From Stramenopiles sp. TOSAG23-2 (taxonomy: Eukaryota): a stretch of DNA of 33,678 nucleotides. The notes beneath the pieces are model-generated. The model worked only from the letters and a program-made list of their open reading frames with translations, ran no database searches and was not told the DNA's origin. Shown here piece after piece: positions 1-33,678 of the stretch. Location of the stretch: the NCBI GenBank assembly GCA_900128395.1, contig LT649357.1, positions 1 to 33,678 of the forward strand. Reading direction: 5' to 3'. Position 1 is the stretch's first letter, and the number at the start of each line of letters is the position of its first letter. Both the position numbers and the translations under genes were made by a program.

Positions 1-486
1 AAATTATATAAATATAATATAATAAAATAATTTGTTTGTTTATTCTTGTTTGTATATAAAATTCAGATATTCAATATATAAATATATATATATATATAAA
101 AGTAACTTTGATATATATATATAACACAATACGTTTCTGTTTATCTTTCTTTGTTTCTTTCTCTTCTGACTTGTTTCTATCTCTTTTCTTCTCTGTTATA
201 TATATATTAGTTAGAGTCTCTTTGTGTGTGCGTGTGTGCGTGTGTATTTTGTGAATTTAATAATAACACTGCACACTATGGAAAATATGTTTGGATTTCA
301 TATGGGTATATTTTTTCATTAAAAGGCTTCAAGACAAGGAAAGGGATTGAAAATACGCTCGTTTTTAGGATGAGTTACGATAGGTATAGTACATTAAATA
401 TCACGATTCACGAAGGATTTTTATTTTTTACAACCATTAGCACGCACATCAAAAACATGGAGATTTATCATAGAAAACGTTCGACT

Positions 487-517
487 AAAATGATATTTTG
501 GGATTATAATAAAATAT
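487..517 (+). repeat. 31-bp dispersed repeat, copy 1
   Basis: AAAATGATATTTTGGGATTATAATAAAATAT, identical to 8477-8507. Confidence 0.9.
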
Positions 518-1011
518 TAATATCGTCGGTTACAAAAAAAAAATGAAAAAAAATTACAAAAAATTGTAAATTGAATGAAGGATGAGTGAGGTGCGTGTAT
601 GATGTGTATACTCCCCAGCTCCCCAGAGAGAGTGAGATAGAAAAATAGAATTGCATTAGTAGTTCTTATTAGATATAATAATTGTATATATAGTTCTACA
701 CTCCTTTTTGTTGAACAACAAACTGTGGTTATATTTTGTGAAATTTTGGAAAACAATATAGATTTGCATTTTATTATAGTACTATATACTATACCATTTA
801 AAGAATTATAGTTATTTCAGTTATCTATATTCATTTGCTAGTATATAAATTGCTTTTGTATATATTTCTTTTGTTTCTCAGAGAGATAAAAGATATAATT
901 CTTTAGTGTGTGTGTGCTTGGTGGTTTATTATTGTTGATTGATTGTTACTGGTTTGTCATTGCTTGGTGTTGTGTTTGTAGAATTATTTATAGATATATA
1001 GATTATAAAAC

Positions 1012-3389
1012 ATGTCACCAGCGATATCCAATATATTCAGTGAAAAAATCATATTATTCATTGAATATTTACAAATTATAAGTGTTATATGCAATTCAAC
1101 ATATACGTGGCCTATATATTTTAAATATCAATTCACGCCATACATACAATTTATAAATTTAGATATATATCCATATGTAACATCGTCATTAGCGTCGTCA
1201 TCTTCCTCAACCAATGTATCATCATCTACGTTTCCAACATATTGGTATTGGATATATGCAAGTAGTATTACTATTATATCATTTATTATAATGATTTTAT
1301 CAGATACTATACGTAAATATCAATATTGTTTATCAAATAAAAAATATATTGAAAAGATAGAAACAATAAGATCTAAATATGAATTATATACATATCGATT
1401 TTGTAGATTATTCATCATACCATCATTACAAATTACATTACGATTGTTTCAATGTAAAAATATTACTGGAATTGTTGATAACGTTGATGCAAGTACGGCG
1501 ATGACAGATGATAATGCTGCTGGAAGTAATAATGCCACCTTTTCTTCCACTACAAGAACAAATACAATACCAAAACATGTTGTATATATTGATCATACAA
1601 TAGAATGTTATTCATATCAACATTTCATACGTGCAGGTTTAATCATCGTGCCATTATTTATAGCGTTTTTAGTATATCTGTTAACCTATTTTGAACGTAT
1701 TAATCAAAGTTTAATTACTGATTATGATGAAAATGTACATATGAAACATTTACGTTCACGTAAATTAGAATATATATTGAAATTATCCAATACATTTTAT
1801 GATTCTGGCATTTATTTAACAGAACATTTGCATTTTTATCATTTGTACAATATTATTTTATGGAATATAGTGAAACTTATTATCGTTTCAATATATATAT
1901 TGTTTGAATCATATAATATGGATGAATATAATAAAACACGTACATATATTGTAATAATAATAACGTTTTTGATTTTATTATTACATGTCGTTTGGGCCAT
2001 ACATATTGGTGGATATTTACCATACCGTTCACCATCTATAAATGTCTTATGGTTTAATTTGAATTTAACATTATTATTAATCTTTGGGTTTACTATATTA
2101 CGACATGATATAAATATAATAGAGGAAACTGGTGCGAAACAATCCATTTTTACAATCGATGTAAGTTTACCATATATATATATATATATATACATGTCAG
2201 TATGGCAGTACATCTATCATTACGTACGGTACAACTGATGCAGCTCCTACACGACTCTAATCAACCTATAGCGATAAATCGACACTCTGCTTTGAACACC
2301 AAGTTTGAAGCTATATATATATATATATAGCGGTATATTTATTTGATTGCTTCGCAGGAAATATTCTATAGCACATCATCCATATGTTGAATCATAAGGA
2401 CACATCGAGGAGAACTTGCAGCGCGAGACTACATTATATAATCTATTGAATACATATAACTAACTGAATTCATCTACACACACACATACAACATATATTA
2501 TAGACATTTTTTACAATGTTATTGCAATATACAACCATAGGTGGTTTATTATTTGCTATGGTTGCCTCTGATTTTATACGTATGATACCACCATTACATA
2601 TATTTGGATATAATAAATATTATCATCAACAAAAATTACAAAATACGGAAGATACATATGGTATTAAATTTGATTATGGAAATAAAGTTGGTAAAAATAA
2701 ACCATATAGAGGTTGTAGAGGTTTCTGTTTATTTATAGAACCATTACCATGTTGCTGTAATTGTATCACACGTAAAATTTATTTATATGAAGCAAATGTA
2801 AATGGTTGGGTACAAGCAATTCGAGATAGTCAAGATTTATTATACAATTCATTAACATGTCCAATTGAAATGATACCGATACATAAATTAAAACAATCTA
2901 GTAAAATATTAAAACGTTGCTTAGAAGAAGCAAATAATTATGGCCATGGATATCCTGGACATGGTAGCGATACAAAAGGACATTTATTACGTATGATAAT
3001 ACAAGAAACATTAGAGGAAATCATGTCGATATTTGTTGTACGTACTGTATAAATATTCTATTTCCCTAAAAAATAGTTATATACTCTCTAACACAATCAT
3101 CTTTCACTCATACGCTCCACAGATTTATAAACGTAAAAGTTTATTACCAAATTATTATTTAGAAGGTGATAATATGATACATATGAAACGCGTATTAAAA
3201 CATCGACATGAGAATATGATATTAGTGGATCCAAGATTAAAAGGTGTTTTAAATAAATTATTAGCTATAAGGGCATGGCAAAGTCAAATTGTTAAGAATA
3301 CGAAGAGGAAAAAGATGGTAGGTGATGGGGATGGTGGTGGTGGTGGTGGTGGTGGTGTTAAAGAAGTAATGATGAAAAAGATCATGTGA
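1012..3389 (+). CDS. Multi-pass transmembrane protein (protist TRP-C-like family), 3 exons: 1012-2160, 2504-3037, 3123-3389, ~649 aa
   Basis: Three ORF-track pieces join in frame through two phase-0 introns: 2161 GTAAGT..TAG 2503 and 3038 GTACGT..CTAAC..CAG 3122. Several hydrophobic helices. Motifs YLQIISV..WP..F..INLD and VYIDHTIECYSYQH resemble a widespread protist TM domain. Confidence 0.75.
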
Positions 3390-3706
3390 GAGTGTGTGTG
3401 AGAGTGTGAGAGAGTAGAATTTTTACACATGTGTGTTGTGCTTTTTGTGTCTGAGAGGGTAGTGTGTTAAATAATAGAATATTTTTTACAAGGTTCGAGT
3501 ACGCGAATTTTTTAGTTTTTGGTTTAAAATATTATTATATGTACTTCGTACCAATATACCCTGATTCCTGATTTAAAATTTAAAATACACATCATTTAAT
3601 CATTTTATTATAATTTTACTGTATAAAAAAATATATATATACATGTACACGCGCATGTTAAATTCTCTCTCTGTTCTCTGTTCTGTACCACTTTTGACAA
3701 TGTACA

Positions 3707-3729
3707 ACACACACACACACACACACACA
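3707..3729. repeat. (AC)n microsatellite
   Basis: Direct reading. (TA)n runs also occur, e.g. near 2172, 2312, 6655 and 18010. Confidence 0.85.
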
Positions 3730-3756
3730 AAATCATTATATTTCATTTTGTTCTAC

Positions 3757-4544
3757 TCATCGCCATTTAATAAAGAACCATGGATATGTTGGTGCTATGA
3801 ATAAAAAAAAGATCAACCCGGTGAACAAACCCCATATGATAAATGTCAATACAGGTGTGAAGATGTAAAGGCATACTTCTTGTCTTGATGTTATAGCTTC
3901 ATGGCTTGGTGTTGATATTAATTGTTCTCCTGATTCCATATCTTCATCATCTAATATTGTCTTGTAATTTATTTGCTTCTTACTCGTTGTTGTCATATGT
4001 ATTGATGATGGACTCAAGTTGTTTTTTTTTAATTTACATATGCGTACACGTTGATATAAATATGATAAAGACACTAAATGTATAAATGTATATAATGTTT
4101 GAGGGTTAGTAATGTTTTGTAGTTCATCATGTGTGCGTGTGTTGCTCAGGATTATACTTACTCAAAACAACCATCACACGGTCGTCTACCAAAAATTGTG
4201 TATGTGTTTTTGGCGATTCACACCTATTCATTGCCAGATTGAATGTATATGTTATATTGTTGTTATATTGTTAGAAGAAAGATTATTTATATTTATGATT
4301 GTAGAAAAATTGTATATATATGTACGTACCAAGGACAATGTGGTCCATTTGGATTATGTATATTGCAATATTTAGATCCACCAGCCCATGGCCATGTACA
4401 ACCGCATTGGAATATTAAATTGCAATATTGATTATGCCAGACATAATCAAAGGCATAACATGTTGCACAAATTGCAGTTGCCTCTAATGCAATTTTAATC
4501 ATATATTTACTTTTATTATTATTATTATTATTATTATTATCCAT
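3757..4544 (-). CDS. Small membrane protein with a Cys/His motif (CNLIFQCGCTWPWAGG..CNIHNPNGPHCPWC), 3 exons: 4544-4330, 4223-4162, 4073-3757, ~197 aa
   Basis: Introns 4329-4224 (GTACGT..CTAAC..TAG) and 4161-4074 (GTAAGT..ACTAAC..TAG) join ORFs 4293-4544 and 3757-4074 in frame through a 62-nt exon. Splicing completes the CPWC motif. C-terminal TM helix. Confidence 0.8.
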
Positions 4545-5096
4545 TGTGATTTCAGTATATAGGTATATGTTTCGATTTTACAATTTACTTATTATATTAT
4601 ATCTACTACTTAATCTGCTATATATCTCTATTTTATATATATATGTCCGATATCAAAAGGTTTTATTAATGTATATAGTATATATAGTCGGCTTCGCTCG
4701 GCACTCGGCGGCAGGTGTGTTTACCCGGTAGTATCTTTTATGTAAAAATACATTGATTATATATTTGTGTTCTTAATACTGTGTCGTTTTGTTTTTGGTA
4801 TCACATGGCATGTCTTTTACGAGATAAAACCTGTATGGTAGTAGAGATTTATAAATTTTTGAATTTATATTTTTTTTATTATTATCTTATAGCCACCAGG
4901 TTAGATTAGATGTAGATTGTATAGCCGTATAGAACAACAAATTTTGTATATTAACATATTTTGTTCTTATGTTAGAATATTATTTAATTACTATAAATAA
5001 TATTTACCTCTTTTGTATTCAATTTTCTTTTTTTGTTGTTGTTGAAATAAATAAATTTCTATTTAACACATTAATTATTATTAATTTTATAAAAAC

Positions 5097-5957
5097 ATGC
5101 CGACCATTAATTTTTCTTCTATGAAATCAAAATGGAAAAAACGTGATGAGAAAATCAAACAAGAAACGTTGAAGAAAAAAATAAAAGAAGAAGAGAAAGA
5201 ACGAGTGGAACGTGAACATGCAGAAAAAGCAATTGCATTGCGTAAAAAAAATGCAAGGATACCACATTATGGTGGTGTTATTTCTACCAATAAAAATATT
5301 GCTATGAAGAAATTCCTTTTACGTAAAATGTCAACAGGCACATCAACTATGAGCGTAACGCAAATGGAAGCATTTGAAAAATTAAAACGTGAATTAGGGG
5401 AAGATATCAATCTAATTGAAAAGGAAGTAAAGAAATCTACACGACGAGAAAGTCAATTTGAAACCATTGTACATAAAGTACCGGTAATTACTACCTCTGA
5501 TGTTGTTGATTTAAGCAACGTAGACGACGACGATGAAGATAAAACAACAAAGAAACAAATCAAACGTATGGTCTCATTATCTTCCATAACAAGTAATAGT
5601 AGTAATTCATTTAATAATAATAATAATAATAAGAAACGTCGTGGTAAAGGTAACAGCGATTCATTTTTAAACAAAGATTTGGATGAATTATCAGGTATAA
5701 CGAAGAAGAAGAAGAACAAGAACAAGATCCAAAAGAAAAACAAGAAGAAAATAATAGTAAAGAAGAGAAAGAACAACAACAACAATAATTCATTTAAAAA
5801 GAAACATAATAACAATAAAAAACGTAAGCAACAAACAAATTCAAATTCAAATCGTTTTGATCAATTTTTAACTATGTCATTAGATGATTTAAATGCATCA
5901 AAATCATCAAAACGTAATACAAATAATACAAAGAAGAAGAAAAAACGTAGACGTTAA
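5097..5957 (+). CDS. Lys/Asn-rich basic low-complexity protein, probably nuclear/nucleolar
   Basis: 286-aa ORF with ATG in an AAAAC context. N-terminal charged coiled coil, poly-K tracts, C-terminal KKKKKRRR. No globular domain recognised. Confidence 0.7.
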   Translation: MPTINFSSMKSKWKKRDEKIKQETLKKKIKEEEKERVEREHAEKAIALRKKNARIPHYGGVISTNKNIAMKKFLLRKMSTGTSTMSVTQMEAFEKLKRELGEDINLIEKEVKKSTRRESQFETIVHKVPVITTSDVVDLSNVDDDDEDKTTKKQIKRMVSLSSITSNSSNSFNNNNNNKKRRGKGNSDSFLNKDLDELSGITKKKKNKNKIQKKNKKKIIVKKRKNNNNNNSFKKKHNNNKKRKQQTNSNSNRFDQFLTMSLDDLNASKSSKRNTNNTKKKKKRRR

Positions 5958-6749
5958 AAAAATATTGAAATGATGAGAGTGTAGATATATATACAACACC
6001 ATGGTATTCGTTTTGATTATATTGTACTCTATATCATATATTTGATTATATCAAATAACCACCTCACAAGCAACCTGCATTTAAATATGTTTTGTATGAT
6101 ACATATATTTTTGTACATTCAAAGGGACTATCGGTGAGAGCTGAATTTGGTGAAACGTGAAACGAAAAAACGAAACCAAAGAGACCAGAGACCAGGCAGA
6201 CCAGGAGAACAGAGACCAGTTATTAAACATTAATTGGTACGAGTATACGTAAAATATACGTACATATACAATTATTTTTTAAAATAAAAAAAAATTGTTT
6301 ACTTTATTTTTGTTATACACCTCCCCTCTCTGCTCTAAGCCTCTGCCCCAGCTTTTGGCACGCTCTAGCCGCTCTAGAAACTAGAAACTAGAAACACTAG
6401 AACCCCATGCCCCATGCCCCACAATGACTGCCGCTGCACATTGTGCTTTTGAACACTTGAAAGTTAACTTTTTTTAAAATATTAACACTTTTAAATATAT
6501 ATAAAACAATACAATTAATACCGAGAGTGTCCAGGTTCCAGGTGCCACAATGAATTTTTCTACCACTTTTTCGGCTTTTTAGTCCTTCCTGTAATCGTTT
6601 AATAAATACAAACCGCTTCGTCGCGTGTATATAACTTTTATATCAATATATACATATATATATATATATCAGTAATATCATACCATGAAGTCTACCACAC
6701 CAAACCTTCTTCTCCAGCACCTTCCCTCACATTAATTACGCTCGCTCTT

Positions 6750-7845
6750 CTACTTTTGATTTGCACGTCTTTCCCAAAATACAAAATTTTGAAGGAATAA
6801 ACCAGACATTAACAATGATTTTTGCACTATATATATATAAGAAGAATTAAAACAAAAGTTAGTATTATAAATATCTTATATTATAAAAGACAGTACAAGA
6901 TGTGGTGTTGGTATATATATACTTACATGCATTTGCATTTTCTGGAAATTTCACGATGAAATTATCAGCTGCACTATTAAACATACATATACCACGTGCA
7001 TTGCAACCAGGGAATACATTTTGCATTTCCCCAACTATTTTCATATTGTTTCTTGGATCCAATATATATACACGATGAACTTTATTGCAACATGTTGGTG
7101 CACAACAATTCACAAAACCAGATGTACAAAGAGATGGACGGTGTAATACATATTGTAATTGTTCTGTGCCATCTACTACATTCATATACGTATCATATGG
7201 CCAACAACAATTATACCACTTCCAATCGCATACTGTTCTACCAAAATATTCACCAGGTGTACCATTAGCCGCAGGTCGATGTACTGTCATTTCAGGTTTA
7301 AATGGCATATAACAACAACATAAAATTGGACATTTAAATGGTTTTTCCATGATTAAGATTGGTTCAATACCATCCGGCCATCCACTTTTTTCACCCATTG
7401 TCATCATCGTACCACCGACTGGAAATACACCAAGTTCCAACGTACGCATTTGGTGGCAACAATAACGTTGAAAACATTCGGATTTTTCACGTACTTGAAA
7501 CGAAGCAGGGCGTGTTACAAATTGATTATCATCCGGTTCTTCTGGTGTGGTATTTGGGTCATAATTTGCAACTTTAAATTGTGTTTGTTTCTCACAAAGT
7601 GCACATAATATTTGTGATAAATAAACTCTTTCACGTATCATTAAACCATCGCGTGCTTCATCCATGAAATCTTCAATTGTCGCAGCTTCAGCTTGTATCG
7701 TGCGCGACATGGACATCGATTGCGGCGACGATTCGTCGATGTACCTACCATGTTCCACTACATTGACTGGTATTGCCGTTGCATTTAATAATGGTGTTTT
7801 CTCATATGTCTCTTTATCTGTCATTTTCGCCCTCCTATTATTCAT
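6750..7845 (-). CDS. PLSCR: Phospholipid scramblase family protein, 2 exons: 7845-6927, 6826-6750, ~331 aa
   Basis: Motifs EKSECFQRYCC, MEKPFKC..CCC and ADNFIVKFP. Intron 6926-6827 (GTAAGT..ACTAAC..TAG) restores the typical C-terminal helix LQKSLLMSGLFLQNFVFWERRANQK*. Confidence 0.88.
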
Positions 7846-8476
7846 GTTTGATGAATGATGAAATTAATTTTTTTTTTTTGTAGTGTAAATATATATAACT
7901 TGTATGATCTACAACAACAGCAACAATAAGCACAACGACACTCGTACAATGAAGATGCTAATTATATTAAAATATAAATATATATATAAATATAATCTAT
8001 TTACACACATATATATATCTATATGTATACATTCCTCCATCATAATTTCAATAGTGAATAGACTTATTTTGTTGTTATTTTTTTGGAAGAAAAATCTCAT
8101 CTTTTAACAATTGTTTCGGAAATATACAAACTAGATATTATACAATGGGAATAATGGTAGTTTAATATATTAACATAATAGGAATATATGATAACATTGA
8201 TTTCATCTCAATTTGTTTTGATATTTGGTGTTGGATTTACAGATTTCACCTCCGATTACGGATCGTAGAATATAGATGCATATGCACCTTCATTGCCCAT
8301 ATGTGGTTTTTGAATGTTTGATAATGGAATTATGGACTAAATATTTGTTCATGTACCTCAGTGGTTTGTTGGTGCTATTTTCACCCTATTATTTGAACCA
8401 CACTTTATGATGTATCATAATATTAGGATATTCTTGAATCTCATCACCATACTATTTCCTACTAAATTCATCATAA

Positions 8477-8507
8477 AAAATGATATTTTGGGATTATAAT
8501 AAAATAT
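8477..8507 (+). repeat. 31-bp dispersed repeat, copy 2
   Basis: Identical to 487-517, same orientation. Confidence 0.9.
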
Positions 8508-10680
8508 CGTTGTAGACACAAAATTCACAATAACAATAACATATACATACCATTAAAATCATACACAACATGACATAAAATCGCATCAAAAACCACCACA
8601 TATAAACAGGTACATGTTACAAAAATATTAAAAAACATACATTATCTTATACATAGATCATAATAATTTTATGTGCGATACCTTTTAAACTATTCAAACG
8701 AACGATATTAAATTTTATATGACAACTGGATTTAAATAACTAATTTTTTAAAGCTATATTTGTATCATAGAATTTTTTTTTTTTTTTTTTTTTTCAGTTC
8801 ATTTTTTCAAGCGTTTATACCAAAACAGCAGTTATATTGCTATATTAAAAAAATGATCTGAAAAAGTAAGTTCTTCTTCAATTCAAGTAATACAAATTAA
8901 TACGATCTTTTTTAATAATATTGCACAGGATTTAAAGCTATCCGGACAAATATTGAAGTATGAGAAAGTCATTTTCTATCATGGTGGTGTATATAGACAA
9001 ATTCTCCGCATTTTGTAAAAGTTGTAAGATATCTGTATTTCAGTGCTAATCGTATGGTACAAGGTGCACATGACGTGACCCTTTCCTCTTTTGAATGAAT
9101 ATGTAATCACTAAATTCACACTACCAATATGCTAAAAATAAACTTTCCCATTATACATATTCCTGATGATAGCACTTTTATGATGCGCTGATGAATTCTA
9201 AACGACCCCATACCATTTATTCCACTCTGCAATATATATTTGCTGAGATAATACATGTATTCCATTTTTGCCGATTTGGATTTTTCAAACGGCTGAAATC
9301 TAGTATGGAGATACTATTGGATGGAAAAAACATAGTCAACCAAGATGAAAATAAATATAGTAAAATGTTTCGTATTGTTACAAAGCCAGGTAGATCGACA
9401 GTTGGACATATAATCTGTGACCGAGTCAAAGGAATAGTGAATTTGAGGTTTGAATAGATGTGGTATATGTGTTGCCCCGATCGATGGTAATTCAAATACA
9501 CTGGTTTTACCTTAATTAACACTATGATACTGCCATGCTAATTTTCAGCCAGATTTAGGCTGATTTTTTATTGAAAAAGACACTCAAAAAATGAGTTGTA
9601 CATGTTCGATTGAGCTGCACGCAGGTTAAAATATGTATTTATATGTAAAATGAATATACCCACTGTTATATATATAAAATATCCCCAGTTGGCTTCAGTC
9701 TTGCTATTTGTTGCAATTTTGACCCTGAAAAAACCTGCATTTTATTGCTATTCCTATAGTAAGTCGAAATCCAATCGGGAAAATGCTTGTTGATAACTCA
9801 GTATGATTGAATCGTTCAAATTTAAATATATTCGTGCTCAGATGGGCAAATATATGTATTATGAAGCTATTTGATGTGAAATTTGAAAAGCCTGTGGTTG
9901 AAAATATTTTTTTTTACAAAAGCATTTTCTGACTTCTCAGCGATGCTGGGAAAAATTAGCATCGATATAGCATTAAGCGCTAGTTGCGCTGATTTGCGCT
10001 GATGTGAATGACGGTTTGTATGGAAATAGCATTAAATTAAATTCTGGATTGATAGGAGTACTTTTGTATCAAAGAATAGAATATTTTATGCACATTCAAA
10101 AAGTTATGCATTATCAATTCCTTAATTATTTTGTTGGGGTGTTGCAATGCTGTGCAACGCTAATGCTTCAAATACATGGGAATAGCACTAAATCTATAAA
10201 ACTGTATAAAACCAGACCAATTAGCATAGACACAAACCAGACAAAAATAGCATACACACAGCAGCTAAAATGGCCTATAAAACGCTATAAGACCCAGCTC
10301 AATTTCTATTAAACCGGTTTTAGCGGAACGCTAGTTATAATGTAAATAGCACTATATTTCAGATTTTCAAGTTGTGTAAGGAGTTTTAAGGGTTTAAGAA
10401 ACATATAATTGTATAAGTATAAAATACAGTATACTAAACTGTGAAGTCATCAAATATTGATTTTTGATCTTAAAATCTAAATTCTTCATATAAATTTTGA
10501 ATTTCAAATTCTCCCTGTCCTCACACATCAAGTCGTGCATGCATATAATACTTATGTTACTGTAGACAATTGGACATAGACGGAAAGTATATAATAGAAA
10601 GATAGAGAGAGACATTATAAACCCAAGAGAGATATTATCAAACAAACATATACATAAACACAAATTATTATATTACAACC

Positions 10681-11183
10681 ATGACAGCAGAATCAAATTT
10701 ATCGTTAGCAATGAAAGTTTGTGGAATTATCTTCATCTTTGCAGTAGCTGTAAGTATATATTGTAGTAATATAAAAATCAACAATATATATATATATATA
10801 TATGATACCCTTTTCACACACACACACACACTAACATAAAATACTACCAACACCTCATACAGCCATTCTTATACATTGTCAAAAGTGGATGGGCTTGGAA
10901 TCCAAACCAATATGAATATGAATGGATGATTATTGGTACATACGCAGTGCTGGGATATTACCTATATAAAGGTTCTTCAGATTTACCCGGCTCAAAATTA
11001 TTGCTTGAATTTACCATTTGGGGCGCATGCTTTATGCATGGTACAGTTATGGCATATGAGACGATCATCGATTGGGAAGATGAGTGGGCACATATGATGC
11101 CATGGGGAGACGTCACTGCATTATATATTTTCGCAGCATTATTATATTACTTGAAAAGCCAAGTAGATTTTAAATCAAGTTAA
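10681..11183 (+). CDS. DUF6632-like small multi-pass membrane protein (bacterial-type family), 2 exons: 10681-10749, 10863-11183, ~129 aa
   Basis: Phase-0 intron 10750 GTAAGT..CTAAC..CAG 10862 gives MTAESNLSLAMKVCGIIFIFAVAPFLYIVKSGWAWNPNQYEYEWMIIGTYAVLG..FTIWG..HG.VMA..H..GDVTAL. This matches my recollection of the DUF6632 pattern (SGW.W.P.Q.EY..MI.G.YA.LG..FT.W..H..MA..GDV.AL). Confidence 0.75.
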
Positions 11184-11677
11184 TTAATCGGTCAAATATG
11201 AAGTTGAAAGTCATCACATAGTAAAATATACTATGTATCATATGAGTTTTCTTTACAAGTCACTACATGTTATTCTCGTTTTTTTTTACCGTACACGCAC
11301 GCGATTATGTTTCTCAAGCTTATTTGCTTAGAGTTGCGCTAAGCGTTGTATTTTATCTACAGCTGTATCATCATGCTGTTTAGGTCCTTTTCACATATAT
11401 TTTATTAAAAGAAGAATTCGAGAGACACAAAATTCCACACCATTTGTCTGTCACGCGAAATAAGAGAAGAAAGGCGCAATGCCTTCATTTACATTACACT
11501 TATTTTTTACGTTCGTATAAAATTATATTTTTACTCGTAGTACGAGTAATAAAAATAAATACACAAATTTTCGTATTTTTAAGAAATAATTTTTTACATT
11601 TAAAAATCACACTCCAGATATATATCAGTAATTAAATCATTTTATTAAATACACACTCTCCCCGTGTCTCCCCTTTC

Positions 11678-11897
11678 TCAATTCTCAAATCTCTCCTTTG
11701 TTTTCACCACCTAACACTGCCTCGTCGCAACAACTACATACAGCCCTGTCTTCTTCAAATGTTTCAACGAATCATCAATACAATCTTCAATTCTCAAATC
11801 TCTCCTTTGTTTTCACCACCTAACACTGCCTCGTCGCAACAACTACATACAGCCCTGTCTTCTTCAAATGTTTCAACGAATCATCAATACAATCTTC
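11678..11897. repeat. Perfect direct tandem duplication, 109-bp period, covering the last codons, stop and 3' flank of the TTI1 fusion gene
   Basis: TCAATTCTCAAATCTCTCC...CAATACAATCT starts at 11678 and again at 11787. Confidence 0.95.
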
Positions 11898-14800
11898 TGT
11901 CAATATACTCAATGAAAACCCATTACGTTCCATGTCTTTAAAAAATTCATATTCACGATCTGCATGTCGTAATTTATACACAATGATAATAATACCATTT
12001 GCATTAATTAATTTCTTAAATGAATTTATTAAATCCGTATAATATGTTGTATCATATAAACAATCGGATGCAAATATCATATCGTATCTTGTATGAACAT
12101 CTTGTTCTATTGCCCAATCAAACGTTTGACACAAAATATCTGTATCCGAAGTAATAAAGTTGGATTCCAATGCAACCTTTACATTGTCCTTTGCTACACT
12201 TACAATTTCTTCAATATCAGTTAAAATAACTTTCTTTGCACCATATATTTGTGCAAGTATACCGCAAAAACCAGTACCACATCCTAAATCAATTACAGTC
12301 TTTCCATTCAAATATTTATCAAATGCTAAATAATGTTCAATGATCTTTGCCAATATTAGACCACAATCCCAAACAACTGCACCTAATCCAACATTTAGCT
12401 TTTGCACGACATTAAATACTTTTCCATCATCATCATCTGTAGTAGTATTATTAATACTAAATTTATATGGAAAAGCTGGTTTATTTGCAACTGCATAATT
12501 AATTCCTAATGATCCGACGGTTTTACCCGACATGTTTATACCAGAATGAAATAAATATGTTTCCAATGGATTGACAGCAAACGGATGGATAATTTTGGAT
12601 GGTATTCCATTTAACATATTGTAAACAAACAAATCATGTTTTACTTGTTGTAAAATATGCGATGGGTCTATATTTAATTTTTCTAACAATGTTAACGATT
12701 TTTTGTTCTTATTACCTTTGTAAATAGGTGTAATAGTATTAGTACCGATTGTTTGTAATGCTAATTCTGGTAAGTTCGTTCGTAATATGTTTGAAATACG
12801 ATCCAATTTATCATCATGTTTAAACAATAATTGTTCTTCCATAATAATTGCATGGAAAACTGATGTTGAATCAATTTTATATAAGTTTAATAAAAGATTG
12901 CAAATATTTTTATGATCATCTCCATCCATAAATCCTTCTGGGATAATTCGCAATGCTTTACAACATGTTGTCGATAATTCCCATACATGTGTATTCAGTA
13001 GAGATGGTGCAAATTTACTTAAATCTAACAAGCTACATAAAATGGTATATATGTATTTATGTGTCGTTGATCGCATCACGTATTTTGCTTTTCGTGATGA
13101 GATTACTTTGGCATTGCTATTATTATTATTATCGCCATCAATATACAATTCATCTAATGTAATCGAATTATTAGATTTAAATAAAGCATTTACTTTAGTT
13201 TTCAATATGTTGATTAATTTTGGCCATAATTCTTTTGAAAATCTTGCCAAGATAAAGTCAGGACATAATTTTGCTATTTGAACAATTCCGAGTAACGATT
13301 CACGTATGACTGGAAAATATTCACTTTCATTATTATCATGTTCATCATTCTTGCTGTGTTTTGTTCTTTGAAAAATATTTAAACGATTATTAATCATATG
13401 GAATCGACTTATTAAATGTTTCCAGACTTCTGCTACTGTTGGCAATAGTTGTTTTTCATTATGATTTAACACCTTGAGTCCAAATGATATACTTTTTATT
13501 ATTTTACATTGCAATATACTTGGACTTTCAGGTAAAAAAATGCATAATTTTCTGATGATTTTTTGGGATACATCCCGTTCCATTTTATATGGTTTATTAT
13601 CTTTATTTTCATCTTTATCGTTGTCCTTTTCTTCTTCTTTTCCCTCATCATCATTTGTTTTCTCATCCTCATCATCGTTCAAATCGTTTAAGATATTTTC
13701 CCATGCAATAATTTCATTTATCAATCCTTGTGTCGACGTTGGCAATTTTATTATAGGAGAAATTGCTTCATCGGCTTTGCCTGTGGTATCGTCTATACCT
13801 TGTTTATCATCATCATCATCATCGATATATTCATCTAAACATGCCATTAAATCTTCAACAGCATATAATAATACTGTTAATATATTTGATGATGTTGCAA
13901 ACATAAATGTATTTCGTTGTACAACTTCTGTATCTAATGCACGTAACAACGTTTGAACGATTTCTTTTAATAATCCACCATATGCTGCATCGACACCACC
14001 AACAGTATGTTTCACTACACTACGAATAACACGAGGTGTGGTTGGATAAATATTTAAAAAATTCAATCGTGAACATATATTATCAATTAAATAATCTACA
14101 TTTGCTTCAATTAGTTGATTGATACTATTATAACCACATACAATACAGATACGTTTAATGCAATATAATGTATTTTGTTGTATTATTGGATCATCATCAC
14201 TTAATTTTTCTAATAATGGATAAATAACATTTAATAAATTTGCTTTAAATGTTTCAATATAATTTTCAGCTATAGTAGCTAAGCGTTGTAAATATAATGA
14301 TGATACAATAACATGTTCTGAATGTTGCAACGTTGTACTTTGTTGTGGTAAACGAATGCCGCCACCACTTACATTTCTTTTATCATCGGAGTTGATTGGG
14401 ATTAATTTTGTATTCAAGTTGGTATTATTATTATTATTATTACCAACATCGTTATTATTGTAAATATGATTGGTTTGATGATGCCATAATTTAGAATTCA
14501 CTGTATTTTTCAAGCAATTTTCAATAAACACGTCGGTTAATTCTTTTTTTGCACCATGAATAATAGAATTGGACATAAAAATACATTCACACGGTGATGA
14601 ATGTCGCCAATCTACGTTGTTATGATTAGTATTTGTACTAGTATTTGCATGATGGTTCATATCTACCATTGTAAATTCTGTTAAATATTCTAATAACATA
14701 CGCCCATCTACAAATGTACCAATTTTCGATAATAATATATGTAACATCTCCTTTGATTGATTATTTTTCATATATTTAAATGGAATATCATAATATCCAA

Positions 14801-16226
14801 TAGCATGATGACGATTCTTAGTAGAGTTCTGGTTGTTATTGTTATTATTATTATTACCTTGTTCCATCGAAATAATTACATTATCATTGTCATATTTTAA
14901 TGGTTGTCGTATACGTGTATTGATATTTTGATAATCTGGTTTTAATATTTTTGAAATATAAAATAATTTCTTTTTAAATTTCATCATGGTAAAAATATTA
15001 TCTTCTAATTTATCTTGTAATAGATCGACATACGCAATTAAAGTTTGTATACGTTTTGTTAATACATTTTCTTCTAATTCAGTATGAATTGTTTTTGCTG
15101 TTAATCTTAATACATCATCAAATCTATTTTCAATACGTTTCCATAAAGTACTTGTTTTATTTTTTATATAAATTTCTTTTACTTTTTCAATTGTTTTATT
15201 TGCATTTTCAACAACTTGATCAGATATGGAAGCGATGGAAAATTGTAATACAATTTCTAAAAAATCATCTTGACATGTTGCCGTCATTGTATTTGAACAA
15301 TCAATTAAAATAACATTTGCAAGTTCAATCGTTTCTAGATGGACTTTGTATCTATTTTGTGATTGTAAGTAATTCAACGAATTGATTGTTTTCAATATAG
15401 TACTTGCAACAATGGATAATTTTGCTGTGGTTTCATATAACCATTTATGATTTCTATTTACCTGTATTTTCTTCTTATCATTCGTATTATCATCATCATT
15501 ATTATTATTGTTTGGTTGTTCTAATGATTTGTTTTCTTCTATGATGGTTCCATTATCATTTATCGGTGTTGTTACTTTCATACCATATGATTGTAATAAT
15601 AATCGTATATTATTCGTATTGTTGTTGTTGCTGTTGTTGTTGTTATTATTATTATTGTTGTTGTTTCGAAAATTTCTTACATCAATATATTGACTTACAT
15701 CATTACTAATTGTTAATTTAATAATAGTTTTCCATAATGAAATTGCTGCACGTAAAACATTATTACCACGTTTTAAATCGCTTTTACCACATATAAGTTT
15801 ATGTACACCACCAGTAATCCCGGGCAAGAAACATGATAATGTATTTGCATCTTGTACATAGGTACAAATATTTTCTAATAATGTTATACTATTCAACATG
15901 TTTACACGATTTCTTGATTGAACGGAAATACTTATTAATACAGCAATAAAATGTCCTAAAATAATACGTTTATCTGCACGTGCAAAGATTTTACCTACGG
16001 TGGGGGTAAATATCTCAGTTAGAATGGCAATTGCTAATGTCTTCGCTTCTTCACTTGTATTACTATTAAATTCACCTTTTTGACTACCTAAAATGGATAC
16101 GGAAAATTGAAAATGTACGACCCATTGTTTTGGATTTGTATCTAAATGTAATCTTGGAATTTGTTGTAACATATTTTCTAATGTTGTTTCTAATTGTATT
16201 CGTTGTTGTTGTTGTGTATTTTTCAT
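11820..16226 (-). CDS. TTI1: TELO2-interacting protein 1 (TTI1, HEAT repeats) fused to a C-terminal Methyltransf_16/METTL21-like lysine methyltransferase, 1468 aa
   Basis: TTI1 motifs LSCFLPGI, IYPLLEKL..CGYNSINQLIEANVDYLID, LLPTVAEVW and CPDFILARF..LWP. The last ~200 aa contain GAVVWD, VIDLGCGTG, VILTD, FDW and IFASDCLYD. Single uninterrupted ORF. Confidence 0.88.
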   Translation of the reverse strand: MKNTQQQQRIQLETTLENMLQQIPRLHLDTNPKQWVVHFQFSVSILGSQKGEFNSNTSEEAKTLAIAILTEIFTPTVGKIFARADKRIILGHFIAVLISISVQSRNRVNMLNSITLLENICTYVQDANTLSCFLPGITGGVHKLICGKSDLKRGNNVLRAAISLWKTIIKLTISNDVSQYIDVRNFRNNNNNNNNNNNSNNNNTNNIRLLLQSYGMKVTTPINDNGTIIEENKSLEQPNNNNNDDDNTNDKKKIQVNRNHKWLYETTAKLSIVASTILKTINSLNYLQSQNRYKVHLETIELANVILIDCSNTMTATCQDDFLEIVLQFSIASISDQVVENANKTIEKVKEIYIKNKTSTLWKRIENRFDDVLRLTAKTIHTELEENVLTKRIQTLIAYVDLLQDKLEDNIFTMMKFKKKLFYISKILKPDYQNINTRIRQPLKYDNDNVIISMEQGNNNNNNNNQNSTKNRHHAIGYYDIPFKYMKNNQSKEMLHILLSKIGTFVDGRMLLEYLTEFTMVDMNHHANTSTNTNHNNVDWRHSSPCECIFMSNSIIHGAKKELTDVFIENCLKNTVNSKLWHHQTNHIYNNNDVGNNNNNNTNLNTKLIPINSDDKRNVSGGGIRLPQQSTTLQHSEHVIVSSLYLQRLATIAENYIETFKANLLNVIYPLLEKLSDDDPIIQQNTLYCIKRICIVCGYNSINQLIEANVDYLIDNICSRLNFLNIYPTTPRVIRSVVKHTVGGVDAAYGGLLKEIVQTLLRALDTEVVQRNTFMFATSSNILTVLLYAVEDLMACLDEYIDDDDDDKQGIDDTTGKADEAISPIIKLPTSTQGLINEIIAWENILNDLNDDEDEKTNDDEGKEEEKDNDKDENKDNKPYKMERDVSQKIIRKLCIFLPESPSILQCKIIKSISFGLKVLNHNEKQLLPTVAEVWKHLISRFHMINNRLNIFQRTKHSKNDEHDNNESEYFPVIRESLLGIVQIAKLCPDFILARFSKELWPKLINILKTKVNALFKSNNSITLDELYIDGDNNNNSNAKVISSRKAKYVMRSTTHKYIYTILCSLLDLSKFAPSLLNTHVWELSTTCCKALRIIPEGFMDGDDHKNICNLLLNLYKIDSTSVFHAIIMEEQLLFKHDDKLDRISNILRTNLPELALQTIGTNTITPIYKGNKNKKSLTLLEKLNIDPSHILQQVKHDLFVYNMLNGIPSKIIHPFAVNPLETYLFHSGINMSGKTVGSLGINYAVANKPAFPYKFSINNTTTDDDDGKVFNVVQKLNVGLGAVVWDCGLILAKIIEHYLAFDKYLNGKTVIDLGCGTGFCGILAQIYGAKKVILTDIEEIVSVAKDNVKVALESNFITSDTDILCQTFDWAIEQDVHTRYDMIFASDCLYDTTYYTDLINSFKKLINANGIIIIVYKLRHADREYEFFKDMERNGFSLSILTEDCIDDSLKHLKKTGLYVVVATRQC

Positions 16227-16569
16227 GATTAATTTGTGTATTGTTTTGTTTTTTAAAGACAGGGTTTGGGTGTTGTTCTTATTGTGTTGGAAAAAAAGGT
16301 GGGGTGGATAGATGATAATTATGTTTTATCTTTCTTTGATGCCATATGAAGTTTTCTTAGTCTCGTCTTTCCTTTCTTTCCTTCATTCAATTCAATTCAT
16401 CACAGTTTTAGTTTCACTTTTATTATGGTCTCTTTTGAGACGAGCAACACGATAATATGTAAGAGATATATTATAGCAACCAAACACACAAAAAAATATA
16501 AATAGAACCATATACTTCCCTTTTTCTTTTCTCTTTTCACTAGTATAGAATAATAATAATAATAATAAT

Positions 16570-17780
16570 ATGGAAGAGTTAATACAAGAATTCCCATCCA
16601 TTGTATTGGAAACAAATGAAAGAACAAAACAACGTAGTATTAAATGTAAACAACCAATTAAAAATAAAGAAATGATATTTCGCTCTAAATTAGCTGCATG
16701 TACTATACATAGAAAGTAAGTTTATTAATAAATAATACTTTTTTGGTGCTATAGATATTTATAATTCATATTACCCCATCTCTTACTATCTTCTTATGCA
16801 AAGATCAAATATTTCATACCACACAAATTCTTTTGTCTAACATTAATTTAATATATTGCAAAAGACATTATAAATTATTATGTTTTGGATGTAAAAGATT
16901 TTATGAAAGTTTAAAATTCACGCAACAAGTTCAATGTGAAGTATGTAAAACAACTTTTTATTGTTCTCTTGAATGTATGGAGGCTGATAAAATATATCAT
17001 AAGCCCCATTGCCAATTATTACCAATAATTGATAAGGATAAAGGATTGAAAAAAGAAGAAACAAGTTTTGTCATTTTATTATTACGGCTACTATCGAATC
17101 TCTATCATAATAACAACAACGATAATAATAATAAGAAGAAGAATTTTATACAATTGAAGCATATTTTAAATATGATGCAAGATAATGCCACGGTGGGAGG
17201 ATACAAAAGGCGTCAGAAGCAGCGGGAAAGGGCTGCAAAATATTTTTTGGCGTTAATGAATAATAGTAATAATAACAATAATAGTCTTGATGATATGTTG
17301 AAAGTACTCCCACAGTTTTTGAATGTAGGTGTACTTACTTCTATATTGGCCGCAGGGCCATTAAATGAATTCGCACTATTTGATGTGGATGGGGAAGCAG
17401 TCGGTTGTGGATATTTTCCACTTGCAGCTATGGCAAACCATAGTTGCATACCGACTGCATCAGTGCAGATTGAAGGCAAGTATATGGTATTTTACGCCAC
17501 GAGAGATCTGGAGGTAGGTGAGGAAATCACTCAGAGTTATGCTAACTTGGGTGATGATGGTAGGTTAACTCGTATGGAAAATATTGAGGTGAGTTGGGGG
17601 TTTACCTGTGTGTGCTTACGTTGTAAAATTGATAGTGGTAGTGGTGGTGATGAGAGTATTTGTAAAAAATTTGATGAAGCAAATGTTTGTGTCTGTGGGG
17701 GTGTGATTGTTCCACAGGCACACCAAGGAAAGAGAGAAGATGATGACTGTAAATGTAATAGTTATAATTTGATTGTGTAA
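16570..17780 (+). CDS. SMYD: SMYD-family SET and MYND domain lysine methyltransferase, 2 exons: 16570-16715, 16865-17780, ~353 aa
   Basis: Exon 1 supplies the N-SET segment (QRSIKCKQPIKNKEMIF). Intron 16716 GTAAGT..CTAAC..AAG 16864 joins in frame. MYND CxxC..CEVC..YCSLEC..H..HC, SET motifs ANHSCIP and GEEITQSY, post-SET WGFTCVCLRC. Confidence 0.9.
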
Positions 17781-18153
17781 AAAAATACGAACTATATACG
17801 TGTACGAGTAAAAAATATGTGTATATTTAGAAAAATAGTTTTTCATTTTTTATTATGAATCGTAATTAAAAATAGAAAGAAACTAAAAATTATTTATAAT
17901 GTGATAGTTTATCAAAAGTAAAACCACACCCCACACACACTCAGCTCTTTAAAAAAAATGTAACACACACCCACGCACACAAATGCACTTCTTCTACATA
18001 TTAATTGAATATATATATATATATATAATGTATAATATCTCAAAAACATAAATGGCCACAGCCATGCCACACTTTGTCAACACTCAATACACTCTAATCA
18101 TCAAATCGTTCTCCCGGGAGATATATTGATGCAATAAGAAATCATATAACAAA

Positions 18154-19140
18154 TCAAATACCAGGTGATAAAAGACTTGCTACTGAATCAGATCGATTGG
18201 AATTTGAAAATACTTTCTTTGTGGAATGCGATGGCGATGGTGTATTTGTATTACTATTATTGTTTTGATTAAATAAAAATGTTGACGGCGATTGTTGTGG
18301 TGGTTGCATTTGTTTTTGTCGCTGCTGCTGTTGTCGTTGTTGCATTACAAATGATGGTGAGCTTACTACATTTACATTATTATTATTATTAACAAATATT
18401 TTTGATTTCAATTTTTCATTTTCAACATTATTATTATTATTACCAGCCATCATTCTTGTCGTCGTCGTCGTCCCAGTACGTCCAACTTCTAATGATTTTG
18501 TATCCTGATTATCAAAATATGATTGTTGTGCATAATTCAATCGTATACTACGATCTTTAATAGCGGACGGTACATCATGTGTTTTATTATTATCATTTCC
18601 ACCACCAAAAGTTGGATGATTGTTATATACAACGAAATTGTTTGTTTGTGGTACATATTGATTTAAACGATAATGTTTATCCAAAAATGACAATAACTTC
18701 GGTGATGGCCTATCATATGCCAATATATGTGGCTCAATACCTTGGTCTTTAAGCATATGTTCAAATAACGTTAAACCAATGCCTTGACGTTGGCAATTTT
18801 CGTTAACATAAAAGTCTAATACACACAACGGAAACATTTCGATCATTCCTCCGCGGCTAGTATGAATAAACAACTTTTTATATCCAACTTTTATAAAACC
18901 AAGTGCAGATTGATAGTTGGATGCCATGTATACAACATGATCTGAAGAACTTAATTTTGATGCTGTCGTTATGACAGCGCCAAGTTGTTGTGCTGAAGCA
19001 GATGCCTGTCCCATCTCATTTATAATTTTAATTACTTCTTTTCCAAATCGTCCTCTCGTTGATGTTTGCAATGAACGACTATCTAAACGTGTTATATTAT
19101 TACCACCTAATACACGTCTTACGGAAAATGGAAAGTTCAT
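18154..19140 (-). CDS. ATAT1: Alpha-tubulin N-acetyltransferase 1 (MEC-17)
   Basis: MGQASASAQQL..IT, GFIKVGYKKLF, PLCVLDFYV.E.CQRQG.G..LF..ML, AYDRPSPKLLSFL.KHY and PQTNNFVV, followed by a disordered N/Q-rich tail. Confidence 0.96.
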   Translation of the reverse strand: MNFPFSVRRVLGGNNITRLDSRSLQTSTRGRFGKEVIKIINEMGQASASAQQLGAVITTASKLSSSDHVVYMASNYQSALGFIKVGYKKLFIHTSRGGMIEMFPLCVLDFYVNENCQRQGIGLTLFEHMLKDQGIEPHILAYDRPSPKLLSFLDKHYRLNQYVPQTNNFVVYNNHPTFGGGNDNNKTHDVPSAIKDRSIRLNYAQQSYFDNQDTKSLEVGRTGTTTTTRMMAGNNNNNVENEKLKSKIFVNNNNNVNVVSSPSFVMQQRQQQQRQKQMQPPQQSPSTFLFNQNNNSNTNTPSPSHSTKKVFSNSNRSDSVASLLSPGI

Positions 19141-19556
19141 AATTATTAATTATTAGTATATAGTATATATATTTTATATTGGGTGAAAAAATATAATATA
19201 GATATATATATATAGTAATGTATCGAAAAGGATGATCTCTGTGCAATATATAAAATGAAAGCGAGGTTGAAAATGAAATAAATTTGTTTTTGATTTCTTC
19301 GTTCTTCCATCTCTGTATATGTCTATCTTTTCTTTCTATAAATTTATTTATTTATTATTTTCAATGTAAATTTGATGAATAACGTTCTCATTTTCACCTT
19401 TTTTTCTCATAGTGTGCCGTGTTATTTTTGGTGTGCGGAAAAGTGCCATGCTATACCCTAATTGGAACATTAAAGTTATGACAAAAATATGGCATCAGCG
19501 CATCAGCACGTTTACTATGCTTGACAGCTTGCTGGGCTTGACAGCATGTACTATTA

Positions 19557-20920
19557 CTAATATGTCAAGGAAACAAAAAAAAATAATATCGGGTTATTAA
19601 CAATAAACAAAATTATATAAAATAATATGTAAAGAGTGCTTATGACATATTCATTATTATTTTTTGGTAGCAATGAATCAAAATGATTTCCAGATGTGGA
19701 TTGCAATAACCATATATACTCTCCAAGCCGAAATGTTTTCTCTTGCACATCTTTACTGATATTTTTAACCAGTGTTTGTTTATACTAAAACGACGACGAT
19801 TTCCATTGATTCTATTGTACACATTGTTTGCTAAGTCGTATGCATTTAATGCAACAACATTTTTTTCGATATGAAAAACATATTTTTCGTATTTCCACCA
19901 TGAATGATTTAATTGTCTTAAAAAATGATCAAATCGTTGTACATTTTCATGGTCTAGTCCGTAATTGACGATCGAGTCTCATATAGAGGAGAAATATTGT
20001 CTGCAACTAATAATGCTGCATTTTGATTGGTAGAATAAAAAATAGACTTACCAGTGATAAAAAAAAAAAACAAATCTGAAAAAAAAAAAAACAAACAAAA
20101 CATACATGTCACAAAACATAGAAAACATCCATCAAACAATTAAAATGAATTTAGATATTCTTCAAACGCTTACGTTTCAAAATAAATTTTATGATTTAAA
20201 TCAATTTTTTGATAATAGTGTTTTTCCAAAAATAACAGTAAATAATCTTGGTGATGAATTGAAACATTTATTAATCGCAATGATTGTATTGTATGATTCT
20301 TTTTTTGTTGTTGTGTCTGTTGTCAAATTTTTCCAACTGGATCCAGTCGTTCCGATTGCAGAGTTTAATTCAAGTACAAAGGTGTATCATTGTCGGTATC
20401 TTGAAGATGATGTTTACACAGAGGATCTTACGATAAAAGATTTACGAAAATATGAATTATTTACTTCAGAAGCAGCAGCGGTGGAAAAAACTAAAAAAAA
20501 AAGAGATTTGTTGATGCAACAAACATTAAATTGGGAAACCAAGGATAAGAAAAGGATTTCTGTAGCAGTAAAAAAATTTAAACCAGAAGATGAAGAGAAA
20601 AGGCCGCAACACTTGCGTTCCCGCCTGCTAAACTCATCACTTTCACCTTGTAGTGATATGCAACAAACAAGGCGAATTTATGCCCAGTCCATTCATTCAT
20701 ATCAACTACTATATTTACACACTGCTTAAAATCATGTTTGTTTATATCAATACTCTTCAATAAATTGTCTTTATTACCTTGCATGTATTGACCCATATTT
20801 ATACACCAACAACATATGTATCTTTTATACTCTTTAGCATCACGATGGCCATGGTATCTTTCTCGTATTTCTTTTAACCTGTCCAAATCCAAACTCCTAC
20901 TAATACCCCATGGTATCTTC
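19557..20920. pseudogene. Degenerate coding-like fragments on both strands (possible decayed gene or transposon)
   Basis: Short frameshifted minus-strand ORFs with weak OTU-like motifs, and plus-strand ORF 20106-20729 with a Tudor-like segment. No coherent spliced model found. Confidence 0.3.
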
Positions 20921-21575
20921 TATAATTATTGCAATCAATATTATTATTTCAATCATCTTGACTTATTCAGACAAAATGTGATATTTGCCATACACTGTAA
21001 TATAGTGATGTATATTACCTCCTTCTATGATACTTGATATTTTTTTACAACATATACATATATGAAATATACTATGGATAATTTGTCATTATTGTATTTT
21101 CATATTGGTGTTGAAAATATATTTATGCAAATAAATATAATATCATTTGGCCCTTTTTTATTGTACTGTTGAAAAATGTAGACAATGATGCACCTAAATC
21201 CACAAATCCACACCATAGCCAGATTGCCTCTATAAAATGCTATATGTTGATAACGATATGACATGCTATCCTCATACTAAATACTTATTTGAAAATGATC
21301 CCTTCCCCAATAGTATTTCCATCCTATTCCACCACACCACACCTCCTCTTCCTTCTTTTTTGATGAACAAAACAACAACAACAAAAAACAACAAAAAAAA
21401 CCAAAATTTCATTCATTCATTCAATTTTCAAAACGAGATAGATACAGTGATGATAATCAATAAACCATACATCTTTCTATGATATGTAAAAACAAATAGA
21501 AAACAATACATATAATTACAAAAAAAAATTCCAATCTCTTACGACAAAAAAAATTCCTAATAATAACAACAAAAT

Positions 21576-24239
21576 ATGAAACAGAATTATAAAGTAGGAG
21601 ATGTTGTATGGGTGAAAATGCGTGGCTCACCATGGTGGCCTGCTTCAATACAATTACCAAAAACAAAACAACAACAAGAAGAATTTGAAGATATTATGGA
21701 AAAAAATAATAAGAAAGAAACACGTTTATTTGTAATATTCTTTGGTGATAATTCATATTATTTTGCAAAAAATACCAAAGGAAACGGAGAAATATTACCT
21801 TTTGAAGAACGTAAAGAAGAAATGTTAAAACGTTGTCATTCCAAATTATTTAAAAAAGCTGTAGAAGAAGCAGAAGAATATGTATTAGAAGAAGTTGAGG
21901 AGGAGTCAGAAGAAGATGATGAGTCAAAAGAGGAAGAACAAGACGACGATGATGACAAAGATGATAAAAATAGTCAAAGTGATAGTAATAGTGATTTAGA
22001 AGCATTTGAACCAAGAGCTAGTTTAAGTCCAAGCAAAAACAACAACAATAATAATAATAATAACAACATTGTAATATCAGAAATAGCACCATCTTCTACT
22101 AGGAAAAAAAAACGTAATATGAATAATAATAACATGTTATCTAGTCCACCTGCTAGCCAACCTCATGCAATCGTTCGATCTGCAAGTAGGACCCCTGGTG
22201 GTACGAGGCGTATCAAATGGATTGGAAAATCAATTGGAAATGGTATTGATCGTGAAAAATATTATGATGGATTTCGTTTAGATAGAGATGAATACCATGT
22301 TGGTGATTGCGTTTTCGTACGTATGGATGATGAAGAAGATGATTTATGGGTTGCAGAATTAGAAAGTTTATGGGAAGATAAATACAAAGAAAAATGGTTT
22401 GAAGGACGATGGTTTTATTCTGCATTAAATGCTCGTGCGCATTCCAATTATGGCCAAGGTAGAAATGGTAACAATCGCAATTGGACTGATGCAATATCTC
22501 GACATGAATTGTATGAAAGTGATCATGTAGATGAAAATACAATTGATTGTGTAGAAGGAAAAGCAAAAGTGATAACACAGCAAGAATTTCAAACCTATAA
22601 TCGTTCAAAAAGAAATTCACAACAAGAACAAACTTTTTTTTGTAAAGCATTTTATAGTACAAAAACAAGGATGATACGTCCTATCCTTGGAGCAACAAAA
22701 CGTGTACAACGTGCAAAACTTTATAGTAATCGTTTGATTGATGCATTAAGTGATAATGATGATGAGGATGAGGACGACGAAGAAGATGATTCTGAAGAAG
22801 AGGAAGATGAAATCATAAATAGTAAAAAACGAAAAAAAAATAATAGTAATAATAATAGTAGCTCGAGAAAAAATAAGAAGAAGAAGAAAAAGAAGAATCA
22901 AAATACAGGTAGCAATAATAATACTACTACTACCACGACGACGACGATGATAACAACAACTACTACGAATATAACAAGCAATAACAACAATAAAAATAAG
23001 AAAAAACAATTGTTTGAAAATTGTGCAAAAGCATGTGCTGCATTGCAATTATCACATGTACCGAAATCATTACCATGTCGTGAAAAAGAACGGAAACAAG
23101 TCATGCATTTTTTAAAAAGTGCAGTAGAACGTGGTGGTTTAGGAAGTGCGTTGTATATTTCTGGAATGCCTGGAACAGGTAAAACGGCAACTGTCATGGA
23201 AGTTATACGAACATTAAAGGAAAATGCAAGAAGAGGTTTAAATCCAGATTTCGAATTTATTGAATTAAATGGTATGAAATTGCCTCATCCGTATGAAGCA
23301 TATTCAATTATATGGCGAGGTTTAACTGGTCAAGATGCTGCACCGAAAAAAGCAGCTTCTTTACTCGAACGAAGATTTGCAACGCCATCATCTAAACGAC
23401 AATGTTGTGTCTTATTAGTCGATGAATTGGATTATATGGTAACTAGAAAACAAAGTGTATTATATAATTTGTTTGATTGGCCAAGTAAACGTTATTCCCG
23501 CCTTGTAGTTGTTGGAATTGCCAATACGATGGATTTGCCAGAGCGTTTATTACCACGTATCCATAGTAGGCTTGGATTGGAACGTGTTATTTTTCCAGGT
23601 TATACAGTACCACAAATTGAAACCATCATGAAAGCTCGATTAGGGGAATTAGATGTATTTGAAGATACTGCAGTAGAAATCTGTGCAAGAAAAGTTGCAT
23701 CTATTTCTGGTGATATAAGACGAGCATTACAAATTGCAAGACGTGCAGCAGAGATATGTGATAGAGAAGCAAATGAAATGGCAGAAGAGATAGACCTAAA
23801 TAATACTATTAACAACAACAACAACAACAACAACAGGAGCAAAGATCCATACGTAACGATTCGACATATTAATTTAGCGCATAAAGAATTAACAACAACT
23901 GCATATATATTAGCAATTAAACATGCATCCTTGTTTGAACGGTTATTATTAGCTTCTGTTGTATTGCAAATAAGAGGAAGTGGTTTAGAAGAAGTCATGT
24001 ATGATGATGTTATGAGGAGATTTGAAGGATTATGTCGTACACGTGGTGGTCCAATATCTCATCATCCTTCACGTACTTCCACGAAATCTATATGTAGACG
24101 TTTAGCATCATCCGGATTAATCGTATTAGATCAACGATCGACGGATTGGGATTGGCAACCAAAAATACGATTGAATGTGTTGCCAGATGACGTTGTATAT
24201 GCGTTATCCGGCGATAATACAACAAGGAGTTTGTTTTGA
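21576..24239 (+). CDS. ORC1: Origin recognition complex subunit 1 with N-terminal PWWP, BAH, AAA+ and winged-helix domains
   Basis: PWWP GDVVWVKMRGSPWWP..VIFFGD. BAH YHVGDCVFV..WVAELESLWE..WFY..ELYES. AAA+ LPCREKE, Walker A YISGMPGTGKT, Walker B LLVDELD, LYNLFDWP, GIANTMDLPER and SGDIRRAL. Confidence 0.95.
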   Translation: MKQNYKVGDVVWVKMRGSPWWPASIQLPKTKQQQEEFEDIMEKNNKKETRLFVIFFGDNSYYFAKNTKGNGEILPFEERKEEMLKRCHSKLFKKAVEEAEEYVLEEVEEESEEDDESKEEEQDDDDDKDDKNSQSDSNSDLEAFEPRASLSPSKNNNNNNNNNNIVISEIAPSSTRKKKRNMNNNNMLSSPPASQPHAIVRSASRTPGGTRRIKWIGKSIGNGIDREKYYDGFRLDRDEYHVGDCVFVRMDDEEDDLWVAELESLWEDKYKEKWFEGRWFYSALNARAHSNYGQGRNGNNRNWTDAISRHELYESDHVDENTIDCVEGKAKVITQQEFQTYNRSKRNSQQEQTFFCKAFYSTKTRMIRPILGATKRVQRAKLYSNRLIDALSDNDDEDEDDEEDDSEEEEDEIINSKKRKKNNSNNNSSSRKNKKKKKKKNQNTGSNNNTTTTTTTTMITTTTTNITSNNNNKNKKKQLFENCAKACAALQLSHVPKSLPCREKERKQVMHFLKSAVERGGLGSALYISGMPGTGKTATVMEVIRTLKENARRGLNPDFEFIELNGMKLPHPYEAYSIIWRGLTGQDAAPKKAASLLERRFATPSSKRQCCVLLVDELDYMVTRKQSVLYNLFDWPSKRYSRLVVVGIANTMDLPERLLPRIHSRLGLERVIFPGYTVPQIETIMKARLGELDVFEDTAVEICARKVASISGDIRRALQIARRAAEICDREANEMAEEIDLNNTINNNNNNNNRSKDPYVTIRHINLAHKELTTTAYILAIKHASLFERLLLASVVLQIRGSGLEEVMYDDVMRRFEGLCRTRGGPISHHPSRTSTKSICRRLASSGLIVLDQRSTDWDWQPKIRLNVLPDDVVYALSGDNTTRSLF

Positions 24240-24429
24240 TTTTAGGAAGGAAGGAAGAACCAGAGAAAAGAGAGATAGTGAAGTAAATGAGAGAACACAC
24301 AAAAATTAATTAAAATCAAAAATAAATTTCGATCATGCAGTAATATTTAATATCGTAAAAATTGAAATTAATTATTTTTTACCGACACAATTTGCTACAA
24401 AGACACCCTCTGTCCACTCTTTACACACC

Positions 24430-26568
24430 CTACTTAATACCAGGTAACGATGGCAAACCTGTTTGATGATGATGACTACCACCACCATCATCACCACCAC
24501 CACTATTAGTCACTTTCACAGGTGCAGGTGCATCTGCAATCCATGGATGTTTCAATGCTTGACTTGGTGTAAAACGTTGTTTCGTATCCCATCGTAAACA
24601 ACCTTCTAAAAATTCAACAAATAATGGATCATTGCATTTCAATGCACTTGAAATATTTCGTGTACCCGGCATACGTTTTCTACCACGAGAATTTGGTACG
24701 ATACGTGGCTCATTGTTGTTTTCAAAGAATAATTTCTTACGTGTAGATGCTTCAATTAATTTAGTTGGTGGTCTTCCACATATTTCCATAATGCATAATA
24801 ATTGTTCTTGTTCATTTTCACCAGGAAAGATTGGATAACCAGTATAAAGTTCTGCTAAGATACATCCAAAACTCCACATATCAATTGGTGTGCCATATGG
24901 CAATCCTAAGATAACTTCTGGACTACGATAAAAACGACTTTGTATATATGTATATACACGTTCATCAACAAAACAACTACTTCCCAAATCAATGACTTTG
25001 ATACCACTTTTATTGGCTTGTTTCAATAAAATATTTTCTGGCTTTAAATCGCAATGTATAATTCGTAATTTCCTCATGAAACGCAGAGAGGCTAAAATTT
25101 GTATTGCAAAACGTCGTATTAAACCAAGGCTAACACCTTGGAAATTGTTGTTTTTAATGAATTCATATAAATTCATACTAAGCAAATTAAATGTAATACA
25201 TAAATGATTGCGGAAATAAAAGTAATCTTTCAAATGTATAATATTACTATTACTGTTTGGATCCTTATCTTTTAAATGCTTTAATACCTTGACTTCCACA
25301 AGTGCTTGATGATGGAAACGTTTTTTATTTCTGATAATTTTCAATGCAACCATTTCCTTATTTTTCATATCATAACATTTCATCACTTGTCCAAATGACC
25401 CTTTACCAACTGTACCTAATACTTCATATCGATATCCAATATGATCATTCACGACAACACGATAATCACCACGTTCATCATCATATCCATGATTATTACC
25501 AACATTTTTCCTAATTTTCTTATCTGGTGCTCCCGTACAATAAATTTCTGGATATTCCAAAATTTCACCATGTTCATAATCAGATAAATCATTCATATAT
25601 AATTTAAATGCTTGTGCTGGAGTTAATGGCCATTGATCATTACCACCTTTGTTGTTGCTATTATTGGTATTATTATTATTATTATTATTATTACCAGTTT
25701 CACCATCATTTGTATTTTTTCCAGGGCTATTTGAAGTATTATTATTATTATTACGATGATGATGATGTTGTTTTGGATGACGTCTTACACCACCAACTGT
25801 ACCACCAAAGATATTTGTCTTTTCTGTACGTTTCGAAGGTCTACCTTTAAATATGTTCCCTCTTAAATTTGAAATTTCATTTTTATTATTATTACTACCG
25901 CTACCACCACCATAACGGGCAGATAACGGTTGATGTACAACTTTTTTATTATCATCATAACCAATTTCTCGTGCCGTAGAAGCTTTTTGTTGTTTATACC
26001 CACCATGATGATGGTGTTTATTTTCATTTGGTCTTTGTTGTGCCCATGAATCCAAATTTAATTTTGGTACTTTTGTTAATTCACTATTAACATTGTGTCG
26101 ATGTTGCCTTCGATTGTTGTTGTTGTTGTTGTTGCTGCTGTTGTTTTTGTTGTTATTGTTGTAATTATTTCCAACTCTTAAACGATTACGATTAAAATTT
26201 TGATTACGATATGGATTATTACTATTCTCACGACGACGATGATGATGATGATGATTATTATTATTATTATTATTATGCATGGAAGATTTATAATGGTTTC
26301 GTCGAGGTTGATATCCACCATTATTATTATTATTATTACTACGTTTCTTTTTTTGATGATGTGCATTTGCAAATGAAAAATTGTTATTACTATTATTACT
26401 ACTACGATGGCTGGTATTTATATTTCCATATTTATAATGTCCACCATTCCCACGTGCAGATCTTGGACTACTGTAATTGGATTTATAACTATGGTTAATA
26501 TTGCTATTGTTGTTGTTATATGGCTTATTTCTACGTGCATTTGATAGTTTCAACGATGGTAAATTCAT
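24430..26568 (-). CDS. DYRK: Dual-specificity tyrosine-phosphorylation-regulated kinase, class 2 (DYRK2/3/4-like), ~712 aa
   Basis: DH box GYDDERGDY, GKGSFGQV, HCDLKPEN, activation loop YTYIQSRFYRSPE, NAPA-like LSDYEHGEILEY, insert NSRGRKRMPG. First ATG is at 26568 (the ORF track starts at an upstream TTG). Confidence 0.95.
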   Translation of the reverse strand: MNLPSLKLSNARRNKPYNNNNSNINHSYKSNYSSPRSARGNGGHYKYGNINTSHRSSNNSNNNFSFANAHHQKKKRSNNNNNNGGYQPRRNHYKSSMHNNNNNNNHHHHHRRRENSNNPYRNQNFNRNRLRVGNNYNNNNKNNSSNNNNNNNRRQHRHNVNSELTKVPKLNLDSWAQQRPNENKHHHHGGYKQQKASTAREIGYDDNKKVVHQPLSARYGGGSGSNNNKNEISNLRGNIFKGRPSKRTEKTNIFGGTVGGVRRHPKQHHHHRNNNNNTSNSPGKNTNDGETGNNNNNNNNTNNSNNKGGNDQWPLTPAQAFKLYMNDLSDYEHGEILEYPEIYCTGAPDKKIRKNVGNNHGYDDERGDYRVVVNDHIGYRYEVLGTVGKGSFGQVMKCYDMKNKEMVALKIIRNKKRFHHQALVEVKVLKHLKDKDPNSNSNIIHLKDYFYFRNHLCITFNLLSMNLYEFIKNNNFQGVSLGLIRRFAIQILASLRFMRKLRIIHCDLKPENILLKQANKSGIKVIDLGSSCFVDERVYTYIQSRFYRSPEVILGLPYGTPIDMWSFGCILAELYTGYPIFPGENEQEQLLCIMEICGRPPTKLIEASTRKKLFFENNNEPRIVPNSRGRKRMPGTRNISSALKCNDPLFVEFLEGCLRWDTKQRFTPSQALKHPWIADAPAPVKVTNSGGGDDGGGSHHHQTGLPSLPGIK

Positions 26569-26841
26569 AATGGTCAAAATGTTATAATGGAATAAATAAA
26601 TATTTTATATATGTAATGTCAAACGATTCGATGATCCAATATATATGATTTGGTATATACAAATATATATATATACGAGAGAGATATAAGCGATACTTTA
26701 TGTATATAATGTAAATTTCTTCAATCATTCACATAATTATATCGTCAATATATACGTCATCTTGTTTTTTTCTATTTTTTTCTATTTATTTTTAAGTTTT
26801 GGTCGGTTTTGTAGAGAAGAAGAGATGTAAAACGCATGGGA

Positions 26842-27205
26842 GGATAAGGAGGGGATGGAGAAATTTGTTGAGTTTAAGGATAATGGTTAGGGTTATTTGG
26901 ACTACTAATTATTATACTTCAATAGCTATGATATTTTCCTACCGAATTCCGGATTAACAGGTACACAGGACTGGTTATTCGTAATGAACAAATAACCAGT
27001 GCTGTGTAGGCGCACCACTTTTATGGATAAGGAGGGGATGGAGAAATTTGTTGAGTTTAAGGATAAGGGTTAGGGTTATTTGGACTACTAATTATTATAC
27101 TTCAATATATGATATTTTCCTACCGAATTCCGTATTAACAGGTACACAGTACTGATTATTGACAATGAACAAATAACCAGTGCTGTGTAGGCGCACCACT
27201 TTTAT
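26842..27205. repeat. Imperfect tandem duplication (183 + 181 bp); each unit has a 47-nt inverted repeat and a GGTTAGGGTTA motif
   Basis: Units 26842-27024 and 27025-27205 differ by a few substitutions and a 2-bp indel. Hairpins at 26962-27008 and 27143-27189. Confidence 0.93.
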
Positions 27206-27448
27206 AATGGACCCGATTATTAGGAGATCAAAGAAGAACAAGCCGTTTTATTTCGTTCTTCTTCTTCAAATATATAATATCTCATATAATGTACATACCA
27301 ATTAGTAACATCGTTAGATTTAGGAATAATTAGTAACTTGTTGACCGAAATATAAAAAAGATCCACAAGAAGTTAGCTACTTCGTTTGCTAGGAATAATA
27401 ATAATAATAATAATATCAACAACAACAACAACAACCACCACCACCACC

Positions 27449-29044
27449 ATGAGTTACGAATCGAAATACGATGATGATAAACAAAATAAAGATGAATATC
27501 GTAAAAGTAGACGGTGGCCAAGGCATGATTATTGGCCTTCGAAATTTAATACCAATAAACACCATTATTTAAAATTAAAAATTATACGTGAACCATGGAC
27601 ATATCCAATGGGTGCTATTAATTTAGCAGCAATACAAATACAACGTACATGGCGTGGTGTTGCCGTGCGTTCCTTGTTTCGTAACATGGAAACGAAATCA
27701 GGTATTAAAAAAGCAATCAAAGAAATGAGGAAACGCCCATATCAAATAAACTATAGGAAACAACTTAAATTTTCTCCAAAACAAAATACACTTGCAACGA
27801 AAACGTTTTCTTTAAAATTTTGGAAACACAAAGGAATACAAATGCCATCCTTACAACAAGATGTTGCACCAATGTCTGCATTAGCAACTGATAACGATGC
27901 AGTGGATTGGGTATGTTCACGTATACAAGCATGGTGGAGAATGGTGGTAATAAAACGGGAATATACATTAAGTCGTTTTTCAATATATCATATAGCTGCT
28001 ATGCAAATACAATATATGTGGCGTTCATTTCGTCAAAATAAATATATTGGTATGAGCAATTTAAGCCCTGATGAAATAGCTGTTATTAAAATGCAAAAAT
28101 TATGGAGACGTTATACAAATCGTCGTATATATTTTTATTATAGAGATTTAATTAAATTTCGTAATGCTGGTGATCCGGCATTAATGTTACGTTGCATTAA
28201 TCCACGTGAAGCTGCATTATTTGATCAAGCGAGTGGTGTACATGTACGTTTTCGTTTAGGTGGTAAGTCGTTTCCTCCAACGATTTTATATAAAGTATTT
28301 ACACATAAACCATTATGTGATGTAAATGCATTTGCACCACGTGATTATGTCAAAGCAAGACGAAATCAAAGTAGTGAAAATAATTATGATGATGGTGAAT
28401 TGGAAAATAGGAAGAAAAAGAAGAAGAAAAAAGGAAGAAGAAACAGAAATGGTAATAACATGATGGAATTAGCTGGTATACGTGTTGGTAATTCTATTTA
28501 TGAAGCAAAATATAATGATGAATATGACCAAGATGATGGTTCATGGTATCGTAGAGATGATATGAATAATTGGAGACCAGTTACATTAGGTGTTTTAGAA
28601 GAAGCTGATATGGAACCAGAAAAAAGAAAAGTAATAGAATTAGGTCAACGATTTCATTATAGTAAAGTACAACGTAAACAAGATAAATTATTACGACAAA
28701 AACGAAAAAAACGTAATTGGATGATGAAATTATATTCCAAAGGTCTTGTTAGTGATAAGAAAATGATGAATACATTTAATAATAATGATGAATATGCTGA
28801 AGAGGAAGAGGATGATGAATTATTAAATTGGTCAAATAATTTAGATTTTGATACATATTTAGAAGAATGGAAACAATTAGGTACAAGTGGTCCATCAAAT
28901 CCAACTGAATATGAAAAAAGTGTATTAGAAAGTGTACATCAACGTTTACATGGTGGGAATAATAATTCATCATCATCATTTATGAATTTAGGACAAGGTA
29001 ATAATGAAATTTTAGATGAACGTTTTATTCAAGATGAGTTGTAG
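27449..29044 (+). CDS. IQ-motif protein with a C11orf65/MFI-like conserved domain, ~531 aa
   Basis: IQ motifs AAIQIQRTWRG, RIQAWWR, QIQYMWRSF and KMQKLWRRY. Core DLIKFR..GDP..L.CINPREA.L.D.A.G.HVRFRLGG..FPP.I.YK.FTH.P..D..A..PRDY recalls C11orf65/MFI. First ATG at 27449. Confidence 0.8.
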   Translation: MSYESKYDDDKQNKDEYRKSRRWPRHDYWPSKFNTNKHHYLKLKIIREPWTYPMGAINLAAIQIQRTWRGVAVRSLFRNMETKSGIKKAIKEMRKRPYQINYRKQLKFSPKQNTLATKTFSLKFWKHKGIQMPSLQQDVAPMSALATDNDAVDWVCSRIQAWWRMVVIKREYTLSRFSIYHIAAMQIQYMWRSFRQNKYIGMSNLSPDEIAVIKMQKLWRRYTNRRIYFYYRDLIKFRNAGDPALMLRCINPREAALFDQASGVHVRFRLGGKSFPPTILYKVFTHKPLCDVNAFAPRDYVKARRNQSSENNYDDGELENRKKKKKKKGRRNRNGNNMMELAGIRVGNSIYEAKYNDEYDQDDGSWYRRDDMNNWRPVTLGVLEEADMEPEKRKVIELGQRFHYSKVQRKQDKLLRQKRKKRNWMMKLYSKGLVSDKKMMNTFNNNDEYAEEEEDDELLNWSNNLDFDTYLEEWKQLGTSGPSNPTEYEKSVLESVHQRLHGGNNNSSSSFMNLGQGNNEILDERFIQDEL

Positions 29045-29415
29045 TATGATAATCTAGAATATAGAGTATTTTAGAGAGAGCGAGAGTTCGTTAAAAAATA
29101 TATATGTACTGCTGAACGGTTCGTATTTTTTCAATTTAATTGGTGAAACCAACTATCATATCATACATACGAAAGTTTGTATATCATAGATATATTTTGT
29201 ATTGATACACCTTCTTTAATAAATTTAAAAAACAATAAACAATATATCATATCATAGTTCATATATCATATATCATATTTTTAGTTATATTTAGTTTTTT
29301 TTTATTTTTATAAAAAACGCTTTTTAGCGCTCTTTTTCAAAAATCTCTTTTTTTTCTTTTTTTTTTAAATCATTCAACGACGTACGTGTACTTCTTCACC
29401 ACATCACACATCATT

Positions 29416-31254
29416 TCAAAACCCAAGTCTTTTCTTTTTCTTTCTTTTATTCATATTATTAATACTACTATTACTACTACCACCACCACCAACACTACCA
29501 CTTGACGATTTCTTCTTCATTAAACTATGTTTATTACTACTAATGGAACTACTTTTTGCTCTTGTTGGTTTTGTTGGTACGATAGATGATGTAGTATTTT
29601 TTTTATTTTTATTACTATTTTTCGTTGTTGCTATAACATTATTAGTACTACTATCAGCTTTTTTTAATATTGGAGTATTTGGTACGAAGTTTGTCGTTAT
29701 TCCCGTCATTACTTGTGGTTGATTAAAACGTAATATCCGACTATATGCCGTACTATCTAAACCTTTTGTAACACCTTGTACTAAATTCCCTTTCAATGTT
29801 TTTGTTGTGGACATGTAATTTAACATATCGCCACGATTTAATTCATGTATATCTTTCTCACTCATTTCCGTCAATGATTCAACATTACTTTCTAAATTAC
29901 TTTGCATATATTCAAATAAATCTTTAGCATTTCCTTGAGATAAATTATATGCAAATACGTATGAATATTTTAACAAATTACGGCAATCGTATACTAATTT
30001 TGCAGCATCTTTATAAAATTGACCATCATCAATCCATTTTGAGCTTTTGCCTTTACTACGTAATTCAGAAACAATTTCTTCCGAACGATTTATTTGTTTC
30101 TTTGCAAATTTCATTCCTTGCTCATGTGCTGTATAGCGTTTGTAATAATGTAAAAAACGATCATTTTCCCCTTCCTCTCCGCTATTATTATTCTTATTAT
30201 TATTACTACTACTACTATCCATTCCTTTGTTTTCTTTTCCATCTCCATTTTTTTTATATTTATTGCAACCATAATAATTACCACTTCCATGTTCCGACCA
30301 TGGTCCTTGGCATATCCAACAAAATGCATGGCCGCATTGTTTACAATTAACTTTATTACAACCTTGATTTTTTTCAATTCGTGTCAGACATTTTGGACAT
30401 TTCTTCGTATTTTCCAATATCCATTGTGCATTACCACCTTGTGTACCACAACGTTCTAACCATTCGTTTTTCTCTTTGCATGTGATTGGAAAATGCGATT
30501 CTTCCCCACATTTAAAGCAAAAATTGCAACCACAATTGCATACGATTTCTTTTGCTGCTCCTGTTCCTTGAACAGCTTTGCCACAATTTTGACCTGGGCA
30601 CCATTTGATCATACGATTTATATCAACATATGATTCAATCAAAAATTTTTGATATTTAGTATGTATATCTTTGGATAATATTTTTTCAAATGTAATTTCC
30701 GGTACAATTTCACAACAATCCTTCATTGGACAGACGGTGAAAATGCATGTACTACCTTCTAACACTTTATATTTTAAATATGGTTCCCAACAATCTTGGC
30801 AAAATCTATGTCCACATGCTAAACCAGCTGTTTCACCATATGGAAACGTATCATAACATATTCTACATGTAACTTGTTTTGCAGCGGGTGATGGTGGTAA
30901 CGTTTTATTATGTAAACCAACGGCATTTGTAACACCGGAAGTATCTACTACTAATTTTGTATTTGCATAATATTTTTCTATTAAAACTTCTTTGCTCCAT
31001 CCATAATTGCGTAATAATGCAGCAGCAATGTCAACGGTTAATCCAAACAAATCAGCGATTTCATTGATAATAAGTTTTTGCTCTGTTTTAATATCTTCCG
31101 CTTCGATAATTCGATATTCTAAGTTTGATGCTATAATAGTTGGTGATGGACCGTCGTTACTAAGTGATTCTGTTGGTTCTTCCTCTGCAAACATCATATC
31201 ATCTTCTTCTTCTTCATCGGAATATCCACCATAAAAATCTTCATCGGAGGACAT
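29416..31254 (-). CDS. ARIH1: Ariadne-family RBR E3 ubiquitin ligase, ~612 aa
   Basis: Acidic N-terminus from ATG 31254 (MSSDEDFY), UBA-like ALLRNYGW, RING1 CRICY..CGHRFC..CW, IBR WCPG..C.CG..FC..C...H.P..C, RING2 CPKC..IEKNQGC..CGHAFCWIC, Ariadne domain RFLHYY.RY..H. Confidence 0.94.
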   Translation of the reverse strand: MSSDEDFYGGYSDEEEEDDMMFAEEEPTESLSNDGPSPTIIASNLEYRIIEAEDIKTEQKLIINEIADLFGLTVDIAAALLRNYGWSKEVLIEKYYANTKLVVDTSGVTNAVGLHNKTLPPSPAAKQVTCRICYDTFPYGETAGLACGHRFCQDCWEPYLKYKVLEGSTCIFTVCPMKDCCEIVPEITFEKILSKDIHTKYQKFLIESYVDINRMIKWCPGQNCGKAVQGTGAAKEIVCNCGCNFCFKCGEESHFPITCKEKNEWLERCGTQGGNAQWILENTKKCPKCLTRIEKNQGCNKVNCKQCGHAFCWICQGPWSEHGSGNYYGCNKYKKNGDGKENKGMDSSSSNNNKNNNSGEEGENDRFLHYYKRYTAHEQGMKFAKKQINRSEEIVSELRSKGKSSKWIDDGQFYKDAAKLVYDCRNLLKYSYVFAYNLSQGNAKDLFEYMQSNLESNVESLTEMSEKDIHELNRGDMLNYMSTTKTLKGNLVQGVTKGLDSTAYSRILRFNQPQVMTGITTNFVPNTPILKKADSSTNNVIATTKNSNKNKKNTTSSIVPTKPTRAKSSSISSNKHSLMKKKSSSGSVGGGGSSNSSINNMNKRKKKKRLGF

Positions 31255-32402
31255 TGTGTATGAGTGTGTTTGTTTCTTTGCTTTATTTATATATAAATTA
31301 GTTTTTCTTGTTACAAAATCTTTCAAATTATAACAGCTTATATAGTTTTCAAAGAATAATAAATAAAATGATGATGATTTTGTAATAAATTTTAATTCTA
31401 TTTTTTTTACTTTCAAAAAAAAAAATTGAATACAATATATAAGAAAAACAAAATGATTATTGTATTATATAAACGTGATAATTATATACGTATGTATTCA
31501 AAAAACGTGTAATAATTGTTTTTTTCTTTGTTTTACTCTTCTATACTCTTGAGGATCGTCTAGCTCAGTTATCTCGCTTTGGATTGATTGAAAACCAGTG
31601 GAAATAACGTTTTTTTTATTTTATCCCGAGTTTATACCAATTTTATACAACAATAAACATATAGGGGATAATGTGGTACAGATGAATGTAGTGATTCCAG
31701 TGATGTAAAGTAAATATTATCATGGAATAGTTTCAAATTCTTTTTCTTTCATTTATTAATTCAGTGCATTTTCGGAAACGTTAACTGAAAATCAATTCGC
31801 ACAAACCAGGGCACACCGAGCACACGCAACAGCCAAATATAACACTTAACATGGGAATATCACTATTTACATCTACCATTGGAATATCATTACGAATACT
31901 TTAATAAACAAATAAAAAAGTTAGTACTGAACCTATTGTGCTATTGTAAGCTATTAATAAGTTGTTAAAAATCAATCAGGAATTTTCATCATCTAAAAAT
32001 AATATCGATTAACTGAATGAAATTGGTAAATAATTATTTAATTATCGGATATTATTATTCCCACTCCCACACTCTAAACAGTCAGTTTGGTAACTTAAAA
32101 AAGTAAACCACACGCTAAAATTTGATGATTTGTGCATTTCTTTTCAGCAAAAAAAAAAACAACAACAACAGCAACAATAACAAGCACACAACACGGGGAT
32201 AGTCTAAAAAACTCTAATATACTATATACTTTTTTACTTGAAAAAAAAAAAAAAAACACAACAAAAAAAAACTACTCGACGACAAGCACACAAAAGCGTC
32301 CTGTAATAATACATATCATGTTAATGTAAGATACAAGATACAGTATATCTAAAGTGTAGCGACTACACTGTATATATACAAAGAAGATATACTGTATACC
32401 AC

Positions 32403-33218
32403 ATGAAAACAACAACAGCCTCATCATCGTATTATACAACCAAACAATTAATAACTGCATTTATCATTTCTATTTTAATATATTGTTATTATTATTTTGA
32501 TTTTTTTATTAGTAATTTTAGTAGTACAAAAAATAATAAGTATTTAATTGAAAAAAACAAACAAATGATGGCGTCAACTACGAAAAATATATTTTTAGTT
32601 GGTGCGACTGGTGGATTAGGGGGGCATGTATTGAAAGGATTGCTTGCTTCTACAAATGTTAATTTGCATATTACTGCTTACGTACGTACGCCATCAAAAT
32701 TAAATGGTGATTTTGGTTCAAATGTAAAGATTGTTCAAGGAGATTTATCTACTATTAATGCAGAGCATATGAAAGATTGTAATATTTTAATTAGTACACA
32801 TAGTTCCGGTGATAATACACGTCATGTTGGATATCAGAATTTGGTTACTGCTGCAAAATTGGCAAATGTCAATCATATCATTGGAGTAGGAGGTGCAGGG
32901 CAATTATTATTACCAAACGGTAAAATCAAACAAACAGATGAAAGTTTTTATCCACAAATGGCACCTGTTACTGAAGATCATGAAAAAGGTCTTCAAGCCG
33001 TAAAAGATTCTGGTATTTCATTTACATGGGTTGCACCACCATATATGCCAAACGATATGGATAGTAGTGGTGGTGTCATTCCAACAAATGACGATTGGAA
33101 CGATAGCAACGTTGTCCCACAAATCGATGTTGCAACATTTATTGTAAACGAAGCAATTGAATCAAAACATGCTGGGCACGTCGTGGCATTAAAAGCATTA
33201 GAGAAAAAAGGAAATTAA
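32403..33218 (+). CDS. NAD(P)-binding Rossmann oxidoreductase (NAD_binding_10, flavin reductase/BLVRB-like) with an N-terminal hydrophobic anchor
   Basis: IFLVGATGGLG, TAYVRTPSKL, VQGD, VGGAGQL, SGISFTWVAPP and DVATFIV. N-terminal LITAFIISILIYCYYYF segment. An alternative start at MMASTT is possible. Confidence 0.87.
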   Translation: MKTTTASSSYYTTKQLITAFIISILIYCYYYFDFFISNFSSTKNNKYLIEKNKQMMASTTKNIFLVGATGGLGGHVLKGLLASTNVNLHITAYVRTPSKLNGDFGSNVKIVQGDLSTINAEHMKDCNILISTHSSGDNTRHVGYQNLVTAAKLANVNHIIGVGGAGQLLLPNGKIKQTDESFYPQMAPVTEDHEKGLQAVKDSGISFTWVAPPYMPNDMDSSGGVIPTNDDWNDSNVVPQIDVATFIVNEAIESKHAGHVVALKALEKKGN

Positions 33219-33678
33219 AAAAAAAAAAAATCATTTTATTTTTGGCCATCATCAAAAATGACCAAAAGTAGTTGTATGATGTACTTATTAATACTTAAAT
33301 TGGGTTTTATAAGTAATACACATCAGAACGAAAGATAGCTACTCATTTTATAGTACTACATACAGGACATCATATATACCGAATAGACTTACAATCATTC
33401 TAGATTTAATATCTATCTATACATGCGGACCGACGAGATCGCACGTGCGCATCATGTCACATAAAATATAAAGAATTTTTCATCCATTTTCACTAACAAT
33501 TTTCGTATACTTATCTGTCGTTTACATAGGTAAAATATAATTAAAGTACAAAAAAGAAACTGAAAAATATAAAAAAAGGGGGGGGGGGAACACAATGATT
33601 TTTCATGTTATGTTTCAATGTTGTAAATTTTCCTTTGTGTGTAGTGTTATTATTATTGTGCTATTATCTATTATAATT

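What the first reader, a model, noticed from the sequence alone, without database searches (positions are those of the whole stretch)
11820..16226. TTI1 fused in frame to a METTL21/Methyltransf_16-type lysine methyltransferase
Seen: one stop-free ORF joins a full-length TTI1 HEAT scaffold through a linker to an apparently intact class-I SAM methyltransferase (about 11820-12430: WD, DLGCGTG, LTD, ASDCLY). Known: TTI1 acts in the TTT complex with R2TP/HSP90 to assemble PIKK kinases, and family-16 enzymes methylate chaperones and translation factors (HSP70, VCP, eEF1A). I know of no TTI1 carrying a catalytic domain. Inference: a Rosetta-stone link between lysine methylation and PIKK maturation.
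Basis: partly seen in the sequence, partly recalled or inferred. Interest (0 to 1): 0.78.

Follow-up and report, generated by a model that had tools for sequence, protein, structure and literature searches.

The report
TTI1 co-chaperone fused to lysine methyltransferase
A marine protist gene encodes the PIKK-kinase assembly scaffold TTI1 joined by a flexible tether to an apparently active METTL21-like protein lysine methyltransferase, an undescribed but conserved architecture that hints at methylation acting inside this chaperone pathway.

Summary
Window 11820-16226 (-) is one stop-free 1468-aa ORF. It carries three TTI1-specific Pfam domains and a C-terminal Methyltransf_16 domain, all well above the curated cut-offs.

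The fusion is not an assembly or gene-calling accident:
- The same architecture occurs in four other protein clusters at 98, 64, 39 and 38% identity. One cluster holds a EukProt MAST-4 stramenopile protein.
- An independent 99%-identical contig has the intact ORF.
- Metatranscriptome contigs from four studies tile the methyltransferase, the linker and the TTI1 end colinearly, with no splice joint there.

The methyltransferase looks active. All family-16 signature residues are invariant in 5 of 5 fused sequences, and the modelled fold matches METTL21D and METTL21A. The linker is poorly conserved and modelled as disordered.

The fused methyltransferase domains form one clade, SH-aLRT 99. Among the best 150 of 3951 hits in an exhaustive search, only this lineage is fused. 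No paper found describes the architecture.

The substrate, and therefore the "Rosetta-stone" link to PIKK maturation, remains inference. Verdict: a real new domain architecture of two known families, of moderate to high interest.

The parts
11820..16226 (-). Whole fusion gene: a 1468-aa ORF including the stop codon (11820-11822).
   Evidence: The same ORF (1470 aa) is intact in the independent contig L001. Several cluster members of 1468-1530 aa come from other assemblies.
15240..16082 (-). TTI1 N-terminal TPR/HEAT domain (residues 49-329). It is interrupted by an Asn-rich low-complexity insert.
   Evidence: PF24173, E 3.5e-26, 92.4 bits against a cut-off of 27.
13950..14225 (-). Central TTI1 signature domain (residues 668-759). 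This is the best-conserved TTI1 part: 48-49% identity to the MAST-4-type proteins over residues 636-800.
   Evidence: PF21547, E 1.6e-21.
12834..13688 (-). TTI1 C-terminal HEAT region. The Pfam stretch covers residues 847-943, and the helical repeats are modelled up to residue about 1131, ending at FHAIIMEE.
   Evidence: PF24181, E 6.1e-20. The AF2 model has helices with pLDDT mostly 80-96 for fragment residues 1-250. BLASTP to the unfused TTI1 P0188 runs colinearly through query residue 992.
12519..12833 (-). Linker (residues 1132-1236). It is poorly conserved, varies in length, and is mostly modelled as disordered, with one helix at about 1180-1206.
   Evidence: Identity to P0004 and P0005 is 25% and 19%, with indels. 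pLDDT is below 50 at residues 1136-1165 and 1197-1238. RNA contigs cover it colinearly.
12423..12518 (-). Conserved N-terminal extension of the methyltransferase module (residues 1237-1268, containing LGINYAVANKP). Stand-alone relatives share it.
   Evidence: G1241, A1247, N1248, K1249 and F1252 are invariant in the fused set. The same 'G(I/V)(N/D)(F/Y)..A' motif appears in P0043, P0047, P0053, P0055, P0056, P0057, P0061 and P0184.
11925..12422 (-). Methyltransf_16 seven-beta-strand catalytic domain (residues 1269-1434).
- Active-site Trp W1286: nt 12360-12377
- Motif I, DLGCGTG: nt 12270-12296
- Post-I D1337: nt 12216-12224
- Second Trp W1371: nt 12114-12122
- [D/E]XX[Y/F] motif DCLY, residues 1388-1391: nt 12054-12071
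   Evidence: PF10294, E 6.3e-29, 101 bits against a cut-off of 21. PDB sequence hits: METTL21A 3.2e-15, METTL21D 5.7e-15, METTL21B 2.8e-13. Foldseek TM-scores, normalised to the target, are 0.82-0.88 to METTL21D and METTL21A. Residue invariance is and coordinates.
11823..11924 (-). C-terminal strands of the methyltransferase module (residues 1435-1468).
   Evidence: Modelled as strands and a helix with pLDDT of about 79-90. T1457, G1458 and L1459 are invariant.
11678..11897 (.). A perfect 109-bp tandem duplication (2.0 copies) covering the last 25 codons, the stop codon and the start of the 3' flank. It does not change the protein.
   Evidence: It is absent from the 99%-identical contig L001, which has a single copy.

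Best explanation
SHOWN:
- The gene encodes a single polypeptide. A complete TTI1 HEAT-repeat scaffold (residues 1 to about 1131) is joined, through a roughly 100-residue, poorly conserved and probably disordered tether, to a METTL21-like family-16 seven-beta-strand methyltransferase module (residues about 1237-1468).
- That module keeps every residue known to define the family.
- The fusion arose once. It has been kept under constraint on both halves in at least two divergent clades of marine heterotrophic protists: the window's clade and a MAST-4-labelled clade.

INFERRED:
- The protein still serves as TTI1 in the TELO2-TTI1-TTI2 co-chaperone.
- In the human complex, the C-terminal end of TTI1 binds TTI2. 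TTI1 and TTI2 lie against the DII domains of RUVBL1-RUVBL2 and bind the kinase region of the PIKK client.
- An enzyme tethered at that end would therefore be held at high local concentration beside TTI2, RUVBL1/2, HSP90/HSP70 and the client's kinase region.
- It would transfer methyl groups from S-adenosylmethionine to one specific lysine of one of these proteins, during or after client loading.
- Which protein is methylated is unknown.

My odds: real single fusion protein about 0.9; catalytically active lysine methyltransferase about 0.75; substrate lies within the TTT/R2TP/HSP90/PIKK assembly about 0.45.
For: ORF and domains.

Conservation of the architecture:
- All 4 hits among proteins of 807-2569 aa, found with the methyltransferase part alone, carry the TTI1 Pfam domains. 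Their identities are 98, 64, 39 and 38%.
- With the TTI1 part alone, 4 of 7 hits are fused and 3 are not.

Independent DNA:
- L001 has an intact 1470-aa ORF. It differs from the window by 14 synonymous and 8 non-synonymous codon changes and two one-codon indels.
- 14 DNA runs hold half or more of the stretch's sampled words; the 20 holding runs (DNA and RNA together) come from 13 studies.

RNA:
- Contig X15 12492-13008 bridges the TTI1-end/linker boundary.
- X15 12150-12496, X17 (polyA) 12388-12575 and X18 (oligo-dT) 12449-12632 bridge the linker/methyltransferase boundaries.
- No joint was found in 11600-13600.

Catalytic competence:
- W1286, motif I (D1313 to G1319), D1337, W1371 and D1388 to Y1391 are invariant in 5 of 5 fused sequences.
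- These are the family-16 hallmarks named in PMC5324768 (passages read).
- The methyltransferase domain is as conserved as the TTI1 core (43-45% against 48-49%), while the linker is at 19-25%.
- The methyltransferase part of the AF2 model has pLDDT mostly 85-98. It matches METTL21D and METTL21A with TM-scores of 0.82-0.88.

Single origin: the 13 rows from fused clusters form one clade with SH-aLRT 99 among 139 rows.

Geometry: passages of PMC8278493 state that the TTI1 C-terminus binds the TTI2 N-terminus, that the TTI1/TTI2 HEAT repeats contact the RUVBL1-RUVBL2 DII domains, and that TTI1-TTI2 binds the mTOR kinase region.

Family habit: METTL21A methylates Hsp70 and VCP-KMT methylates the AAA+ ATPase VCP (start of the abstract of PMC4482628).
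Against: - No substrate, activity or interaction was tested.
- The RNA evidence consists of short assembled contigs from metatranscriptomes. They cannot show transcript ends or a single full-length mRNA, and they may include DNA carry-over. Only one contig bridges the TTI1-end/linker boundary.
- Two in-frame Met codons (M1204, M1232) lie in the linker, so a separate short product is not excluded.
- The methyltransferase is not closer to the chaperone-directed METTL21A or METTL21D than to the eEF1A-directed METTL21B.
- Its nearest stand-alone relatives carry other, unrelated N-terminal or C-terminal additions: a phosphatase-like region in P0056 and a second methyltransferase in P0061. This subfamily may therefore fuse promiscuously without any functional link.
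- No whole genome is held. I could not check whether a second, unfused TTI1 exists, or whether TELO2, TTI2 and RUVBL1/2 are present.
- PF24176 (TPR_TTI1_2nd) was not detected in the window protein at E <= 0.1.
Confidence: 0.6

Rival explanations
1. The fusion protein is real, but the two halves are functionally unrelated. A neighbouring or transposed family-16 methyltransferase gene lost its start and became fixed on the end of TTI1. It still methylates its old substrate, for example a translation factor, with TTI1 acting only as a carrier.
For: - Relatives of this methyltransferase subfamily occur with varied other additions: P0056 with a phosphatase-like region, P0061 with a second class-I methyltransferase, and P0053 and P0184 with 200-290 residues that have no family.
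- Tandem multi-Methyltransf_16 proteins also exist.
- The linker is long and unconserved.
- The similarity to METTL21B, the eEF1A enzyme, is nearly as strong as to METTL21A and METTL21D.
Against: - The fusion has been kept across lineages that share only 35-40% identity, with the methyltransferase as conserved as the TTI1 core.
- No split form of this clade was seen among the best 150 hits. P0040 (262 aa), an internal-Met piece of the MAST-4-type gene, is the only methyltransferase-only row from a fused clade there; other short rows from the fused clusters, such as P0025, P0039 and P0041, are fragments.
- Family-16 enzymes recognise folded substrates through their variable N-terminal regions (PMC5324768 passages). 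Here that N-terminal region is TTI1.
Confidence: 0.25
2. One locus gives two proteins. The methyltransferase is also, or mainly, made separately, either by an internal promoter or start (M1204 or M1232) or by proteolytic cleavage in the disordered linker. In that case the long ORF overstates the physical coupling.
For: - There are in-frame Met codons in the linker.
- The linker is disordered.
- The RNA contigs laid from the polyA and oligo-dT libraries lie mostly in the 3' third of the gene (table 8), though contig placement cannot rank parts of a gene.
- A MAST-4-type gene call (P0040, 262 aa) starts at an internal Met of the linker.
Against: - The reading frame is kept open through a linker of variable length in every lineage. 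That would not be needed for two separate genes.
- The chance of no stop in 137 codons here is about 2e-4.
- RNA contigs run through both linker boundaries.
- A 3' bias is expected from oligo-dT priming.
- P0040 looks like a call on a cut contig.
Confidence: 0.1
3. The methyltransferase domain is a non-catalytic pseudoenzyme used as a binding module, for example for a chaperone or a SAM-sensing input to the TOR pathway.
For: Nothing specific. It is raised only because no activity has been measured, and because SAM sensing upstream of TOR is known in other systems (recalled, not searched here).
Against: All SAM-binding and catalytic hallmarks are invariant in 5 of 5 fused sequences: motif I, the post-I Asp, both Trp residues and DXXY. 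Pseudoenzymes usually lose some of these.
Confidence: 0.04
4. The finding is an artefact: a chimeric assembly, a read-through gene call, or an in-frame unspliced intron between two genes.
For: - The window comes from an environmental or single-cell type assembly.
- It contains a 109-bp perfect duplication at the gene's 3' end that L001 lacks. This shows that local assembly errors or strain differences do occur.
Against: - The same ORF occurs in L001 and in many cluster members from other assemblies.
- The same architecture occurs in three further clusters down to 38% identity.
- RNA contigs are colinear with the DNA through the linker, with no joint.
- Conserved residues lie within the linker and the pre-methyltransferase region.
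Confidence: 0.01

Closest known systems
TTI1 / Tti1 (TELO2-interacting protein 1), the scaffold of the TTT co-chaperone for PIKK kinases
   Same: Three TTI1-specific Pfam domains occur in the canonical order, all above the curated cut-offs. The protein is an all-helical HEAT solenoid. It is colinear with the unfused TTI1 of a foraminifer, P0188.
   Different: Described TTI1 proteins are HEAT repeats only (PMC8278493 passages). TTI1 clusters in the Atlas list only TTI1 domains. This protein carries about 340 extra C-terminal residues that include an enzyme. It also has Asn-rich and acidic inserts.
METTL21A (HSPA-KMT), METTL21D (VCP-KMT) and METTL21B: human family-16 lysine methyltransferases
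   Same: Best sequence matches in the PDB are 3.2e-15, 5.7e-15 and 2.8e-13. Best fold matches have TM-scores of 0.82-0.88. The same hallmarks are present: [D/E]XX[Y/F], two Trp residues and motif I.
   Different: Sequence identity in the Foldseek structural alignments is only 19-23%, and there is no clear orthology to any one paralogue. The human enzymes are free proteins of about 200-230 residues that find their substrate by diffusion or through adaptors. This one is covalently tethered to a co-chaperone scaffold.
Stand-alone protist members of the same Methyltransf_16 subfamily (P0043, P0047 from the oomycete Thraustotheca clavata, P0053, P0055, P0056, P0057, P0061, P0184)
   Same: They share the pre-domain motif G(I/V)(N/D)(F/Y)..A and the C-terminal YK.RH..RE..FF block. 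They are the nearest neighbours in the tree, though with weak support of 22-83.
   Different: They carry no TTI1 domains. Their N-terminal regions are short or unrelated.

Membership tests
TTI1 (TELO2-interacting protein 1) | N-terminal TTI1 TPR/HEAT domain (PF24173) | tested here: met
   E 3.5e-26, 92.4 bits against a cut-off of 27, residues 49-329.
TTI1 (TELO2-interacting protein 1) | Central TTI1 domain (PF21547) | tested here: met
   E 1.6e-21, 76.4 bits against a cut-off of 27, residues 668-759.
TTI1 (TELO2-interacting protein 1) | C-terminal TTI1 TPR domain (PF24181) | tested here: met
   E 6.1e-20, 72.4 bits against a cut-off of 27. Helical repeats are modelled with high confidence up to residue about 1131.
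TTI1 (TELO2-interacting protein 1) | Second TPR domain (PF24176) | tested here: inconclusive
   Not listed for the window protein at E <= 0.1. It is precomputed for the fused relatives P0004 and P0005. The region holds low-complexity inserts.
TTI1 (TELO2-interacting protein 1) | Binds TELO2 and TTI2 and supports PIKK stability | not testable with these tools
   No genome is held, so the partner genes could not even be looked for.
Family 16 (Methyltransf_16 / MTF16) protein methyltransferases | Match to PF10294 above the curated cut-off | tested here: met
   101.4 bits against a cut-off of 21, profile positions 5-173 of 174.
Family 16 (Methyltransf_16 / MTF16) protein methyltransferases | [D/E]XX[Y/F] motif, present in all family members (PMC5324768) | tested here: met
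   D1388-C-L-Y1391, invariant in 5 of 5 fused sequences.
Family 16 (Methyltransf_16 / MTF16) protein methyltransferases | Invariant active-site Trp and a second Trp next to the adenine of AdoMet (PMC5324768) | tested here: met
   W1286 (VVWD, aligned to VVWD of METTL21A and METTL21D) and W1371 (FDW) are both invariant. That W1371 corresponds to the second Trp is judged from its position after beta-strand 4, not from a structure superposition.
Family 16 (Methyltransf_16 / MTF16) protein methyltransferases | Seven-beta-strand fold with glycine-rich motif I and the acidic post-I residue | tested here: met
   DLGCGTG and LTD are invariant. The model has pLDDT of 85-98. TM-scores to METTL21D and METTL21A are 0.82-0.88.
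Family 16 (Methyltransf_16 / MTF16) protein methyltransferases | SAM-dependent methylation of a specific protein lysine | not testable with these tools
   This needs an enzyme assay.
Orthologue of one particular human METTL21 paralogue (A, B, C or D) | Clearly closer to one paralogue than to the others | tested here: not met
   E-values are 3.2e-15 (A), 5.7e-15 (D), 2.8e-13 (B) and 5.3e-08 (C). The Foldseek ranks of D and A are interleaved. The nearest relatives are protist proteins of a subfamily of their own.

The most novel reading that the evidence does not exclude
Lysine methylation is a built-in step of PIKK kinase maturation in these protists. The methyltransferase tethered to the TTI2/RUVBL-facing end of TTI1 methylates one of three things: the client's kinase region, a RUVBL1/2 AAA+ subunit (as VCP-KMT does to the AAA+ protein VCP), or HSP90/HSP70. 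Methylation would mark or gate hand-over of the client. If so, the same reaction may be carried out in trans by an unassigned family-16 enzyme in other eukaryotes.
Probability: 0.3. Interest if true: 0.8.

Novelty: new variant of a known kind. Interest (0 to 1): 0.58.

Why it matters
TTT is the dedicated co-chaperone for all PIKK kinases (TOR, ATM, ATR, DNA-PKcs, SMG1, TRRAP). It is described as a purely structural set of HEAT-repeat adaptors.

Family-16 methyltransferases each have one highly specific substrate, often a chaperone or an AAA+ ATPase. Several family members are still orphans.

A conserved covalent fusion of the two is a classic Rosetta-stone pointer. It nominates a short list of candidate substrates (TTI2, TELO2, RUVBL1/2, HSP90/HSP70, PIKK kinase domains) that can be tested directly with recombinant protein. 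It also raises the question of whether an orphan METTL21-type enzyme does the same job in trans in animals, fungi and plants.

The finding also adds a lineage marker for uncultured marine stramenopiles.

If the halves turn out to be functionally unrelated, it remains a curiosity of domain shuffling.

Tried and rejected
- **Whole-genome search.** No genome is held for this window. I could not look for a second TTI1, or for TELO2, TTI2 or RUVBL1/2.
- **Profile search with the full-length alignment A1.** It was swamped by low-complexity words. 7999 candidates were scored and only P0002 and P0003 returned, so it says nothing about distribution.
- **ESM Atlas, whole protein.** It returned only Methyltransf_16 clusters at 0.75-0.79, below the level that counts.
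- **ESM Atlas, TTI1 part.** TTI1 clusters at 0.93-0.95 list only TTI1 domains. At most three families are shown per cluster, so this is weak evidence of absence.
- **Metagenome locus scan.** 3 of 53 pattern matches were confirmed. L002 and L003 (32-33% identity) are cut by the contig end at about residue 715, so they cannot tell whether they are fused.
- **Long hits P0042, P0046, P0077, P0044, P0050, P0051 and P0052.** I suspected further fusions, but they are tandem multi-Methyltransf_16 proteins without TTI1.
- **P0030, P0036 and P0038 (about 220 aa, in the MAST-4 cluster).** I suspected a split-off methyltransferase. They are the downstream neighbour gene, pulled into the cluster because the EukProt model P0032 merges it with the fusion.
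- **P0075.** This is a chimeric or frameshifted metagenome call.
- **Joint 13642->16233 in X18.** It has 39 foreign letters between the two sides and only 21 letters on the shorter side, so I treat it as spurious.
- **Parts of the gene without RNA contig cover.** Not used as evidence.
- **Global MAFFT placement of the last residues of unfused TTI1.** This was an alignment artefact. I used BLASTP instead.
- **One paper reading 'find' call.** It failed on a term with brackets and was not repeated.
- **Complex prediction.** Not used: no specific partner sequence from this organism is at hand.
- **Supplements of the papers.** These are closed. They are unlikely to bear on the claims made here.

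Full report
**1. Observation**

Window 11820-16226 on the minus strand is one ATG-initiated, stop-free ORF of 1468 codons. The window is AT-rich, with a GC fraction of 0.25-0.36, and stop codons make up 6.1% of all triplets. The chance of an open frame is therefore about 5e-41 for the whole ORF and about 2e-4 for the 137-codon stretch between the two conserved halves. In 200 shuffles of the ORF's own DNA, the longest open run had a mean of 69 and a maximum of 157 codons.

Pfam finds four domains:

| Domain | Residues | E-value |
|---|---|---|
| TPR_TTI1_N | 49-329 | 3.5e-26 |
| TTI1 | 668-759 | 1.6e-21 |
| TPR_TTI1_C | 847-943 | 6.1e-20 |
| Methyltransf_16 | 1269-1434 | 6.3e-29 |

Each scores far above its curated cut-off.

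**2. Is the join real?**

Conservation of the architecture:
- I searched with the methyltransferase part alone among proteins of 807-2569 residues. Four proteins scored E <= 0.001 among 928 candidates. All four carry the TTI1 Pfam domains as well: P0002 (98% identity, 1470 aa), P0003 (64%, 1451 aa), P0004 (39%, 1357 aa) and P0005 (38%, 1273 aa).
- I searched with the TTI1 part alone (residues 636-1135). Seven proteins came back: the same four fused ones and three unfused TTI1 proteins (P0188, P0189, P0190).
- The cluster of P0002 has 27 members, several of them 1468-1530 aa from different assemblies. The cluster of P0005 contains a EukProt entry labelled Stramenopile-MAST_4. The cluster of P0004 contains a TARA pico-size-fraction fragment.

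Independent DNA:
- A metagenome contig (L001) holds the same gene as an intact 1470-aa ORF.
- It differs from the window by 14 synonymous and 8 non-synonymous codon changes and two one-codon indels.
- A public gene model on that contig (P0008, 587 aa) starts at M882. It also runs through the linker into the methyltransferase.
- Twenty runs from 13 studies hold the stretch or a part of it. Fourteen of them, all DNA runs, hold half or more of its sampled words, and one of those may be the source sample.

RNA. I laid the contigs of four metatranscriptome runs from four studies on 11600-16400.
- X15 12492-13008 (1 mismatch) bridges the end of the TTI1 repeats and the linker.
- X15 12150-12496, X17 (polyA) 12388-12575 and X18 (oligo-dT) 12449-12632 bridge the linker and the methyltransferase module.
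- X16 adds 12576-12826 and 12898-13114.
- No joint lies in this part of the gene.
- These are short assembled contigs. They show that the linker is present, unspliced, in RNA libraries. They do not show that one mRNA spans the whole gene, and DNA carry-over cannot be excluded.

Taken together, an assembly chimera, a read-through gene call or an in-frame intron is very unlikely.

**3. Anatomy**

- **TTI1 part.** In the five-sequence alignment the TTI1 part ends at the conserved block VFHAII (residues about 1123-1131). BLASTP to the unfused TTI1 of a foraminifer (P0188, 1134 aa; name) is colinear from the N-terminus through residue 992. The TTI1 part is therefore full length.
- **Linker.** Residues 1132-1236 are 19-25% identical to the MAST-4-type proteins, with indels. 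This compares with 48-49% for the TTI1 core and 43-45% for the methyltransferase domain.
- **Model.** An AlphaFold2 model of residues 881-1468, built on a 26-row alignment, has mean pLDDT 80 and pTM 0.59. It gives confident HEAT helices up to about 1130. pLDDT is below 50 at 1136-1165 and 1197-1238, there is one helix at about 1180-1206, and the Rossmann-type domain is confident from about 1241 onward.
- **Reading.** The anatomy is two folded modules joined by a flexible tether.

**4. The methyltransferase**

- Sequence search of the PDB gives METTL21A (3.2e-15), METTL21D/VCP-KMT (5.7e-15), METTL21B (2.8e-13), METTL18, METTL21C and CaM-KMT.
- Foldseek ranks METTL21D and METTL21A first, with target-normalised TM-scores of 0.82-0.88 and rmsd of 2.3-3.1 Å.
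- Passages of PMC5324768 name the family-16 hallmarks: a [D/E]XX[Y/F] motif in all members, an invariant active-site Trp, and a second Trp next to the adenine of AdoMet.
- Here these are D1388-Y1391, W1286 and W1371. Together with motif I (DLGCGTG) and the post-I Asp (D1337), they are invariant in 5 of 5 fused sequences.
- I therefore expect an active enzyme.
- It is not an orthologue of one human paralogue.
- Its nearest relatives are protist proteins that share a pre-domain motif, G(I/V)(N/D)(F/Y)..A, and a C-terminal YK.RH..RE..FF block. They are P0043, P0047 (an oomycete partial model), P0053, P0055, P0056, P0057, P0061 and P0184.
- Some of these carry other additions: a phosphatase-like region in P0056 and a second class-I methyltransferase in P0061.

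**5. Distribution and origin**

I ran an exhaustive HMMER search of 1.84 billion representatives with residues 881-1468. It gave 3951 hits at E <= 0.001, 289 at <= 1e-10 and 4 at <= 1e-30.
- Among the 150 hits listed, only P0004 is a full-length TTI1 + Methyltransf_16 protein.
- P0039, P0040, P0041 and P0048 are pieces of fused-type genes. P0075 is a chimeric call.
- The seven other multi-domain hits that I scanned are tandem Methyltransf_16 proteins without TTI1.

I then built a tree of methyltransferase domains.
- It has 139 rows. Seventeen near-duplicates from the fused clusters were dropped first, and rows matching fewer than 140 query positions were excluded.
- The method was IQ-TREE in quick mode with the LG+G4 model.
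- The 13 rows from the fused clusters form one clade with SH-aLRT 99.
- The sister relations have weak support (22-83).

This fits a single fusion event before the split of the window's clade and the MAST-4-type clade.

The limits are these. Only the best 150 hits are listed, the word-indexed searches are insensitive, and the Atlas shows at most three families per cluster. A fusion in a more distant lineage, or with another family-16 subfamily, is therefore not excluded. The oomycete model P0047 is marked partial, and I could not see its upstream DNA.

**6. How it most likely works**

Passages of Pal et al. 2021 (PMC8278493) state four things:
- The C-terminus of TTI1 binds the N-terminus of TTI2.
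- TELO2-N binds the central and N-terminal part of TTI1.
[quoted passage not shown] A catalytic module on a roughly 100-residue tether at the TTI1 C-terminus would therefore sweep the volume that holds TTI2, the RUVBL DII face, the client's kinase region and the HSP90 recruited by R2TP.

Family-16 enzymes have single, structure-specific substrates, and their variable N-terminal regions matter for activity (PMC5324768). Known substrates include Hsp70 (METTL21A) and the AAA+ ATPase VCP (VCP-KMT) (start of the abstract of PMC4482628), and eEF1A (METTL21B; title of PMC5416902).

My best reading is a cis-tethered lysine methyltransferase. It would modify one component or client of the TTT-R2TP-HSP90 machinery. 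This step is inference, and nothing here tests it.

The main rival is that the fusion is kept for reasons unrelated to TTT function, given the modular habits of this subfamily. Separate products from internal starts (M1204, M1232) remain possible but are not favoured.

**7. Comparison with the known, and novelty**

- The protein meets the membership tests for TTI1 (three of four Pfam domains; the fourth is inconclusive).
- It meets the tests for family-16 methyltransferases (profile, motifs, fold).
- It fails the test for orthology with any one METTL21 paralogue.
- Three full-text searches found no paper describing such an architecture:
  - TTI1 + methyltransferase + fusion: 28 papers. None of the 15 listed concerns it, judging by title and abstract start.
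  - TTI1 + METTL21: 2 unrelated papers.
  - 'TELO2-interacting protein 1' + Methyltransf_16: 0 papers.
- Source names for the fused proteins are only 'predicted nicotinamide N-methyase'.
- I rate it a new variant (domain architecture) of known kinds.

**8. Context**

The neighbours are ordinary eukaryotic genes in a compact arrangement with few or no introns:
- a MYND + SET protein, placed head-to-head upstream
- a Mec-17 tubulin acetyltransferase
- an ORC1-like PWWP-BAH-AAA-Cdc6_C protein
- a protein kinase
- an IQ protein
- an Ariadne-type E3 ligase
- an NmrA-like protein

The holding runs are marine or seawater metagenomes.

**9. Verdict**

Interest 0.58.

Noticed in passing
window 11678-11897: A perfect 109-bp tandem duplication (2.0 copies, 100% match) repeats the last 25 codons, the stop codon and 31 nt of the 3' flank of the fusion gene. 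The 99%-identical contig L001 has a single copy. It is either a strain difference or a local assembly artefact. The protein is unchanged.
   Followed up: partly
window 16833-17780 (+): The divergent upstream neighbour, about 600 bp away and head-to-head, has a MYND zinc finger (residues 17-60) and a SET domain. It is a SMYD-like protein lysine methyltransferase sitting next to the TTI1-methyltransferase gene. The MYND match lies before the first ATG of that frame (16977), so its true start or exon structure is unresolved.
   Followed up: partly
window 21576-24239 (+): An ORC1/Cdc6-like AAA+ protein carries a PWWP domain ahead of the BAH domain (PWWP-BAH-AAA-Cdc6_C). I did not check whether the PWWP addition is usual.
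   Followed up: no
window 18154-19140 (-): A Mec-17-type alpha-tubulin acetyltransferase (PF05301, E 2.9e-57). It is consistent with a flagellated protist.
   Followed up: no
P0032 (EukProt MAST-4 model) versus P0005 and P0030: The EukProt gene model lacks part of the N-terminus. It also merges the fusion gene with its downstream neighbour, a gene of about 220 aa seen on 24 contigs as P0030. This is a gene-model error that also distorts the 90% clustering.
   Followed up: yes
P0042 (1923 aa), P0046 (1303 aa), P0077, P0044, P0050, P0051, P0052: These proteins have two to six tandem Methyltransf_16 domains, for example six matched stretches in P0042. They are an unusual multi-enzyme architecture of unknown origin.
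   Followed up: no
P0056 (454 aa) and P0061 (647 aa): These are close relatives of the fused methyltransferase domain that carry other partners. P0056 has a dual-specificity-phosphatase-like region (PF22785/PF00782, below the curated cut-offs). P0061 has a second class-I methyltransferase domain at its C-terminus.
   Followed up: no
window ORF residues 188-205, 238-250, 458-466, 600-612, 812-880: Asn-rich and Asp/Glu-rich low-complexity inserts sit inside the TTI1 scaffold. They are absent or different in P0004 and P0005. They swamp word-based homology searches.
   Followed up: no

Follow-up and report, generated by a model that had tools for sequence, protein, structure and literature searches.

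An ORC1 protein with an N-terminal PWWP domain ahead of its BAH domain

ORC1 is the subunit of the origin recognition complex (ORC) that is encoded, in the window analysed here (the whole 33,678-nucleotide stretch of DNA), by a gene with an unusual beginning. A PWWP domain, a BAH domain and the AAA+ ATPase are joined in one reading frame, which extends from stop to stop over positions 21567-24239 (+) and, from its first ATG at 21576, gives a protein of 887 aa. From the N to the C terminus, Pfam assigns a PWWP domain, a BAH domain, an AAA+ ATPase and a Cdc6-type winged helix, with about 100 disordered residues between PWWP and BAH and about 115 between BAH and AAA+. The claim of the preliminary description that an ORC1 carries a PWWP domain which precedes BAH and AAA+ within one frame is therefore borne out by the uninterrupted frame and the Pfam matches (PWWP, BAH, AAA and Cdc6_C). 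The PWWP domain was probably gained within one lineage, and probably serves as an extra, flexibly tethered DNA or nucleosome anchor for ORC rather than as a classical methyl reader. The main features of the gene are as follows.

21576 to 24239, + strand: ORC1 coding sequence, a single open frame of 887 codons plus stop, without need for an intron
21597 to 21881, + strand: PWWP domain (aa 8-102), a five-strand barrel with an inserted helix (aa 31-43) and C-terminal helices, from Pfam PF00855 and the structural model
21882 to 22211, + strand: linker 1 (aa 103-212), acidic, Asn-rich and basic, with RKKKR at aa 176-180 and S/T-P sites
22290 to 22670, + strand: BAH domain (Pfam PF01426 at aa 239-365, E 4.1e-17; modelled fold aa 213-356)
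22656 to 23003, + strand: disordered region 2 (aa 361-476), with an acidic run, a Lys run and Thr/Asn runs; pLDDT < 50 in the full-length model
23070 to 23789, + strand: AAA+ ATPase and lid (aa 499-738; Pfam AAA, AAA_16, AAA_22 and AAA_lid_10)
23913 to 24203, + strand: C-terminal winged helix (Cdc6_C, PF09079; aa 780-876; E 3.2e-08; score 33.9 bits, cut-off 25.1)

Judged by its matches, the protein is an ORC1 rather than a CDC6. The best matches in the PDB are human ORC1 chains (E 1.4e-91, with human CDC6 at E 7.8e-43), and a profile of the family gives the same order (ORC1 5e-134, CDC6 6.3e-68). The Pfam AAA match covers aa 527-665 (E 2.6e-15) and includes a Walker A motif, GMPGTGKT (aa 530-537), and a Walker B motif, LLVDELD (aa 613-619), the columns of which are invariant in a 14-row alignment. 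The N-terminal BAH domain that is typical of most, though not all, ORC1 proteins is present; no PHD finger, and hence no plant-type BAH-PHD arrangement, is seen among the 25 Pfam matches with E <= 1.

The PWWP fold at the ORC1 N terminus is real. The match to PF00855 (E 3.7e-16; score 59.8 bits, cut-off 25.6) spans profile positions 1-91 of 93, and an AlphaFold2 model of aa 1-110, built on a 5-row alignment with a mean pLDDT of 82.1, has five strands followed by C-terminal helices, with the extra helix at aa 31-43 placed between strands 2 and 3. When this model was compared with the PDB using Foldseek, 48 matches were found at E <= 0.001, and among the matches listed all are PWWP domains, including those of HDGF, PSIP1/LEDGF, PWWP2B, HRP3, HRP-2 and NSD2; the best E is 1.3e-5, and the target-normalised TM-score reaches 0.79 (for PWWPs of the HDGF/LEDGF/HRP/NSD2 type). 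By sequence, phmmer also matches aa 1-110 to the NSD2 PWWP (E 1.2e-10). Across five lineages of the family, which are themselves only 44-46% identical over this region, 19 PWWP columns are invariant. The strings quoted in the preliminary description are likewise present (GSPWWP at aa 17-22, VIFFGD at aa 53-58, and LFKKAVEEAEEY), and its placing of a PWWP domain at this N terminus agrees with Pfam, with the model and with the structural matches listed.

Description of the domain as ‘canonical’ was an overstatement, as its methyl-lysine cage is without the first aromatic. The cage of the NSD2 PWWP is formed by Y233, W236 and F266, and the Y233A and F266A substitutions each lose binding of a cage ligand (as described in bioRxiv 10.1101/2020.11.25.398586); the equivalent Y23A substitution in Drosophila P75 also ends binding. 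Two short segments of the ORC1 protein align with these positions.

21627 to 21641, + strand: S-P-W-W-P motif (aa 18-22), with Ser18 at the first cage position and W21 as the second cage residue, in ungapped alignment to NSD2 G-Y233-P-W-W236-P
21738 to 21749, + strand: F55-F56-G57-D58, at the end of strand 3, with F55 aligned to NSD2 F266, the third cage residue

The alignment thus sets S18/W21/F55 against Y233/W236/F266 and leaves two aromatics in place of the three that define the methyl-lysine-reading subclass of PWWP domains, to which those of NSD2, LEDGF and DNMT3 belong. The same pattern is found throughout the family, with the first position occupied by S/N/H/H/N in the five lineages, whilst W21 is conserved and the third column holds F or Y in 5/5. 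Because the first aromatic is absent in the whole family, classical three-walled recognition of methyl-lysine is judged unlikely, and a role for this domain as a canonical methyl-lysine reader is not supported by the alignment on which the predicted cage defect rests. The first cage position was also read in seven other PWWP proteins matched by the family profile, where it is C, H, F, F, F and P in six and the seventh has no recognisable motif, a small and biased sample that gives no background rate. Incomplete cages of this kind have been described in the PWWP domains of PWO1, which has Gly at the first cage position, and of RBBP1, both of which are described as not methyl-specific; the same study reports that the PWO1-3 and RBBP1 domains bind histone H3 without a shown specificity for methylation (bioRxiv 10.1101/226183).

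The favoured reading, that of an added anchor, would begin with the gain of a PWWP domain at the extreme N terminus of ORC1 in one small clade. On its flexible tether the domain would serve as an additional chromatin contact for the origin recognition complex, most likely by binding either a histone surface or DNA, be it nucleosomal or linker. The adjacent BAH domain would be the likelier methyl-lysine reader, and together the two domains may raise the dwell time of ORC on particular nucleosomes in a genome whose origins are presumably not fixed by DNA sequence alone. The charge of the PWWP domain is near neutral (19 K+R vs 17 D+E), making it less basic than expected for a strong DNA binder. 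Long disordered segments are predicted where the tether would lie, with pLDDT < 50 over aa 113-210 in the full-length model, and in relatives linker 1 varies in both length and sequence whilst the frame is retained.

A possible, though not the most likely, alternative is the one put forward originally, in which the PWWP domain is a working reader of H3K36me2/3 that also binds DNA and so steers ORC and licensing to H3K36-methylated, transcribed chromatin. Its closest matches do include NSD2, HDGF, LEDGF and HRP3, amongst them HRP3 entries that contain an H3K36me2 peptide as well as DNA; W21 and F55, two of the three aromatics of the cage, are kept, as is Asp58, and two lineages have His at the first cage position. 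Half-cages with two aromatics are able to bind methyl-lysine in other reader folds. Against this, the first cage residue is Ser, Asn or His in every lineage, the NSD2 and P75 substitutions that remove single cage residues lose binding, the PWO1 and RBBP1 domains with a like defect are described as not methyl-specific, and Asp58 is itself replaced by Gly in one family member (P0003). What stands of the original proposal is a real PWWP on a real ORC1; as the cage appears incomplete by alignment, H3K36me-directed licensing is not the leading explanation.

The BAH domain appears better equipped for methyl-lysine. It was aligned with the BAH domains of BAHCC1, TNRC18 and polybromo, to which it is closer by sequence than to any solved ORC1 BAH domain; against the human ORC1 BAH the family profile gives a weak match (domain E of 0.29), which covers chain residues 10-107 only. 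In the alignment, W258, W279 and Y281 coincide with the Y and W-F-Y positions of BAHCC1, so that, as far as sequence can tell, aromatics are kept at three positions in the manner of BAHCC1 and BAHD1; the aligned BAHCC1 residues probably form its cage, judging from their spacing and from paralogy. In BAHD1 the cage has been described as Y645/W667/Y669, any single mutation of which abolishes binding of H3K27me3 (PMC4791424). The three aligned aromatics would make the BAH domain a likelier methyl-lysine reader than the PWWP domain. A further, doubtful, extension of this idea is that ORC would contain a two-handed nucleosome reader, in which BAH would read methyl-lysine whilst PWWP, possibly through a non-standard pocket of two aromatics, would hold on to the neighbouring DNA, the H3 tail close to K36, or both, such that in these ocean flagellates a combinatorial chromatin state, and neither DNA sequence nor the BAH domain by itself, would determine the origins.

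The architecture is very rare amongst ORC1 proteins and has been maintained in five diverged lineages of one clade. Rarity was surveyed from the Pfam content of the 150 closest ORC1 representatives at 50% identity, in which a PWWP domain was found in 1/150 (the present family), PHD in 9/150, MBD in 1/150 and Tudor in 1/150. Clusters combining PF00855, PF01426 and AAA make up 5/120 among the matches listed, at 55-99% identity, and derive from many separate contigs. In a quick IQ-TREE search of 29 rows, the PWWP-bearing ORC1s form a single clade (SH-aLRT 98), and a BAH-only clade is its sister with support of 100 (P0008, P0009, P0010 and P0012; 44-46% identity for P0008-P0010 and 43% for P0012). 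Absence of the PWWP domain from that sister clade is taken from single-ORF gene calls and one gene model, which an upstream exon would escape. The independent acquisition proposed in the preliminary description thus looks like a lineage-restricted gain, given the 1/150 representatives and the single clade; PHD fingers in ORC1 are, in the proteins compared, not confined to plants, as the ORC1 of a chlorarachniophyte (P0016) also has PF00628.

Searches for the source of the domain and for further examples were less informative. The PWWP-family profile, run against longer proteins, gave 12 matches, comprising the five ORC1 clusters and seven other PWWP proteins without AAA+, and no donor could be named from them. 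A word-indexed search with aa 1-110 alone, which is too insensitive for the purpose, returned only the 99% cluster among 164 candidates. Look-alikes in the ESM Atlas are ordinary ORC1/CDC6 clusters with PWWP absent from their top three families, a result that has no bearing on rarity. No published description of a PWWP-bearing ORC1 was found in the literature.

The tree also bears on an unlikely reading in which the same genomes would have two ORC1 genes, a BAH-only one and the PWWP form, the latter as a specialised paralogue with a chromatin job other than, or additional to, general licensing. Precedents for such paralogues are Sir3 against yeast Orc1, and ORC1a and ORC1b in plants. Duplication would give a pattern like the one observed, in which the BAH-only clade is the immediate sister at 43-46% identity, but the PWWP clade retains Walker A and Walker B intact and shows no variation in these or the other ATPase columns, unlike a degenerate Sir3-type copy, and human ORC1 finds its best ORC1 match in the PWWP form. 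Amino-acid composition (FYMINK/GARP), a weak and non-discriminating test, pairs no BAH-only sequence with the AT-rich genome.

Continuity of the frame between PWWP and BAH was examined at the level of both sequence and transcripts. This stretch of the ORC1 frame contains zero stops; 136 linker codons would be free of stops by chance with p ~1.4e-5 at the base composition of the window, and the remaining five frames across them have 3 to 32 stops each, so that chance openness of the linker frame is excluded. The identical single-frame PWWP-BAH-AAA+ arrangement is present on a further contig from this species (L001), and a relative with 66% identity, 41% GC and a different linker (L002) also has a single PWWP-ORC1 frame. 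Contigs of marine poly(A)/oligo-dT RNA from different studies match the PWWP part (21703-21902), and such contigs also match the linker and BAH part (22122-22272 and 22347-22630) and the ATPase part. In four poly(A)/oligo-dT marine runs, the interval 21902-22122 is spanned by none of the RNA contigs, a neutral result as the method skips repeats there. A candidate intron in one run (21965->22751, skipping 785) was rejected as a cross-match of two acidic runs of the GAA/GAT type; its joint has 17 foreign letters between the two sides, the shorter of which has 21 letters, and ends AA..AG. It is highly improbable that the PWWP part is a small gene of its own in front of ORC1, read through on paper only, or that the assembly has misjoined two loci: the unspanned interval and a low-complexity linker of the sort that is badly handled by assemblers would allow it, but the stop-free linker, the same frame in L001, in the diverged L002 and in five protein clusters from many contigs, and the N termini of the relatives, which in all cases begin a few residues before PWWP strand 1, speak against it.

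The host of this gene is an AT-rich, uncultured marine protist and probably belongs to the stramenopiles. Practical value is limited, as the organisms are uncultured; the domains can be produced recombinantly. The choice of helicase-loading sites in eukaryotes without sequence-defined origins is still unsettled, and if the PWWP domain binds a defined mark or DNA feature, the clade would allow chromatin-directed licensing of origins to be studied as a natural experiment. With its incomplete cage, the domain would also be well suited to finding out what a ‘two-wall’ PWWP is still able to recognise.

The chromatin links of ORC1 known so far are the BAH domain in mammals and the BAH-PHD cassette in plants, to which PWWP would add a third independently gained module. 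Mammalian ORC1 belongs to the same family and has an N-terminal BAH domain without a PWWP; this BAH domain is described as a reader of H4K20me2, the aromatic cage of which ties ORC to a histone mark (PMC12719912; PMC12219854). The ORC1a and ORC1b proteins of plants also have a second histone-reader module beside BAH, and they show that the N-terminal region of ORC1 tolerates reader fusions; in Arabidopsis ORC1b, BAH and PHD have been reported to read the H3 tail jointly (PMC6013494). Where they have gained a zinc finger, the present ORC1 has gained a PWWP barrel, which lies at the extreme N terminus on a disordered tether of about 100 residues whereas the plant domains form a single cassette. 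With regard to the PWWP domain itself, the domains of HDGF, LEDGF (PSIP1), HRP2, HRP3 and NSD2 are the best structure and sequence matches of aa 1-110; in the alignments compared, NSD2, DNMT3B and chain 9hd7_P have Tyr or Phe before P-x-W-P where the ORC1 PWWP has Ser18. The PWO1-3 and RBBP1 domains, likened here by their description, share with it the replacement of the first cage aromatic, in host proteins that are unrelated to ORC1. A counterpart in layout is MSH6, which is also a DNA-maintenance protein with an N-terminal histone reader on a disordered tether, and for which repeated independent gains of such readers have been described, PWWP in animals and Tudor in plants and some stramenopiles (bioRxiv 10.1101/2024.10.15.618488); that study makes no mention of ‘ORC’ or ‘origin recognition’. 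The host role of MSH6 is mismatch repair, and that of the PWWP-bearing ORC1 is origin licensing. The PHD, MBD, Tudor and PWWP matches amongst ORC1 relatives suggest that chromatin readers have repeatedly been added at the N terminus of ORC1, as has been argued of MSH6.

A single open reading frame in this AT-rich window (G+C about 30%) runs from stop to stop over 21567-24239 (+), and the ATG nearest its 5' end, at 21576, gives a product of 887 residues with the following features:

PWWP domain, aa 8-102 (Pfam E 3.7e-16; 59.8 bits against a gathering score of 25.6)
BAH domain, aa 239-365 (Pfam E 4.1e-17)
AAA domain with lid domains, aa 527-665 (Pfam)
Walker A motif, aa 530-537, intact
Walker B motif, aa 613-619, intact
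Cdc6-type winged helix, aa 780-876 (Pfam)

The PWWP domain therefore lies in frame ahead of BAH and AAA+ in one 887-residue product, as the preliminary description had stated, and the strings quoted there, GSPWWP (aa 17-22), VIFFGD (aa 53-58) and LFKKAVEEAEEY, are all found in the protein. When the whole protein was compared with solved structures, human ORC1 chains were matched at E 1.4e-91 against 7.8e-43 for human CDC6, and a family profile gave 5e-134 for ORC1 against 6.3e-68 for CDC6. The protein is an ORC1, and neither a CDC6 nor a degenerate copy. Its neighbours in the window include:

11820-16325 (-), a 1,501-residue frame with the N-terminal, central and C-terminal domains of TTI1 (TELO2-interacting protein 1), ending in a Methyltransf_16 lysine methyltransferase domain (E 6.4e-29)
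16755-17780 (+), a methyltransferase frame with SET and MYND-finger domains (SMYD-like)
18154-19149 (-), a Mec-17-type alpha-tubulin acetyltransferase (E 2.9e-57), which fits a flagellated cell
24430-26604 (-), a protein kinase (Pkinase E 1e-54), the N-terminal half of which is long and rich in Asn/His, convergent with the 3' end of ORC1, the stop codons being about 190 bases apart
29416-31464 (-), an ordinary-looking Ariadne-type RBR E3 ligase with UBA_ARI1, RING and IBR domains, in which no UBC match was seen

To our knowledge, the combination of TTI1 with Methyltransf_16 has no description.

Whether the PWWP domain and the remainder of ORC1 belong to one gene was assessed from the linker, from relatives and from RNA. 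The PWWP-BAH linker (21882-22289) comprises 136 codons without a stop, for which the chance is about 1.4e-5 at the composition of the window, and the remaining five frames of the same interval hold between 3 and 32 stops. A further contig (L001), which comes from the same species, carries an equivalent frame of 886 codons from stop to stop, and the contig of a 66%-identical relative (L002, 41% G+C) carries an 868-codon frame with WWP and BAH motifs and both Walker motifs, its linker being unlike that of the ORC1 studied in both length and sequence. The N termini of all relatives start a few residues ahead of PWWP strand 1. In a full-length AlphaFold2 model built from a 14-row alignment (mean pLDDT 64.6), the PWWP, BAH, AAA+ and winged-helix parts are folded; because stretches with pLDDT below 50 (aa 113-210 and 361-476) separate these parts, the PWWP domain is predicted to sit on a flexible tether. 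For continuity of the transcript, a point raised in the preliminary description, the RNA evidence is incomplete. In contigs from marine RNA libraries (four, made with poly(A) or oligo-dT selection in four studies), pieces run from the end of PWWP into the linker (21703-21902), from the linker into BAH (22122-22272), within BAH (22347-22630) and over a large share of the ATPase part, but none bridges 21902-22122, where repeats were also skipped. An apparent RNA joint from 21965 to 22751 was discarded, as foreign letters lay between its sides, the shorter side was 21 letters long and the ends were not intron-like.

The N-terminal part has the fold of a PWWP domain. A phmmer search with aa 1-110 against PDB sequences returned 59 matches at E <= 1, the best being NSD2 (E 1.2e-10), and these were PWWP-domain proteins (DNMT3B, HDGF, NSD3, PWWP2B, LEDGF, MSH6 and others) with the exception of two fungal lectin entries (E about 1e-3) that had no passing stretch. 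The AlphaFold2 model of the same residues, made from a five-row family alignment, has a mean pLDDT of 82.1, with strands at 10-14, 20-25, 50-55, 61-65 and 72-75; one helix (31-43) is inserted, and others (76-86, 90-108) lie towards the C-terminal end. Foldseek gave 48 PDB matches to it at E <= 0.001, all listed rows being PWWP domains, with HDGF, PSIP1/LEDGF, PWWP2B, HRP3 (including DNA and H3K36me2 complexes), HRP-2 and NSD2 among the partners and target-normalised TM-scores of up to 0.79.

This architecture is rare among the nearest ORC1 proteins. In a word-indexed search of 5.8 billion proteins, for which 120 of 1,104 matches were listed, PF00855 was present in five of the 120, all of which also contain BAH and AAA families: P0002 (99% identical), P0003 (66%), P0004 (56%), P0005 (55%) and P0006 (55%). 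The next-best matches, P0008-P0010 (44-46% identical, 667-732 aa), have BAH without PWWP, their N terminus being a short basic tail immediately ahead of BAH; among the named sequences listed, the closest is Hondaea fermentalgiana ORC1 (37%), from a stramenopile. HMMER, applied exhaustively to 1.84 billion representatives clustered at 50% identity, reported 1,117 proteins at E <= 1e-30. The best 150 were listed, and all of these were scanned with Pfam (E <= 1e-5; batches of 67, 71 and 12). Within these 150, BAH was found in 74, PHD in nine, and PWWP (P0005, of the PWWP-bearing family), MBD, Tudor_5 and Tudor_3 in one each. The two Tudor matches may be one and the same protein, and gene-model mergers are possible amongst the PHD, MBD and Tudor matches (P0187-P0328 and others). 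When the 71-member batch was rescanned as two halves at E <= 1e-4, KAP_NTPase was seen and PWWP was not found. The rarity is thus shown for the nearest 150 of the 1,117 representatives. An HMM of the family PWWP, run against 335 collected proteins, matched no proteins other than those of the family and seven PWWP proteins that are not ORC1. When proteins of 194-2,000 residues were searched with a profile of the PWWP part alone, 12 were matched: the five ORC1 clusters, plus seven PWWP proteins of other kinds that all lack an AAA+ domain. It may be that different chromatin readers have been acquired by ORC1 several times. P0155, a gene model of 1,254 residues in the P0004 cluster that comes from a set of protist proteins, has the family PWWP at 428-528, with some 420 additional residues upstream; it is probably a merger with the neighbouring gene, and less likely a longer isoform.

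In a quick IQ-TREE analysis of 29 rows and 753 columns (LG+C20+F+G4, PMSF), the five PWWP-bearing ORC1s group in one clade (SH-aLRT 98). The sister of this clade, with a support of 100, comprises P0008, P0009, P0010 and P0012, all BAH-only; the other sequences, the thraustochytrid-like ones included, fall outside both. The PWWP label requires one change on this tree, which none of 500 shuffles equalled, and the single PWWP clade upholds the earlier suggestion of a lineage-specific gain. The BAH-only sequences could be paralogues from the very genomes that carry the PWWP form and not orthologues from sister species, and their lack of PWWP is read from genes called as single ORFs and from one gene model, which a separate upstream exon would escape. 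The simplest history suggested by the sequences is one N-terminal PWWP addition in the ancestor of the PWWP clade, with the former basic tail surviving within the PWWP-BAH linker, where 'SPPASQPH' in the ORC1 studied compares with 'ISPPPSSP' in P0009.

Among the papers that the literature searches listed, no description of an ORC1-PWWP fusion was found; domain-architecture tables in supplements could include the combination. A 2025 licensing review (PMC12719912) mentions neither PWWP, PHD nor H3K36; a eukaryotic chromatin-evolution preprint, according to which only one type of reader is encoded by 92% of reader genes, mentions neither ORC1 nor 'origin recognition'; and the MSH6 reader-fusion preprint (bioRxiv 10.1101/2024.10.15.618488) does not mention 'ORC'. 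The sequences are already public, some of them annotated as 'origin recognition complex subunit 1', and it is the architecture for which no description was found. The PWWP-bearing ORC1 is a clear natural case of an ORC1 that has accrued a chromatin reader, but its organisms are uncultured.

By sequence, the BAH domains nearest to that of the ORC1 studied are those of polybromo (E 4.5e-10), TNRC18 and BAHCC1, and not any solved ORC1 BAH. In the BAHCC1 alignment W258 faces the Tyr of 'PYIGRI' and W279-F280-Y281 face 'W-F-Y'; the H3K27me3 cage of BAHD1 is formed by Y645, W667 and Y669, each alanine mutant having lost binding (PMC4791424; PMC8096256), and BAHCC1 Y2533A is defective in H3K27me3 binding (PMC12219854). 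Judged by spacing (21 residues in the ORC1 studied and BAHCC1, 22 in BAHD1), the aligned BAHCC1 residues are probably its cage residues. The thraustochytrid-like ORC1s P0013 and P0015 have Val in the Y281 column and no aromatic in the W258 column. Variation at the ORC1 N terminus is the rule, since according to a recent review mammals have the ORC1 BAH cage, yeast lacks it and Drosophila has part of it, and C. elegans ORC1 has no BAH (PMC12719912).

The methyl-lysine cage of NSD2 PWWP1 comprises Y233, W236 and F266, and either Y233A or F266A is sufficient to abolish cage-ligand binding (bioRxiv 10.1101/2020.11.25.398586). In the ungapped alignment of 'VWVKMRGSPWWP' to 'VWSKVSGYPWWP', Ser18 faces Y233 and W21 faces W236; F55 (of VIFFGD) faces F266 and D58 faces D269. 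Across the five family lineages, the first cage position is S, N, H, H and N, W21 never varies, F or Y occupies position 55, and position 58 is D, except for G in P0003. By alignment, the ORC1 PWWP appears to lack the defining feature of the methyl-reading subclass, and the canonical H3K36me reader initially proposed is doubtful; the most exciting functional reading is weakened because this cage residue is missing. Two-walled pockets bind methyl-lysine in some other folds, and methyl reading by the ORC1 PWWP seems rather unlikely.

Beyond the architecture, fold, conservation and flexible tethers demonstrated here, ORC1 in these protists would carry two chromatin-binding modules, of which the BAH, with its aromatic triad, would be the likelier methyl-lysine reader, and the PWWP, its cage defective, would more likely supply DNA or histone-surface contacts; such multivalency would prolong ORC residence on particular nucleosomes. 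Conserved basic PWWP residues include the invariant K14 and a K/R-rich helix around aa 85-94; the overall charge is near neutral (19 K+R, 17 D+E), which argues against a strong DNA-binding role. In Drosophila P75, Y23A at the equivalent site abolished both the binding of DNA in vitro and localisation to chromatin in vivo (PMC11910589), and proteins whose cage is incomplete, RBBP1 being one, are described as having no specificity for methylated residues (bioRxiv 10.1101/226183). The ORC1 PWWP differs from that of NSD2 in having Ser18 and not Tyr as its first cage residue, whilst keeping the W and F counterparts, and in this replacement it resembles Arabidopsis PWO1-3, which have Gly in place of the first aromatic (bioRxiv 10.1101/226183).
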